A stretch of DNA of 55,191 nt, filler included, from Basidioascus undulatus (Eukaryota): the NCBI GenBank assembly GCA_000826855.1. It is 3 parts of 3 records of this genome, joined end to end, with 100 filler letters (N's around TTAATTAATTAA, not from the genome) between each part and the next. Parts side by side here need not be neighbours in the genome. Positions count along the whole stretch, not along the records: positions 1 to 18,315 come from JTLS01000469.1; 2 more parts are not named here. One strand, 5' to 3'. The stretch's first letter is position 1, and every line of letters begins with the position of its first letter. Below, piece by piece: positions 1 to 55,191 of this stretch. The notes under the pieces are model-generated. The model saw only the letters and a list, made by a program, of their open reading frames with translations, made no database searches and had not been told where the DNA came from. The position numbers and the translations under genes were made by a program.

Positions 1-93
1 GCGAACAGCAGGCTGCGGCAGAACATCATCCCATTTCGCCCTCTTCTTCAGGAGGAGATAACAAACTGAGCACAATAACCCGCAACCCTCCAG

Positions 94-1098
94 ATCCAAA
101 ACTGCCAAGTAACAGCGGTCAAGCCGCCCCCGTCCACCTCGCCCTGGTGGGCCGTCCAGCTCGGCGCGACGGACCGCAAGGCGAAGCGCGTGTCCGCGCC
201 CATGCTCGGCCACTTCCGCGCCGCGGGCGTCGAGCCCAAGCGCAAGGTCGTCGAGTTCAAGGTGTCGGCCGACGCGCTCGTGCCCGTCGGTGCGTCTTCG
301 ATCGGGGAGTTGGATGGGGGAAGGAGCGGGATGGCTGAGAGGCGGTGGTGGGATTGCGGGTAGGGACGACGCTTAGCGCGGCGCACTTCGTGCCGGGCCA
401 GTTCGTGGATGCTATCGGTACCTCGTGCGTCTCTTTCTCACACCTTTCAGGCGCTCTTCGTAGGCGTGCGGTGTAGGTGGCTGACTTGGGTCCGGGAAAA
501 CAGCGTCGGAAAGGGCTACCAGGGTGTCATGAAGCGCTGGAACTTCCGCGGTCTCAAGGCGTCGCACGGTGTTTCCATCTCTCACCGTTCCGCCGGCTCG
601 ACGGGTGGTCACCAGGTGCGTATTCTTTCCCCCTCCCCTCCCCTCTCTCTCCCCTCTCTCCTCACGCTCCCTCCCTCCCTTCCCTCCCCTCGCAGGACCC
701 CGGCCGTGTCTTCCCCGGCAAGAAGATGGCAGGCCGGATGGGCGGCGAGCGCGTGACGGTGCAGAACCTGCCCGTCATCCGCATCGACACCGCGTCCAAC
801 GTCATCTTCGTCAAGGGCGCCGTACCCGGCTCAGACGACGGCTTCGTCCTCCTCCGCGACGCGAAGAAGAAGCTCGTCACGCACAGCGCGAACCGTGCGC
901 GGCGCGGGGAGAAGGCCCTCCCGCGCGGCGTGGAGGACTTGCCGTTCCCGGCGGCGACGGTGGAGATGGTGAGTAGTCCGGATGACGGGGAAGAGGAGGG
1001 AGAAAGGGGAAGGGTGCTAATTTGTTGGGTGGGCGGTGCGATAGGCGAAGGACTGGCCCGAGGTCATCCAGGCTCCGGCGCAGGGCAAGCCGGTGTGA
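94..1098 (+). CDS. MRPL9: Mitochondrial ribosomal protein uL3 (yeast Mrpl9-like), 5'-partial, multi-exon
   Basis: Spliced exons give uL3 motifs [42 protein letters not shown] and [18 protein letters not shown]...VKGAVPG. The window begins in an intron (acceptor CAG 91-93). Stop TGA at 1096-1098. Confidence 0.93.
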
Positions 1099-1633
1099 GC
1101 GCGTGGGGGCGCGAGGAATGCATGGGCTTGATGCGCAATTGCTTCGTCTTGCCCGGATTTGCCTGTATTTGCTCTTGCGTGAAGATGTTTGGAAGGGAAC
1201 GACGCTGGGCAAGGTTGCTCTAAGCGAGCCGTAGCTTGTGATTGAACCTGAGGGAGTCTGCACAGGACATTCATCCCCTGATGATTCTTTTTGCTCATAT
1301 TTGTTCCGACAACATGGCTCAGAAAATGAGAAGTAGGCAAACCATTCGGAAGAAACTAGACTGCTCGGCTTCACAGCCGTGAAACTGAAGGCGAGTAGAG
1401 TATCGGCATGATAGGTACGATTGCTCGCTTATCCGTGAACATAATTGGCGGACCAAGAGAACATAATGAGAATGCAAGGAAACATTGTTGAGTAGGGCTG
1501 CCCGGGCGGCGGTTCCATTTGCCACCTTTGCGCCTTTGTTATTCCCTTTCAAGTTCTCGCTCGCAGGCCTGTCAATAACGTGCTCCTGTCTTCCTCAATC
1601 TCCGTTATCGGTGCTTTCCACCCTCGACATACC

Positions 1634-2515
1634 ATGCTTCTGATCGCTCGTACAGTCCCTCGTACGTCGTTACGACAGACCCTTGCGTTCAAGGCGGCCC
1701 TGAACAGATCCTTTTCCTCCACCCCTCACTTGCGCCTCTTCTCGCCCTCGAGCATTCGTCGTCACATCCCGAGTGGCCACGCAGAATCCTACTGACAAGG
1801 GTTCTGCCCGAAGTCGACAGGCGGCGAGTACTTCTACTCCAACCGGCACTACGACGGGCCTCCGACGCTGGATGACGAGGTCGGCGTGAGGATAGAAGCC
1901 TTCCAAGCGAACCATCGGTCGCAAAGCGCGATATCTGGGTCACGCTCGCTCCTAGGCCGCTCGGCCCCGAGGGTGCGCGTCTCGCCGCCGTCGAGCAGCC
2001 CCTCTGGCGCCTACAGTTTGACCTTAAGGGAGGCAGGCTTGTCAACTACTTCTTGGACGGCGATGGCTTCGCATCGTCGTTGAGCCCGAGGGCTCTCGAG
2101 CTGGACGGACCCGACGCATTGGATCTGGCAAAGATTGAAACAATACAGAAGGAGTCGTGAGATTATCCGCCTCGATTATGGCCGCTACGGGTGCGAGGAC
2201 ATGGCCGTCCAGCGATGGGAAGAAGAAGGCCTCGAGGAGGAGGAATTGGAGGAGCCTGTTGTTCGAAAGGCGACGCTGCTGCGCCCTCCGCCGACCGAGC
2301 CTCTCCACGTCCGCCTCGCAGCCGACGTCCCGCCCTGTCCGGAGATGCACCGGGCGCTCATCGCCGAAGACGATTTCACCCTGAACGTACGCTCGCCGGA
2401 GGACGTCAAGCTCGACGTCGAGAAGGTCGCCGACCGTAAGTTCGTCTTCTCGAGCAAGCGCGGGCATCGGTTTAAGGTTGAGTGGAAGTCGGTCGATGCT
2501 GCCAAGTTGGGTTGA
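1634..2515 (+). CDS. Hypothetical protein or decayed gene with an Arg/Ser-rich presequence-like N-terminus
   Basis: ATG 1634 (MLLIARTVPRTSLRQ...RSFSST), branch site TACTGAC near 1790, acceptor at 1820 and coding-like blocks to 2515. I could not join the blocks into one open frame. Confidence 0.3.
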
Positions 2516-3239
2516 TTTCAGGAGGAAGGGATCCTTTCGGAGCACAGTCTGCGGACGGAATGCATGAAACTTGTGACATACCGAGCTGTGTGCAGCGCTC
2601 GCTACAAATCGCTACTGCTGTGCTGCGGTTCAGTTTTCTTCATCGGTCTTTAACCCAGGGAAACTCAGCGCGCCTCTCCTCGAAGGCTGTAAGAGAGTCC
2701 ATCAGTCTCTCCATCTTTGCTGATCTGGGTGGCTTTCGGACCCTCGTCACAACCATTGCACTTGCGGGACCTTACCTAGTCCAGCACTTTACCATACTGC
2801 CAGAAGGTAGACTACCTGCTTTCAATCCCTCGCAAAGGAATCTAAAGCGCGCCTTCCGCTTACAAACATGTATGGGCTCAAAGACGCGCTAACGTTCTCT
2901 TGTCGCCCGAGAAGAGTTTGCCGTATTTCTAGGATTGCCACATCACGCAATGTACACAAAGTGCAGGCCAATGCAACGCGTCGAATAAAAGAGAAAATGC
3001 CTCTTGATAGTCCGCGGGAGTTCCTCCGCCCATAGCGCTTCATTCTCTTGAATCGCGAGGATAATTGTCCGGATGCAACGTAGCAGACTGCACCATCGCA
3101 ATCAGCCACATCCCCTTCGGAGACGCCTTGTTGAAATATAGAGACGGCCTGAAATTTCTGATTGGTGTCGAAGCAAAAATCGATGCGAGTAATGAGTTTG
3201 CGCTTTACGCTCGCCCACCATGTCTCCGTCTCGATCTAT

Positions 3240-3880
3240 GCAAGGCGTGGACACAGTCCGATAGCGATTACGATGAAGCTGCATGAGGCGGTGGACGTAG
3301 ACCGAAGGCATCAGGCTTGATTGTTATTTTGTCAAAGTGTCAAGGGTCGCAGTCGAGCGTGTACTCCGACGCAAAGACCGCGTCTTCCTCGCAACCGTGT
3401 CGTGCAGCGAAAGCGTATACTCGAAAGGTTCCGAATGAACGAATGTGAGGTTCGGTCCCCGCAACGCTTGAAGGACGCCGCGGGCATCGTACTTTTCGGC
3501 AATCTTGCATACGTCCTGGATTTGGGGTCTTTGAAATTTGGAGGCGTAAAAGGGCTCGAGAAGGTCCGCCGGCTCGTCGACTTGCACGATGTCCGGAGCG
3601 GCTAGAGGTCCACTAGCGCTTGAAACGGCCCTTCGAGTCCGCGGAAGGACGAGGAAGATCCAGCATGGCTCGAAAGAACGGGTGAGCCCGCCGAAAATGC
3701 GAATCGATCGGCATGGAAGAGCGTGCCGTCCGAAGAGCGAAGTGCAAAATCGGTGTGCGTGGCGAAAAGCGGTGAGACCTTCGGAGGAGTCGCAGAAGCG
3801 ATGTCTGTTTCAGGCGAGTCCGGATCGAAGTCGAGTAAGGGCGATCGAAGAGTTGGTGCTGGGGGATGGAGGACGTTGAA
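3240..3880 (-). pseudogene. BTB/POZ-domain gene, frameshifted
   Basis: DFALRSSDGTLFHADRFAFSAGSPV, FRAMLDLPRP and PDIVQVDEPADLLEPF...IAEKYDA fall in three different frames with no intron signals between them. Shifts lie near 3676 and 3620. Confidence 0.6.
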
Positions 3881-4159
3881 CGGAAGCAAGGAGGAAGGGG
3901 AAGGCGGGCGCGAGGGGTGCGAGCTTTTGGACCGAATCAACGAGACCGTAATCGACTGTGTGCTTTCATTACGCTGGCGACCTGCGGCCGAGCAATGTAT
4001 GGGAGCAACGCAAGCGGTGGAAAGTCGCATCGCCATTCTTTTTCTGTTAGTAACGGAGGAGGTTGGCCACGACCGAGTCGGCCTGAAGACGAGTATTTAG
4101 ACCTAACTGAAGTGGGTTCACAATCTGTTCGTGCTGTCTTCCTCGCCCGAAAACCGCTC

Positions 4160-4730
4160 CAGTGGCACTCGATCTCTCGGCCTTCGTGTCCCTGTCGATC
4201 GACGAGCCCCTCGTCGGGGGGTTCGAGGACAGGGACTTCTTTGCCGGGGCGCGGCTGCCAAGCTTGCGCGAACTGCACGTTAACCTCGCAAGGCGGATTT
4301 GTTTGCCTGAGGCGTTGAAGGCATTCGTTAAGCGCCAGGGGCCGTTGCGCACAAGGACACGTCCTCCGTCGTAGACCTCTTGCGCTTGATGCCGGGGCTG
4401 CTCGTTCCTTTCTCGACTACCGCCCTCCGGAAAAGGGACCTCGCACCTCTTCCTCCTCTTCCGAACTTCCTAGCTAAAATGGCCCCTCTTAATTTCTCCC
4501 TGCCCTGCGGGACCCGAGCGCCCTCCCGCTCCGCGAACTGGTCGTCTACCACGGTCCCTACACGCTGCGCATCGTGCGCATCGCATAGCCCCGTTTTTCG
4601 TGGACTGATCCTGAGAAGGTGGTGCACGACTTTTTCGAGCCTATTGCTTCCGGTCATCTTCTCGCGGAGAATGATACCGTTCTTGTCGATGCGGACTGGC
4701 GGGACATTCATGGGAGACAGGTGACTGTTG
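4160..4730 (+). pseudogene. Relic of a leucine-rich (F-box/LRR-like) gene
   Basis: Fragments such as ARLPSLRELHVNL...PEALKAFVKRQGPL and VDLLRLMPGL are broken by stops and frame changes. Confidence 0.25.
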
Positions 4731-5414
4731 CGCAACGGAGAGGGCTCTTTGAGTCGAAGTAGGGCCATCACTTGTGTCCAGCGGGTGAATTAAGAGGAAG
4801 GAGTCTATTCAATTTGGTGCTTCATGCTTGTTGGATGTGGTGTCGAGTGTCACTTTCTCGTTTCTAGATCTGCCCAGCACCGACTTTTGCGTTGCAGTCG
4901 AAGCTCGTCACAGTGTCACTGCAAGGGATCACAGCAGCGGAGTCGAACATTGGCATACACAAGAGTCGTGGATCAGCGCTTTAATTTTTTGGGGGGTTTG
5001 TCTGTCAGTGTGGTATGAGGACCTGCCCGCCGATGGGATGCTTGCGGTCAGTAGCGGAGGACGCTTGAAACGTCGTTACCAGTGCGTCCTCGACACGAAA
5101 AGCACGGTGTCTGACGAGCTCCTCACTCCTGAGCATTTCCAGCTACTCGCACACTTGCGTCGATGCCGTGCTTGGGGCTTTTGCGAAGAGTGTAAGTTAG
5201 AAGTCGGTCGGTGCTGCTGGCTCATGAGTTGCTGCAACCGATGCTTCGTTTGGGGCAATCCTCATCACAAACGAGAGACCTAACCTGCTTGAGCTTCTGG
5301 CCCCAAACAAATGAATACTTTATGGGTCTAATAGCCTGTAAGTACAGTACTGCATGCATCGCCCGCCGGCCGCTCGCGTTGCCGGCGCCGCGTTTGCTCC
5401 CGCCAGCCCGCCCG

Positions 5415-5437
5415 CCGTTCCTAACCGGCAGACACCG
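5415..5437 (+). promoter_or_regulatory. Putative Aro80-type site CCG-N7-CCG-N7-CCG (candidate autoregulatory)
   Basis: CCGTTCCTAACCGGCAGACACCG about 300 bp upstream of the regulator ATG, with CCG at 5415, 5425 and 5435. Confidence 0.6.
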
Positions 5438-5735
5438 CGCCTGGTGATTCTTTCTGTCTCCCCCCCTGCACCCCTCGTCGTCGACTCACCCTGGGCGCTT
5501 TCACTGCGGCTCACGCCGATTGATATTTTCACAGTAATTCCCGTACTTTTTAGGCTATCCGGAGGACCGACGCCGGCGACTGAGCGGACGCGCTTACCCA
5601 CACCGCGCGGCAGAGGAGACGGTCCTCGACTCTGTGCGTCCCTTCAATAACCGCTCAGCCGGTCCCAGCCGCCATGGCGTGGCGCCGCGCTCACATCATA
5701 CGCGTTGGTTATACAAATGCAGTCGATTCTTGAAC

Positions 5736-8700
5736 ATGGACGCGCACGCGCACGACGCGGGTCCGGGCTCAGCGGACAAGCGATGGCCGGCCGAGCCGCA
5801 CAACCCCCAGGACTACTGCCAGCAACAGCAGGCACCACCACTCGTGCCTGGCTTTGGGGTGGGCGCGCAGCAGATAAGCGCCGGTGATGGGGGCTCGTAT
5901 AATGTCCTGGGAACTGGCGTTACTTCGCGTGAGTGTGCTTCGCATTCGTCTTGGGAAGGCCTTGGGGAAGGCGGTGGGAGACTGGGCAGCATGGACCTCA
6001 CACGCTCAACCACTTCCCTACGCTCATTCCATCGCAGCGTCTGAATCCTCGTCTACACCAGCACCCTCTACCGCCTCCGCCTCCCAGTCCGCGCAGCCCG
6101 GGCGCCCACACGTCCCCCAGCGGCGCGCGTTCAAAGCGTGCCTGAACTGCAGGCAGCGCAAAGCGCGCTGCGACCTGGGGGACATCGACTCTCCCGGCGA
6201 CCCGCCCTGCGCGCGCTGCCGCCGCGAGGGGCGCGAGTGCGTCTTCGCTGCGAGCAGGCGCGGCGGGCGAGGTCCGCTGGCGGGCAAGAAAGGTGCTGGG
6301 GAGAATGGGGGGGGAGGCGGAGTCAAGGAGGAGGGTTCTGGTTCGGGTGCGAGCGGGCGGAGGCTTTCAGACGGGACGCCGCTTCCACCCAGTATCTTCG
6401 ATTCGAGATACGACCGCCCGAAGCTCCCGCCCATCCACTCCCTCTCCTCCGGCTTCCCTGGCGCCGCTGCTGGCTCCCCCTCCGCGTCCCACTCCATCTT
6501 CCGCGTCGGGCCCAACGCACCTTCCCCCGCCCCCTCGTCCTCTCACCCTCACCCATCAGTGCCCGGCGCGCCTTCGCCCTCCTCTCTCCCCTCCTCTCTC
6601 CCCTCCTTTTTCTCCTCCTTCGCCGCGCCTGCATCCAAGCGCCCCGACACGGCCGCGTCATCCCCACACGACGGCACAGCGACCACCACCACGACGTCGT
6701 CCACGTCCCCCACCGCGCGCTCCATGTCCGGCTCGACCTCCCCCCCGCCGTATAAACGCAGGCGGACCCTGCCCGGCGCGCAGGCGCCCGTGGACCCAGA
6801 GAGACTCGCCGCCGCAAGCCTCCGCAACCCCGCCGACGCGCTCAACATCCTCGCGCTCGCGTCTGCCGCTGCGGAGCAGCACGCGCGCGGGTCGGACGAG
6901 GCGGAGGGGAGCCTCTCAGGCGAGGAGGCGGACGAGGCCGAGGACGCGCCCGTCGTGGACGGAGGCGGGGGTTCGAAGCGCCCGCGGTCCGACGGCGCAC
7001 TTACTCCGCAAGAAGACGGCGTCTCCCCCTCACATCACCATCATCACCACCACCACTCGTCCGCGCCCCCAAGCCTCGCGTCCTTCGAGCTTATCAAGCG
7101 CGGCGTCCTTACGCCCGCGCAGCTCGCCTCCGCCGTGGAGGCATTCTTCAAGCGCCACCACTTCGTCTTCCCCATCATCCCCGCGCACCGCATCCCCAAG
7201 AACGAGGCGGACCTGGCACGCTTCGCGCGCGACGAGCCACACCTCCTCACGGCTTTTGTCGTCATTGCCTCGAGGCATGATCGGAACTCGGAGGTGCACG
7301 ATAAGAGCTGGGCGTACATGCAGGTGCATCTTTTCGCCCCGGGCTGTCATGAGCGGCGCACAAGGCTCACTGATCTTCACTGGCTTTCCGGCGCTTGATC
7401 ATAGACGCTCATCAACGACCTCATGTTCGGGAAGGCGCCCTCGGTCGGCGCGGTCGAGGCGCTGCTGCTGCTGTCCGGTACGTGAACAAGGCGCCTTCTC
7501 TTCGTCTCTCAGGGCGAGCGCTTACGTTGATCCCCCTTTGCTCGCACTTCGCTCTCCCGCGCTATCGCAGAAAACATTCCACGCCAGCGCGACACCACTG
7601 AAGCCAACACGCACGCCGAGGAGAACCGGATGGCGTGGATGCTAGTGGGGAATGTAAGTGATGTGCTGCCCTCATTTCGCCGTTCCTGCTACCATGCAGT
7701 ACTGATTCGGGTCTTGGTGAACAGGCTGTTCGCATTGGGTGAGAAGGTAGTGCATGGTATCGACGCCGGATACTGACGTCGCCGCCATTGCCCCAGGTAC
7801 TTCCTCGGCCTCGACCAGAAGACCCTGCTTCCTACGCAGCCTCCGCCCGAAGACCCGGAGGACCGCAGCAATGAGGCGCTCGATCGAGAGCGGCTGGCCT
7901 GGACTTGTGCGTAGCCGCCTTGTGAAACGTTGGCGGAGGAACGATTCTGACTCGCGCGTAGCGACGCAGATTGCTACCTCTTCGACCGACAGTGAGTCTG
8001 GTTTTGCGGCAGAGCAGGGATGCATCCAGGGATGGATCAGCAGTCGGCTGATCTGCTAGCGGCGGCGGTGCACGATAGGATCTCCATTCGCGTCGGTGCG
8101 TGTTTGCTGTCCTACTTCTTCCTGCACGGCGCGGCTGACGCTCGATACTTGCAGGCAAGGCTTTCTGGAGCCGCGGGCCGGGGCTGTGCTTTCAAACGAG
8201 CAGCGCAGGCGGGAGCTACCCCTCTGCGGCGGACAACTTCCCCTCGCTTCGACTGATCCCAGGATCGCAGGACGACTTTTCGTCGCTCGTACAAGCGTGA
8301 GTGTTCGCCGCCCGCATGATGCTGCTTCTGAAGAGCTCGGTTACTGATGCTGCCAACCTGGCAGGTACGTCGAGCTCACGCAGACTATGACGTCCGCGCA
8401 CGACATCCTGTACCCGAGCAAGGACCGCACGATCGCGCTCGTCAAGATCGGGGAGTACTACAAGGTTGGTCGAGGAGGCTTGGAGAACGCGGTGCGGCAC
8501 TGACATGTTTGGTCGGTGCAGTACTTGGACGAGTTCACGCGGGCCATCGTGCGTTCTGTTTCATCAAAACACTCGGATCGGATGCTCACGATCTTGCTTC
8601 AGAACGGGTTCAAGATCGCCTGGGAGGGCAAGCGCTGGGCGACGTTCCCCCTTACCGAGCTCGTCTGGGTGCGCAGTTCTTGTCATGCTACCGCTAGATC

Positions 8701-10051
8701 GCTGGGCTGATCTTGGATCACACAGATCACGTACCACTACCTGCGACTCTACATATTCGGCTTCTCTTTCCAGGCGCACGTGCAGCGCCAGACGTCCAGC
8801 CCGACTGGGCGTCTGGGGCTCGCCGCAGACCAGGAGCGCACAGTCAACGTCGATACGGTCGTCTTCCCGCGGGGACCGATTGCCAGTGCGTTGCTCCCCC
8901 TCTCGCATTCGGGAGGTGCTTCTGCTGATCACGATTGCGGTGGTGTCTTGCAGGCCCGGATGCGAAGTTCATTCTGGAGGTGTGTATGACTTGTCGTCTA
9001 AGGTCGAGTGAGGCGTTGCTCATACCTGTGCCCCGTGCCCGCAAAGGCCATTGATGCTGCAGTAAGCCTGATTTATATATTCATTGCGCGCACGGTCTCT
9101 GACGCCGGCCTGTGTTACAGAGCGATCTGCTTCGTATCTGCACCGACCGCCTCCATCCCGGCGGCGCCCTTCCCTACCTCCCTTGGCGTTTCTACCTCTA
9201 CTTCTCCTATGCTGGTGTCTTTCTTCTCAAGGTGCGCTTGCTTCGACATAGCCTCTGCGAAGCCACGTTCTGACGTATGAGAGGTTCGACAGGCCGTCTT
9301 TGTTGGCGCCGTTGTCCCGCAAGACCAGCGCGCCATCCTCAAGCTCGTCAAGCGTCTCATCCTGTGCCTCGCCTGCGCAAGCACCGACGAGCAGCACCCA
9401 GGCGTGCGACACGCGCGGCTCCTCAACGGCCTCCTCCGCACGCTTAGCCGCGGCTCGGACCACTTCGTCAGCGCCGCGCCGACCGGCAACGTCACGCCCG
9501 TGCGTCGCTCATCACCTGAGCGCGACGTCGAGCCCCGGACCGCGGTGGAGGCCCTAGCCGCGCCCCCGAATTGGCCTGCGATAAATGGCCGCGAGACGAA
9601 CGGCACCGCACTGAGCAGAAGCCCGCGTCCAGCCGCGGCAGGACCTGCGAAGTCCGCCAACGGGAACGCTCGGCCTGACGGGTCAAGCATCGACGCCACG
9701 CTCGCGGCGCTCCAGCTGCCGTCCACCTCCGCCTTCGTGCCTCAGAACCCCGCGTTCCCGCTCGTGCCGTTCACCGAGACGCAGCCATTCCACCTGATCG
9801 CCTCGGCGCTGGACAAGCAGAGCCCCGCGGATCTGAGCGACTTCCAGTTCGACTTCGACCTCAACCTGCCGCACGCGCCCGATGCCTTCTCGCAGTTCCT
9901 CTCGGACGAGCACGCGCTCGACAGCGACTTCTGGCGCGCGTTCTCAGCGCAGAGCGACGCGGCCTTCTTGCACGGCGAGGGCGCCGGCGCGAATGCCCCC
10001 GCACATGCGCGCCCAAATGGCGGTGCTCCGGGGCTGGGTGCTGCTGGATAG
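5736..10051 (+). CDS. ARO80: Zn(II)2Cys6 transcription factor, Aro80-like, multi-exon
   Basis: ACLNCRQRKARCDLGDIDSPGDPPCARCRREGRECVF matches the Aro80-type cluster with its extended CDLG...DPPC loop. Also has an LRNPADALNILA motif, a His8 tract and fungal TF middle-region exons (EENRMAWMLVG, GFKIAWEGKRW). ATG 5736, first intron 5929-6037, stop TAG 10049-10051. Confidence 0.88.
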
Positions 10052-10285
10052 AGTTTGCACGGAGTGTGTTGAAGATGGTGTATGGGATCCGTGTTGTTTT
10101 GGTTTGTTGTACTCCCTGCAGTGTACTTTTCAATCTTTCATCTTGAGGTGGCACGATGGTTGGCTCGTTTTGAAGAAAGGTATTGGCTGTCTCGCTTACC
10201 GCGAGTTTTCGCGAGGGAAGGGACTGCTGCCTGCGGGAGGTCTTCGGCAGCCGTAGACTGCTGTTGTACGACACTACGCAAATCA

Positions 10286-10308
10286 CCGTTGCTAACCGGA
10301 GACAACCA
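10286..10308 (+). promoter_or_regulatory. Putative Aro80-type site CCG-N7-CCG-N7-CCA upstream of the permease
   Basis: CCGTTGCTAACCGGAGACAACCA. The first 14 nt match the 5415 site at 13 positions. About 400 bp upstream of ATG 10702. Confidence 0.6.
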
Positions 10309-10701
10309 CATTCAGAATGCAGAGTCGTCTCCATGCATATTCACGTGGCCGCTGTAAGGTCCAAGCCCATGGTAACGAGGCAACAGCATGGCCATGTGAA
10401 CAGCCCATGTGAACAGCTGAAGTCACGGTTGTCTGCCCGGCGATTCGGAGCGGAGACCGCCAGTAGCTCGAATGCATATCTTGAATTCTTCGCACACTCG
10501 GGCGCGCACCACTGCCGGACAGTCGCTTGTGATTCTAGCGAAACTGACTTCGGTCCCCCATCATAAAAGAGAAAGTTGGCCTGCGCAGCACGTTCACCCC
10601 CGATCCGTTTCGACTCACACTCAAGTCCCACCGCGGTCCAAATCACCTCCGGAGCCCCTTGCGTCCTTCCGAGCAACCTCACTCACAGCCGTCGCACCGG
10701 C

Positions 10702-13700
10702 ATGCTTTCAGACATTTCAACCTACGATGAAGTTGAAAAGAAGGCCGACGTCCAGCACATCGAGATGCAGAAATCCGACTCCCGGCCTGAGGCAGCGCCC
10801 CAGCATGGCAAGCCGCGGGCTGGCGACGAGGCCCTCGACATCCTTGCGACCGCAGGCGAACACGTCGAAGTAACTCATGAAGAGAACAAGCTAGTACTTA
10901 ACAAGTCAGTCACTCATATGCTAAAAACCATGGTATAGTGCTGAACGGATGCCTCCGCCAGGATCGACTGGCACTTGATGCCATTGGTGAGTCTTGAGGC
11001 TTCTATTACCGAAAATCTGGCACACAGGATTGGAGCTGACCTGCCCTTCAACTCACCAACAGTTGGTTGTGATATACTTTCTTCAATATCTGTGCGTACC
11101 CTTCCAGAGCGCTAGAATCAGAGCTCACCACTCATTCGCGTGCGCAGGGACAAGCAAACCCTTGCATTCTCGTACGCTTCTTTTGGGGTTATGCGGCCTT
11201 TCGTTAGAAATATTACTTGCATTCACGCACCGTGCTCCATAAGCTCTGTGTTCGGGATTCAGGAAGATGCGAACCTTGTGGGAAACCAATATTCCTGGCT
11301 CGGTTCCAGTGCGTGAAGACTTTCTGATGCGACGGTTTTTTCAAAATCTCATAATTGCCGTTTCCCCGCAGTCCTGTACCTCGCCCAGATGATTTGGCAG
11401 CCCTTCTCCTCCTACTTTTTGGTTAGGTTCAGGCTCTCAGCCTTCCTCGGAACCATCATCGTTTCTTGGGGTACATGCTTGGTGAGGTTCCTCCTCTCGT
11501 CCCGCAGACACTCGCTGATACACGGCTGTTTACCTCGTCGCAGGCTTGCATGGCTACTGCGCACAATTTCGCGGGGCTCATGGCCGCCCGATTTGTTTTG
11601 GGTGCTCTTGAGGCATCTGTTGCCCCAGCGTTCGTGCTCGTGGGGCAGGTCAGTTACCTCTCTCATCTCAGCGAAGATTGGCCGGCAGCCTGACTGACTG
11701 CACCATGCATGCAACGCATCGTCTTTTACAGATCTTCTATCGACGCAGTGAGCAGCCGTGGCGCGTAGCCATCTGGTATTCCCAAAACGGTTTCGTGAGT
11801 GGCTTCAAATATTTTGCAGGCAGCGCCCGAGTTGGGATACTCATTTCCGCGTCATCATGCTCAGTGCAATATCCTGGGCTCCTTGCTTGCGTATGGGTTG
11901 GGCCACATCCACAGTGATGCCCTTCACTCTTACCAGGCAAGCATGTCGCCTTTTAGAGCATAAGCCCGCCGTATCACACAGACTCACAAAATGACAACCC
12001 TTTTTCAGATTATTTTCCTCTTTACCGGTTTGGTGACCGTCGCGGTGGGCGTAGCCACATACTTCCTTATGCCGGACAACCCGGTCGCTGCAAAGTTCCT
12101 CAGCCAAGAAGAGAAGGTGATCGCGGTCGAGCGTCTTCGGGCCAACCAGCAGGGTGTCGAGACGAGTACGCTAGAGCACGCCGGACAGTGTAGTGGTTGT
12201 TCACCATCAATTGACAACTAGTCCGGCACAGAGACGTTCAAATGGACGCAGGTTTGGGAAATGCTCCTTGACCCAAAGTCGTGGGGCTGGTTTGGTCTTG
12301 GCCTTCTCATCTCGTGAGTTCTCAGGATGCCATGTTGACACCCACCTGGCGGACTCTGAGACTCAGGTTGGCGCTCAAATCCACAGCATTCCCTCGGGTG
12401 GAATCGCAGGTACGCTTGACAACAGCCCCGGCTTCATGGACCACGACGCGAGATTCCTGACTGTTGAATGTATGAAGGCTTTGGTCCTTTGATACTACAG
12501 TCCTTCGGGTTTGATAACTACGAGACAATGCTCTTGAATGCGAGTGCACAGCCCATTTCACAGCACGTCGACTTTGTGCCTGCGGCTGATGGAACCTCTC
12601 GGCGCAGTGCCCTTTCGGCGCGATGCAGATTCTCGTCATCTTTGGTGGCGCATGGCTCCAGACCAGGTTCCGGAACCGCAGTCTCATCATCCTGTGCGTG
12701 TTTTTTGTGATACAAGAGGCGTCAGAAGTCTGACGAGGAGGTGCAATAAAAGCGGCTGTATGCTGCCGTCAATTGCAGGCGCTGCTGTCCTCCGTACCTT
12801 GGGACGTGGGGCTGAGTACAAAGCACCTCTGCTTGTTGCGTTCTGTGCGGTTTATCTCTTCAGATTCTCTTATCCCTTCTAACTTTTGCTCCCTTGCAGA
12901 CATTAACAGTTTCTACATTGGCGTCCAGCCGGCGCTGTACTCATGGCTTAGCAACAACGTCTCCGGTCACACAGTGAGTCTAAATTTTCAAGTGGAATCC
13001 TCATTCATGCTCAAGGCTCGATAGTATCTCTCACGAACGTCGGCCTGCCTTAGAAAAAGACCACAACGACCGCACTTCTCCAAGTAGGCATGGCAATCGG
13101 AAACATCGTTGTATGTGACTCTTTTTACGCTATTCAATTCGGTTCAAACTCACATATTTTTCACATTCTTTAGGGTCCTCAACTCTTCACTAAAGAAGAA
13201 AAACCATACTACCGGCGAGTCTACTCCAGACCGTGTGGCAGTCTCGTTCAACAGGCTGACCTGCGTTGACCATATGAAAGGCGCGGTCTTAACGCCGGTA
13301 TGTCGAGTCTCGATAATTTACCTGCACAGCGTACAATTAGTGAATAATAACCGTCCGCAGTCTTGGCAATCTACTGTGCGATCATGGCCTTGACATGGTA
13401 GGCAATCGGCACATTTTCCCAGCCGTTCCGCCTTTTTGACAAAAGATATCTTGGATTGGTTTTTTTATCACCCTCATTTCATATTCAGCCTGATCGCCGC
13501 CTACCTCAAGCTTTTAAACATCCGCAACGCTCGTCGACGCCTCGCAGCGGGCAAGGCTGAGATCCTGACGGACTACAGGTCTATTGATTGTGTTAAGAGG
13601 TGTTCTTTGACCCTGTTCTGATTAAACTATATAACAGTATGATGAACATGAAAGAGGCTGAGGCACACCGCGCCGCCATTCGCGCAGCCGCAGGAGGCGA

Positions 13701-13782
13701 GTCCAAGGAATTGGAGGTCGGCGACCATGCGTTCGACGACCTCACCGACTTGTGCAACGAAGAGTTCATTTACGTGTATTGA
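10702..13782 (+). CDS. MFS transporter, Dal5/allantoate permease (ACS) family, about 20 introns
   Basis: Spliced motifs KIDWHLMPL, LQYLDKQTL, NQYSWLGS, ARFVLGALEASVAPAF, FYRRSEQPWRVAIWYSQNG, MPDNPVAAKFLSQEEKVIAVERLRANQQG, NNVSGHTKK and C-terminal AFDDLTDLCNEEFIYVY*. Confidence 0.93.
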
Positions 13783-14410
13783 TAATTGAAGATTTTTTGT
13801 TTAGTCTGTATTCATGTATCAGTAGTGGTGGCTCTCATTCGGGTTTCTTTTGCGACTTCTGGTGACTGGTGAGCAGCGTTCATTTATACGGACTTTGCTG
13901 TAACTGCTGTTCTCTGGACTAGGTCTAGGTGAGTTGAATACATCTGTATATTGTAGCAAGCTTACGATGTGCACAAGTTGGAGCAGTATGGCAAGATCTT
14001 CCACTAAGTTCAACGACCGCGCTTTCTTGGCAGCATCAGAAACGCAGCGCCATGCATTGGTTTCGCCTAGTCTCGAACTTGACAAAAAAAAAACTTACTA
14101 TTTCAACTTATGCGCAGAACTGTCACCCTTTGCCTACACAGACATTTCTACATGTACATGGAAGCAGTGAGGAACGAACACGTTCGACTTCGCCTGCTGT
14201 CAGGTTGAAGTTTCCTACTCGGCTTCAAACGACCAAAATTCGTTACTGTCCTTTTTGGTGCCTTCAGTGCTGATAGAGCCACACTCTGCGGTTACAAGTT
14301 GATTGGCCCTGTCGATAGCGGTCACTGGCACTTCAGATCGGCGCAGTCATAATCCGTCACTTTCACTCGGTGATCTCTACACCAAGTCTCTTTCATCGTC
14401 AGCTCCTCCC

Positions 14411-15728
14411 TTAAAGCGAGCTCTCGTAAGCCATCGCCCTCTTCAAGCCCTTCTCCAGCATCTCCTTGACGTCTTCGCCGGCCACGGGCAAAGGCTTCCT
14501 CGGCACTCCGCCCGCGCCCTCGCCAACCCAGCGATCCATCGCCCACTTCGTACCACCAATCCCCGCCTTGACCACCGTCCAGTCGGCCTCCGCAACGAGG
14601 TCCTGCAGTGCGAGCGCCTCGGGCATGTGCGATGGGTCGGACAAGGCAAGGAGGGACGTCTGGTAGAGCTTGACGATCGTCTTCGGGATCAAGTTGCCTA
14701 CGCGCACGATTGAAAGGAATTGAGCAGAAGCACATTGTAGTATCTTGGGAGAGAACGGACCGGTACCCGTGATGCAACCGGTCGCGCGTGCGACGAGCGC
14801 GGGAAGGAGGTAGTCGCTGTATCCGGGGAGGACGTGGAACGGCAGTGGGTGACGAATGATGTACGCCTCGGATTGCGTGTGTGCAGAGAGGCGGTGTCCC
14901 TACCATGTGGGCGCTTCAACAGTCAGTATAGCTGGGGCGCACAGGTGGCAGGGATGGGCGTACCTTGCCAATGCCAGCGCAGGTAAGCTGAGGAACAAGA
15001 GACGGATCAGTCATGGCTAGTTGATCATTAAGAGTACCAGGGGCATACCTTTGCGCCAAAGCAGTTCTGGTGCTCGGACAGCTCGATAAGCTGGTCGGAG
15101 TCCAGGTCGATGCCGCTAGCCGCGCCTGAAAACGTTGCATCTCTCAGCCTTCAACTTGAATAATATGTTGAAAGTTCGAAGCTGGAACTCACCGGGGAAG
15201 TTGTAAATCATCACATTCAGGGGGCTCTTGTCAAGAACCTCCTTGAAAAAGTCCATCACTGCCTGACGGTTCTTGGCGAGTCCGAATGCGAAGTAACCTG
15301 GGTGGATGACGATCGAGTAGTCCGCCCCAGCGTCCTTGGCCTCCTGCGTAAGCCGGATCGTCTCCTTCGCGCTTCCCGTGCCCGTGCCAACGAGGAGAGG
15401 AACGCGAGTGAAGCCGGCGGTGTCGAGAGCCGAGCGCGCGGAGCGAACAAGGGCGGCACGCTCGGCGTCGGAGAGGTGGGACGCTGGGAAGGAGAGGTAG
15501 CTGAATGAGCGACGACATATCCAGCTGGCTGAGGGCGAACCGGAACTTACCCTCCCCGTTCGTCCCAAGCAGTACGATCCCCATTCCCGCCTTCGCGAGG
15601 CGCACAACCTGCGCCTCGAACGCGGGGAAGTTGATGTCCTCGCTCCCAGCATGGAACGGAGTGATCAGTGGGCAGTAGACGCCTGGCAGGAACGGGCGGC
15701 GGGTCGTTGACTCGGCGTGGGGTGACAT
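14411..15728 (-). CDS. DHDPS-family (class I) aldolase, resembling L-threo-3-deoxyhexulosonate or 4-hydroxy-2-oxoglutarate aldolases
   Basis: GVYCPLITPF, LLGTNGEASHLS, MIYNFPGAASGIDLDSD, Schiff-base Lys in GAK|LTC, GYSDYLLPAL and GCITGTGNLIPK. Five GT-AG introns give an intact frame. Confidence 0.9.
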
Positions 15729-15883
15729 TGCTTGTTGAGTTGCTTATTGTGGGAGGGAGAGGTAAGAGGATGGTCGTGGTCGGAACGATGGCGGGAAGCG
15801 AACGGCGGCCTTTAACAGCAGAGGCCGGTAAGGGACTCAGCGAGTTCACGGCGGTGGAAGGCCGGCCCGGAGGTCGCGCCTAT

Positions 15884-15897
15884 CCGGCTACACACGG
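15884..15897 (-). promoter_or_regulatory. Putative Aro80-type site CCG-N7-CCG upstream of the aldolase
   Basis: Minus strand reads CCGTGTGTAGCCGG, fitting CCGTnnnTARCCGG, about 155 bp upstream of ATG 15728. Confidence 0.5.
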
Positions 15898-16747
15898 CTG
15901 GCGGCTATGTTCGCATACACCCTGCTCGATGCACCTTGAAATTTCCGAAGTCGGACGCCGTAGTCGCTGCCTTCGTGAGCAACATTATTGTGCACTCGGG
16001 TTCGCAGTACCAAACTGTTAGAATGGTCTTTGTATCTCCAGTCAGACGCAACCCTATCACGGCGGGGCGGCTTGACCCCTCACATATCCGAGCACTGACC
16101 TCAGCGTCGCTGGCGGATTCTGACATGTGAAAATAATCGAAAAGAGTTTTCCCTTAATGTAGGTACTAGTACGGGGTGGTTCGGACCCGAGTAAGGTGAA
16201 ATAGGTAACGCTGCCTCGAAGGCTCTGTGCAAGCTCAATCAGGTGCAGTATTAAGATCGGGAAAGTACAGTGAATCCACCCATAACCGTCAATATAAGGA
16301 CAGGCTCAGCTTCCGTGCTTAACTGAAGTGCTCGAGCGCCCCAGAGACGAGTGAAAAAAAAAACTAAGAAAACAAGAGAGGGCATGAACGCCACTGTGGA
16401 TTGCCGTAAGGGCTCAAACGTCGTGCAATCGTGCGATGGCGGCCGCTGTACCGCTGTCGTGAATGTCCGCGTACAGTCTGCGCAGCCCACGGAGTAGGGT
16501 ACAACCTGTCCCGCTCCAAGTTTCAGAACGATACCACAACAGCCAACAACGACCCAATTTGCTTCAGCTCTGTTCGCCCCGCGGTCTGGTACGCCCTCGC
16601 GGGGCTTCACTCTGGTCAGGAACAAGCAGCGCGCGTCAATACCTTGCACGAACAATGCAAGCTCTCAACGCACGCCCCCTCGCGGACACCGCATCGCAGT
16701 CTAAAGGCTCTATGTACCGCCCTCCTCACTCTACCGCCCCAGCCCAT

Positions 16748-18024
16748 CTAAGCATACACATGCACCCTCTCCTCACCCTCCCCCCAGTGCACTACCCGGC
16801 TCTCCACACTCCCCACTCGCTCGAGCTCCACAATCGTCCCATCCACACAAAGGACCTTCGCATCTTCATCATCCTCCTCCTGCCCGCCCACCGACACATC
16901 AGCCTTAGCCTTCCACCCCCAACACAGCAAGAAGACGTACCGGCGTCCACCTGAACCCCTCCGCGCGGATCCACTCCACCTCGCCCTCGCCCTCTTCCCC
17001 CTCCTGGAGGACCAAATCCACGTGCTTCCCTCCCGCGTACATCGCCCGACTAATCTCTACCAAGCACGCCGCGACCTTCTCCCTTTCGCCCACGTCCATC
17101 CCCGCGCGCCCCGGGCGGTACGCCAGGATGTTCATCCTCCCCTCGGGCGGGCGCTCGGGCGCGACAACGAAGTGCGGCTCGAGGCGGTCCACGTGGGTGG
17201 CGAGGAAGTAGGCGAATGGGCCGTGCAGCGTGCGGGAGTGGAGGGGCACCCACCCTTTCTGGGGACGGTAGATCTCGGGAGGGGAGGAAGAAGAGGAGGA
17301 GGAGAGGATGTCGACCCTCGCCCGTGGGGAACGCCCCGCGATCTGCGCGAAGCCGAGCTTGAAGCGCTCGATGCCTGGGTGGGTGGGGCGGAGCGCCTCA
17401 GACGCGCGGAGGAGGAGCGCGTGGGTGGACATCGAGGTGACGATGTGCGCGAGATGGGGTGGCCCGTTGGCAGAGCGGACGAGGGAGAGCGGGAGGGGGC
17501 GCAGGGAGTGGGAGGACGGGGAGAGGAATGAGGTCAGGCTGAGGAGGTGTGAGATTGGCGAGGTTGCGGGCGGGTCGGAGGACGGCTGCGGCGGATGTAG
17601 GGAGGAGTAGAGTGCGTTTGCGGTGCCCAGCGGGATAGGGATCAGGTTGATCTGCGGTGCGTGGGCGGGGGAGGAGCCCGTGAGGTGCGGGAGGTAGAGC
17701 CCCGAGAGAAGCTCATGCGTCGTCCCGTCTCCTGCATCCCCAGGTCAGCCTTCCCACTCTTCCACTCTCCCGGAGGACCAACGCACCTCCTACAACAATC
17801 ACGTCCGCCTCCCCTCCATCCAGCACATCCCCCAGCTCCCGCCCCACCCGCACACCGTCCCCCGGCGCGGACGTCTCCCACACGCGCACGGAGCGCTCGG
17901 CCAGGAGAGAGAGGACGTGCTCGTCTGTGAAGGCGCGGGCGGTGCGGTGCCCGGCGGCGGGGTTGAGGACGAGGTGCACCTGGGAAGAGCGGTAAGATAT
18001 CGGCTGGGACTGTTTCTGTGACAT
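16748..18024 (-). CDS. Diacylglycerol kinase catalytic-domain (sphingosine kinase-like) protein; start uncertain
   Basis: VHLVLNPAAG, WETSAPGDG, IVVGG|DGTTHELL, PIPLGTANALYSS, STHALLLRASEALR and LCVDG. Confidence 0.8.
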
Positions 18025-18315
18025 GCTTTAGCAGCGGATGGGTGTGAGGGAACAGGCAAGAGGGGCTATCAAATGACGAAATGGGCGGGGCAAAGGGAAT
18101 TGTTTGGCATTCGGCACTGTTTGGTTTAGTTTCAGGCACTTCGACGCGTGCACTCAATCTCCTCCCCTTCCTCCCCATCTCCGCCACTCCCCCAGCATTC
18201 ATCATGGCGCAAAGAGTGTGTCCCTCTCCCGCACCCTCATTCCCATATCTCATCCCCCTCCTAATCTCTCTCCCCCTCCCACCTCCGCACCGCTCCTCCA
18301 CCCCGCCTTCCACCC

Positions 18316-18415
18316 NNNNNNNNNNNNNNNNNNNNNNNNNNNNNNNNNNNNNNNNNNNNTTAATTAATTAANNNNNNNNNNNNNNNNNNNNNNNNNNNNN
18401 NNNNNNNNNNNNNNN
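18316..18415. other. Assembly gap with artificial linker (44 N + TTAATTAATTAA + 44 N)
   Basis: Exactly 100 bp. The palindromic linker has stops in all six frames and is identical to the second gap. Confidence 0.97.
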
Positions 18416-19930
18416 CACTTTCTCCCTTTAGGCCCGCCCCCTTACCCTCTGCTTGCTCCCCATCTGGTCTTGCTCTCCCACTCCCACCCTAGCCCTAGTC
18501 CTCATCCTAGCCCTACCCGGCCTCATAATCTATCCTTGCCACCATAAGCCCAGTCAGCTGGTAGCCCCCGCTGTGGTCTGCCCCGCCCAGTCGGATTCAT
18601 GACAGACACTGCTGTCAATGGCTGTTTTTGTTCTTCGTGCTTCAAGAAGTCTTCCCTCTTTTCCTGCTCAATGCTCACCTCAAAAATTTCATTTGTTTCT
18701 ATATAACACATGTCTGCATCCTGTTGACCCTCAGGTGTACTTCTCAGCATTTCCAGAGGCTGCTTAGCAGGCTCATAGAACCGGGTACGGCGGTGCTGTT
18801 TTTCATTACTGGCATAAGTTGTTCAACCACCTCTTTGGGTCACTGTCTGGAAAGTCCTGGAAATGTGAAGTCTCTGTTTTCCTTCTAAGTTTGAAATCAT
18901 AGCCCTTCCAAATCATCAAGTGTCCCTGCCATCCACTGCAGATTGCCATCCAACATACCGGCTGAGTCTTTCCACTTCTTTGAGTCCTCTCAGCTTCACC
19001 ACTTTGCTTTTAAAAAGGCTGGTAACATCAAAGTGATTACTTAATCATTTATTGAAACCCGCCACTGCACAGGAAGCACTGGGGCTGCCTGTGTCTGCAG
19101 GTTAGCTGCAGCAGGCTTTGCGATTCCCACTCCTGAATCAGTAGTATTCATGCCTAGATTGGTGCTTATCTTTAGCAAAGGGGACCTATCTCGTGTGAAA
19201 GCCATATCAGGCAGACATCTGGCTTGGTAAAGGTAGTGATACGCGTGTAGTTGATGCAGCTGTGTTACACTGTACAATTGGCAGAAAAGGTGGGATCACA
19301 GGCTCTGATTTGAGTGTAACCTGTAAAGAAATCTCTCTTTTCCGACCATTTTAATACCCTGCTTATCGAGCTGCAGACATGCTGTGCCTGCATCTGCAGC
19401 TTTTACAGACCGTCAGTATCTCATGCTTCTGCGGTGCCTACGACTTCAAAATGCATACGTCGCCATAAAACAAGGGGGAAATATTAAAATTGTTTCTCAT
19501 CTAACGAGAAAAGAAGCTAAGCGGTCAAGCTGATGGCACATTGAAGTAAAAGTCTGGGTGAGCATGGGCATGGATCGAACCCGCGAGACACTGCGCATGA
19601 GACACAACTGCAACACCCTGACGCTCTTCCCGTTTCCCTCTTGCCCTTTTTTTTTTGATTTTTTCCACTTAGTCCAGACATGATAGTGTAGCCCGCCTGA
19701 ATGGTGGTTGTCATGTTCGATGATTACCTGACATGTTGGATGACATGTTGGATGACATGCTGGATGACATCCAGACTTACATTCAGGAGCCACTTGGCAG
19801 TCCGCCATGCGGATCGTGAGGAAGATGTTCCACAAGGTCGTATTCATCTTACAGGGAGAAACTGTCTGCACAGCTGTCCACAGCTGCCTGCATTGAACAC
19901 CTTGCTTTCACAGCCCTATGCAGCCTTAGT
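18416..19930 (-). mobile_element. CpG-depleted degenerate repeat or transposon relic
   Basis: CG dinucleotides are scarce and TG/CA abundant relative to flanks. A long minus-strand frame (about 19040-18420) is broken mostly by TGA stops and contains NPTGRGRP. The segment abuts the assembly gap. Confidence 0.5.
19729..19770 (+). repeat. 12-bp tandem repeat TGACATGYTGGA x3.5
   Basis: TGACATGTTGGA TGACATGTTGGA TGACATGCTGGA TGACAT. Confidence 0.9.
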
Positions 19931-20163
19931 AAAATGTGTATTATTAGCATGATTGGTGTTTGCATGGCAACTGCAAGGTCAAAGATCAAACGCTGCAACG
20001 CGAAGTTGGACCACAGCCGCTGCCGGACAGGCCGTGGAATGACCGTGAGCGCCCACGGCCATCTCCTGCTGGCTCACTGCGACTGCGCGTGTCCTGTGCC
20101 CAACTGCACGCTGCCGTCCCACCGCCATCTTGCGCGGACTGCATCTGCTAACGAACCCCCAAA

Positions 20164-23100
20164 ATGTCGCTGTTATCCTCCGCGGCGTCCCTCTTCTCTC
20201 GCTCTGCCATCTCGTCAGCCTACAACATCCACACGTCCCCCTCGCCCACCCCCACCCCCTCCCCCGGCCCGTCTTCCGCTTCAGCCAGCAACAGCAGCGG
20301 CGCGCCCCCGAAGCCCGTGCCCTGGGACCCGCCGTTCCAGGTCGGACTGTGGCGCGTGACGAGTGCGACGAAGAAGACGACGGGGCAGGTCGTGAGCGTG
20401 TGGAGCTGCGATAAGCGGCAGCTGGACGGGCTCAAGGGGCAGGCGAGGGACAGCGTCGTGGATGCGCTCAAGCGGGAAGTGCGCGGCCGCTCGTTACAGA
20501 TTGGGGAAGGAGAGTGTGTTGATTCGCATGTTGGAGGGAACAGGCTAGCAGCTTGACGAGGCTGAGGCATCCGAATGTCCTCGAGGTGGTCGAGCCTTGC
20601 GAGGAGACTCGGTGCGTGTTCTGCCCCTGCAGCCCCCCTCTTTCTCCCTGCCCCCCTCCCTCCATCTAAGCACAGTTGTCCCGTGTCAGGTCCGAACTCA
20701 TCTTCGCTACCGAGAAAGTCGTCTCCTCCCTCTCCCGAGCCATCACGACCTCATCCCGGAACGACGAGCTGGACGAGGTCGAGGTCCGTCTTTCTTCCAC
20801 CTCCCTTTCCCCTGCACTCTACCTCATACACCCTCCCCGCTCCCCAGACCCAAAAAGGCCTTCTCCAAATTGCACGCGCGCTGCAGTTCCTGCACGGGAC
20901 GAACCTGGTGCACCACAACCTCACGCCCGAGGCGATCCTGATCAATGCGAAGGTGCGCTGCGTCCCGCAGGGGGTCTGGGGGGACGCGGGCGGGGGGCTA
21001 AGCAGGAGTGAGGGATGAACAGGGTGACTGGAAACTTGCGGGATTGGCGCTCCTTACGCCGCTGGTCGGCCCCGATGGCGCGAAGACCAAGTGGGTCTTC
21101 CCGGAGTATGATCCGCGGCTGCCTGCACATGTGCAGGTCAAGCTTGACTACCTCGGTACGTTGTGTTTCTCCCACCCCCTCCCATCCCACATCCAACATA
21201 CCTCGTGCCTCTTGCTTACCATACCCTTCGCCAGCTCCCGAATACGCGATCGACGAGGAGCTCTCGACATCGAGCGACATGTGTGTCTCCCCTCCCTCTT
21301 CCCCCCTCCCCTCTAACTGATGGACTGGTCTGATTGAGCAATGCAGGTACTCGCTCGGCTGCATTATCCACGCCATCCACGCCAAGGGGCGACCACCCTT
21401 CGCGAACCGCAACTCGCTCCACACTCTTCGTCAGAACGCAGACTCCCTCCGGACGGCATTCACCTCCTGGGCGCGCTTCGGTTCGGATGTGCAAGGTCTG
21501 TCCTCCATCCGAGTCTTCACCTTCTCTCCACCCCCTTTTTTCCCTCCTTGCTTCCCTTTGATCGAAGCCAACGGACTGACGCTCCCCTCCCGCTGAACGC
21601 AGAGATCCTCTCGCACCTCCTCACGCGCGCCCCCTCCACGCGCCTGACCTCGACGACCTTCGCGCAGTCGCCGTTCTTCTCCTCCCTCCTCGTCAACACA
21701 CTTGCGTTCCTCTCGCGCGAGGTCTTCGCGACCAAGTCGCGCGACGAGAAGATCAACTTCATGCGCGGCCTCCCGCGCGTGCTGGACCAGTTCGGGGAGC
21801 GCGTGAAGAGGAGGAAGATCCTGCCGGGGCTGGTGGATGAGAGTGCGTACCTTGCCGTTCTCTCTCTCTCCCTTCCGCCCTCTGTCGGCTTTGGGCACGT
21901 GAAAGGAGTGGAGGGAGGAAAGGCAGGATGCTGATGCGCGGACGCTGGGACGGAACAGTGCGAGACCCCTACCTCCTCCCTTTCATCCTCCCCAACGTGT
22001 TCATCATCTCTAAGAGCCTCACGAAGGACGAGTTTGCGGACACGGTGCTCCAGAGCTTGAAGCCGCTCTTTTCCGTCCGCGACCCGCCGCAGAACCTGAT
22101 CAGTGCGTCTGTCCCTTCTCCTTCTTTCTCCTTCTTTCTCTGCGTGCGACTGATGTGATGTGGGGGAATAGCGCTGCTGGACAATCTGGAGCTTCTGCAA
22201 GAGAAGACTACTACCGTGGTTTTCCGAGAACGTGCGTCTCCTCCCCACTCTCCCTTCCGCACCTTCCCCCAACATCGTGTTCGCTGATGCGGTGAAATGG
22301 GACGAAACCAGACGTCATGCCCCTCGTGTACTCGGCACTCGAGACCGAGCACCCCGCGATTCAGGAGAAGGCGCTCAAGCTCATTCCCGCCTTGAGCGAG
22401 AGCCTGGACTACGGGATGGTCAAGACGATGTTGTTCCCGCATGTCACAGTGGGTTTCTTTCTTTCGGATCAATTCCGATGCTTGCGATGGAAGGAGGTTG
22501 AAGGTGCCGCGGGGTTGGGAAGGGAGAGAGAGGGAGATGGAGAGGGGGAAATGACGACAAAAGGGAATGGGAGAATGAGACAGGATGAGGAGTATGAGGA
22601 CGAGAATGGAAAGCTGATGAGGGGTTGGGGGAAACAGACGCTGTTCCAGAAGACCAAGATCCTGTCGGTCAAGGTCAACGCACTCATTTGCTTCCACGCG
22701 ATGATCAAGGTGCGTTCCGTCTCGCTCCCGTCCGAGATTACTTCCTCCCTTCCGAGATAACTCGAAGCTGACATTCGCGTGCGCGCAGGTGCTCGATGAG
22801 GTGCGATGAATTGGACGGATTCCCAACGCCTAGCGCCAGACTGACGCTGTACACGCCAACAGTTTGTTCTCACCGAGAAGCTCGTCCCGCTGCTCGCGAA
22901 GATCAAGACGAAGGAGCCGAGCGTAATGGTGCGCTTCTTCCGCGGTTACGCAGACTGGCTTGGAGTTGTTGATCCGAGGATGCTGACTTTGGGCTTGCTG
23001 GGTATGCAGATAGCGACGCTGGCCGTGCACGAGGAGATGGGCCGCAAAGTGACGCGCGAGGCAGTCGCGACGCAGATCCTGCCTCAGCTGTGGACGATGT

Positions 23101-24150
23101 CCATGGGCCCGCTGCTTAACGCTGACCAGTTCGCTCGGTTCATCAAGTGCGCCTTCCGCTCTGCCTCTGCTCTTAGCTTCGACTCATCGTCCCCTCTGAA
23201 ACAGGGCGATCAAGGCGCTCGGAGCGCGCGTCGAGGCGGAGCACGCGCAGCACCTGCGCGAGCGCAGGCGGCTGGAAGAGCACCAGACGTCCTACGTCTC
23301 TACGGGGGCTGTTACTGCCGCGCCCGGTATTGCAGCCAATGGCGAGATCGACTTCCAGAGCCTCGTCAGCGGCGGCGTGCCGAATGGGAGCGCAGCGGTC
23401 GCAATGGACGATGATCCGTGGGCGTCGCTAGACGCGGAGACGAGCAGTCCGGTGAGTGAAGTGGGTCTGGAGGTCACGCGTATTTGCGTCGAGGCTGAAC
23501 GTATGATGAGGGCGGGGCAGGCACCCACGCTCCAAGCGCTCACTTCCCCCCGGCCCTCCGTTACGTCCATTGCCTCTTCCTCCGTTCCCTCCACCCCCGC
23601 CATGTCTCCCAAGTCCGTCACGCGTCCGATCGCCCCATCAACGGCATCGAAATCGCTCGGCGCCCGACCACTTGCACCGAGCGCATTCAACACCTACGCC
23701 TTCGCCCCTCCGCCGCAACCCAGCCGGACGAACTCCTCAGTCTCCTCTCCCTCCACGCCCGGTCTGCCGAATTACTCGAACGGGGCGGCGTCCACCACTA
23801 CCTCCTTCACGCCTCTGCAGCCCCTCGGCTCCTCCCTCCCTCCTCTCCAACCAACTACCTCCTCACTCCCGCCGCCCCTCGCACCCTCTTCCTCCACCTC
23901 CCAGTACATCCCTCCGCAGCCTCAAAACCCGAACTACAACATCTCTCTCACCCACGCGCCTTCCATCACGCCCGCCTTCGCGGCCAGCCCTATGGCCCCG
24001 ACGTCTGCGACCCCAGCTGCCCCGCCGGGCTTCGCGAGCGGTGGGATGCTCACGCCGACGAGCTTGCCGGGCGCGAGAGGGTGGAACGGCGCTGCGGGAG
24101 GAGGGAAGGGGGGGTTCGGCGACTTTGGGGAGTTCGACCCGCTCGGATGA
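20164..24150 (+). CDS. SCY1: SCY1-family protein pseudokinase (Scy1/SCYL2-like), multi-exon
   Basis: LKREASSLTRLRHPNVLEVVEP, QKGLLQIARALQFLH, VHHNLTPEAILINAKGDWKLAG, LDYLAPEY, HEAT-like region (ILPNVFII, TKILSVKVNALICF, KIKTKEPSVM) and a Pro/Ser tail ending FGEFDPLG*. Confidence 0.92.
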
Positions 24151-24851
24151 GGGTCGGGTGGGCGGCTGATGGGGATAGACACTATCGCAGTGGTGGCGAT
24201 TTGCATCTTTACATCGGCATGATACCCGGTTTCGTTTTGGGCTAGTATTTGACTTTTGCAGGCCACAGGCTGGCGGCTACCGATGCCGTTTGAAATCTTG
24301 GTTCCGTCAGCGACTGAGGAGCGGACTGCGTGGGAGAGTCACTTGGCTTGGCTGTGTCCGGTGCGACGGACGGGTTGTGCCTGATCAGCACCAAAAGCGG
24401 CGCGTTCATGACTTGCGATTGCTCGAGATTGCCCTTACATGACAAGTGCGACGCTTCCGTTCACTGAACAGCAACGGAGTTGCTTCAACGCTCGAAAACT
24501 GAAAGGCGTCTCAACGCTCAAAAACTGGAAGGGGCGTCAGTAGGCGCGGCCCTCCACCAGAGACGTTTGATGCTGGCTGCACGGACGCCGTCGCGGATCT
24601 TTGCGATCTTTGGGAAATATTAGCGTCGAGCGCGTCCACGAGGTCGATCATAGTGCCGTCGAGCCCATGAGAAGCGGGCAGGTCGTTCCGCGACACTCCT
24701 CCCGGCATGGGTCAACTGCACCATCACGCGGCCTAATCCGTCGGGTTTCTTATTTTCCCGGCCCGACGCTCTGCCTCTTTCCCGTTTTCGCAAGGTATTT
24801 ATGCGGTGTCCTCCCCTTACCCGCATAAGCATCCTCAATTTATTAACAGCC

Positions 24852-26576
24852 ATGCCTGCCCCTTACCACCGCCGCGAGCCCTTCTCGTTCGAGACATTCG
24901 TGCACGTCTTCGACCGCGTCTTCCTCTCGCCCGCGCTCAACATCCTCGCCCTCCTCCTCACCTCCGAGCTCGGGCAGGCCAAGCTCGCGCAGTACTTCTC
25001 GAACCTCAACTTCCCGCTGAACCTCCTGCGGCAGGCAAGGCCGTGGATCGTCAGGATCGCGAAGCTCGCGGCGCTCCGCCATGTGAGCGGCGCGCTCAAC
25101 CGCTGGGCGATGAACAACGGCTGGAGGGCGGACAGGCCAAGGTGGTGGGAGGAGGTTGTCGTCATCACCGGCGGTGCGCACTTTGGCTTTGACTTGAAAT
25201 GAAATTCGCAGGGTTTTTGTTGACCACCGAGAGATGAACAGGAAGCGCCGGGATCGGGGAGCAGGTCGTCCGCATCCTTGCAGAGTACAAGGTGGGCGTG
25301 AAGATCGCCATCCTTGACCGGGCGGCACCAAAAGAGCACGTTTGTGAGCTGCTTTTCTTCATTAATAGTATTTCCCATTTTTTCACATTTCTCCGCCCGA
25401 AAGTGTCCGCCAACGTCCGGTTCTACCAAGTCGACATCACCGACGCGGACAAAGTGTCGCAGGTTGCGGCGCAGATTCGCACCGAGGTACGAACCCTTGC
25501 CCCGTCTCAACGTCCTCAATGAGTATCTGACCCTCGGATACCCGCTAATCCCAGCTTGGGAGCCCGACCATCTTGATTAACAACGCCGGCGTAGGTCGCT
25601 GGTGCGTTTCCACTCGAGGGAGACCATCCTGAGCCACCCCCGTCTCATGCCTAGATCATGCGCAGCAAGGCGCTCCTGGAGTTGACCCCGAAGGAGTTTG
25701 AGCATACGCTCAAGGTGAACGTCTGTGGTTCGTTTCCGTCACTTGAGCGAGCACTCGGCAGACCCTGAAGTGCCTTGGACATCTAACAGGCGCGTTCCAC
25801 ATCGTCCGCGAGTTTTTGCCGGCGATCGTTGCGAAGGTGAGGAGGAACTCTGCAGTCGTCTTGGATGAGCACTCGAGAAGCCTACTGGGTGCTGAATTGT
25901 GAACTTCCAGAATCATGGCCACATTGTCAACGTGTCCAGCACCGCAGCATACGTGTCTCCACCGAATCTTGGTGAGCTGGCCCGAACGCACACTGTCAAG
26001 GACTACAACCGCGCTGACAATACTGGCTATGCTTGCAAGGCGACTACTCTGCCAGCAAGGCCGGCATCCTCGCTTTCCACGAAGCTCTTTCGAACGAACT
26101 GACCTCGAGGTGAGTTGTGCTCACTCTCGTGCAAGTAGTGGCTGTCCTAACTCAAAACCGGGACTTGTGCTTCCGACAGATACAACGCCCCGAAAGTTCG
26201 CACGACCGTCATTTGTCCACTCAAGGTCCGGACAGCGCTGGGCATGGGTGCCGCGGACCACCGCAACCCTTTCATCTCCCCCGTGCAGGAGCGGTGGCAG
26301 GTCGCCCAGCGCATCGTCGCATCGGCGAGTCCCTTCTCCATTCATCTCCTCCCGGACTTTCTTCGCAGTACTAACGAAATGAGCATGCACGAACAGCTCG
26401 ACTCCGGCCTTTCGCACCACCACTTCCTCCCGTCGCACATGGGCTGGATGCTCCCCCAGCTGAGATGCTACCCCGCGTGGTACAGCAGGTTCATTATGGC
26501 CACGTCCGGCACGAACCAGTTTGCGACGAAGGAAACGGCCGCTCGCGCTGCGGCAGCGGGGTACCGCCCCGAATGA
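24852..26576 (+). CDS. Short-chain dehydrogenase/reductase with N-terminal membrane anchor (retinol dehydrogenase/17bHSD11-like)
   Basis: VVVITGGSAGIG, EPTILINNAG, NHGHIVNVSS and catalytic YSASK. ATG 24852, TGA at 26574-26576. Confidence 0.88.
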
Positions 26577-27193
26577 GGAGTTGAGGGGGATTTCGGGCTG
26601 TGTGATCTATTCATTCCGAGTAGTTACATGCATATAAAGAAGACGGGACTGTCGGAGGGAAGATTCAATGCGACATCTTTGATGTTCAGAGAAAACGCCC
26701 TCGCTCGTGCTGACCAGGATTCCAATCGCGGACTGTTGCAACAAACGGATTCCTGTCAGAAACTTCGCATAAAACAAGAATACTGAAGAAATTAGTGTTC
26801 ACTACGGTTGGAAGAACACAGTTCGAAGTAAGTTTCACAGCACCCAGACATGCGATTTCGGGTCTGGCTCCTCTGCGGAAAGACGGAGCCCCAATGAGTC
26901 CAATGAGCAACTAGTCTACCTGAAAGTGCGTCCATAAACTTCCTGTAAATCTTCGCACTCCTTGCACTTCAAGACCCACGGCGCGCTCAAAAGGCTACAT
27001 GCTGGCTGCAGGCTGAGCGAGCCTTGACGGCTGACAAACGCGTCGCTGGCTCTTGCCCTCTTTGTCCGTGCTTGGCTTTCTTCCCTTCGCTCCATCACTC
27101 CCCACCGCTTCCCCTTCTTTCTCTCCTCGCCTATCCACGCACAGTACACACCAGCACACCTCATCTCCACCCGCTGCAAGGCACCCGCGTACA

Positions 27194-28528
27194 ATGGGCC
27201 AGTCCCAGTCTCACTCGTCCTCTGCCGCCGCCCCTGCGGCCCCTGCGCCATCTTCCCCTGCCCCTGCGCCCGCCCCCGCTGCTCTCCCCGGCCGCAAACG
27301 CGCCGCCGTCGCGTGGTGGCTGGACTGGAGCGTCCCGCGCGTGCTCGAGCGGCCCAGCGCGGAGGGCGAGCGGCCGCTGAAGCGCGCGCGCCGGAGCGCG
27401 GGGGAGGAGAGGGAGGAAGCCGAGGTGGACACTCTGCTCCTGGATCGGGGCGAGGCCGGGAGCGAGACCTCTCGTTCTGTTCAGGCTCCTGCATCGATCG
27501 ACGCTGTTGTTGTATCCGAGTCCCGCCCGCTTCCGCCAGTCTCCCTCGACGCCGACACCGCTCTCCCCGCTCACCCGTCCTCTCTCGGCCCGCCGCTCAT
27601 CAGCTCTTCGACTCCCTTGCCTCCGCCCCCGACGACCCCGCCTCAGCTTGAAGGCGGGGAGGTCGTCGCCGCCCAGCAGCGTGAGGAGGGCGAGCTCACG
27701 CCGTCGCCGCCGCCTTCTCGTGCGGCGAGCCTCCAGCCGGCGCCCGCACCCAGTACCTCATCTGGCGCCGGCAAGCGCCCTTCCGAGCCGCATACTGAGG
27801 ACCGCGAGCCGTCCACTTCCATCACCCGACCTCTCACCGACCCCGCACCCGCACTCGCCCGCACCGCAAGCCTCGACGCGCTTATGGCCGCCCCTCTTGC
27901 CGACAGCTGCCCTCTCGCCGAGCGCATCGTTCCACAAGCCGGACCCTCACGTCCCTCTAAACCTCACCCGAAGACGAAGGCGAAGTCCACGAAAGCCGAT
28001 GCGGAGGACGGCGACCCGACCTGGTGGTACCGCTCGCGCTCGAGCTCCGCCTCTCCCCCCCCACCAACAGCAGCACCGCCTCCTCCGCGCCCGTCCACTT
28101 CCTCAGCCGCCGCCGCGCACCCCAGCAACAAGACCTCCCTCCTCACCCGGATCGAGATGGCCTCTTCCTCGGCACACCGTCCATCTTCCTTCCGCCGTTC
28201 GCGCTCCCCCTCTCCGCCTCCCGGCGCCGACCTGACCACCGGCCCATCCCTCATCCAGCGCCTCGGCCTCGAGCCCCCTTCCCTTGCCCCGCAGCACAGT
28301 CGTAGCCGCTCGCGCTCACCCCCCTCCTCACTGCCACCCGCGCCCGGGCGCTCCCTCCTCGACAGGATGCAGGGCCCCAGCCAGGGCCCGAGTCTCCTGC
28401 AAAGGATGGGGATGCCTGAGGGCGGGCCTCCTCGTGGACGCGGGAAGGGTAAGTGGAAAGGCCGCGGGGGCGGCGGTGGGCGCGGACGCGGGGCTTGGGG
28501 CAAGGGCGAGAGGGGGAAGGGGAAGTAG
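27194..28528 (+). CDS. Hypothetical single-exon low-complexity protein with four SL(L/I)xR(I/L/M) motifs and an RG-rich tail
   Basis: Open frame of about 444 codons from MGQSQS, with NLS-like RPLKRARR and RSRSP motifs. No recognisable folded domain. Confidence 0.65.
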   Translation: MGQSQSHSSSAAAPAAPAPSSPAPAPAPAALPGRKRAAVAWWLDWSVPRVLERPSAEGERPLKRARRSAGEEREEAEVDTLLLDRGEAGSETSRSVQAPASIDAVVVSESRPLPPVSLDADTALPAHPSSLGPPLISSSTPLPPPPTTPPQLEGGEVVAAQQREEGELTPSPPPSRAASLQPAPAPSTSSGAGKRPSEPHTEDREPSTSITRPLTDPAPALARTASLDALMAAPLADSCPLAERIVPQAGPSRPSKPHPKTKAKSTKADAEDGDPTWWYRSRSSSASPPPPTAAPPPPRPSTSSAAAAHPSNKTSLLTRIEMASSSAHRPSSFRRSRSPSPPPGADLTTGPSLIQRLGLEPPSLAPQHSRSRSRSPPSSLPPAPGRSLLDRMQGPSQGPSLLQRMGMPEGGPPRGRGKGKWKGRGGGGGRGRGAWGKGERGKGK

Positions 28529-29711
28529 GAGTGAGGCATGCGGATGGGATGGAGAGTAAGTCTGAGAGTGTGAAGTGAAGTGGACTTGTTGCTTGATGAG
28601 GGATATGCATAGCTATGTTGCTGCTGTTTGAAAGTGGTAGTGGTGCTTGTTGCTGTTCTACGCTTGCAAGGCAAGTTGAGAGTGTCGGCGACAAGATCTC
28701 GTTCACGTTTGTACCGTTCTCAGATTAAACCGCTCAGCATTCTAAAACCGCGCATGTCACCATGTTGGACACGCCTGGCCGGAGCCGACGAGGAGCACCA
28801 GGCGCAGAACAGTGCCGGCGCTGCCACAGGTGAAAAAAAGCAGCAAAGCGTGAGGACATCAAAACAGGCTGAGATGCCGTAGTTCATCTTCGCAAATTCG
28901 GGTCGCAGTTTGAATAGTGGTGGGTCCGTCGCGAGATAGTGTCACAGCCAGGGTGGGTGTCGGGGTACAGTTTCTCTGTGAAATGACGCGAGACTCAGAT
29001 GTGAAGCTGGAGAATGTGCAATGGTGCAAGAAGAATAAAATGCTGAATCTATGCATATATGGAGTCGTAGCTCAAAGGAAGGAGTTGCGAACACACTCGG
29101 CGGTGCAGGTTCGCGACCTTTCGCCTTCCTTCGCAGCAGCCGAACACCGAGTTCATGACGCGTACCCAAGCCAATCAACAAGACTTCGCTGTTTATGCAT
29201 GTTCAACCTGCTGACCTATACCCTAGTAAGTCTCATGGTTTGTCGGTCGAGGGCTGTGTCAAAGGCATAACGGACGGGCACATGTGCGGCAGACCTCAAA
29301 GGGAGCACTGCACGCGGGCGTATGAGGGGAAGATGACACATAACCCGGTTTGAATAGCCTGCCATGTGGAGTTCATTAAACACCAACATGGGCTTTCCAT
29401 GTCATAGGCGCCATTGGAGGCAAAGCAGCCTGAAGATTTTCGCGTGAAGGCTAAGTGCAATGCGATGTGATATCGGCCAGATCGTCGTAGCGCTCGCGTA
29501 TTATTCATACCGCTAGACCATCCATACACCACATTTTTTGAAAGCAACCGTTTCCAAGAAAGATCTCGTAAAGGAGAGTGGAGTCGCAGAGGAAATGGGG
29601 GTTGACTGATGCAAAACACACCGTGCCGACGCGCCAAAGCGCTCCTGCTTCATTTCCTTGCTCTAGTTTCACCCGACTCTCCTTTGATCTCCCACAGCCA
29701 CCACCTTAGCA

Positions 29712-30069
29712 ATGTCCTCTCCGACACATCACCATCTTTCCTCCCATCCGCGTCCCTCTCCACCTCCCCCTCGCACCCCTACTCCGTCGGGTCCTCCCCC
29801 TAGTCCTCTTCCTCCCCCCCCAAACTCCGCTCGGCCAGCTCGCGCTCCTCACGCCCTCCCTGATCGCGCAAGCCGCAGGCGAAGAAATCCGTACGGGCAT
29901 CCGGATCTCGCTCGAGGCGCCGCTCATCCCCGCGCCGGCGCCGCTCGGCGGGAGGCCTGCGCCGTGCAGGCGCGTGGTGAGGATCGATGAGGGAAAGGAT
30001 GGAGGAGGGGTGCATCAGCCCGTGTTAGGTGATATTGTCGAGTTCAACACCCAGGCATCGACTCAGTGA
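29712..30069 (+). CDS. Small hypothetical protein interrupted by a +1 shift in a C8 run
   Basis: MSSPTHHH...PLPPP continues in the +1 frame as QTPLGQLALLTPSLIAQAAGEEIRTGIRISLEAP...QASTQ*. The shift falls in the C8 run at 29814-29821. Confidence 0.35.
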
Positions 30070-30473
30070 GATAGGTTCACGCACTTTTCCTATCCCTGAG
30101 CATCTTCTTTTTCTTATTCCTTCCGTGCTCTCGTCCGTTTCTCAGTACCGCAAGATTGCACTTTCGAGATCCGTCAAGATCATTATGTATGTAGCATAGC
30201 ACACATTAGGAAAGAAGGGGATGCGACGGCATGCGGTGGAGCGCTGAACCGGGTGATGCGATATGGGGAACGCGTGTAGTGTAGGGGAGGAGGCGTGAAG
30301 AGTCATTGGCAAGGTCGTGAAGGTCGTGACTGGGTGGTACATTATTCAGGGAAATACATGCGATCCAGCGCCGGTTGAGCGGCGAGGTTGATAAAGCAAC
30401 AGTGGAGCATCCGAGAGACCAAAAAGGGAAATGAGAAAAGCAAAATGCTAAGAAAGCCAGACGACTGGGCAGC

Positions 30474-31841
30474 CTAGTACGCGGCGACGGTACGAGTGCG
30501 CTCAGTGTCGAACGTGCCTGGGGCCGATGCGTTCCACTGCCTGCGCAGGCCGCCGACGACACGGCGCGCGGTGTTGCGCCACCTCTGGGGCTGCCCGCGC
30601 GGCGGCTGGGGGCGCGTGTTGTTGTCGACGGTGCGCAGCGCGTCCCGGAGCATTCGGAGGGCTTCCTCGCGCGAGACGCCGACTGCCGCGGCGGGGCTCG
30701 GGAGCTGCGGGAGGCGCTCGGGGACCTTGGACAGGCGCTGGCGAATCGCGGTGAGCGTCGGGGAGCGCAGCGGGAACATGCGGAACGGCTCGGCAGGCGG
30801 GGGCGGGATCTCGATCTGTAAATCCGCTTAAGGTGGTCAGTACTCAGTCTAGTCGTCTCACGATACAGCCAACTTGCCTTCGTGGGGCGCATAACGGGCG
30901 CAGCGGGCGGCACCTCGGCGGTAGCGGCTGCGACGACGCCCGCAGCGACGATCGTCGAGGCGGCCTTCTTGGCTGCCGCGCGGCGGCGGAGGATGCCCCG
31001 GATGCAGTTGCGCATCCAGAAGATGTGCATCGGCATCACGCACGCGAGGACAATGCTCGGCACCCAGCTGCCCTGCGCGGGGCCCATCGCGCGGACAGCG
31101 TACGAGACGCCGATGTACGTGTGCAGGACGATGCGCGTGAGGAAGAAGACGGCCGCGAAGAGGTAGTCGTTCCGCATGTAGGGGACGAGGTTGCCGAGCG
31201 CCAGGAGGGACGTCGGGAGCTCGAGGACGGCGCACATGGCGAAGATGGGGGAGAAGGAGTAGGGAATGACGAGGAGCGAAAGGAGAAGGGTGTAGGCGAT
31301 GTGGTGGCTGAGATAAAATTGGAGTCAGAATGAAGGGATGGGGAGATGAAGAAGAAATGGTAACGACGCACAACCAGCCTGTCATCAGCGTGATCGCTGA
31401 CCGATAATGCAAGCTGCCCAGAACCAAGTCGCTACAGCGAACTGTCAGCTGTGCCCGCTTTCAGACCAGGAATAAGAGAAACTCACGCAAGAAGATACGC
31501 GACAAAGAAACAGCACCCAATCTCAGCCCAGCCGCCGCCATGCCTCAGCTCGCCAACGACGATCCAGTCCCACAGATACGGCACCGACGCCGCAGTCATG
31601 ACCACGCTGGAGACCGGCACCGCCACACATCCATCAGCGGGCGCGTCGCAGATGCGACTCAAGCCACAGCACCAACGGACCTCGAGGTGCCCGTCAGGAT
31701 CCAGGAGCGCTGCCGCTGTGACGGCACCTTGCCGGACGCGAGCGACGCGTAAAAAAGCGCCGTGAGGCCGGCGAAGGAGCCCGCGGTGACGGAGATGAGC
31801 TCCCAGTTGGGAGCCGAGATGGCTGAGCGGAGAGCATCCAT
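30474..31841 (-). CDS. TLC (TRAM/LAG1/CLN8) domain membrane protein
   Basis: RQRSWILT, FFVAYLLADLVLGSLHYR, GWFHHIAY, VLELPTSLLALG and DYLFAAVFFLTRIVLH, joined by GT-AG introns. Confidence 0.85.
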
Positions 31842-33394
31842 TGCTCCGCGCGTAACTGTGTGTGGCGAATGCCGAAAGAAAGAAAGGGAAACGGTCGGTG
31901 GTGGTGGTCGAGTCGAAAGGAGGTCCGAGTCGGATGGAATCGTTCGTTCAATGGGGTATCGCGGTCGAAAGGTAAACAAACTAGCGAGTGCCGCTGCGGA
32001 TATCCGTGAGGTGCAGACTAATTGCCGAGTCACTAGAGTATGGAAACGAAGCGGACGAAAGCGAACGAGGCTGGCTGGGAGGAGTGAGTGATTGGGGAAC
32101 GAGGCCCGCCAGCACAACCCAAGCGATCGGCAGCGCACGTGTAGTAACGTGTCAAAATGGTGAGGAACGCGACCGCCTCGATCGCATTGATTGGCTCTCA
32201 AACTGGCCTGAAACAAATACTCTTTTTGCGCCTTTTTCACAGGCATACGAGCGAGTTGCAGACCTGGCCTGCTTGGCTGCCTCACATACTTAATAATTGA
32301 GCTGTTCATAAGGAGACAGCGCGGCGTAACCCAGGGCCAACTGTGCACGGCCCAGATCATCCAAAACATTTTCAGGCCTCGCAGTCTTTCACCAGATAGT
32401 ACCTACTCAATAGGCCACTGGCGCGGTTGTTTCTTTCGTGAACACAGTGAATACAGGAACTTCCACTGGTTTTGGGAAGTCAAAGCTTTGGGGAGTACGT
32501 GGGTTGACGCGGTGGGCTACCTTTCGAGCACGATTTTCCCAAATTCCGATTCCCCTGAGGAAGGAAGTAGGGTTCGGTCCATACGTCTTTTCAAGTCGAT
32601 TTTAAACATCCTCACAAGTAAATGCCCTCGCTGTCTCCCAATGAGCCCAATGCCCGAGCGCAAACTGCTACGCAGTCGACCGCGGGCCGGCCGCAACGAC
32701 GCGCGTGTTTGCACGCCCCGACCCGAAGGCGGGAGGGACGGCCTTTTTTTAAATAAAAAAAAAAGGCTCGAGACATATCAGCGGAGGTGTGACAAGGAGA
32801 TGGGCTAGGCAAACCATGCCGGCCATTCATCGGCGGGTGGAAGTGTCCGGGCTTCTGACCCGCCTGACGCATGCACAGCGATTCGTATGCACCCCATGCT
32901 GAGGATCCCCATCGCCGCTCACTTGCCCTGTTAAGACCTGCTCCATCCATAGCCAATACCCTCCCATGATGGGCAACAGGCCGCTGTTGAAGTCGAAGGC
33001 AGGACGACCTGGTTAAAGTTGCGCGACCTCCTTTCGTGAGGAGAACATAATCGATCCTCTCTCCGCCTGTAACGTTGCTTGAAATATTTATTGACTCTCG
33101 TGCTAGGCACATCGGAGCCCTGCAGTATTCCAGTGCAATCAAGGGCCTCTCGAGTGTCGCTGCAAGCATATCAGCAGAGGCCAGAAAACGGGGTATGGAA
33201 AAATCGTTGCACAACCAGTCACTTCCCTAAACAGCCCTGTACATGCCCCCAGCAGCATTCCGATGTATTCAGGGACTCGTTTCACTCGCCCTGCTCGCCC
33301 TTCCCTAGGTACTCTCGATACTGCGCGTTCCCCATCCAGTTCCCGTCCTCATCACGAACCATTGGCCAGCTTGCCTCCCATCTGCGCCTATGGC

Positions 33395-34514
33395 TCAAAG
33401 GCCCCCATCCTTCGACTTTAAAGGACTGCAGGTCCCTCTCTCTGTGCTGAAAGAGCTCGTCGAAGAGCCGTGGCAGGCGGCCTGGAACCAGCTAAGGCGC
33501 TCGGCTGCTGAAAGAACTTCGGGCAAGTGGAAAGGGATACTGAGCACGAGTTCTTCGAGTTCCCTTAGCTCGCAGCGTCTGCACAAGAGTAAGAATGTGT
33601 CAGTGATCCAAGCAAACACTGGAGATCCTAAAAAGCGCACCGCAGCCGCCTGGTCGCGAACCCCGTCAATACCAATGCAGAGCTCCAGAATGCGCAGTCC
33701 GGGATGGTCGTGAATGAGACGCTCCAGATCCCTGTAGCGGAAGAACGTGTCTGGGGCGCTGAAGACCTCGAGGGTTGAGCGCTGTAGGTCGTTCAGCAGC
33801 CAGTCCACGACTTCCGGGGGATCCGATGCCGTTCGCGGCGCCCAAGAGTACAGTTCGAACCCTTTAATCTCTTTGCGCTTGAGGAACGGTCGAAACGGTT
33901 CAACTCGATCGATACATAGCTCGGTAGATTCTCATCGAGCGAGGGGAGGTAGTCGGTGCGAGCGTCAGGACCGGTGTCACTAATCATGAGGTTTCGGATG
34001 TTGCTCGAGTTTTTTAGCAGCAGTAGACATTCGTATGAGCTAGAGATATGCCCTTTGAGGAAGAGGTTTTCAAGCGCATCAAGAATGCCGATCGAAAGTA
34101 GCATCGAGACGGAAATTTGGTCAGCCAGGAGGCCGAGATAGAGGAGGTTCGGCATGTGGTGCAATAGTGCCGAGCTTTTCTGCCTCTCCGGAATGTACGA
34201 GCCCCTCAAATCCAGGGAGAGTCGACTGTACCAGTCGTATAAAAGTGAGCTTCGGCGCGCCACCGCCAACCAAAGTCCCTTGCACTCACAATACGACACC
34301 GGAAAGCCTGCCATCCTGGATCAAAGAAAGCAGGTCCTCAGAGTCGGTACGCACCTCGATCGGGACGAACAACTGGGAGAAAAGCAAATCCCGTATGCGA
34401 CTCGAGGTGCACGACAACGCGAAGAGGTCGCCGCGGTCCAGATTGGCCGCGACCTCCAAGATGGTCTCCACCGGCGGAAGGTCGACCAAAGCAGTGGTCG
34501 AGCTGGCGGTCCAT
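33395..34514 (-). pseudogene. F-box/LRR-like gene, frameshifted
   Basis: F-box LVDLPPVETILEVAANLDRGDLFALSCTSSRIRDLL is one base out of frame with ATG 34514. LRR-like blocks (MPNLLYLGL, LENLFLKG, PGLRILELCI) lie in further frames. Confidence 0.6.
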
Positions 34515-36754
34515 GATGGACCAAAATAGAGTCGAAACGCGGGTAGGAATGTGTGAGCGATACGAGCGCGATGTGAGGGAAGTGCACGGCGGCGATGAGG
34601 GTAAGAGGCAGGAAAGGGGAATGCAGGCTTGTGGCCGGAGCACGCCTGCCGGGGTTGTTGCTTGTTCCCGTACTTGGCCTGGGGCGTCACTGTCGTCACC
34701 TGGCTGGCGGGTCCAATGTTTCTCCAAACATAACAATGCAGAAGGTTCATCAGGGCATCAACCTGATGCTGTGAAGAGACCGTCCGTCCGAGGGTCTGAA
34801 ATGGAACGCACTGATGTCGAGCACTGCGCTGTTGACGGACAGGCCATCGAGTCTCTCGGTACTCCCCACCTCACCATCAGTAGAAGATAACGGACTGCAT
34901 TGGTGGTAAGCTAAGTCGAGATGTAACCCGATGTACAGTTCTGAAGCTGAAATGTACTTGGAAGGACAGCGGTCTCGGTCGACAGGCTGATACCGGGGTT
35001 GCTCCACTGTCAAAAGCAATGGGTAATTGGAAGGATAAAAATTTAGACCCGAGAAGAATAGTATGAGGCAATGTTGCTCTCGCGGTGGACAATTCTACAT
35101 TGCGCGGCCCGTTTAGAGAGCTGTGCTTCTTCGCTCCCATGCTGGGTACGGACTGTAAAATTTGAGTACCCTTTACAGCCCGCGGCTGCTGCCAACAACT
35201 AAACTGAAGCTCTACGACTCGGAGTTGTTCCTACTGGAAGCGGTCATTCCATCCATCATCCCCTACAGAAACTTCTCTACGTTCAAAGCGGTTGACAGGA
35301 ACGGTATACAGTTTGTACAACACACAAGGCCTCAGGAAATGAGGAAAGCACCGTTTGGTCGGGCGACCGGAAATCACGCGCATTGCTGGCAATGCCGCGG
35401 CCAAGCAGTCGGGTAGCCGTGCCGTTTACCGCTGGCCGTCTGGCGCCGATCTGCTCTTGAAAGTGGCTGCAAGTAGGCCGAGCAGAGTATAACACGAAAC
35501 TACTTTCAATCATAGTCTCCTCTTGGGAATGATGTCCACGAACCATGATCAGTGTCGGCATCATCGTCGCACGCCGCACCGCGTGTCCGTTTCAACGCCC
35601 ACTGCACAATGTTGTCTATAATGCCCAATCGAGCTCGCACTCCAGCAGAGAAACAACCCGTCGGCCAACGTGAGTTCTCAACGAAGTGGTTTGCTGCGGA
35701 AGTCCTGGTGCCGCGATGCTAGTGTGCCTTGCCCATGCGCTCACTCGTCGCAAGCAGGCAGACGAACTGCAAGGCCGTGTCTCCGCCACCGTATCATACC
35801 ACACGGCCTGGTGAGCAAGGCCTCCAGAGGGAGTAGCGTAGGGCCGCTATGTTCAAAGGGCTGAACGGGAGTCCGATGCATGCGATACATGCGTCCTACG
35901 CTGCTGTAGCCTCAAACAGGCAGAAGGAACATGCGTTGTGCCTCAGGCATCGGGGCAGTTGGGAGGCCATAAAGACAGCCGTCATCAGCAGCACCGTCCC
36001 CCCCAAACAAACCCCCCCTCACTCTCCTCTAACTACAGACAAACATGCGCCGGGATGTCGCGGACCAGAGTGCAAAGTCACGTCTTCCCAACAGCTTCCT
36101 TTTTGTGTCCCTCCTTCCCTAGGGTAATGTGAAGAGGAACACAAGAGAGCGGATACTAGGATCACAATGGACCATATCGGTGGAGGGAACGGAAAGAAGA
36201 CGATGAGACCATGGCGAAATCGACGACCGTCAGGATCCAGCTGTTGCTCCGTCAAAACCTCCTCCTCCTCCTTTGATGAAGTTACACTACAACCGTTTCA
36301 GACGATCTCCCAGCAGGCTGATTTTTCCAGGCCCCGGCTGCACATAGCTGATCACCTGACCGATTAATGCGTACAGGATGTAGCCGCAAGCGTCGGAGCC
36401 CAGCTCACTGGCATGTTCGCGATGAGCCGAACTTGCCAGTAGTCTGCGCCCCGACAATGGAAAAAGCACCCGCTTGGATGTGTGATAGCGTCGTGGGGTG
36501 GGATTTGATTACCAGAAAGGCGGTGAGCGTGTTCCCATGTCCCTCGGGGGCGGGAATGCGGGGACGCGGTGAGGTGAGATTATACGAGGTGCAGAGGACA
36601 TTACACAAGAATGAAGTAAGGTAAAGCGCGTCGGGATCGGAGGCGCACACCTGCTTCGCTTGGTTTGCCTACGAGTCCGACCTGCAAGGCGCTGATCCCA
36701 ACCTCAAGCGCATGCCCTTCCCCCCAAATGTCTTTCTTTCCCCTCCCTCCGGCT

Positions 36755-36854
36755 NNNNNNNNNNNNNNNNNNNNNNNNNNNNNNNNNNNNNNNNNNNNTT
36801 AATTAATTAANNNNNNNNNNNNNNNNNNNNNNNNNNNNNNNNNNNNNNNNNNNN
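36755..36854. other. Assembly gap with artificial linker (44 N + TTAATTAATTAA + 44 N)
   Basis: Same 100-bp structure as 18316-18415. Confidence 0.97.
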
Positions 36855-37196
36855 GAGCAGTAATGGTATCGTCCTCTTCCTTCTCTCCTTCCCCCTCTGC
36901 CCCATAGCCCACCACCGCGGTGACTGACTCAGCGAGGCGACCTGGTCCGACTCGGACGTGTATGTGCCCTTCACCACGCCGACATTAGGGCTGAGCGACG
37001 CGGATTGGGTGATCGCGGCCTGGTTCGGCGGCGGGGGGCGCGAGGTCGAGTGTGGTTGTGCGGGATGGGAAGAGGAGGGGAGGAGGTCGAAGGTCGTTGG
37101 GTTGGGGGAGGGGCGGCGGCGCTTGGGTAGGTGTGGGAGTGGGGCGAGCTCGGATGGCCGAGGGGCCCCGAGGTAGATCGAGTACGATTTGGGCAT
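36855..37196 (-). CDS. 5' end of a gene running into the gap; N-terminus resembles SHLD2-like OB-fold proteins
   Basis: MPKSYSIYLGAPRPSEL followed by a disordered segment. Only the N-terminal motif is visible. Confidence 0.35.
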
Positions 37197-37697
37197 CGTG
37201 ATAGTGTGAGTTGGATGGGAAAGAAAGAAGGGCACGCTCGTTCACGCGTCCGAGTCGCGTTCTGTCAAGTCATTGTCAATCCCGCCTTCACTGATCCGAA
37301 ACGTGTCTCGGAGCCTTCAGGTGTCTTGCAGGATTCCTCGCACAACTGACTTGCAAGTAGTCTCCCAATTTACAAGAATGATTAGATCTAGAGCGTTTGT
37401 GTACAATAGCCAACAGTAAGCCTTGGCCAAAGCCGGCAACAACAAGCAGGTCATTATACATTGTCCCCTCTCAGTCTAGAAGTGCGCGTCTCTGGAGACT
37501 GACAGCCGGAGCGGAACCGATAGCATTGACGAGTCTCATTAAATCTTACAGATAAATGTCTTGTGCATCCAGTTTCATGGCGTGAGGGAAGACAAACCAA
37601 GTTATGTCTTGGCGATCGTGATCGTCGCTCCAAGTGCTTCTGGAAAAAAGTATTTCCGTGAGGCTCTTTCCCACACACACTTTAGCTGCGGTAGCAC

Positions 37698-37703
37698 AAA
37701 AAA
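37698..37703 (-). terminator. Pol III terminator (T6)
   Basis: Six T on the minus strand directly 3' of the tRNA. Confidence 0.8.
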
Positions 37704-37704
37704 G

Positions 37705-37785
37705 TGGACGATTCCGGGTTTGAACCGGAGACCTTCTCAAGCTGTGAATGCAAATGAGATGTGATAGCCACTACACCAAACGCCC
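37705..37785 (-). tRNA. tRNA-Ala(UGC) with 8-nt intron
   Basis: GGGCGTT/ATCGTCC acceptor stem with G3:U70, discriminator A, anticodon stem TCTCA/TGAGA, anticodon TGC at 37752-37750, intron 37748-37741, T-arm TCCGG-TTCAAAC-CCGGA. Confidence 0.93.
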
Positions 37786-38645
37786 TTGTCGAAGAGAAAA
37801 GAAGCCATATTCCCCAGTACTCTTGATGCAATGATGTTCATCATTGCCCCCTCTATCCTCTTACATCCTCGTCACGCCTCAGCCGGGACTCGGACCAGTG
37901 TACAGTCGTCAACGAATGGCCCTTACCCCACTTCACCATCTCGTGGTTTCCGGTGCTTTTTGTTCCCGAAACTTCTTTGGCAGTGACTCTGGGGTCTGAT
38001 GCATGTGAACGCTTCATTCAACCTCAGCCAGCCGGCCCCTGCAGCTTCGGCGACACTACCATCGTTGCACTGCAGAAGAGCGTCTACTTGTTGATTCAGC
38101 GCTGATCAGGACAAATGTATTCAGGTAGAAACTATGCTCCAAAGCCGGTGTCTCGATGCTTGTCCTTGAGAGAGTACAGTGCGGAGGGCAATCAAATCCA
38201 GGTGCCAGTGGAGATTGCTAATGTAGGAATTGGACACTACTCGTCTGCAACTTGTGCACTTGCAAAATCCAGAGGTTTTAAACTCTCTAGCGTCTGGCTA
38301 CTCATGACATGGACTTGGAGGTAACCCCTTCCATCACGGGTTCACATATTCTTCATTGCCGGAACAGGCTCGGGATCACGATTTCACAACACATTGACAG
38401 GACTTCGAACCTCTCCAGGTGTTTCATTTGCAATACAGTAAAAAATCATCCCTGTGGAGGTATTGTTGATTTAGGCAATGAAAGGCGGTATGGTGGCACG
38501 CGCCCCACCACACACGAACAGTTCAACAAGTCCTTCACAACGAATCACACATCGTTTCGAACCCGAAGGAAAAAGCTCGCAGTACATAGCAAGTGCCACT
38601 CCACCCATGTCTCCTAGTTTGCTGACGCGCCCACCCCATGCGTCT

Positions 38646-39720
38646 CTAGCTTTCCCAGGTAGTCATCGGCGTCGTCTGCAACAGTCGTGCCGACAGCTTC
38701 TCCCACTTCTCAAGCTCCTGCGCGACCGACTGAAGCTTGGCACGGACCACGAAGAGAGCGTCCGTTCCCAGCTGCAACCTCAACGGCGGGTCTGGTACCT
38801 TGGAAACAGCGATCATTGCTTTCGCCGCTTTTCGGGGATCCCCTTGCGCGTCGAGCGTGCGCACGAGATGCCGCAACTGCGAGACTGCCGTAGACGGGTC
38901 CGAGTAGGACGGGTGCGAGGGAAGCTCGACTATGCCCGACCTGGCCCATTCTGTGCGGAACCCGCCCGGCTCGACGATGGTCGCCTTGATGTCCCACTCG
39001 GCAGGGAGCTCCTTCGAGAACGACTCGGTGAAGCCTTCGAGGGCTGTACAGAGGGCAGAACCGTCAGACATTTGTGCGGAAACGGACCTTTGCCAAAAGC
39101 TTACCGAATTTCGCCGAAGGATGGAACGAAAGACACGGGTTGCCCGAAAACCGCCGGTGGACGAGACGTTCACAATGCAGCCAGAAATGCCCTTCGGGTT
39201 GACCTCGTGGAAGAAAGGGACAGCCTGTAGAAAATGGACCAGTATGAGGGGATACTGGAGTCATTTGGAACTGTTTAAGAAATATAGGCTGTCTGCTCAC
39301 CGAACGAACAACATCAACTGCACCCCAGTAGAGCACCTCCATCTGCTTTCGAGCCTCCTCCTCAGGCGTAGCCTCGAGCCCGCCCAGGAGCCCGTAGCCC
39401 GCGTTGATGACGACGACGTCCAAGCGGCCCCAAAGCTTCCTGAGCGTCTCGAACGCAGCCACTACCTGCTCATGCACCGTAACGTCAAAGGGAGACAGAG
39501 GAGCTGGTCTTCGGAGTACTTGGCCTGCAGGTCCTCGAGCGCGGACGGCTACCAAAGGGTTGCAACGACGCGCTCCCCGGTCGCGATTACCTCCTCCACG
39601 AGGGAGCGACCGAGTCCGGAGGAGGAGCCTGTGACTGAAGGAGCCAAAATGTCAAAATAAGGTTGTTGCCCGTACGTGAAACGGACTGAACCACACGCGG
39701 GCAGTCGAGAAGGTAGACAT
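38646..39720 (-). pseudogene. Classical SDR (17bHSD-like) pseudogene
   Basis: VWFITGSSSGLGRSL...VVATL is followed by TGG TAG (stop 39551-39549). Frameshifts near 39490 and 39150. NNAG reads INAG and catalytic YxxxK reads HPSAK. Downstream IVEPGGFRT, GDPRKAA and PPLRLQLGTDA remain recognisable. Confidence 0.85.
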
Positions 39721-41186
39721 GTGGTGCAACGATCAAGTGTTGAAAGAGAGGTAGGCTGCAGAAGATCTGAGCATGGACGGCATTTTATCACTTCAAATGC
39801 GTCCATCTTTGTACCCCAGCGAGATCATGACATGGCCGTGCCGCCCATCCAATGCCGTTCTCTGTCATTCATTCTCGGCAGATGTTTGCGGCATAGCGCC
39901 CAATAGTCAGCGAAAAGTCATAAAGCGGTATTGTGCGGCACATCAATAGTGGTGTAAAACCTGTATCTTTGAAACAGAGTTCCTCCACCAACGAAAGACT
40001 GCAAAGGCTCAGTCGATTCTCCAGTGCGTGATATGGACGCCCCGAGGCCAGTTGGCATTGCTCAGTGGATCAGCACGAGATACCTGCGGGACACCCTGAT
40101 AAATATTCAAAAGCCTCTTGAACGATGCCGGTGTGCACTCTCTTCGATGGACTGCGACCAACTCGCGAGGTGTGGGTGCATTTCGTCCTTTTTGTGAGAT
40201 TGCCTACTTAGAAGTAAACTGGTAGATCAAGTCATGAGATTCACTTGCTGTTCAACCACCCTTGAAGCGCTTCATGCACATCAGTTACCCCCCGAACTTG
40301 CTGTTGTTGCCAAGATGCTTCAGGACGAATGGGCTGAGCAGGAGGTCCACTTCACCAGGAAGATAACGCGAACCGATCGAGTGTAACAGTAACAGTAACC
40401 TTCTACTCCATTCCAAAAGGAGGAATGAAACCAGAAGCTAGGACCATCCGGAAAAGGAGGGTTTGATCCGAAGTTTCACAATCTGCAACGGAGTGCAGCT
40501 CCGAGCTCGAGGTGAGCAAGGATGCTTTAGGCATGGCATGTCCTGTCATCTACAACCGAGAGGACTTTGTGTAATAAAGTGGGTCTTTTCTCTCCACGCT
40601 GTCTCCGGATTTTATGTTAGCTGTTCATTGCGTACTGACTGGTAGCCGCTGTAAAATGTATGTGGGCTGGGTGATCTACCTCGGTATGCGACCAGCAGGT
40701 TTCGCGAACGGGCGTGGGAGAAACGCGTCGGTAACTACTAGGACTAGCTAGCTCTCAACTTGGCCTCGCGTGAAGTCGCCTCCTCCCGCTCAGCTTGCTC
40801 TCCGCCTCGCGCTCGCTATCGCCTCAGTCGTACTCACCATCACCGGCGTTCCAGTGCACTCACTCACATCCACGCTACTGACCCCGTCGTCCGGCCTCCG
40901 AGCTCCGCGAGGCCGGCTACGAGCTCTTCTGAAGGCGGGCGGGATCTCTGATCTCTTTCCAACAAGGCAAGTAATCCTCGAGCGGCGGATGCTGGCGGAG
41001 AGATTAGCTTTGCGGCGGAGCGGTGTGGGCGGTGGAATGGTGGGGAATGGCATGGATGGCAATTGAGGTCGATGCGCTGGTGGACATTGCTTCGCTTGGC
41101 ACCTTGGAGATCCTGAGGCGCTCAAGCATGCAGCGTGGGGGCTGACGCTGCTCATACGCATCGCCACAGGATCTTACTTTCTGCGC

Positions 41187-44100
41187 ATGCCGAACTACTT
41201 CGGCGACAGCAAACACTATCTTGATCAACTTCACGGCGTCGCTAGCGGTGGGCACAGATCTCGCGGACGAGGCGGCGGGGCCAGCAAGAAGGACATGCCT
41301 CCTCGGAACTCTTCCTCGGTCGACCGCACCGCGGGATTCGACCCCCCACTCGCGGGACCCCGCAAAGAAGGGTGAGTCTTAGAAGAACAGGGACTGAAGC
41401 AGCGGCACAGCTCACTTTCACGCTCGTCTCCTTCAGTCCCGGCCCTTCGACCTCTTTATTGAAGCGTCCCCCTCCAAAACCCATAGCGACACCGGGGGTT
41501 CGTCAGCCCTCTTTTTTCTCTTGTCCTGCCCTGGCTCAATGGCTGGAGGACAATCAGCCTAATCGCGGGGGCGGCCTCTACGGTGCTCGACGCGACACGC
41601 TCTCGGGCGCGCAAACACCTGGTCAAGGCGCATTCCAGCAGCAGTCCCACCCTGCACCGTACCTCGCTCTTCCGACGCCCACGCGCGGTGTCAATCCGAA
41701 TCAGCTTCAAGCGAGTAGGTTCATTCCGCGCGTTTCCCTCTCCGAAATTCTCTGACAAATGCATTGGCTACAAAGATGGCAACGGGTTCGAACCGAAAAC
41801 TAACGTAACGTCTTGCGCTTGTTATGCAGCAATGTCGTCTGGCTGATGGAAGTGAACCTATTCAGCAGCACCACTTCGGCCGCGCTCCCCGACAGCGTTC
41901 GCCTCCGCGACGTTACAGCGACGGACCCGATCCCATCGACTCCCTCGCCAATCACGACTATCCCGCGCACCACCCTCCTCCGGCCAAGCGCCCGCGCACC
42001 GACCACCAGCCCCAACACCGTAACGCGTCCAACACGTCGAGTCGCCCGAGCACCGCGCGCGCGAGCGCGGCGGCCGACTCGAACAGCCAGCGCAAGACTA
42101 AGGGCCCGGTCGAGGTCATCTCGTCTGATGAAGACGCTCCTCAGCCACCGCGTCGTCGTTCCGGTTCCGGATGGTCGGCCCCGGACGCGGAAGACCCGAT
42201 CTTGCCGTTCGAGGACGAGGACGTGCCGGGCCCCTCGTCGCGCGCTGCGAAAGGGCGTGCCAGCGCGAGCAGCACCGAAGGCGAGCGCGTCGCGTCAAAG
42301 CACTTCCAGCCTGGTCACGTCAACAGGCTCGCCGCCTGCTTCGAGTCGTCGAGCGAGCCGTCACAGGCGGGCTCGAGCTCGAGAGCCGGCCAGGCGTTCG
42401 CGGCGTTCGACGAGAAGGCTCCGAGCACGAGGGCGCGCGCAGGGATAACAGGCCGGATGAAGGGATCGGATGCAGTACGTCTGACTTTTTCCAAGACTTC
42501 ATGTACAAAGGCGCGCAGCTGACGCTCGTGTTTGCGAGCAGGTGTCGAGAAGCGGCAAGAAGGTGCGTCACCTGCGTCCGTTATTCTCCTGCGTGAGTCT
42601 AATTCGATGTGCGGATTCGCCGCAGGACTCGCAAAACGGCGGGGAGCAGGAGAAGAGGCCATTCCCGATCTTCGACCCGCACGCAGGCATGGGCGACTCG
42701 ATGAAGCAGGCCCGTTCCGGCCTCGGCGCCGGCGCGAGCATCGAGGTGCCTCTGCTCACCTGGTACTGGGGCACGCGCGAGATGCACATCAGGAACAAGT
42801 CCTGGGTTCTTCAGATGGAGAAGGAGGTCTTGAGTGTCGCTATGGAAGGAGGGCCGGACAAGCACTCCGTGCCGCTGAAGGACATCGTCGCCATGAAGGT
42901 GCGCAGATGGGTCGAGTCCCGAACATGGCTTACGCTCTTACTGAAATTCGGCTGCGTAGCTCTCTAAAGATTTCGAACAGCACCCATTTGTGGCCGTCGC
43001 CCTAGATTCGGCATCGACGACTGCAAAGCACTTCAAAAAAGGCTATTGCGATCCTCGTTCGTTTCGCTCTTAGCGGCAATAAGGCGCTCTACTGACCTCT
43101 CATCTTGTGTCGGTCAGAATATTCCCAGCTCGTCTTCGTGCCCGACGTCGGTAGTGGCGACTACAAGCCAGAGGGCTACGAGACGCTCTACGACCGGTTG
43201 AAAAACACGAAGTATCGTACCAAATTCGAGTACCTCGAGTACGCGCTATACCTTCCTCTTTCCGCTCCCTCAACTGACCCCTCTCTTTCAATAGCGCACC
43301 TGCCGTCAAAGTCAACATCGTTGCCGCGCAGGAGTCCTACAGATCATTCGTTGAGCTCGCTTCAAAATTCGACGACGAGCGCCATGCGCCGTCGGGTCCT
43401 TCGACGCGCTCGCGCGCCCCTGTACCCGTCATCCCCGGACAAGGCCGCCGTTCTGTCCCGACGCCGCAACAACCGCCGTCGTCTCTTCCGGCGCCGCGTC
43501 CGTCGAGACCCAAGCCGCGGCCGTCTACAGGCGCGAAAGCCCGCGGCGCGTCGTATGAGGTCGATGACGATTCGGATGTGGAGGAGGTCAAGCCCCCGTA
43601 CGTTTCATTTCGTGTTCCCCGAGCCACATCCTATGAGTATGACTAGACCCCATCGTATCCAGTCAAGCGACACGGCGTCAGCCGTCACGACAGTCGAAGG
43701 TTCACCAAGAGATCTCCCCCTGCGCGCCGTCACCAGATCCGGGCGAGGTGTACGCACAGTTACTTCTTCTGTACTGTGGCAACTGCAGCTTACGCGCTGT
43801 TCCGCAGCTTGCTCGTCTTCTCGGAGGCCAAGGGCGCGATCAACCTCACGTACGGCGACCGCAAGCGCCTCGAGGAAGGCGAGTTCCTCAACGACACGCT
43901 CATCGAGTTCGGATTGAAGTCTGTCACGCTTTCGCTGTTCGTCCGGCTGCCTCCGCTGACTCAGAGCTCCCTTCGTTGCGCAGGCTTTGGTACTCGAAGC
44001 TCGTCAAGGAGAACCCCGCCGTCGCGGAACAAATACACTTCTTCAACTCGTTCTTCTACAAGAAGCTCACGCAGAAGCCTACTGCGGAGGAGAAGAAACG

Positions 44101-46902
44101 GTGCGTGCGATGGTCTGTCCCTTTTGCTACGTTCCGCGGTGTGCTGATGCGTGTTGTCCGGACCCAGCGGCATCGAGCGAAATCCTTACGAGAACGTCCG
44201 GAAATGGACGAACAAGTTCAACCTCTTCGACAAGAAGTATATCGTGGTGCCGATCAACGAGCAGTACGTCTTTCCGCGTTTTCGTCCTGTCTCTGTCTCT
44301 GCCCGCCGGCGCTTACATCCTCCCCGCACTAGCTACCACTGGTTTCTCGCCATCATCATCAACCCGAGATACGGCCTCGAACCGCCGCCGCCGGGGTCGG
44401 AGCGCCCGCCGCTTCCGCCGAAGAGAACTCGCGGCGGCACGAAACGTGCGGCGCAGCAGCCCTCGGACGAGAACAAGGACATGTCGTCGTCCGCTTCGCG
44501 GCCGGCGAAGAAGAACAAGGGCAAGGGCAAGGCGCTGCCAACGCCGCACAAGCCTAAGCAGACCGAGGTCGTCGAGATCAGCGACGACGAGGACGAGGAG
44601 GAAGAGGAGAGCGGGAATGAGGACGTTCGACCGCCCGATGCGGCGGATCAGCCCGAGGCGTCCTCAACCACGGTTGCGAGGCCACCTTCCGCATCAGCCG
44701 ACAAGACGCCGCGTCCGTCCGAAGCCCCGTCGCCTCCCCCTCCTCCTGCGGCCGCGCCTTCCCTGGACAAGGCCGCGTCCGTCGAGCCTCCCACCCTTCC
44801 GTCTCCTCTTCCACCGGCCACCACTGCCGCATCAGCCGCCGACCCCCAGGAGGTGCCGGCAACTCCGTCCTCCGAGAACGGCGACATCGATCTTCTACCG
44901 TCTCACCCGCGCGGTGCGCAAGACGAGGACGTAGAGATGAGCGATGCAGCGTCGCAGCTGCGGATGGACGAGGATAGGATGGTCGGGTCGGGCGCGGAGG
45001 CCACGGGCGCGAACGCGATGGACGTCGATCAAGCGGACGCTTCTCCGGCGGAGGCGCAGCAGCCGGCAGCGGCGGGCGCGGACGCGGACGCGGACGCTGA
45101 GATGCGGGACGGCTCGGAGGGAACGGAGGGGAGCGTCAGCGAGAAGGCGTCCGACAAGCATCCCGCGTGCGTCCTAATGATCCGTCCCACCCTAGCCTTA
45201 GGCGCGCTGACGGCAGTCCACGCACAGCCCCGACATCTACACCTTCGACTCGCTCGGCAACACGCACAAGCCTATCATCCGCGCGCTCAAGGACTACCTT
45301 AAGTACGAGGCGCTCGACAAGAAGCGCGTGCCCGAGAACACGCCCATGAATGGCATGACGGAGGCGAATGGTCATACCGCCCAGGTGCGTTAGCAGTTTC
45401 TTTCTACTGCCTGATGCCGTAAGACTAATGGTCGGCGACTATCTAGGTCCCGATCCAACCCAATTTCTGCGACTGCGGCGTATACATCCTCCACTTCGTC
45501 GAACGCTTCTTCAGCGACCCGGAGGGCTTCCTGAAGCTCATGTCGGTGCGTCGGACCTCGTGGTCTTTTCCGCTTGTTTTGATGCTTATTAGGAGGCGCC
45601 GTCGGGGCATCGCAGAGCAGAGGCGTGTCTCGGGAAGTCATCAACGCCCGGTGGGACCGCGCGACCGCGGAAAAGCGCCGCAAGGCGCTCGCCGACGAGG
45701 TCGACGAGCTGTCCAAGAAGTGGATGGAGGAGCAGGAGATGGCCATGCGCGAAGCGGAGGCGAAGAAGAAGGCGAAGGCGGAGCGCGCAGTGGCGGGCAA
45801 AGCCGCGACGTCCACCTCGAAGCAGCCCACGCCGGCCGGCGACGCATCCGCTACCCCCTCCAAGGAATCCTCGCCCGATCCAGCCGCGAAAGCGTCTTCA
45901 ACTTCTACCCACCCTCCCCCCGCCGCCGCCGACAGACCCGAACCACCCGCGGCTGCACTCCCGGCGAACGACGTTCCTTCGGAAACGAACAGAGACAAGC
46001 CTCCCACGACGCATCCGACCGGCGATTCCGCGCCGCAGGCGGATCGTCTGCGTCGCAGCGGAATGCTCCCAGGACCAGCAGAGCAAGCTGCTGCGGGTTC
46101 GCGCGACGCGACGCCACACGGTCGCTTGCCTGCGAACGACGACAAGCCCGTGTCAGCACGCCCGGAGGCGGAGGTGGGGCCCTATTTCCGCGAGCTCCAG
46201 GAGCACCAGTCGGTACGCGACCGAGACCCTCTGGTCGATCAGCAGCTGAGCTTGCTGAAGAGTGGGGCGAAGCACAAGGCAGCGCACGAGGAGTACAAGG
46301 GCTTTGAGCAGTCGCGTAATGCGGCCGCGCGGCGCTTCGACCGGCCCCCTCGTGCCGAATCCGAGGGGCGCCGCAGCACGAACAGCCCCGACTCGAGCGG
46401 CGAAGGGATGGAGCATCCGCTGCCCGGGAGCTGGATCGACGGTGCTACGTCTCGAGCTGCCTCCCCCGCCCCTCCCCCCACTCCGGCCGCCGCCATGCAC
46501 AGCGTCCCGAGCGGCACGGGCATCCCCTTCGAGTACACTCAGGCATCGCCGAAAGCGCACGCCGAGGCCAACGCTGACGAGCAGCCCGGTCGTGCCTCCG
46601 CTGCCGACGGAGCCGCTGCTTCCGGCTCGCGCGCGTCGACTCCTTCCTGCTCCACCGCGACCGCCACGGCTGCCACGTCCACCTTCGTGTCCCCGCGGAC
46701 GCGCGCGAAAGCGAGGCAGGAGGAGCAGAATAAGGCTGAAAGTGAGCGCAAGGAGGGCTCCAAGTCGACGAAGAAGGCGCAAGGAGCGCGCGAGGGGAGC
46801 TCAAATGAGGTCGTCGAGCTCAGCTCGGGCAGCGAGGACGACGGCGAGCTCGAACCCGGTCCCGCCCACACGTTGCGCAAAGAAGGCAGCCCGGATTTCT
46901 GA
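41187..46902 (+). CDS. ULP2: Ulp2/SENP6-7-type SUMO protease (peptidase C48), multi-exon
   Basis: DRKRLEEGEFLNDTLIEFGL, IHFFNSFFYKKL, VRKWTNKFNLFDKKYIVVPINE, catalytic HWFLAIIINP, IYTFDSLG and QPNFCDCGVYILHFVERF, with long disordered termini. Confidence 0.9.
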
Positions 46903-47659
46903 GTCTTCGCACCGCCCGTTTCTACCCACCGCGCTCCCTTTTCCTCCACCTTTCTCTCTCAACCATCTCTGTCCCTTCCTCCCTCTGTTCCTGCCACTCC
47001 CTCTCCCATCGCCTCGCCTCGCCTTTACTGTAGAACTGATCTCGTCCACATGTAAAGTAGTACCTCTCCGCTCGCTCCTCGCACCTTCCTCCCCTTTGCT
47101 TTTGATATCCACTGTTTGTCTCTATTGCATCCGCACGACACCATTTCCCATTTCCCCTCTTGAGCATCTTCTAGCACGCCGCATCACCATAGCTTTGTCG
47201 CTTCTCTTGACACAATCTGACGCATACGCTCGAACGTGTTTGGCTGATGGAATTGTGCTGTCTGTACAAACCCCGCTGCGGACGGTGCGAGACGACCGCT
47301 GTTCTTGCTGATGAAAAACGTGCGCCGCTAGCCGACACGTTAGCGAGTTACAACGTTCAGCGAAGGAAGGAGAAGCAACGGTCCTCTCGCCTGTTTGCTT
47401 TGCAGTTCGCAAACACCTGCACGCATCGGATTCACACCCAGGTCGCTTAAGGGTGATATAATCAACTGCTAGCGACCGTTGTGAAACATCAAAGCTTCTC
47501 GTATCGCTTCGTATCGTACAATTAAACTCGGACATCGACCGCCCAAAGCAAGCAAGTGTTCAAGCCCCAACCTCCGGGCCCCTTCACCAAGACGCATCAA
47601 AGACATCACAAAACCCAAAAGAAAAAGCCAAGCACCCCGCCGCCCGCACCCAAGCCCAC

Positions 47660-50645
47660 TCACTGCTCGTACGCCGGGTTAAACTGCCGCTCTTGGACGA
47701 AGCGCAGGAGGTCGTCGTCGCTCATGCTCCGCAGCGCGCGCGCCTTGTCGTCCTCGCCGTCGACGCCGTCCTTCTGCGCGGCGCGGATGACCGCGCGCGC
47801 GATGAGCGCCGAGATGTCGCGGATCCTGGATGCGTCGGTTCTAGACGTGTAAGAGGGACGGGATGCATAGTGTGATGGGGGTTTGCGGGGAGGGAAGGGA
47901 GTGGGAGGGGGGTACGGACTGGGTCAGACGAGGGTAGAGAAGGCCTGCGGAAGTCTCTTCGGCGTTGAGAGACTCCGAGAGCGCGGTGGCGGACGCTTCG
48001 ACCATTCGGTCCGTGACCTCCTTCGAGTGGCTGAGGATCGCACCGAGGCCTGTCGACGCCAGCCAAACCAGGATGTCAGCAAGGGAAGAGGAAAGGGGGA
48101 CACAAGGAGAAGACGCACCGAGACCTGGGAAGACATACATATTATTACCCTGGTTGCCCTCGATCGTCCGGCCATCGGGGGCCGTCGCAGGCGCGAACGG
48201 CGAGCCAGACGCAAAGATGACCTTGCCGTCTGTCCACTCGACCGCTTGGGCGAGGGAGCACTCGGAGAGGTGGACGCTGTTCCCGTGCCAACCTCATTAA
48301 CACTCTGAAGACCAAAGCCGGGACAGAATAAAGGAGAGACAGCAGTGGAAAGCAGGAGTATAAAGTGGAAGAGGGGAGACGCACGGGTTCGACAGCGGGA
48401 AGACGATCGGCCTTGGGTTGATCTCGGCCATCTTGCGCACGACGGTCTCGTCGAACGCGCCGGCGACGGTGGACAGGCCGATGAGCGCCGTCGGGCGCAC
48501 GTGCTCGATGATCTCGAGCAGCGTCTTGAGCTGCGGACTGTCGCCCGCCGGGCGCGAGAAGATCTTCTTGTGTTCCGCCATCTTGTCGCCGCGGTCGTCG
48601 GTGACGAGACCCTATGGCACACCCACCCAGCCAGGAGTCACCTCAGCGTTTTGGTCCTGGGTGGATGAGAATTAGAAGAGAAAAGGGATGCGCACCTTGG
48701 TGTCAACAAGGTAGAACCGCCGCTTGGCCTCCTCTGCGCTCATCCCGCCGTTCGTGAAGAACGCGGCGAGCTGCTGGGCGACGCCGACGCCCGCGGAGCC
48801 CGCGCCGAGGAAGACGATGCGCTGGTCAAGCAGCTCGCGGCTGGAGGCGGCGGCGGAGAGCTTAGCGCTGCGGGAATTCCCATTCAGGTCAGTTCGGGGC
48901 CGGGCTGGGGGCTCGGGAAGGGAGGAGGAAGAAAAGACCCACGCATTGATGAACCCACCCAGGATGACGCTCCCCGTCCCCTGAATATCATCGTTGAACA
49001 CGCTGCCGTCCCAGCACTCCTATCAGACACTCCAAAAGCAACAGCGCACAACGAATGAAACGCACCGCCCGCCGAACTTCTCTCCCGTAGAGGGGGAGGT
49101 GATAGCCTTCTCAGGTGCGGCGGAGCGGTAGCGCGCGAGGTAGCGGAACGCGTTGTCGGTGGAGAAGTCCTCGAACTGGATGTGCATGCGCGGGAAGACG
49201 GCACGCGCGGCGGTGTAGAATTCGTCCATGAACTGCGCGGGCGGGGACAGGGGGCATAGCGAGGTGTCAGTACGGCTGAGTTTTCAGAGAGTTGATGTGT
49301 GGTGCTGAAAGAGGCAGAGAGAAGGAAGAGAAAGTGAAGAGAAGGCGAGGGGAGGGCGAGGGGATGGGGAAGTGTGGGGCTTATGCAGGGCATGTGGAGA
49401 AGGGCGCGGGGGCGCGCGCAGAGATGCGGGGGAGAGGATATCAAAGTGCAGCGGCAGCGACTCGCGGCTTCATGCCCGAGTGAGGAAAAGAAAAGCAACA
49501 GAGCAGGGAATTCAAAGGCGACAAAAAAAATGCTAAAAATTGCGGGAGACCAGGGGGAATGCCAGAAGACCCACCTCGTCCATCTCCGCCTGCGAAATGC
49601 GCTTCTGGCGCAGACCCATGTACAGCGCGTCGTTCAGGTTCGCCTCGTTGTTGGTGCCTGCGGGTATTCCCAAGTCAGTTTGAAGGGAGGCAGAGGGATG
49701 GGGAAGGAAAGGGGAAGTGGCTTGAAGTGCAAAGGTGAGAGAAGACGGAAAGAAGACGCACCGACGTCAAGAACGATAGGGAGGGTCGAGCTGGGACGAA
49801 TGCCAGCCGCCGCAATATACTGTTGGGTTTCTCGCTAAATGAGCAAACGACCAATGAAATACAGACAGAAAGCCATAAAGGGAAACAGAAGCTAGAAAAG
49901 CGCGACGCACCAAGCTGAGCTTTCCGACAGCGATCTGGTTCCCGCCCACGCCGAGGTCGCCGAGCCCCAAGATGCGGGAGCCGTCGGTGACGACTGCGAT
50001 ACGGACGTCCTGCGCGTCCGGCCAGTTGCGCATCACGTCCGCGAGGTGGCCCTTGTCTGCGTAGGAGAGGAAGAGGCAGTCGGGGCGGCGGTCTGTCCCG
50101 GCCGGGGGGATGGGTGTCAGATCTGAGATGGGACAGAGGGAGAGGGAAGGAGAATGGGGAATGGGGAAGTACAGATGTGGGAGTAGCGCTGGTGCGGGTT
50201 TGGGGGAAGGATGTTAGAAAGGGTGAGAGGGAGGGAAGGGAAGGGTGGGGAAGGGAGGCCTCACCTGGCAGGCTTCGCCAACTGTGGGCGTGTACACAAT
50301 CGGGCAGCACTCTTGCATGTTGTCGACGAGGAGGCGGTAGAAAAGCTTCGAGTTGGTCTGCCTCAGGGAGGAGAGGAAGATATATTTCTCAATCGGCGAG
50401 GGCTTTCCGCTATTCCGTCCACCCGTGTCGTCAGCCTCTGATTGAAAAAGGAGCGAAGTTGGGGGTGGGGAAGAGAAAGCGACGCACCGCAGCTGTCCCA
50501 GCGCGCGCTTCACCTGGGTGTCGATGCTCTCTACCACGGGCGGGACGAGGCCGCGGACCTTGTACGCCTCGCGGCGGGTGGTCGAGAAGCCTGCGTCCTC
50601 GTTGTAGGACGCGGAGCGGTGGAAGGGGACGGGGGAGGGCGCCAT
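47660..50645 (-). CDS. Malic enzyme (NAD(P)-dependent), multi-exon
   Basis: [67 protein letters not shown] and [14 protein letters not shown]. Stop TGA at 47662-47660. Confidence 0.95.
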
Positions 50646-51729
50646 GGCTCGGAGTGCTTTTGGGTGTAGGTGTGGGGGCGTGATTCTGCGTCTGAAGGAA
50701 GGGCGGAGGGGGCGCATGGATGAGCGTGAGGTTCAGAGAAGGACGCTGTGAAAGGCAAAGATGACGAGGAGCGTACGGACTGCGACTGCGAGAGACTGCA
50801 ACTGTCGCGGGTGGGGGTGCGGTTGAGTCACAGTCGCCCCAGTGAAGTCCCGCAGAGAATCACGCTCGACTGGGTACAGTACGAAGTAGACGGCTCGCGA
50901 CGCGACCCGGCATCGAGCGAGTCAAGGAACCGGGCAGACTCGCGAGACTCAACAATCATCATCATCATCAATACCCTCCCGAGAGCGCTCCCGATTCTTC
51001 CGCGCACGTCGATATACCCCGCCACACCATCTACAGCGCACTCACCTGACGATGGACTGGATGGGGGGAGCAGAGACCCAACCGGCTCGCTCTGATTCGT
51101 TTTGTTGGGGAAAGAGAAAGAGACAAAAAGCAAGCGCAACAAGCACGCCTGGGGGCTGGGGAGGCGTCTTCTCTCTCCGGCCAGAGCGGACACAGCTGCA
51201 CGCGAGCCATCAGCGCGGGAAAACCGGCGCGGACTGCACCGGAGCGGCTTCACCCGACCGCGCGGTGTCTGTGCTTCTAAGCCTGTTCTCATATGTATTT
51301 GCTTCGGGGACACGGGGCCGACGGTGATCTACAGCCTAAATGGGATGGGGGAGAAGGTAGGAGGAAAGGACAGCTGAGCAAGTCGAAACATCGGATGGGG
51401 AGAAGACGTTGCGTGTCGATTGCAGGCGTGTTATCGCGCGTCTTCATCGTTGCGCAATGTGGGCGATGATCTGCGACTTTCGCGAAACGAGCAGCTCTCT
51501 TTCACATGCTTCCCGCCTCCATGCGTCTTCTTTCGCTCGCTGTCGGCCGATAGGAGACCGGCCCGACGCACCGGCCGCTTACCGACGGCAGATACAGCAT
51601 GTGGAGGAAGGGGTCCGGCGGAACTCCGCGCCGGAGTTGAGCATGATGGAAAGGGGTTGATCCGGGCTGAGCGGAGCAGGGAGAAAATCGTGTGGGGCGA
51701 GGGGGGGTAGAGGAAGACGTTCAACGCAC

Positions 51730-51855
51730 ATTCGGGTCCCAGAGCGCGACGAGGCGCCCGGCGCCGTAGGCAACTAGCCCTTCCGGGCTGATGTCCGCTG
51801 CGTTGGAGGACCGGTTGCAGCCTGTCGATATGTAGGCTAGCGAGGCAGAAGCCAT
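51730..51855 (-). pseudogene. ELP2: Orphan first exon of Elongator subunit Elp2
   Basis: MASASLAYISTGCNRSSNAADISPEGLVAYGAGRLVALWDPN then a GTGCGT donor. It resembles the Elp2 N-terminus (yeast ...VAFGAGKTIALWDP, from memory). No further WD40 exons lie before the malic enzyme gene. Confidence 0.7.
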
Positions 51856-54800
51856 ACTGCTTGGTTGAGGTTTGGAGAGAAGACGTCGAGTTCCCTTCGC
51901 GCCGGATGCAATCAAAGGTGGGTGTGCACCGCGAAGCGTCCGCGGACTGGCCGCCTGCCCGAGCATCTAAATGTGCCAGGGTGTCAAGAAAAGACGAGTC
52001 CATGCAGCTTTATGAATGGGAACACAGCCACGTCAGAAACATATGCGGAAGAGTTGCCTTGTTGACACTTGTGTACTGTTTCCAGCCGCTACCTGAGCCT
52101 CCGGCCTCAAAGGACTGAACGCGTCGTCGCTCTGTGCACTTTTTGTAGGTGAAATGGAAATTGAACAACTTGATTTGAGGTGTCCCTAGGCTTGATACTT
52201 TTGGCCGAAGTCATGGCGGCAGCTGCCGTTCGGGCATAGGAATGGTAGAAGAAGAACTGCGAACGTTCTGGTCGTCAGTGCTCCAGCCGAGAAAAACAGT
52301 GGTCCCCTCCGGAAAGAACTGGATCAATCTCTACCAGTGGACGAGCCTGTCATTAGCACTCACAATGGTGTCCACGTCCAGGCTTGCTGCAGGTCGCCTC
52401 ACCTCATGCACGCACCTTCTCCTACAGCGACAAGACTTAAATCAGCTCTATTAGGCAAGTTTACATGCAAATCTTCGACTGACTGCAGGACATTCGTGTC
52501 CAACGGCAGGCACAGGTAGGCAATGAGACAACAGCGGTACGATACAGAAGGTGCGCAACAGCCAGACTCGAAGCGATAAAAAGAGGCCCCCTGGGCTGCT
52601 GGATGGTGATGAATTTTGGTGTAGAAGCTCTCAGATGAAGCGAGACGAGGACGGGTTTGGGAAGCCTGGGAAGCGATTCAAGGTCGTCGAAGTTTGAGCG
52701 GAGAATGGGATCCGGGAGGCGGTGAGTGTAGGAGGGAGACAGACGGGTCTTTCAGGCTGGAAGGATGTTTTCGGGCTTCCTGCACCTCCTCTCCCCTTCT
52801 CAGACCTGAGAAGCGGCCTGCAGTACTGCGAAGCTAGCGGTGCGCACCTGTTGACGATTCGGCCAGTGCTGTCCATCCGGCTACGACCCTCTCGGACTCT
52901 CAGTCTCACCCTTCCTTCCGCCTCGTCCCCCTTGGACTTAAATATTTTCTTTGGCAGCGCACATTTTCACCTTGAAAGTCTCAGTCCGGGGGAAGTAGAG
53001 GATGTCCTGCCCCTCCTTTCTCCCGTTTAAGTGCTGCAGCGAGCGGCAGCGAGCAAAAGAGGACGCACGACAACGGTGCCCTTTCCCCAAGAGTCCTGTC
53101 CTTGCCTGAAGTACACCCGATGACCGCTGTAGGTATGTATCTTCATTAGCATCTCAGGCCCGCCTAGAGGTATTCAGACTCGCACATCATGATCTGTCCC
53201 GACGTCTCGCCAGCCTGGCCGCAAGCAGCCGGAATCAGATCCTCCTGCTAACGAAAAGAAGAGGTGCAGCGAAAAGAGACTCGCTGCATTCCCTGTGTAT
53301 CCGTCGTTGGAAGACATCAGTTAATGCTGAAGGGTGCAGCTTGACGAGGTGAGGTGGGGCAGAAAAGAGGAGCTCGGGGAGTTGGAGCCTGAAATGAGGA
53401 AACTGCCAGATTGATGATTGAACGACATCGAAGGGGCATGAGGGTGTTCTTGATTTCCTCCGATAACGGGGCCAAGTGCGCAACGAGCGATGGGCGGCGG
53501 GATCGCCGACGTCGTCGAAGCGGGTGCCGTCGCGGAAAGCGGGACCTGTAAACTCAACCTCAGTGAAAATAATTTATCCGCCTTCCTATTGTTGAGTCTG
53601 TGTAACTAGGCAGATTTCCTTTGCTTGAAGTCCTTGCACCAGCTATAGCAGGAGCGCTCGACAGAATGATAATGAAGGTGAAGCAGCACGGAGTGCCTGT
53701 AGAAGACGGCCCCGGCGGGAGGGCACCGTGGGAAGTAGCATGCACATTAACTGTCTCTCAATGCAAAAGCTTTATCGTCTGCTAGTACTGTAACAGAGCA
53801 ACTTGCCCGGAAGACAGTATGTTGCGTCCACACTTGAAACAAGAAATTCATGGTCTTGATTATGTCGTTACTCCTGAAACGCGAAACCCCACCCGACGCG
53901 TCCTGAGAACGCCTCTTCCTCTCTTGCCTCCCGCCTTCATCTCCCATCCTATCCTCGAGATTCGCGTAATGCTCTCCTCCGAAGCGCCACGCAAAACCCT
54001 TTAAAGCTCTATTCTTCCCTATCTCCGTCCGACCACCTCTGCGTTGCCTGCTGGCCGCTGCGGACTTTGATGCTGGACTCGAGTCTGAATGGTGCGTCAG
54101 TCTCACAATCTAGATTGGTCCTCTCTAGCCAGATATAATGAAATTCCGAGGCGGATAACAAGGTACTATGAGCAAGACAGTCGTTACACCCCCGCCGAGC
54201 TCGCAAGGGCCGACGGTCGCGCGGACTTAGGGAGGGCGACGACTTCCGTCCTCGTCATCCTCGTATAGCGGGATGTTGCACTTGTTACTCTCGAGCGCGA
54301 CGAGGACGCGGCGTGGGTGAAGGACAGTGCGAAGGCAGTTCTGGACTTTGCGGAGGGGCATGGCGACAAGGTCCGGGGTGAGTCGTGTCCTGAGGTGCGC
54401 GGGAGCAGACAGGCTGATTAATACGCACGCGAGAAGGGGAAACAGAGGAGGAATATTGGACGGACAGCATGAAGGCGCAGCTGCCGAAGTTGCGGGCGCT
54501 GCTGGAGGAGCTCGCGGTAGACTGTCCGGAGAGGAAGAAGCAGCGGACGAGCTGAGGGTCACTGTCGCATCGACTGATGCCGTGCGTTCTAAGAAGAGAG
54601 GATGGACGCATGTTTTTATCAATTCCACTCTGGCTGACTGTGCAACACCCGACATGGAACGCTTTCCCAGGCTGGGGACGATTACGCCTTGCGGTCTTGC
54701 ATTGCTTTGGAGACGCAGACACAGTCGCGCATGCACGCTGTACGCCAGGAATTGAGCTGCAAGTGCCATTCAGAAGTCGGATGACCGCACCAGTCGACAC

Positions 54801-55191
54801 CGCCGGTGTACTGCGAGAAGCGTGCAATTCAGCCTGAGCGTCACGGACGTCTTCGCCTTTGGAGTCGAAGAGACATGTACGCTAGGAGGACAGCGTGCTT
54901 GGGTGAGTAGGAGCCGACCAGAGGCTAGCGGTCTGTGTATGCCGATAGATCCCATGCGGACCCTTACACGTCTAGCAGCCAGTCTGTATGGCATGGCACG
55001 ATCACCCCCTATATCGTCAAGTCTTGCCCCTCCGCCAGCACGCTCAAAACGAGCTCCAAGAACTCCCTACCCCCGCCATCCACCCTCGCATCAGCGCACT
55101 CTTCATCCCTCCCCCAATCCCACAAGAAAGAAAGACCACGCACTCTTCATCTGTCCCCCCGACCTCGTCACTCGCCCTCACGCCCCTCGCC

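What the first reader, a model, noticed from the sequence alone, without database searches (positions are those of the whole stretch)
5415..15897. Candidate self-regulating three-gene cluster: Aro80-type TF, Dal5-family permease and DHDPS-family aldolase share one upstream element
Seen: three adjacent genes each carry CCGTnnnTARCCGG on their own sense strand: CCGTTCCTAACCGG (5415), CCGTTGCTAACCGG (10286) and CCGTGTGTAGCCGG (15897-15884, minus). I saw no other copy in the window by eye. Established: S. cerevisiae Aro80 binds CCG triplets spaced by 7 bp at ARO9/ARO10, and the zinc cluster here is Aro80-type. Inference: this is a regulator-uptake-cleavage module for an unknown carboxylate or amino-acid-derived substrate (for example a 2-keto-3-deoxy sugar acid or 4-hydroxy-2-oxoglutarate), so an Aro80-type TF would control non-Ehrlich targets. 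Caveat: the consensus was defined after seeing the sites.
Basis: partly seen in the sequence, partly recalled or inferred. Interest (0 to 1): 0.8.

Follow-up and report, generated by a model that had tools for sequence, protein, structure and literature searches.

The report
Fungal Aro80-type acid-catabolism regulon hub
A fungal gene trio (regulator, acid transporter, aldolase) shares a short DNA switch that also sits in front of scattered acid-breakdown genes, suggesting that a relative of yeast's aromatic-amino-acid regulator runs a sugar-acid or keto-acid degradation route here.

Summary
Confirmed. All three sites exist, lie 156-416 bp upstream of three intact genes, and are the only matches in the window even when the pattern is relaxed. 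Genome-wide the count alone equals background (18 vs 15). Position tells more. Five of 14 other strict sites precede an ARO8-type transaminase, two ACS/Dal5 permeases, an SSADH-type ALDH and a Zn-ADH; 0 of 15 control sites precede such genes. Relaxed sites add a galactonate-type dehydratase, lactonase, FAH hydrolase, class II aldolase and keto-acid reductases. The regulator-aldolase linkage recurs in Tulasnella, Naganishia and five metagenome contigs (one with a permease), but is broken in 5 of 9 annotated genomes. A relaxed CCG-N7-CCG site precedes 4 of 9 orthologous aldolases. Best reading: a self-activating Aro80-subfamily activator drives a dispersed regulon that cleaves 2-keto-3-deoxy (sugar) acids to pyruvate plus an aldehyde. 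The aldolase is a candidate for the unassigned fungal D-KDGal aldolase. Binding, expression and substrate are untested. Aro80 relatives with non-Ehrlich, clustered targets are known (HmgR), so this is a new variant, not a new kind.

The parts
5415..5437 (+). CCG-N7-CCG-N7-CCG element (core 5415-5428), 308-321 bp upstream of the TF ATG; predicted autoregulatory site
5736..10051 (+). Aro80-subfamily Zn2Cys6 transcription factor, 17 exons, 1059 aa; the only gene of its kind found in the genome
   Evidence: Pfam Zn_clus; homologues; model and tree; own-genome search
10286..10299 (+). Element 403-416 bp upstream of the permease ATG, 235 bp after the TF stop
10702..13782 (+). ACS-type (Dal5/allantoate-permease-like) MFS permease, 22 exons, 552 aa
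   Evidence: open spliced model; 23.7% over 393 aa, E 8e-24, to the L029 permease, whose best NCBIfam hit is TIGR00893, below cut-off; the label 'Dal5' is recalled, not tested against Dal5
14411..15728 (-). DHDPS/NAL-family class I aldolase, 6 exons, 331 aa, with GTNGE (residue 55), the IYNFP tyrosine and the GAKLT lysine intact
   Evidence: Pfam DHDPS; model; PDB search; clade
15884..15897 (-). Element 156-169 bp upstream of the aldolase ATG

Best explanation
The element is the binding site of the adjacent Aro80-subfamily Zn2Cys6 activator, which binds direct CCG repeats 7 bp apart (here CCG-nnnS-TAR-CCG). The cluster is the hub of a dispersed regulon for taking up small carboxylates and breaking them down through 2-keto acids. 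Inferred mechanism: an acid enters through the ACS permeases; it or a 2-keto intermediate activates the TF, which raises its own expression and that of the regulon. Lactonase and a D-galactonate-type dehydratase make a 2-keto-3-deoxy acid. The DHDPS-type aldolase cleaves it through a Schiff base to pyruvate plus an aldehyde, and ALDH, ADH and 2-hydroxyacid dehydrogenases dispose of the fragments. The most likely substrate class is aldonic (sugar) acids, by a non-phosphorylative De Ley-Doudoroff/Dahms-like route. Shown: sites, gene models, families, linkage, promoter positions. Inferred: binding, autoregulation, inducer, substrate, pathway order.
For: Strict sites: 5 of 14 distinct non-window sites lie 104-324 bp upstream of a transaminase (L001), ACS/Dal5 permeases (L003, L015), an ALDH (L005) or a Zn-ADH (L008), against 0 of 15 reversed-pattern controls; one-sided Fisher p=0.017. 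All 8 promoter sites have S at position 7, while 6 of 9 other sites have W (p=0.009). The yield falls as the pattern is relaxed: 5 of 8 (strict with S), 7 of 44 (one position relaxed), 2 of the 30 examined of 88 (two relaxed). Added genes: DgoD-like dehydratase with two relaxed sites, SMP-30 lactonase, D-2-hydroxyacid dehydrogenase, PanE-like reductase, extended SDR, CitE-like lyase, a third Dal5-type permease, and two promoters with tandem triple sites (class II aldolase; FAH hydrolase/amidohydrolase). Specificity: no relaxed site in 7 kb around the paralogous DHDPS gene or at two other enolase-family and two TPP-enzyme loci (the L199 and L201 genes lie near contig ends). Linkage: Tulasnella sp. 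418 FRC02_010838/010840 on one 11.5-kb contig, N. friedmannii QFC21_000418/000419, Mucidula same 97-kb contig; metagenome loci L029, L040, L045, L046, L078. L029 is a permease-TF-aldolase trio with 2 relaxed sites within 300 bp of the permease ATG. The relaxed pattern was fixed in the script before these promoters were read; it lies within 300 bp upstream of 4 of 9 clade aldolases, with shuffle means 0.003-0.03. Yeast Aro80 binds CCG-N7-CCG (PMC1829477). No gene was assigned to the fungal D-KDGal aldolase as of PMC6231085.
Against: The genome-wide count is not above control (18 vs 15). The target class 'catabolic enzyme or ACS permease' was widened after seeing hits, and over all 82 examined S-type sites the excess is weak (14 of 82 vs 0 of 15, p=0.08). 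TF and aldolase are on different contigs or far apart in 5 of 9 annotated genomes, and 1 of 9 is uninformative. 5 of 9 clade aldolase promoters lack the relaxed site, including all 3 Naganishia-like ones and TF-linked L029; the strict pattern occurs in none of loci L021-L046. In the five linked metagenome loci the TF is of the ARO8001-type paralogue group, not the group nearest the window TF. The transaminase, amidohydrolase, CitE-like lyase and a probably housekeeping mitochondrial SSADH do not fit a pure sugar-acid route. The nearest characterised structure of the aldolase clade is human HOGA1 (E 3e-38), ahead of YagE (6e-35). No binding, expression or enzyme data.
Confidence: 0.5

Rival explanations
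1. Same TF and site, but the substrates are gamma-hydroxy amino acids or their N-acyl/peptide forms. The amidohydrolase frees them, the ARO8/KAT-II-type transaminase makes the 4-hydroxy-2-oxo acid, and the aldolase acts as a HOGA-like enzyme giving pyruvate plus an aldehyde.
For: Strict site at a transaminase whose best PDB hits are KAT-II/AADAT and Aro8; HOGA1 is the nearest characterised structure and shares the G-x-N-G-E motif; triple site at an amidohydrolase; Dal5-type permeases carry ureido acids and dipeptides (recalled).
Against: It does not explain two sites at the DgoD-like dehydratase or the site at the SMP-30 lactonase. No proline or hydroxyproline oxidase or P5C dehydrogenase turned up among the loci examined (not searched for directly).
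Confidence: 0.2
2. Same TF and site, but the ancestral aromatic role is kept: ring-fission products of aromatic or heteroaromatic acids are processed by the FAH protein and an HpaI-like aldolase to pyruvate plus succinic semialdehyde, which the SSADH oxidises.
For: Aro80 and HmgR respond to aromatic amino acids. The FAH exon matches HpaG/HpcE-type proteins; SSADH; TIGR02313 HpaI is the second NCBIfam hit of clade members and HpaX the second hit of the L029 permease, all below cut-off. HPPD and DOPA 4,5-dioxygenase genes have relaxed sites at about -680 and -370.
Against: The HPPD and dioxygenase sites are distant or closer to another gene. No site at the one PDC/ALS-type locus with upstream sequence. 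No ring-cleaving oxygenase is clustered in any of the loci fetched.
Confidence: 0.15
3. The cluster sites are real, but the wider regulon is largely chance or belongs to another CCG-binding factor; or the three sites reflect only a post-hoc pattern.
For: Genome count at background; flexible target class; p=0.08 over all relaxed sites; fungi encode many CGG/CCG-binding zinc clusters (PMC12941744 table).
Confidence: 0.15

Closest known systems
S. cerevisiae Aro80 regulon (ARO9, ARO10, ESBP6, ARO80)
   Same: CCG repeats 7 bp apart, a site in the TF's own promoter, a carboxylate permease and an aromatic-type aminotransferase among the targets (PMC1829477 passages).
   Different: Targets here are mostly lyases, a dehydratase, a lactonase and ACS permeases; no ARO10-type decarboxylase site was seen; the TF is physically clustered with two targets; the spacer consensus differs (nnnS-TAR).
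A. fumigatus HmgR tyrosine-degradation cluster
   Same: An Aro80-related activator clustered with non-Ehrlich catabolic genes that it induces (PMC3203155 passages).
   Different: Different pathway. Its binding site is listed as not available (PMC12941744 table). The A. fumigatus best hit listed for the Cryptococcus pair is Afu1g14360, which by my recall is not hmgR.
C. neoformans ARO80 (CNAG_04398) and ARO8001 (CNAG_04345)
   Same: Same TF subfamily; both have S. cerevisiae ARO80 as best hit (PMC4391232 supplement rows). The match of accessions AFR97129/AFR97076 to these loci is inferred from the shared offset of 53.
   Different: No target genes or motif turned up in searches. That CNAG_04346 encodes the DHDPS-family aldolase is recalled; one search showed the id without annotation.
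Fungal sugar-acid regulons: GaaR/GaaC, R. toruloides RTO4_13270, FUR1
   Same: A Zn2Cys6 activator controlling dehydratase and aldolase steps that give pyruvate plus an aldehyde.
   Different: Different motifs (TCC-N-CCAAT, CCGACGG); FUR1 is XYR1-like; the window aldolase falls in a clade apart from the genome's second DHDPS gene; which of the two is the GaaC orthologue was not tested.
Non-phosphorylative De Ley-Doudoroff, Dahms and Weimberg routes
   Same: Use lactonase, enolase-family dehydratase, FAH- or DHDPS-family enzymes and ALDH (PMC9795676 passages).
   Different: Described mainly in bacteria and archaea; in fungi the D-KDGal cleavage is an activity without a gene as of PMC6231085.

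Membership tests
Aro80-type Zn2Cys6 activator | Zn2Cys6 cluster plus fungal middle-homology region | tested here: met
   PF00172 on the window exon; PF04082 on the orthologue P0056, about 50% identical
Aro80-type Zn2Cys6 activator | Sequence kinship to Aro80 | tested here: met
   Indirect: homologues named Aro80p/ARO80 and the Cryptococcus pair whose best S. cerevisiae hit is ARO80; no direct alignment to yeast Aro80 was run
Aro80-type Zn2Cys6 activator | CCG-N7-CCG direct repeats in target promoters, including its own | tested here: met
Aro80-type Zn2Cys6 activator | Physical binding to the repeat and inducer-dependent activation | not testable with these tools
   needs EMSA/DAP-seq and a knockout
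Ehrlich-pathway (ARO9/ARO10) regulon | Site upstream of an aromatic aminotransferase | tested here: met
   L001, -152, ARO8/KAT-II-like
Ehrlich-pathway (ARO9/ARO10) regulon | Site upstream of a 2-oxo-acid decarboxylase | tested here: inconclusive
   2 TPP-enzyme loci found, no relaxed site, but one starts at a contig end and the search gives lower bounds
DHDPS/NAL class I aldolase | G-x-x-G-E pyruvate motif, catalytic Tyr, Schiff-base Lys | tested here: met
D-KDGal aldolase (EC 4.1.2.51) or HOGA | Substrate specificity | not testable with these tools
   no curated model reaches its cut-off; needs an enzyme assay
Dal5 allantoate-permease subfamily | ACS/MFS membership | tested here: met
   E 8e-24 to the L029 MFS_1/TIGR00893-like permease
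Dal5 allantoate-permease subfamily | Closer to Dal5 than to Tna1 and other ACS members | not tested
   no Dal5 reference was available; single exons gave no significant Pfam hit; the label rests on recalled motifs

The most novel reading that the evidence does not exclude
A patchily distributed Aro80 subfamily of basidiomycetes and early-branching yeasts has been rewired from aromatic amino acids to a complete non-phosphorylative sugar-acid pathway. Its linked DHDPS-clade enzyme is the unassigned fungal 2-keto-3-deoxy-D-galactonate (or broader D-KDG/pentonate) aldolase, which would also give a function to Cryptococcus ARO80/ARO8001.
Probability: 0.3. Interest if true: 0.72.

Novelty: new variant of a known kind. 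Interest (0 to 1): 0.55.

Why it matters
Few basidiomycete transcription factors have a defined site and regulon. This one comes with a site, a list of about 18 predicted targets and cross-species linkage, all from sequence. It names a testable gene for an orphan fungal enzyme activity (D-KDGal cleavage), suggests what the Cryptococcus ARO80 paralogues are for, and would be a clear case of a conserved DNA-binding mode being redirected to a different metabolism. A non-phosphorylative sugar-acid route and its sensor would also be useful for engineering yeasts.

Tried and rejected
No RNA holder was listed for the stretch, which says nothing about expression. A word search with an 84-aa TF exon found nothing; the HMMER search did. 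Bare CCG-N7-CCG is not enriched. The TTR variant in this genome looks like background: 37 hits vs 40 control; of 30 loci fetched, all were compared by tblastn and 150 of 172 ORFs by Pfam, giving only a sugar porter at -274 and an ACS permease at about -464. L007 was dropped as an 80-bp contig-end copy of L015. L151 (intron), L186 and L229 (coding), L211 (ambiguous start), L157 and L159 (distant or shared) were not counted as members. In the one- and two-position relaxed sets only loci with a Pfam or tblastn hit, plus L162 and L163, were read by eye, and 58 of 88 two-position hits were not examined systematically, so member counts are lower bounds. ESM Atlas gave only generic MFS and epimerase leads. 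Earlier scan findings: nothing returned. Literature searches listed no paper describing this regulon; only listings were seen for papers not named in the report, and the library lacks most subscription journals. No structure or complex was predicted, since neither would decide the substrate. Orientation on the sense strand was rejected as a feature.
Full report
Observation. The three 14-bp sites are present as described: 3 matches against a shuffle mean of 0.03. A relaxed form, CCG-N4-TWR-CCG, still matches only those three places in the window, while bare CCG-N7-CCG is at chance level. Site 1 carries a third in-register CCG. Spliced models built by coordinates are open from start to stop: a 1059-aa Zn2Cys6 factor (17 exons), a 331-aa DHDPS-family aldolase (6 exons) and a 552-aa MFS permease (22 exons). 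The sites lie 308, 403 and 156 bp upstream of the three ATGs. Homologues place the genome among basidiomycete fungi.

The regulator. Its nearest relatives come from Jaapia, Tulasnella, Hymenochaetales, Physalacriaceae and Microbotryomycetes (50-57% identity), then Lipomyces and two Tremellomycete paralogue groups (quick tree, SH-aLRT only). C. neoformans has two paralogues 53 accessions apart, matching CNAG_04398 ARO80 and CNAG_04345 ARO8001, both with S. cerevisiae ARO80 as best hit (PMC4391232, supplement rows). One gene of this kind was found in the genome. Yeast Aro80 binds CCG repeats 7 bp apart, with sites at ARO9, ARO10, its own promoter and the monocarboxylate permease ESBP6 (PMC1829477, passages).

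Linkage. Among 9 annotated genomes with both proteins, 3 show linkage (Tulasnella sp. 418: tags two apart on an 11,499-bp contig; N. friedmannii: adjacent tags; Mucidula: same 96,983-bp contig, 13 accessions apart), 5 do not (Cylindrobasidium, Meredithblackwellia, two Phenoliferia, Pseudohyphozyma) and 1 is too fragmented. The gene between the Tulasnella pair was not identified. A metagenome scan with the aldolase alignment returned 80 loci. Five carry the same TF family divergent from the aldolase (L029, L040, L045, L046, L078; L045 and L046 are near-identical and L078 is close to them). These TFs are of the ARO8001-type group. L029 adds an ACS permease, giving the same trio in another order. 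L028, L034 and L039 have other neighbours. All TF-linked aldolases fall in one clade, apart from the genome's second DHDPS gene (FastTree on approximate proteins).

The site in relatives. With a relaxed pattern fixed before reading them, 4 of 9 clade aldolase promoters have a site within 300 bp (L045, L078, L040, L028) and the L029 permease has two. L029's aldolase, L034 and three Naganishia-like loci have none, and 2 of 2 other DHDPS promoters (L025, the genome's paralogue) have none; shuffle means are 0.003-0.03. Between L045 and L078 the site lies in one of the few conserved patches of the intergenic region. Relatives mostly have TTG where this genome has TAR, and the strict pattern is absent from L021-L046.

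The wider regulon. The strict pattern has 18 genome matches against 15 for its reverse, which by count is background. Reading the loci changes this. After dropping one duplicate, 5 of 14 non-window sites lie 104-324 bp upstream of an ARO8/KAT-II-type transaminase, two ACS/Dal5-type permeases, an SSADH-type ALDH and a Zn-ADH; 6 are in coding regions, introns or a gene end, and 3 are intergenic with no gene seen. None of 15 control sites precedes such a gene; p=0.017. All 8 promoter sites have C or G at position 7, against 3 of 9 others (p=0.009). Relaxing one end position adds 7 of 44: a DgoD-like dehydratase (only PDB hit, a putative D-galactonate dehydratase; two sites), a PanE-like reductase, a CitE-like lyase, an extended SDR, another Dal5-type permease, a class II aldolase and a divergent FAH-hydrolase/amidohydrolase pair, the last two with tandem triple sites. 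Relaxing both adds 2 of the 30 examined of 88: an SMP-30 lactonase and a D-2-hydroxyacid dehydrogenase. Over all 82 examined sites the excess over control is weak (p=0.08), and the target class was widened after seeing hits.

Mechanism. Lactonase, enolase-family dehydratase, DHDPS- and FAH-family enzymes and ALDH are the families used by non-phosphorylative aldonate routes (PMC9795676, passages). Fungi split D-KDGal to pyruvate and D-glyceraldehyde (PMC11219438, passages), yet no aldolase gene was assigned (PMC6231085, passages). I therefore read the trio as sensor, uptake and cleavage step of a sugar-acid or 2-keto-acid regulon (0.5). The transaminase and amidohydrolase, and HOGA1 as nearest characterised structure, keep a hydroxy-amino-acid reading alive (0.2). 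FAH, SSADH and the family's history keep an aromatic ring-fission reading alive (0.15). That the element is a real site of this TF I put at about 0.85, and autoregulation at about 0.65. These are inferences: nothing here shows binding, expression or substrate.

Comparison and novelty. Known fungal sugar-acid regulators (GaaR, RTO4_13270, FUR1) use other motifs or families (PMC12941744 table; 10.1101/675652 passages; PMC12370193 passages). Searches listed no description of targets for this subfamily; subscription journals, and supplements of expression or fitness studies that I did not open, could hold some. It works like Aro80/HmgR and meets the sequence tests for that family, with a different predicted regulon: a new variant of a known kind, interest 0.55.

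Noticed in passing
window 18316-18415 and 36755-36854: The window is stitched from separate contigs joined by N runs with a short linker; the cluster lies wholly in the first contig (C2402).
   Followed up: yes
window 11937, 12540, 13215: 3 of the 21 modelled permease introns start with GC rather than GT, which seems a high share.
   Followed up: no
window about 16750-18030 (-) and 477-1220 (+): Flanking genes look like housekeeping: a DAGK/sphingosine-kinase-like gene and ribosomal protein L3 (weak Pfam hits); no relaxed site near them.
   Followed up: partly
L193:3817-5114: A 7-bladed lactonase-like gene directly after the site-bearing SDR seems to contain an in-frame stop and frame changes; it may be a pseudogene or an assembly error.
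   Followed up: partly
L233:4190-6470 (C2742): The FAH-family frame appears to run on into an alpha/beta-hydrolase domain, a possible fusion.
   Followed up: no
L157:1879-2760 and L159:1-820: The genome has a DOPA 4,5-dioxygenase-family gene and an HPPD-like gene, each with a relaxed site some 370-680 bp upstream.
   Followed up: partly
L007:1443-1522 / L015; L111 / L112: Contig ends repeat short stretches found elsewhere in the assembly, which inflates motif counts.
   Followed up: yes
L046:321-4108: A GH1 glycosidase and an ATP-grasp-like gene lie next to the TF in this metagenome contig, and one relaxed site sits at 2517, just before the ATP-grasp-like frame.
   Followed up: no
proteins P0237/P0266, P0060/P0278, P0248/P0123: Cryptococcus and Kwoniella keep two paralogues of this TF about 50-80 genes apart, suggesting an old local duplication with division of targets.
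   Followed up: partly
L032 and L035, 100-350 bp upstream of the aldolase: Naganishia-like promoters lack the N7 repeat but share other conserved CG-rich patches; their TF has a more divergent zinc-cluster sequence, so the site may have changed.
   Followed up: no
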